Of a DNA stretch of 13,420 nucleotides, positions 1 through 13,420 are shown in pieces. The DNA comes from Candidatus Heimdallarchaeota archaeon. Its GTDB lineage: Archaea > Asgardarchaeota > Heimdallarchaeia > Heimdallarchaeales > Heimdallarchaeaceae. Below the pieces are notes generated by a model. The model was not told the origin of the DNA. It worked only from the letters and a program-made list of their open reading frames with translations, and ran no database searches. How positions within the stretch are numbered: position 1 is the stretch's first letter; each line of letters opens with the position of its first letter. The translations under genes and the position numbers were made by a program. Where the stretch lies: the NCBI GenBank assembly GCA_030668825.1, contig DAOVET010000072.1:1-13420 (forward strand). The letters run 5' to 3'.

Positions 1-360
1 GACTGGAAATTGCTATATGACGAAAGCATGCCTCATTTCAAATACTATCTTCATATGATGTTTGGAAAACCTGATGAAAAAGGGGACCTTTACAAGGAAC
101 GCTCCCCAATTCATTTTGTAGAAAATCTAAAGACACCTCTACTAATTGTTCATGGGACTCATGATCCACGCTGTCCAATAACTCAAGCAAGAATCTATAA
201 AGACAAAATGTTGGAGCTAGGTTGGAAAGAAGGAATTGAAGGAGAAAAAACCTTTGAGTATGTAGAACATACAGATATTGGTCACGGCGGTTTCACCGAT
301 CAAGAATTCCGTATTCGTTCATTCAAAACAATTTTGGATTTCTTTAAAAGAAGATTATAA
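1..360 (+). CDS. S9 family serine peptidase (prolyl oligopeptidase/acylaminoacyl-peptidase-like), C-terminal part, 5'-truncated by the window
   Basis: Frame is open from base 1 (DWKLLYDES...). Motifs RSPIHFVENLKTPLLIVHGTHDPRC (catalytic Asp) and DIGHG (catalytic His) are typical of the S9 C-terminus. Confidence 0.9.
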   Translation, partial: DWKLLYDESMPHFKYYLHMMFGKPDEKGDLYKERSPIHFVENLKTPLLIVHGTHDPRCPITQARIYKDKMLELGWKEGIEGEKTFEYVEHTDIGHGGFTDQEFRIRSFKTILDFFKRRL

Positions 361-385
361 TTTGGGGGAATCCCCTTCAATTATA
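356..385. terminator. Imperfect inverted repeat between convergent genes, candidate bidirectional terminator
   Basis: TATAATTTGGGGG-AAT-CCCCTTCAATTATA: GGGG/CCCC core with TATAATT/AATTATA outer arms, followed by TTTTT on the + strand. It spans the 28-bp gap between two stop codons. Confidence 0.5.
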
Positions 386-388
386 TTT

Positions 389-2206
389 TTAATCTGTTTG
401 AGTAGTAAGGGAATCTGTTCTTGTTTTAACAATCTTTTCTTCCCATAATTTTTTCATTTCTGCACTTGTTTCTAATAAGTCATCTAATTTACCTTGAGCT
501 TCTATTCTCCCCTCCTTAAGTACAATAACATTATCAGCTCTTCGAAGTGCGATGGGGCGGTGCGAGACTGCTAAACAAGTTGATACTCCACTTCTGTCAA
601 AAACTCTTCTCCAGAGTTTTTGTTCTGTTTCAACATCAAGGGCACTTGATAGATCATCAAAAATATAAATTTCTGAATCTCTTGCAAACATTCTTGCTGC
701 TGCTAATCGTTGTCTTTGCCCCCCTGATAGTTTGACACCCTTTGGACCAATTAGTGTATCCAAGCCTTTCTCGAAATCTAAAACTTCCTTTTCAATTACT
801 GCCAGTTTCAAAGAATCTTCAATATCGACAGATTCTTCAGGTAATCCCATTAGTATATTATCTTTAACTGTCTCACTAAAGAGACGTGGAACTTGTGATG
901 TAAAAGCTGTTATTGGTGGCACAAAGAATTCATCTGGTTTTTCGACCTCCTCCCCATTCCACAGTAGTACTCCTTCATCCTTTGGTAGTAAACCAATTAA
1001 AGTTCGTAGTAGAGTAGTTTTCCCCGAACCTATTCTACCTGTGATTACTGTAAACGATCCTTTAGCTATTGAAAGACTAACATCCTTGATACCTTTGTCT
1101 GAATCTGGATAGGTATAAGATAGATTCTTTACCTCAAAATTCATCAATTTATTTTCTTCTGCGATATTCAACGCTTGTATTTTTGGATATGTTTCTTTGA
1201 TATAGATAGGACCATGCCTAACCAAATTGAATTCTGTTATTTCAGGATCTTCACTTTTTATTAGCTTAAACATCCTTTCAAGTGAAACTTTAGTACGGAC
1301 GTATCTGGGGACCATATCTCCCATGTCCCAGATAAATTCTCCTAGTTCACCTAACAATACTACAAAAAATGCTAAATCACCTACTGAAAACAAATCACTT
1401 TGCATATTGTTTCCAACAAGAAACAGTATGGTACCTATTGCTAGATAGACTGTAACATAGTAAATGGCGTGAATCAAACGATGGAAAAGTTCATCTTTTA
1501 CTTCAGCTATTCGTCTCTTTCGATTAATCTCACCAAAATAATCTAGTACATGATCTTCAGCTGTTGCAACTTTAATTGATTGAACCGATCTGAAGATTTC
1601 TCCGATTGTTCGTGTTACTGCGCCTGCAGCTCTTCGACGATCTTTTCTTAACCTTGTAAAAATTGGTCTTGTGAAGAAAACTAATATCATCATAAACAGA
1701 AATGGAATACTTACAAATGCTGTTACCTTCCAGTTAATATCCCCCATAAGATAGAAGGATATTCCTGTAAAGATACCTAAGCTAAAGAAGGAAGTAAGGT
1801 GATAAACAAACCACATAACCTCTTCTATATCTCCTCTGAATCTGGAAACAGCTTCTCCTGGTGAATCAGGTAGTGCAACAGCCCCTGGTTTCTTGAAAAT
1901 TCCAAGTAACATATTTCTCCTAATTAATACTCTACTAGCTAGAATAAAGACCCACATTGTGAAAATGAAAACAAAATCTCCAACAAGTCGCATAGTTAGG
2001 GTTAGAGGAAGAACTAGAAGTACTAAAACCCAGATATTGACACTTATATTCCAGCCTGCTACCCCCTCTAGTTTGTTGAAAATCTCTCGAGCAATTATAG
2101 CAGCTGCTAAGGGTTGAAGGAAGAACAATATATCCGAGAGAAAACCTGCGAAAACCAATCCTGGTTTATAACGCAACATTCTCCAAGATAACCTTAATAC
2201 TTTCAT
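389..2206 (-). CDS. ABC exporter half-transporter (TMD+NBD), heterodimer subunit with degenerate Walker B
   Basis: N-terminal hydrophobic TMD. Walker [10 protein letters not shown]-loop SQVP, signature LSGGQ, Walker B IYIFDD, D-loop SALD, switch SHR. SD GAGGAG at 2215-2220 and a 4-bp ATGA overlap with the upstream gene. Confidence 0.95.
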
Positions 2207-4020
2207 TTCAACAACTCCTCAATTTCTCCAGTTTGTAGCAACTGATAGAATTTTGATTTCGTATCATTTGCTAGATCCTCTCTTTTTCCGTATTCGATTA
2301 TTTTTCCTTTATCGATAAGCAGAACATCATCAACTTTTTCCAGAGTTGCTAGCCGATGGGCGATTATTATGCCTGTTCTATTAATAAGCAATTTTTCAAT
2401 TGCTTGGTCAAGCAAATGCTCTGTAGCAGGATCTAATCTTGATGAAGCTTCATCTAAAACAACTAAATTTGGGCTCTTAATGAATACTCTAGCTAAAGCT
2501 AACAGTTGAGCTTCACCTGCAGAAATTCCCTGCTCACTAGATGAAATAATTGTGTCTAAACCTTCTGGGAGCTTCTCCAACCAATTTCCTAGACCAATAT
2601 CAAGCAGAATCGATTCGATGCGAATATCAGGTATTCTATTATCAAATAATGTTACATTTTCTCTAACCGAAGCTTGGAACAACTCCACATTTTGTGTTAC
2701 ATATGAGACCTTATCTCTTAAGTCCAGAAGTGATAAATTTGTAATTTTTGTATCATTTAATTTAATATTTCCATCATTTTGTTTGGTATCATATAATCTA
2801 AAAATAAGTCTAGAAATTGTTGTTTTGCCACTACCTGTGTGTCCAACAATCCCCAATGTTTGTCCAGGTTCAAGTTTGAAAGAGATATTACTAAGAACGT
2901 AATCATCTTCATTATAGGCAAAACTTAGATTATTAAATTCAATAGCTAAGGGACCAGAAGATAATTTTTCTTTACCAATATCCTGAATTTTTGTTTCCAT
3001 CTCTAACAATTTGTTGATTCTGTCAATTGATGCTCCTGCTCTTTGAAGATCTTGCATCTGTCTTGTAAGAACAAATATGGGTCGAAGCAATATTCCCGCG
3101 AATATTTGAATTAAGAATACTGTACCTAAAGATATCACACCAGTTCTAACCAAAGGAATACTAGGTGCGAAAATCAGTGTGTTGATGATAGCAATAACTA
3201 CCCATATAGCCATTACAAAGATTTGACCTCGAAATAAAGCTCTGCGAAAAGCTTTGAAATCCTTTCTAGATGCATCATGAAACTTGCGCATAACATTTTT
3301 CACACCTGCATTAGCACGAATGTCTTCTATTGCACTCAAGCTTTCTTCTATGGTTCCATACATGTCTGCGCTTGTTTGTCTTTGATTTTCCCAGGCTTTA
3401 ACTGAAAAGTTTCTAAGAACGTACATTACAATTATTGCCAAAATTGTGAAGGCAGTAAATGAAATTCCTATTATCCAATGTTTAGTGTATAATACTGCAA
3501 GAGATCCAATGATTACGAGTAGGGATGTAACTAACTGAACTGAGAATTGTGACAAGAAAGTAGCTAAGGTGTTTACGTCACCGTCAATTCTTTCAATCAT
3601 CTCTCCTGGTTTATGTTCATTATGAAATGTCATATCTAAATTTACACAATGTTTGGTTAAATCGAATCTAAGCATGTTTGTTGATGACCATGAAAGATTT
3701 TGACTCAGATAAACTGATCCTAAAGTAATCAGCTGTTGTATAACCATCAGAACGATATATGCACCTGCTAACAAGATTAGAGCCCGATTAATTGTATTTA
3801 GACTTACAAGAGGAATCTGTTTTCCTACCCAAAACACATTTATGTCTTGAATAGGAAAACCTCTGGTCGCTAAATCGATGAAACTTTCAATGATTAAGGG
3901 AGAGAAAATTAGTAGAACTGTTCCACTACTTAATAGGAAAGCTAACAATAACACTCTTCTCTTGAAAGGTGCTAGGTACTTCTTTTGTACCTCCCAATAT
4001 TTTTGTAGTGGAATTTTCAT
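2203..4020 (-). CDS. ABC exporter half-transporter (TMD+NBD), heterodimer subunit with degenerate signature
   Basis: TMD, Walker [13 protein letters not shown], signature ISAGEAQ, Walker B LVVLDEA, switch IAHR. Confidence 0.95.
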
Positions 4021-4045
4021 AGTCTTGGTTATTCGACAGAAGGGA

Positions 4046-4062
4046 CTTATAAATTTAATTTT
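4046..4062 (-). promoter_or_regulatory. Archaeal BRE-TATA promoter of the ABC operon
   Basis: Minus strand AAAATTAAA-TTTATAAG, with the TATA 26-33 bp upstream of the ATG at 4020. No SD, implying a leaderless or short-leader mRNA. Confidence 0.65.
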
Positions 4063-4089
4063 AACCGATTGAAATAAAAAATAGGGAAC

Positions 4090-4842
4090 TCATGAAGTTT
4101 CAAGAGTTCTGTTTTCTGGTAATCGGGGTCTTAAAACAAGATAAAGTAAACCACCAAACAATGGAATGCAGAAGAGTACGAATAATTTAATATTATTCCA
4201 TTCCCTTCTTTTCATATCACTCCAAATGACTATAGGGTAGAACAAAGTTAGCAGAGAAAAATCTATTGTCATCACCTGTATAAAACGAATATTCATAAAA
4301 CTTGATCCATACACACCCCACTTTCCATTGATGCTAGCTGTAATTATACCAAACAATACAAGGGCTAAAGCTAAAGCGGCTAATATAGTACCTAAGATAC
4401 GTGAATCAACTATTTTTGTGAACCATGTTTTTTTGGTCTTTGGGTTTTTTCTCCTAACTCCCCTTATTGCAAAATATGGCATCAATACATACATTCCAAG
4501 AGCAAATGATCCCAATACAAAAGGCCATGCGGGCATGAATCTTTCTCTGACTTCAATAAAGAGTATTACAGAATAGAGTAAAGCCCAAACACCAACTATC
4601 ATGAAAATACTCCATTCAACAGGATTGGTTTTCGCATACTCAATCGTGAAATCCCCAAAACCTGGATCACTTGGTTGTGCAGCTGGGGCCCATATAAATG
4701 TAAATATTAGGAAAAACAACCACACTACGAGAAATAATAAATTTGGACTCAAGAATTCTTTCCATGGGACTCTAAATTCTTTGATAGAAGATAATAAGTT
4801 TCTTTGTTTTTGTTCTTTTAATTCTGTTTCTGAATTTTCCAT
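4090..4842 (-). CDS. Conserved multi-pass membrane protein (resembles cyanobacterial/plastid DUF2834-annotated proteins)
   Basis: About 6 TM segments. Motifs PAWPFVLGSFALG..LMPY.A.R, K..DSR..G, RFIQVMTIDF, DMKRR and IPLFGGLLYLVLRP.LPE match my recollection of that family. SD AAGGAG at 4850-4855, 26-bp gap after upp, so probably co-transcribed. Confidence 0.7.
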   Translation of the reverse strand: MENSETELKEQKQRNLLSSIKEFRVPWKEFLSPNLLFLVVWLFFLIFTFIWAPAAQPSDPGFGDFTIEYAKTNPVEWSIFMIVGVWALLYSVILFIEVRERFMPAWPFVLGSFALGMYVLMPYFAIRGVRRKNPKTKKTWFTKIVDSRILGTILAALALALVLFGIITASINGKWGVYGSSFMNIRFIQVMTIDFSLLTLFYPIVIWSDMKRREWNNIKLFVLFCIPLFGGLLYLVLRPRLPENRTLETS

Positions 4843-4868
4843 TTTAGTTCTCCTTCTGAGATGTATTT

Positions 4869-5507
4869 TTATGTGTTGAATGCTCTGTTCCCTGCGTCTC
4901 CTAAACCAGGAACAATGTATCCCTTTTCATTGAGTTCCTTATCGATTGCACCAACTATGATGATTACTTCTGGAAACTCTTCCTGAATTCTTTCTATACC
5001 AAATTGAGATGCAATCGCACAAAGCACGATTATTTTGAGAGGTTTTTTGTTTTTAATTTCTTGGAGTGTAAATATCATTGTAGATCCACTTGCAATCATT
5101 GGATCAACAACTATGACATTTTTATCTTCAAGAATTGGAATGCTGGAATACATAGAATCAATTCGAAAATCCTTTCCATCGTCCTGAAGTTGTTTTCCTC
5201 TTGCTGCTGAAATTATTCCAACCTTAGCTCTGTGTAGTACTTCTAAAACTCCCTCTGACATAGGTACTGCAGCTCTTAAGATTGTAATTATGACAATGTT
5301 ATTCTTGATTTCGTTGAAGTAAGCTGTTCCTAAAGGTGTTTCAGTTGATAATTCTTCTGTCTCTAAAAATTCTGAAGCTTCATAAGCTAAATAACTACCA
5401 ATTCGCTTAAGATTTATTCTGAAATCTTCTGGTGTTGTATCTTTATTCCTTATTTTTCCAACAGTTTCTGAAATAAGAATATTAGTTTTACTACCATTTA
5501 TTAGCAT
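4869..5507 (-). CDS. upp: Uracil phosphoribosyltransferase (archaeal, Sulfolobus-like type)
   Basis: ILRAAVP, PRPP-binding VIVVDPMIASGST, and C-terminal uracil-binding AIDKELNEKGYIVPGLGDAG. Confidence 0.95.
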   Translation of the reverse strand: MLINGSKTNILISETVGKIRNKDTTPEDFRINLKRIGSYLAYEASEFLETEELSTETPLGTAYFNEIKNNIVIITILRAAVPMSEGVLEVLHRAKVGIISAARGKQLQDDGKDFRIDSMYSSIPILEDKNVIVVDPMIASGSTMIFTLQEIKNKKPLKIIVLCAIASQFGIERIQEEFPEVIIIVGAIDKELNEKGYIVPGLGDAGNRAFNT

Positions 5508-5534
5508 TCAATCAATAGTGTAAACTTGCTAGAT

Positions 5535-5548
5535 TAAATATATTTTTC
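5535..5548 (-). promoter_or_regulatory. BRE-TATA promoter of upp
   Basis: Minus strand GAAAAA-TATATTTA about 28-36 bp upstream of the ATG at 5507. Confidence 0.5.
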
Positions 5549-5572
5549 AAAAACAAAAGATGACTTAAGAGG

Positions 5573-5588
5573 ATAAAAGTAATATACT
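5573..5588 (+). promoter_or_regulatory. Probable BRE-TATA promoter of the esterase gene
   Basis: ATAAAAG-TAATATAC about 23-30 bp upstream of the GTG at 5610. Confidence 0.4.
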
Positions 5589-5609
5589 TAATTTGGCTTA
5601 CCTACCTTT

Positions 5610-6335
5610 GTGACATCTCATTCCAAAATTGGTTTCTTATTAATACATGGAGTAGGCAGTAATTGTGCTGTAATGAACCCATTAGAGGATTTCCTTACAA
5701 ATAAAGGCTTTAAGGTTTTCAACATCACTCTTCCGGGTCATAATACTTCCTCAAAGGATTTACTAAAGATTGGCTGGCAAGATTGGGTAGATTATTGTCA
5801 AGGAAAACTAGAAATTCTTATGGAAGATTGTCCAACAACTTTTATTGCTGGAACTTCCTTAGGTGGTGTCCTTGCACTCTATTTAGCCGCAACAAATCCC
5901 GAGTTGAGTGGAGTAATAACTTGTGCAACAGCTGTAAAACCTTATAATTTCCTATCATGGTTTATTACAAATTTTAGGGTCATACAATATTTTGTTCGCT
6001 GGATAAGAGTAGAAAAAATAAGTTCTAAATTAGTTGGTAATCCACAAAATTGGGAGGTTTATAAGAAAATACCTATGAAGAGTCTTGTAGAAATAGCAAA
6101 ATTGCTAGATAAGCTTAATCCGATTCTGGAAAACATTAGTCAACCCATATTAATTGTTCATAGTGAGAATGATAAAGCTGTATCAATAAAAGGCATAGAA
6201 CAAATTATTTCTTCAATCAGTTCGAGGGATCAAAGCATTGCTAGAATAGGCAAAGGTGGTCATGTAATTCTGTTAGATGAAGGTTGTACCCAAGCTCTTA
6301 CAGAGATAGAAAACTGGATAGATGTGAGAATATAG
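5610..6335 (+). CDS. Alpha/beta-hydrolase carboxylesterase/monoacylglycerol lipase-like
   Basis: Oxyanion motif LLIHG, TLPGH, nucleophile elbow GTSLGG, acid HSEND and catalytic His in GGHV. GTG start. Confidence 0.9.
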   Translation: MTSHSKIGFLLIHGVGSNCAVMNPLEDFLTNKGFKVFNITLPGHNTSSKDLLKIGWQDWVDYCQGKLEILMEDCPTTFIAGTSLGGVLALYLAATNPELSGVITCATAVKPYNFLSWFITNFRVIQYFVRWIRVEKISSKLVGNPQNWEVYKKIPMKSLVEIAKLLDKLNPILENISQPILIVHSENDKAVSIKGIEQIISSISSRDQSIARIGKGGHVILLDEGCTQALTEIENWIDVRI

Positions 6336-6363
6336 AAAACTGATTTTAATTTATTTGATTAAC

Positions 6364-6408
6364 TATATAAGTGTGAAATGGCGGTATTTTACATATTAAG
6401 ATATGTAA
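6364..6408 (+). promoter_or_regulatory. TATA box plus palindromic operator of the GNAT gene
   Basis: TATATAAG at 6364-6371. Perfect inverted repeat TTACATAT-TAAG-ATATGTAA at 6389-6408. Confidence 0.6.
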
Positions 6409-6424
6409 CGTAGGATTGAGTATT

Positions 6425-7498
6425 ATGACTGAGAAATTTGATATTAATCAAATCAAAGTAGAACAAGCTAACTTGTTGAATTATACAAAAGAAGATTGGA
6501 ATCTATATCATGAGTATAGAAAAATTAGACATTCTGAAGCAAATCTTGATGATCCTTTTGTTGATGATGAACCCACAGAAAAATCTTTGAAGATGCAAGT
6601 AAATCATCCTGAATTTGATTTCCAATTCTCTGCTATTATCGATAGTTCGACAAACAAATTTGTAGGTAGAGTTGTTTATGGAGGATTCCGTGAAACATCA
6701 GCATCTTACGCGGGTAATAAGCATTTACTACAATTTGATTTAGTTCTTCTGAAAAAATATCGGAACAAAGGAATTGAAACAATAGTACTGAAACAAATAT
6801 GTGAATATGGAAAGAAGAAAAACCATTCTATTCTAGTTTCAGGTTCAGATGAAAAAGATGGAAAAGCTTTTCTAAAGGAAATTGGTGCTCAAACAGCTCT
6901 ATCTGGTGTTGAGAATCGTCTTAAGTTGGAAGAAGTAGAATGGAATATGGTTGAAACATGGGCCGCGGAAGGTCCTAAGCGTTCTCCAGATACAGAACTT
7001 AAGCTAGTCTATTCCATCCCTGATGATATTCTTGAGAAGTATTGTAAAGTATATACTGAAACACTTAATCAACAGCCTCTTGGAGATCTCGATGTGAACG
7101 ATATTGTTTTCACTCCTGAACTTTTCAGAGATACAGAAAAACGAAGAGCAGCACTTGGAAGAAAACATATAACTTTCTACACCTTAGAACCTAATGGAGA
7201 CATATCTGGGTTAACAGAGTTGGAATACCGACCTGAAAGAGAGACTATGGTTGAACAACTTCTCACTGGTGTACAAGAACAATACCGTGGTCGTGGTCTT
7301 GGAAAATGGTTGAAAGCTGAGATGTTGCTAAAGATAAAGGAAGAATTTCCAAAAGCAAAGATTGTTTCAACAGGAAATGCAACAACTAATGCTCCAATGC
7401 TTTCTATTAATGATCGACTTGGATTCAAACCTCATAAAGAGGGAATAACTGCTCAATTGACACTAGAAAGTCTAGAAAAATACTTGGAAACTAAATAA
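6425..7498 (+). CDS. Tandem (two-domain) GNAT N-acetyltransferase
   Basis: C-terminal GNAT: LTGVQEQYRGRGLGKWLK and TGNATTNAPMLSINDRLGF. N-terminal GNAT: YRNKGIET...GKAFLKEIG. Start placed at ATG 6425; in-frame TTG 6416 is the alternative. Confidence 0.9.
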   Translation: MTEKFDINQIKVEQANLLNYTKEDWNLYHEYRKIRHSEANLDDPFVDDEPTEKSLKMQVNHPEFDFQFSAIIDSSTNKFVGRVVYGGFRETSASYAGNKHLLQFDLVLLKKYRNKGIETIVLKQICEYGKKKNHSILVSGSDEKDGKAFLKEIGAQTALSGVENRLKLEEVEWNMVETWAAEGPKRSPDTELKLVYSIPDDILEKYCKVYTETLNQQPLGDLDVNDIVFTPELFRDTEKRRAALGRKHITFYTLEPNGDISGLTELEYRPERETMVEQLLTGVQEQYRGRGLGKWLKAEMLLKIKEEFPKAKIVSTGNATTNAPMLSINDRLGFKPHKEGITAQLTLESLEKYLETK

Positions 7499-7503
7499 CC
7501 TAC

Positions 7504-8115
7504 TTATTTTTCTCTTTTTTGTTTTTTCTTAATTTTTGGAAAATATGCTCCTGTGGTTTTTTGATATTCTTTGTATGAATCTCCAAACCTTTTAACTAAA
7601 TCCATTTCCTCAAAATACAACATGATTGGCATATAGATTATAATAGATATTGTCATCAAAATAACAAGGAACCATGAGTTGAGAGCTAAACCAAGAGCTG
7701 GAAACATAAGCATTCCTCCAGCAGTTTGAGGATGTCTGATGGAATTGTAGATTCCTCCATACATTTCAGTTTCTTCTGATGGAGTAAGAGTTTCTTTTCC
7801 TGCATCTTTCACTCCTTTGTAAATCAAGACTGCCCCTGGTATTGTTGTGATCAAGCTTAAAACAAAACCTAACCACCATTGATTGGAGAATATTCTCCAA
7901 TCAAGCTTAGGAACTGGAAACCATATCCAAAGAACAGGTGCAACAAAAGCAATTAGCTCAAAAAATGAAGCCGTTAGTCTTAGATTTCTACAAAACTTCC
8001 AAGCTTTTTCTCCCATCCTTTCACTCAATGTAACTGGTAGGAGACTAAAGAAATACAACACAGAGAATAAAATAAGCGAAAGTATTATTATTGCAAGATT
8101 TATCCACTCATACAT
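7504..8115 (-). CDS. Isoprenylcysteine carboxylmethyltransferase/PEMT-family integral membrane methyltransferase
   Basis: About 5 TM segments. GGIYNSIRHPQ and EE..L..RFGDSYKEYQKTTGAYFP SAM-binding C-terminal motifs. Substrate unknown. Confidence 0.88.
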   Translation of the reverse strand: MYEWINLAIIILSLILFSVLYFFSLLPVTLSERMGEKAWKFCRNLRLTASFFELIAFVAPVLWIWFPVPKLDWRIFSNQWWLGFVLSLITTIPGAVLIYKGVKDAGKETLTPSEETEMYGGIYNSIRHPQTAGGMLMFPALGLALNSWFLVILMTISIIIYMPIMLYFEEMDLVKRFGDSYKEYQKTTGAYFPKIKKKQKREK

Positions 8116-8137
8116 ATTAAGAATGGAACTTTCTTAT

Positions 8138-8152
8138 CTGATAAATTTTTTC
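8138..8152 (-). promoter_or_regulatory. BRE-TATA promoter of the ICMT-family gene
   Basis: Minus strand GAAAAAA-TTTATCAG, 23-30 bp upstream of the ATG at 8115. Confidence 0.55.
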
Positions 8153-8176
8153 TGTATAAGACTAGAAACAATACAG

Positions 8177-9178
8177 TTACTCCTTTAACTTGACTTTACC
8201 AAATTTAGAAATCCAATCATTTTTATCATACATTTCTAACAAGAAAACATTGTCTAAATGTTCTTTAAGGAAATACACTTCCTTACCAAGTTTCTCAGCA
8301 AATTTGACTTCTATATGCACTCCTCTCCCAACAAAGTGTCCATCATCATGTTCTATTGCAGAAAAGATAACTATGTCACTTTTGCTCAAAAGATCAAGAC
8401 ATTTCTTCATTATTTCCTTTCCAGAAGAATCTTTCCATTTTTTCTCATATTTGGCAGGATTAATTATATCCGCTTCTGGAAATACTTTTTTTATTAGCTT
8501 AAGTTCTCTCTTCTCTTGTCTTTTCCCATAGATATTCATGGAATGAGCATAATATATCTGTGGAATGATTCTGTATTGTTTCCGTTTATACAATTCTAGA
8601 AGTATGCACGCCGTATAAAACGCATCATAATTTGCTCTATGTTCTTCAAACTCCCTAATCTTCTCTTCAAGTTCTTTGTTAATAATGATGCTTTCTGTAT
8701 TCTTACTAAGAAGTTTTCTCCTCGAATGAGCCAATTTGTAAATTCTATTTTTATATTTCTTACCAGGAGGTCTAAGGTACTCTGATGCAGATAACATTAC
8801 ACATGGAGCTGTTTTTGTTTTACTGCTTTCTTCGTTGATATTCCATGGTTCATGTTGAAGAAACTTATCAAAATCAAATGCATTATTATACGCTGCAATA
8901 AATTTACCAGCAAGAATCTGACGCACTTCTTCAATTACTGTCGTTAAATCTTTCTCAGCATTTTGTATTTTATCAACTGATAGAACACCTTTTCTGAATA
9001 TCCAGGAGTTGCGTAAGTTATCATCCCATGTGCTTATGTCGTAATGAATTATTGAGTGGTATACTTGGGCTATTTTTTGTTTTAACACATTCGCTCGCAT
9101 TATAGCAATTTCAACAACAAGATCTTTAGGCAATCCATCAAGACCTGTGGTCTCAATATCCAACACATAGATATCCAT
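8177..9178 (-). CDS. DEDDh (DnaQ-like) 3'-5' exonuclease fused to a C-terminal nucleoside 2-deoxyribosyltransferase-like domain
   Basis: ExoI VLDIETTGL (D7,E9), ExoII AYNNAFD (D102), ExoIII HRANYDA (H180,D185). Residues ~206-305 show IYYAHS..IINP..SDIVIF..GRGVHIEVKFAEKLGKEVY, matching the NDT/Rcl flavodoxin-like pattern. The exonuclease call is firm; the second domain is less certain. Confidence 0.82.
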   Translation of the reverse strand: MDIYVLDIETTGLDGLPKDLVVEIAIMRANVLKQKIAQVYHSIIHYDISTWDDNLRNSWIFRKGVLSVDKIQNAEKDLTTVIEEVRQILAGKFIAAYNNAFDFDKFLQHEPWNINEESSKTKTAPCVMLSASEYLRPPGKKYKNRIYKLAHSRRKLLSKNTESIIINKELEEKIREFEEHRANYDAFYTACILLELYKRKQYRIIPQIYYAHSMNIYGKRQEKRELKLIKKVFPEADIINPAKYEKKWKDSSGKEIMKKCLDLLSKSDIVIFSAIEHDDGHFVGRGVHIEVKFAEKLGKEVYFLKEHLDNVFLLEMYDKNDWISKFGKVKLKE

Positions 9179-9200
9179 TAAAATACAACATCAGCTATTC

Positions 9201-9215
9201 CTTTAAGTTTTTACC
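9201..9215 (-). promoter_or_regulatory. BRE-TATA promoter of the exonuclease fusion gene
   Basis: Minus strand GGTAAAAA-CTTAAAG, 23-29 bp upstream of the ATG at 9178. Confidence 0.5.
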
Positions 9216-9368
9216 CTTGCATTAAGGTTATCTTCTTGTAAGAGCATCCTTCTTGGATGTGTATGAAAAATGGTATTCAGATAACTGCAATTTTGCCATT
9301 TAAAAAATTGCATCTGACCTATTATTCTCCCCTATTCACATTTCTCACTGCTTAATATTGTAATAACA

Positions 9369-9381
9369 TTAATATAATAAA
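9369..9381 (+). promoter_or_regulatory. Probable TATA box of the Tag-like gene
   Basis: TTAATATAATAAA, with TATAATAA 23-30 bp upstream of the ATG at 9403. Confidence 0.45.
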
Positions 9382-9402
9382 TGTAGGCTTTATTGTTTGC
9401 TC

Positions 9403-9858
9403 ATGCCTGGAGAAAACGTACGAACTGGTTGGTTTTTCAGAGATACAGAGCCTCCTAACGATAATTCTTACTATGAAAATATGACTCGATGTGTATTCCA
9501 AGCAGGTTTAAGCTGGCAGCTTATTTCTGATAGGTGGTCTAATTTCAAAAAAGCTTTCAAAAATTTCAACATAGAAAAAGTAAGTAAATTTGATGAAGAC
9601 GATATTGGAAGACTATTACAAGATTCAGGAATAATAAGAAACAGAGCTAAGATTGAAGCAGCAATTATCAATGCAATGGTCTTTTCAGAAATCCAGGAAG
9701 AGTACGGATCCTTTAGAGATTTCATGGATAATCTAGATACATCTGAAAATTATAAACATGTCAAAAAAGAACTATCAAAACGTTTTGAACGCATGGGTTC
9801 TAAAACATCTATGGTATTTTTGTATAGTATTGGCGAAAAAATAAAACATGAAAATTAG
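9403..9858 (+). CDS. DNA-3-methyladenine glycosylase I (Tag)-family protein, short atypical variant
   Basis: FQAGLSW, F.KAF.NF.IEKV..F, LLQDSGIIRNRAKIEA.I.NA, EYGSF and RF..MG..T...FL..IG. ATG 9403 preferred over TTG 9397 on TATA spacing. Confidence 0.85.
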   Translation: MPGENVRTGWFFRDTEPPNDNSYYENMTRCVFQAGLSWQLISDRWSNFKKAFKNFNIEKVSKFDEDDIGRLLQDSGIIRNRAKIEAAIINAMVFSEIQEEYGSFRDFMDNLDTSENYKHVKKELSKRFERMGSKTSMVFLYSIGEKIKHEN

Positions 9859-9888
9859 TTCCTGGAACTTACTACTCTTTCATTAAGC

Positions 9889-10260
9889 TTAGAATACTAA
9901 AATTATAAAATCTATTATTACTAAAGCAAATGTTAGAACTGCTGATATAACTAATACAAATAGTAACAGTTTGTACTTCTTTTTACCGTAAATTCCGATA
10001 GCATTAACGATTGCATATAGTATTAGTCCCATAGCAAATAAGAATAGATAAAGCCCCCAAGTTAATTGTAAGAGTACTGCTATCCCCCCTACTATGGCTA
10101 GTATAGACATAATAAGTTCTGCAGCAATATGGAACAATCTTTCAAATGGATGTTCTATAAATCGAATCCCTTGTTTTCTAATTAATACTATGATCCAGAG
10201 TAAAGCCGTGATAGTACCCACACTAATTGAAAATATACCTGAGATTATTTCTAAAGGCAT
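9889..10260 (-). CDS. Small 4-TM hypothetical membrane protein
   Basis: 123 aa with four hydrophobic segments and an FHIAAE motif at the start of TM2. Has its own TATA-like element. Confidence 0.75.
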   Translation of the reverse strand: MPLEIISGIFSISVGTITALLWIIVLIRKQGIRFIEHPFERLFHIAAELIMSILAIVGGIAVLLQLTWGLYLFLFAMGLILYAIVNAIGIYGKKKYKLLLFVLVISAVLTFALVIIDFIILVF

Positions 10261-10282
10261 GATTGTTTTTTTTATTACTATG

Positions 10283-10296
10283 TTATAATATTTTCT
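10283..10296 (-). promoter_or_regulatory. BRE-TATA promoter of the small membrane protein gene
   Basis: Minus strand AGAAAA-TATTATAA, 23-30 bp upstream of the ATG at 10260. Confidence 0.55.
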
Positions 10297-10351
10297 TAAA
10301 GTTTGTAGTAGCTAGAGAATCTTCTCTCAATAGGATTTTGGTGATTAATAT

Positions 10352-10377
10352 AAAAGAAAAAGAGGAAAAAGGAAAAA
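10352..10377 (-). terminator. Archaeal U-rich (polypyrimidine) terminator ending the antiporter-like subunit operon
   Basis: Minus strand TTTTTCCTTTTTCCTCTTTTTCTTTT, starting 5 nt after the stop at 10382. Confidence 0.65.
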
Positions 10378-10381
10378 TAGA

Positions 10382-11896
10382 CTAAACTATAAGTGCAATT
10401 TTGCTCACAATTAAGTCTGGCCATAGACCAAGAACTATTAGAACAACTGCAATTATAGCTAAAGCCATTTTTTCGAATATTGGAATTTTTATTTTGCCTG
10501 TATCTTTAGCATCTGGCTCATCGAAGAGCATTTTCTTTAGAATATATAGATATCCTCCTAAAGCTAGTAAGGAGTTAAAGATGGCCATAACAACCAACAA
10601 AATGCTGTTGATAAACATCAAAGGATTAGCGGCGTTGGCACCACCATTGAAAGTAGCGAGAATTACCATTAGTTTTGATGCAAAACCACCTGTTATGGGA
10701 ATACCACCTAACGATAGTAAACCTATTGTTAGGACTGCACCAATAAAGGGTGATCTTCTTCCTATACCTTTCATGTCTCTGAGATCTCTTGATCCAAGTG
10801 TTGTAATTAGAACTCCACTGAGCAAGAACAGACCACCTTTACCTAAAGAGTGTGTAAGTATATGGAATACTGATGCTTGAACTCCTAAATTACCAGGAGC
10901 TAGAGAACCAATTCCGAGTATGATGTAACCAAGGTGTACAGTGGTCGAGTATGCTAAGATTCTCTTGAAATCAACAATATCTTTACGCTTGAATTGAGAG
11001 AACACTAAGTAATTCCCTTCAATCATAGTTAAGATACCTAACCAAGAGATAACAGCTCCGGCACCAGCACTTAATACATCAGGAGTATATGCGAAGTATA
11101 AAGTTCTATAGATACCTATTGCACCAGCTTTAACAACAATTCCAGAAAGTAGTGCGGAAATAGTTGAAGGAGCTGAGCTGTGAGCATCTGGTAACCAAGC
11201 GTTCAAGAATAGCATGGCTGCTGTTACTGCAAAGCCTGTTACGAACAGAGCGATTATTACTGCAGCTATAGCTGATGTACCACTAGCTTGTACTGCTATG
11301 GAAACGAGTTCAAAGTTTACCGAACCATAGAAACCGTATGTCAAAGCAGTAGCTAATAAAACCAACATACTTCCAGCAGTTGACATGATAAAGTATTTCA
11401 TCGATGCTTCTACTGCACCTCTTTTTGCTCTCTCAAAAGCTACAAGCACATAAGCACTTAGTGCAAACAGTTCCCATCCAACGAATAGTGTGATGAAATT
11501 GTTTGCCATAGTTACAGCGATTAAACCAGTGAGTAGTGTAAAAATTAATGCATAGTAGTAACCAAGTCCATTTTTACCTTTCATGTAGTTAACACTGAAT
11601 AGTACTACCATCCAGACAAGGAAGCTGAAAATAGTAATTAACACCGCTTCAAGTTGTCCAAACCTTAGCAGAACTCCAAGTTCATTAGCAATATATTCTC
11701 TAAATGCAGGTACATAAGTTGCAATAAATCCTAGAACAAAGACGCTTAACGCAACTATGTTTGCTAAAACATGATTAACACAATCAGCTTTTATCTTCAT
11801 TTTGGATAAGAATTTCTTCAGTTGCTCAAATAGTGACAAGAGTATAGCACCAGCAATTGGTATAATCAAGATTAAGGATAGATATGGGTTCAACAT
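10382..11896 (-). CDS. Proton-conducting antiporter-like membrane subunit (MrpD/MbhH/NuoN-like)
   Basis: About 14 TMs. LFVGWEL, EASMKYF, WLPDAHSSAPSTISALLSGIVVKAG, KRILAYST, HILTHSLGKGGLFL, LSLGGIPITGGFASK. Archaeal SD GGTGA at 11904-11908 and a 1-bp TAATG overlap with the upstream gene. Confidence 0.9.
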   Translation of the reverse strand: MLNPYLSLILIIPIAGAILLSLFEQLKKFLSKMKIKADCVNHVLANIVALSVFVLGFIATYVPAFREYIANELGVLLRFGQLEAVLITIFSFLVWMVVLFSVNYMKGKNGLGYYYALIFTLLTGLIAVTMANNFITLFVGWELFALSAYVLVAFERAKRGAVEASMKYFIMSTAGSMLVLLATALTYGFYGSVNFELVSIAVQASGTSAIAAVIIALFVTGFAVTAAMLFLNAWLPDAHSSAPSTISALLSGIVVKAGAIGIYRTLYFAYTPDVLSAGAGAVISWLGILTMIEGNYLVFSQFKRKDIVDFKRILAYSTTVHLGYIILGIGSLAPGNLGVQASVFHILTHSLGKGGLFLLSGVLITTLGSRDLRDMKGIGRRSPFIGAVLTIGLLSLGGIPITGGFASKLMVILATFNGGANAANPLMFINSILLVVMAIFNSLLALGGYLYILKKMLFDEPDAKDTGKIKIPIFEKMALAIIAVVLIVLGLWPDLIVSKIALIV

Positions 11897-13420
11897 TAGA
11901 CAATCACCACCAACAAAGTAGCAACAACAATAAATATCGCTACTACTGATCCAAAGATCATGTTCCAGTTTATCTTACCAGTCTTGAAGAATGATAATTT
12001 TTGACCAATCCAGAAGACAGGTTTGACAAATACTAAGTTGTACAAATGATCAATATAGAATCCGTTTGCTACAAAAGTTCTCAGCGCTTTGAAGACATTG
12101 ATTTTTTCTACAAAACCTACTTCTGTTTGTCCTTTACCATAGAACAGATAAGCTAATCCTAACCCAAGAATGATTGCACCTATTGCACATAAGAATGGAA
12201 CCAGTACTACGTGAATTAGGCTATATCCTGTATCTCCTGTAAAGAAGTTGCTAGCTGGACCTTCAATTATGAAACCTGTAGCTACTACTAGAACTGCTAA
12301 TATAGCCAGAACAATTCTCATGATATACTTCGGTTTGTGCACACTAGCTCCTCGGTTCTTGCCATGGAATATCATCAAAAACATTCTTGCAGCATATAAA
12401 GTTGTTAGGAATGCTACTAAAATACCTACGATGAAAGTAAACCAATGCATTGAGGCACCATCAATTGCTGCTGCTTCATATGCAGCTGTTATTATCATTT
12501 CTTTGGAATAACCACCATTTGTGATAATTGGAATACCCATTAAACCGAGAACACCAACCATCATGAATCCATAAACCCAGGGTAGTTCTTTTTTCAAACC
12601 ACCCATTTTCTTCATATCTCTTTCTTCTGCAATAGAATGAATTATTGCACCTGCTGACAAGAACAGTAGAGCTTTGAAGATTGAGTGGGATAATATGTGC
12701 ATCTGACCAGGTATTAGTCCAGTTCCATGATCCTCTCTTATTGTAAAGGCTAAGAACATATAGCTAAGCTGTGAGATTGTGCTGTATGCAAGAACTCTTT
12801 TAAGATCTGTCGTAACTAATGCACCAAATGCAGCAGCTACACAAGAAACTCCAGCTATTATCATTAGTACAATGTAGAAGAATTCGCTATCCCAGATGGG
12901 TGAAAATCTTGCTACTAAGTAGACACCAGCCTTAACCATTGTTGCAGCATGTATTAATGCTGAAACAGTAGTTGGACCTTGCATTGCATCTATATCAACT
13001 GTATCACCTGCACTCAACCATGATTGCAATGGAAATTGTGCAGATTTGGTTATCGGAGCTAAGAGTAATAGAATACTCATAACAATTGGATAAGTTCCTC
13101 CAAGTGGTGTTGTTGTGTCTATGATCAATGGATTAGCTAAACCAAGTTTTTTGTTTTCGTAATAGATCCAAGCTAAGAACGCTAAGAGACCAACATCTCC
13201 AATTGCAGTCATGATAAGAGCCTTAATTCCACTCTTTGCTGGTTTTTGTCCTGCATCACCCTTCTTCATGAAGTAATGACCGATTAGGAAACAAGAACAA
13301 AGTCCTACAATTTCCCAGCCAAGGAATAAGAATACCATGTCATGAGCAAGAACTAGTAAAAGCATACCTCCAACGAACATTTGAATGAAGAACCAATATC
13401 TTGCTTTGTGTTTGTCTTCT
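11896..13420 (-). CDS. NuoL/MrpA-like proton-translocating membrane subunit, 5'-truncated by the window
   Basis: Frame stays open beyond the Met at 13380 to the window end (EDKHKARYWFFIQMF...). FLGWEIVGLCSCFLIG, KSAQFPL..WL...DAMQGPTTVSALIHAATMVKAG, DLKRVLAYSTISQLSYM, HSIFKALLFLSAG, FYIDHLY. Confidence 0.92.
   Translation of the reverse strand, partial: EDKHKARYWFFIQMFVGGMLLLVLAHDMVFLFLGWEIVGLCSCFLIGHYFMKKGDAGQKPAKSGIKALIMTAIGDVGLLAFLAWIYYENKKLGLANPLIIDTTTPLGGTYPIVMSILLLLAPITKSAQFPLQSWLSAGDTVDIDAMQGPTTVSALIHAATMVKAGVYLVARFSPIWDSEFFYIVLMIIAGVSCVAAAFGALVTTDLKRVLAYSTISQLSYMFLAFTIREDHGTGLIPGQMHILSHSIFKALLFLSAGAIIHSIAEERDMKKMGGLKKELPWVYGFMMVGVLGLMGIPIITNGGYSKEMIITAAYEAAAIDGASMHWFTFIVGILVAFLTTLYAARMFLMIFHGKNRGASVHKPKYIMRIVLAILAVLVVATGFIIEGPASNFFTGDTGYSLIHVVLVPFLCAIGAIILGLGLAYLFYGKGQTEVGFVEKINVFKALRTFVANGFYIDHLYNLVFVKPVFWIGQKLSFFKTGKINWNMIFGSVVAIFIVVATLLVVIV

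Follow-up and report, generated by a model that had tools for sequence, protein, structure and literature searches.

A DEDDh 3'-5' exonuclease fused to an NDT/DNPH1-fold domain in a Heimdallarchaeia archaeon, a candidate enzyme of nucleotide disposal

The window analysed here, i.e. the whole 13,420-nucleotide stretch of DNA under study, comes from an Asgard (Heimdall) archaeon and carries on its minus strand a gene for a predicted DEDDh exonuclease joined to a C-terminal domain (hereafter C-domain) of the NDT/DNPH1 fold (Table 1). A preliminary description of the sequence had proposed a single uninterrupted ORF of 333 amino acids at this place, and the same ORF was obtained by direct reading. 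The gene is separated by 218 bp from tag, its divergent neighbour, encoding a DNA-3-methyladenine glycosylase I; this intergenic region, common to both genes, is presumed from its sequence to be their promoter region, and the sequence is rich in A/T some 25-35 bases ahead of the ATG of the fusion gene. The upp gene (uracil phosphoribosyltransferase) is found 2.7 kb downstream, and the window neighbours scanned comprise transporter, tag, upp, GNAT, methyltransferase and hydrolase genes. The genome also carries a separate DNPH1 homologue, which matches Rcl/DNPH1 at E 9e-8.

Table 1. Features of the fusion gene and of its neighbourhood, in window coordinates
Feature	Position	Strand	Basis or remark
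Whole gene, 333-aa exonuclease/NDT-like fusion protein	8177..9178	-	stop codon 8177-8179
DEDDh 3'-5' exonuclease domain, aa 1-199	8582..9178	-	Pfam RNase_T, fold, catalytic residues
D7 codon	9158-9160	-	catalytic, checked at codon level
E9 codon	9152-9154	-	catalytic, checked at codon level
D102 codon	8873-8875	-	catalytic, checked at codon level
H180 codon	8639-8641	-	catalytic, checked at codon level
D185 codon	8624-8626	-	catalytic, checked at codon level
NDT/DNPH1-fold domain, aa 199-333	8180..8584	-	domain model, fold searches, conserved residues
Y209 codon	8552-8554	-	conserved, C-domain
H212 codon	8543-8545	-	conserved, C-domain
Y217 codon	8528-8530	-	conserved, C-domain
E222 codon	8513-8515	-	conserved, C-domain
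C260 codon	8399-8401	-	conserved, C-domain
E290 codon	8309-8311	-	conserved, C-domain
Intergenic region, 218 bp, common to divergent tag gene	9179..9396		read from sequence
tag, DNA-3-methyladenine glycosylase I, divergent neighbour	9397..9858	+	Pfam Adenine_glyco E 3.5e-28
upp, uracil phosphoribosyltransferase, 2.7 kb downstream	4869..5507	-	NCBIfam upp 211 bits, above cut-off

Full-length homologues of the fusion protein number 59 (lengths 330-340 aa), and the fusion was recovered as 16 complete ORFs in genomes of other species. Contigs from four public runs cover the fusion gene without insertion, deletion or joint; one public-run contig covers the entire stretch, and may be the window's own source. 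The fusion is thus considered as real, and not as an assembly artefact. The 24 public runs listed included no RNA data set, one run labelled RNA-Seq being probably DNA. A search of the same genome for a second copy gave only a 39-residue fragment (E 0.3) with two stops, which was dismissed. The AF2 model of the whole 333-aa protein has a mean pLDDT of 91.6 and a pTM of 0.73. In public records the fused proteins appear under no other names than "hypothetical", "3'-5' exonuclease" or "DNA polymerase III epsilon-like", so that their second domain has been left without annotation.

Members of the DEDDh (DnaQ-like) family are defined by metal-dependent 3'-5' exonuclease activity. In the N-terminal domain, Pfam RNase_T (PF00929) was matched above its cut-off (28.1 bits vs 24, aa 5-151), and the complete catalytic site reported earlier was found at the positions given for it: D7 and E9 (Exo I, D-x-E), D102 (Exo II) and H180 and D185 (Exo III, H-x4-D) are each present in 59/59 full-length homologues. 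Top Foldseek matches were DnaQ-type exonucleases, the DinG exonuclease, ExoX, RNase T and 3'hExo (probability 1.00, target-normalised TM-score up to 0.75), which corresponds to the RNase H-like exonuclease fold, and profile searches of PDB sequences gave weak DnaQ/PolC matches (E about 7e-4). On its sequence and its model, the N-terminal domain is a complete predicted DEDDh exonuclease. Complete Exo I-III motifs and fold are common to it and to the PolC/epsilon proofreaders, the N-terminal exonuclease of DinG, Cas2-DEDDh, ExoX and RNase T; it differs from them by an insert of ~70 residues (aa 108-178) that separates Exo II from Exo III, and by the attached NDT-like domain, which is present in none of the structures listed.

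Enzymes of the NDT/DNPH1/MilB superfamily are homodimers in which the active site is formed by two chains. The flavodoxin-like NDT/DNPH1 fold of the C-domain was confirmed on a model of this domain alone (pLDDT 85, pTM 0.80), for which the best PDB matches in Foldseek were DNPH1, NDTs and MilB (E 2e-5 to 1e-3), with human DNPH1 8rpt first (E 2.1e-5). Using VIA-align, the nine chains with Z >= 8 (7m5h, 1t1j, 8rh3, 7o62, 6evs, 1f8x, 6qai, MilB and YtoQ) all belonged to the NDT clan (Z 8.1-10.0): 7m5h came first (Z 10.0), nucleoside 2'-deoxyribosyltransferases (e.g. 7m5h, 1f8x and 8rh3) were the top matches (Z 8.8-10.0), and MilB reached Z 8.1. TIR, ThsB, SLOG and DprA chains stood just below (Z 6.3-8.0). 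A BFVD search with the C-domain placed viral NDT-like proteins on top. The motifs by which the domain had been recognised in the preliminary description were all located, namely IYYAHS (208-213), N240-P241, SDIVIF (267-272) and GRGVHIE (284-290), and its overall call of a complete DEDDh exonuclease followed by an NDT/DNPH1-fold domain agrees with Pfam, Foldseek and residue conservation.

A plain NDT assignment did not hold. In Pfam and PHROG the models nearest to the C-domain are NDT, but the domain alone scored below the cut-off of PF05014 Nuc_deoxyrib_tr (20.8 vs 28.8 bits, E 4.5e-4); this model was matched by 10/49 members of the C-domain family, all weakly (best E 2.1e-4), and profile searches of PDB sequences with the C-domain gave nothing significant, the best NDT match being 7m5h at E 0.18. 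The domain belongs to a large family of its own (566 representatives at 50% identity) without a Pfam model, whose members are mostly stand-alone, about 125 aa long and in some cases encoded on viral contigs. A domain tree (65 rows, 125 columns, quick method) left most forks unresolved and was therefore used solely for its two supported groupings. It could be argued from the nearest Pfam/PHROG models and from the NDT structures among the best fold matches that the C-domain functions as a genuine nucleoside 2'-deoxyribosyltransferase, exchanging deoxynucleoside bases for salvage, and that the fusion is incidental. This is considered as very improbable: besides the score under the PF05014 cut-off, a glycine (Gly284, 59/59) replaces the Asp found in 7m5h six residues ahead of the Glu, the products of an exonuclease are 5'-monophosphates and not nucleosides, and the recurrent linkage to exonucleases described below argues against an incidental fusion.

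According to the available parts of the sources, the nucleophilic Glu is E104 in DNPH1 (PMC10603095) and E98 in LlNDT, with Y24 and D80 as further active-site residues of DNPH1 (PMC10603095; bioRxiv 10.1101/2023.08.16.553469). E290 of the fusion protein is aligned with the catalytic Glu of the NDT 7m5h and of the genome's own DNPH1 homologue, and is kept in 59/59 full-length homologues and 146/149 distant representatives, as expected from the earlier proposal that it occupies the nucleophile position of the family. The weak profile alignment to 7m5h spans strand 1, the D-hydrophobic strand and the catalytic Glu motif. Y209, in strand 1, is aligned with the triad Tyr of DNPH1/NDT (59/59 in the family, 136/149 representatives), and among the same 149 representatives E222 is kept in 145, H212 in 137 and Y217 in 137. 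In the sections available of PMC10603095, Tyr at this triad position goes with deoxyribose substrates and Phe with ribose substrates; the sugar preference suggested by Y209 is thus a point in favour of the disposal of nucleotides.

The general-acid position of DNPH1 (D80) was aligned, with low confidence (hhalign probability 24%), to Cys260, a residue found in 59/59 family members and in 121 of the 149 representatives (Y in 13, F in 8). The canonical Tyr-Asp-Glu triad is consequently incomplete at this level of alignment, and the chemistry of the C-domain may differ or be absent. For the same reason, D268, taken at first as the family's "D.V" Asp, does not appear to correspond to the catalytic Asp of DNPH1/NDT. 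Compared with DNPH1/Rcl and MilB, the C-domain has the same fold, a nucleophile-position Glu in a G-x-G...E...A motif and the strand-1 Tyr; it differs from them by its low identity (about 14-19%, without a sequence-level match to any PDB chain), by Cys260 at the position aligned with low confidence to the general acid, by the additional conserved residues H212, Y217 and E222, and by its fusion to an exonuclease in a genome that has a separate true DNPH1 homologue.

The lack of the general-acid Asp at the aligned position, together with the proximity of TIR, ThsB, SLOG and DprA in the fold list, can also be read as the mark of a non-enzymatic module that binds nucleotides or oligomerises, and so regulates or dimerises the exonuclease in the manner of SLOG/TIR-like sensors of the same broad fold. 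NDT-fold proteins are described as obligate dimers in the available parts of PMC10603095 and bioRxiv 10.1101/2023.08.16.553469, which would suit such a role. We regard it as unlikely, since the joint conservation of the nucleophile-position Glu with E222, H212, Y217 and Y209 is a pattern typical of active sites, NDT-clan enzymes outrank the sensor folds in VIA-align, and most members of the family are small stand-alone proteins, also encoded on viral contigs that hold no RNase_T gene, where they would have nothing to regulate.

With a narrower C-domain alignment, 8 viral loci were retrieved from viral contigs, and an RNase_T gene was found in 0/8 of them; together with the prevalence of stand-alone members of ~125 aa, this argues for an activity of the C-domain's own. 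Using P0066 (see below) as a query against viral contigs returned no locus, and tblastn searches of 50,697 cultured-phage records with the C-domain and two stand-alone relatives returned no match. Of four large neighbours of the viral copies, three had no match in a PDB sequence search and one contained a macrodomain.

The fused form was seen solely within the family of the window, in two of its genera, and is single-copy and vertically conserved there (19/30 relatives' genomes). The linkage of the two domains recurs in other forms. Two proteins, P0066 and P0149, contain the same domains in reversed order (identity to the fusion protein of 52% for the C-domain and 37% for the exonuclease in P0066, and of 34% and 26% in P0149). 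In the Asgard genome G068 the gene of a stand-alone C-domain and that of a homologous exonuclease have 8 bases in common, and in genome G182 the two genes are convergent neighbours. Overall, only 2/7 stand-alone Asgard C-domain loci have a clear RNase_T neighbour; the neighbour at a third locus is RNase H-like and weak. A complex prediction from the exonuclease and C-domain alignments, performed on the split pair of G068, returned a score of 0.00 ("no answer"). The reverse-order fusions and overlapping genes give independent support to a coupling of the two activities, which was one half of the function first suggested on sequence (a coupled trim-and-sanitise or defence enzyme). The pairing is considered as optional, because most of the Asgard genomes that carry this Asgard-centred exonuclease subfamily are without a C-domain relative (66/400 genomes vs 27/400).

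The C-domain is also fused to XPD/DinG-type helicases: DEAD_2 was matched above its cut-off in P0078 (32.2 bits) and below it in P0076, and P0220 was judged by eye. Since all its fusions and linkages are thus with DNA-strand enzymes (DEDDh in both orders, XPD/DinG-type helicases), the C-domain might act on the polymer, removing the base from the 3'-terminal nucleotide or from ssDNA as a DNA glycosylase of a new fold, with the exonuclease clearing the abasic end. An active site unlike that of the dNMP hydrolases and a DNA glycosylase gene (tag) as divergent neighbour are compatible with this idea, which we nevertheless hold to be distinctly improbable: all characterised members among the top-ranking folds act on mononucleotides or nucleosides, and no DNA-handling partner was detected for the stand-alone viral copies. 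A wider conjecture, equally a long shot, is that the "YYAHS...G-x-G-V-x-x-E" family constitutes a widespread branch of the NDT fold with His/Tyr/Glu for the canonical Asp, acting on nucleic-acid ends instead of free nucleotides and used by archaea and by their viruses and defence islands. Fused to a helicase of the XPD/DinG type, or to DEDDh whichever the order, it would constitute a DNA glycosylase of a new kind, stripping the base from a terminal or unwound nucleotide.

Comparison of gene neighbourhoods showed a conserved block (Mrp antiporter, tag, upp, GNAT, ABC transporter) in the window and in 14/16 related loci with a full-length copy. In 10/16 of these loci the tag gene is located upstream, at 0.2-7 kb from the fusion gene, and upp is directly downstream and co-directional in three (L008, L010 and L012, gaps of 73-142 bp). 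The two most distant loci (L016 and L017) are without upp/tag synteny. The presence of a uracil salvage gene directly downstream in three related loci, and in the same block in the window, supports a function in nucleotide disposal; all loci with upp/tag synteny fall within one archaeal family, so that this synteny does not constitute independent evidence. The context of the fusion gene is a stable housekeeping block and not a defence island.

This bears on the possibility that the protein is an immune or conflict effector, in which a trigger would set off both the degradation of nucleic acid by the exonuclease and a depletion of nucleotides or NAD+ by the NDT-like domain. In the available part of bioRxiv 10.1101/2023.08.16.553469, the NDT-like effector of retron Ec86 (Eco1), paired with nucleic-acid machinery as is the C-domain here, depletes adenine derivatives. 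Stand-alone homologues are located beside genes of defence type in three other genomes (ThsB-TIR, GIY-YIG, an SbcCD-like pair and a HerA-like ATPase in G068; HEPN RiboL-PSP and an nSTAND3 NTPase in G182; Schlafen AlbA_2 in G178), family members occur on viral contigs, and the N-terminal domain matches the PADLOC model for CRISPR-associated DEDDh (E 6.8e-14). At the locus itself, by contrast with Ec86, no reverse transcriptase/msDNA partner was seen among the window neighbours scanned, there is no evident gene for a sensor or partner, no PADLOC model is matched by the C-domain, and the gene is vertically conserved in single copy within its family and its block, unlike patchy defence genes. A role in defence is therefore held to be improbable for this gene, the defence-like neighbours being those of distant stand-alone homologues only, and the defence half of the earlier suggestion finds no support at this locus.

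Literature searches were performed on four combinations of terms, supplementary files aside. No paper joining deoxyribosyltransferase with DEDDh was found; for a fused deoxyribosyltransferase-like domain and exonuclease, the items listed all concerned retrons; SLOG, deoxyribosyltransferase, DNPH1 and exonuclease returned Thoeris and a defence review; and nothing was found on Heimdallarchaeota with DNPH1. A pairing of an exonuclease with a nucleotide-glycosidase-like domain was thus not found in print.

The fusion protein is tentatively predicted to be a trim-then-deglycosylate enzyme for the disposal of nucleotides, a reading to which we give slightly less than even weight. Both activities, the substrate and a channelling between the two sites are part of this prediction. 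The DEDDh domain would take nucleotides singly off the 3' ends of DNA (or RNA), yielding 5'-mononucleotides, and the C-domain would bind the released mononucleotide and cut its N-glycosidic bond. In this second step, the nucleophilic attack would come from E290, the sugar would be held in position by Y209, and the part of the missing canonical Asp may be taken by H212, Y217 and E222. Free base and (deoxy)ribose 5-phosphate would result, so that trimmed nucleotides, whether damaged, mis-incorporated or foreign, would be barred from re-phosphorylation and re-use while the base could still be salvaged. Against this reading, the genome already holds a canonical DNPH1 homologue, and the need for another dNMP glycosidase is not obvious.

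If this reading is true, the protein would be, among the enzymes seen so far, the first in which exonucleolytic trimming is physically coupled to the destruction of the released nucleotide, and the nucleotide pool would be sanitised where excision occurs. The fusion is found in Heimdallarchaeia, which are of wide interest for evolution, together with a separate homologue of DNPH1, the pool sanitiser of humans. It points to a large and mostly stand-alone protein family without a Pfam model, also present on viral contigs, in which the conserved residues that may replace the canonical Asp constitute clear targets for mutagenesis.

The gene under study is one open frame of 333 codons. A codon-level check placed the DEDDh residues named in the preliminary description (D7, E9, D102, H180 and D185) within the first 200 residues, and also found the motifs named in the C-terminal domain (C-domain): IYYAHS at 208-213, N240-P241, SDIVIF at 267-272 and GRGVHIE at 284-290. 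The proposed architecture, a DEDDh exonuclease followed by an NDT/DNPH1-fold domain, was upheld by Pfam, PADLOC and PHROG and by the match of the C-domain model to the NDT clan. The N-terminal part scored above the Pfam cut-off for RNase_T (28.1 bits, cut-off 24), and the C-terminal part below that for Nuc_deoxyrib_tr (20.8 vs 28.8 bits, E 4.5e-4); the PADLOC DEDDh model (E 6.8e-14) and PHROG 355 'nucleoside 2-deoxyribosyltransferase' (E 1.1e-5) agreed with the two-domain reading.

The full-length AlphaFold model was confident (mean pLDDT 91.6, pTM 0.73), and its Foldseek matches were DEDDh domains throughout: the Streptococcus thermophilus DnaQ domain (E 3.8e-7), the DinG N-terminal exonuclease, ExoX, RNase T, 3'hExo, oligoribonuclease, Cas2-DEDDh and the epsilon subunit. 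Exo II and Exo III are separated by an insert of ~70 residues. Stand-alone proteins of this exonuclease subfamily, ~185-240 aa long, are encoded by 66 of 400 Asgard genomes (E <= 1e-8); the subfamily is thus wider than the C-domain family and able to work without it. Open frames of 628-1565 codons in Asgard genomes G241, G185, G142, G149, G182 (contig C49) and G250 contain it too, which indicates that other fusion partners exist.

The C-domain was modelled alone from 16 sequences, those of the window and related loci (pLDDT 85, pTM 0.80). The best PDB matches (Foldseek) were human DNPH1 (E 2.1e-5), the Trypanosoma and Chroococcidiopsis NDTs and MilB. In an exhaustive VIA-align pass the nine chains that reached Z >= 8 all belong to the NDT clan (7m5h at 10.0, 1t1j, 8rh3, 7o62, 6evs, 1f8x, 6qai, MilB 4ohr and YtoQ), with ThsB, TIR, SLOG and DprA ranking below them (Z 6.3-8.0). 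The expected NDT/flavodoxin-like fold was thus recovered by both methods, and viral NDT-like proteins came on top in BFVD. By sequence the domain is distant from known structures: its family profiles matched no PDB chain significantly. When 1.84 billion representatives were searched exhaustively by profile, 566 proteins were retrieved at E <= 1e-3, of which 171 reached E <= 1e-10; the majority are stand-alone proteins of 115-145 aa. Among 49 stand-alone members only weak matches were obtained to PF05014 (10) and DUF4406 (5), and 10 of 49 family members touched PHROG 355; the large family to which the C-domain belongs has no Pfam model. One 328-aa relative (L026, in Asgard genome G178) carries the same domain after ~200 hydrophobic, probably membrane-spanning residues.

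Among 5.8 billion proteins searched, 64 matched the fusion protein, ~60 of them full-length (330-340 aa, identity down to 46%), and all named homologues come from Heimdallarchaeota or Asgard MAGs. With one genome per species, relatives are encoded at 23 loci, and the fusion is a complete ORF of 331-337 codons at 16 of these. C-domain profile matches were found in 27 of 400 genomes of the phylum, those of fusion strength (E 1e-47 or better) only in the window's own family (17/24 and 2/2 genomes in genera g1 and g2); genera g3-g5 gave none in four genomes, including two single-contig genomes 92-93% complete. At least half of the words of the fusion stretch occur in each of 13 public runs (cold-seep and marine-sediment metagenomes, 11 studies). 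Contigs of four runs from four studies align to it without insertion, deletion or joint; all 1601 bases are spanned by one contig, which may be the window's own source.

The five DEDDh residues are each invariant in 59 full-length homologues, as are Y209, H212, Y217, E222, C260, G284, G286 and E290, the proposed nucleophile. E290 falls on the catalytic Glu of the family in two weak alignments, independent of each other: one to NDT 7m5h ('...iGkGVyeEvkeAlklgkpv' vs '...IDAGVASEIGVAYAKGIPV') and one to the genome's own DNPH1 homologue (hhalign E 8e-4, probability 24%). PMC10603095 gives the DNPH1 triad as Y24, D80 and E104, in which E104 acts as nucleophile to give the glycosyl-enzyme and D80 serves as general acid. 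Y209 aligns with the triad Tyr and E290 with the Glu; the D80 position falls, in the weak hhalign alignment (probability 24%), on the invariant Cys260, where 121 of 149 distant representatives have C, 13 Y and 8 F. The Asp of the 'D.V' motif (D268), listed among the shared motifs in the preliminary description, matches the non-catalytic Asp opening strand 'ADVVV' in Rcl, and varies among the 59 homologues (D 53, E 4, G 2). The near-invariant polar set of the distant representatives comprises E290 (146/149), E222 (145/149), H212 and Y217 (137/149 each) and Y209 (136/149), and from the sequences we infer that H212, Y217 and E222 may line the pocket and replace the apparently missing Asp. DNPH1 and MilB differ by a Tyr/Phe switch (PMC10603095), and by comparison with it Tyr at 209 suggests a deoxyribose substrate. 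The genome's separate 158-aa DNPH1/Rcl homologue (contig C108) scores above the PF05014 cut-off (31.6 bits) and matches rat and human Rcl/DNPH1 at E 9e-8 (rat Rcl) to 1e-6; its C-terminal tail, with four Cys (CSKC...CLIC), resembles a zinc ribbon.

Genes of the window in order, and features of related loci
Feature	Position	Strand	Remark
Peptidase S9 fragment	first in order	+
Two ABC transporter genes	after peptidase S9 fragment	-
250-aa membrane protein	after ABC transporter genes	-
upp	after membrane protein	-
Alpha/beta hydrolase	after upp	+
360-aa GNAT protein	after hydrolase	+
ICMT/PEMT-type methyltransferase	between GNAT and fusion genes	-
Fusion gene	8177-9178	-
tag-fusion gap	9179-9396		218 bp
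tag	9397-9858	+	divergent from fusion gene
123-aa ORF	9889-10260	-	without family
Two Mrp/NADH-dehydrogenase-type subunits	last in order	-
328-aa NDT-like protein	L026:2395-3381 (G178)
DNPH1/Rcl homologue	L033:1480-1956 (own genome, outside window)
Co-directional run	L034:616-10415 (G068)
Macrodomain gene	L039:6375-7304 (IMG/VR)

The window's gene block, kept in 14 of 16 related full-length loci, contains nothing resembling a defence island; at the two most distant loci (48% identity) the neighbours are unrelated. In L008, L010 and L012 upp directly follows the fusion gene, co-directionally. The space between tag and the fusion gene ranges from 0.2 to 7 kb; it is as short in L002 as in the window and reaches 1.7-7 kb in L001, L003-L005, L008-L010, L013 and L014, where unrelated small and membrane-protein genes fill it, which suggests a hot spot of local insertion. 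Two tag copies stand in tandem in L003. The tag product is short (153 aa, a length kept in relatives), and its match to the 177-position Pfam model is confined to positions 22-126; compared with a usual Tag protein, its C-terminal part may be absent or have diverged. The 123-aa ORF adjoins tag in nine related loci (40-91% identity) and had no match in Pfam, NCBIfam, PADLOC or PHROGs.

Defence-like or mobile genes surround three of seven loci of distant Asgard homologues. The neighbours are HEPN RiboL-PSP and nSTAND3 in G182 and Schlafen AlbA_2, adjoining the 328-aa protein, in G178. In G068 (contig C224) a co-directional run comprises a ThsB-type TIR, a GIY-YIG nuclease, a 350-aa metallophosphoesterase, a 651-aa SMC-type (AAA_23) ATPase, a split NDT-like/exonuclease pair, a 156-aa ORF, a HerA-like ATPase, a 348-aa ORF and ParA; the arrangement resembles a defence island or mobile element with an SbcCD/Mre11-Rad50-like module.

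The nearest ESM Atlas clusters ('hypothetical', 127-132 aa) lie largely in tailed viruses, which is a lead only. Family members are encoded on eight IMG/VR viral contigs, with an RNase_T gene in none of these records, seven of which are incomplete; tblastn gave no match in cultured phages. In L039 the gene directly downstream of the viral stand-alone NDT-like gene (7-base overlap) starts with a macrodomain (E 6e-9 to PDB 2afc/2fg1), which hints at ADP-ribose chemistry.

The principal new evidence comes from how the two domains are linked. Two proteins have the reverse order: P0066 (489 aa; Zn-ribbon-like, C-domain 111-234, RNase_T 241-421) and P0149 (315 aa; C-domain 16-131, RNase_T 139-303), with 52% and 34% identity to the fusion protein in the C-domain and 37% and 26% in the exonuclease. 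G068 (same class, other family) has two separate genes with an 8-base overlap: one, of 124 aa, encodes a stand-alone C-domain, and the other, of 183 aa, belongs to the same exonuclease subfamily (E 1e-20 to the exonuclease HMM, RNase_T 35.5 bits). The two genes are convergent neighbours in G182, and in G108 the C-domain gene adjoins one for a weakly RNase H-like protein. At the remaining four stand-alone Asgard loci, no exonuclease lies within the 4.3-6.4 kb surrounding each. In a quick, poorly resolved C-domain tree of 65 rows, the Heimdall fusions group with P0066 and a stand-alone Kariarchaeaceae protein (SH-aLRT 86), and P0149 with the G068 and G108 genes (SH-aLRT 98). The pairing of the two domains has persisted through a reversal of their order and a split into two genes.

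The C-domain is also joined to an XPD/DinG-type helicase region, in P0078 (DEAD_2 32.2 bits, above cut-off) and P0076 (below cut-off), and by eye P0109, P0073, P0077 and P0220 resemble such fusions. In these six metagenomic sequences, which are very Asn/Lys/Ile-rich and several seemingly ended by contig edges, the NDT-like domain lies upstream of a helicase region with a Cys cluster. The helicase fusions, the apparently missing Asp and the separate DNPH1 homologue keep alive three alternatives: a non-catalytic regulatory C-domain, a fusion protein acting as a conflict effector, and a polymer-directed glycosidase. Both domains look catalytically competent, and the stand-alone viral copies argue that the C-domain has its own activity; with the conserved linkage, these make a sequential trim-then-deglycosylate mechanism the most economical reading, which we favour tentatively. 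The exonuclease would release 5'-mononucleotides, whose glycosidic bond the NDT-fold domain would then cleave through E290.

A literature search found no paper describing the exonuclease/NDT-like architecture or the C-domain family, and public names of the fusion proteins mention only the exonuclease. Both folds are already known; the architecture, the C-domain family and its apparent active-site variant are new.
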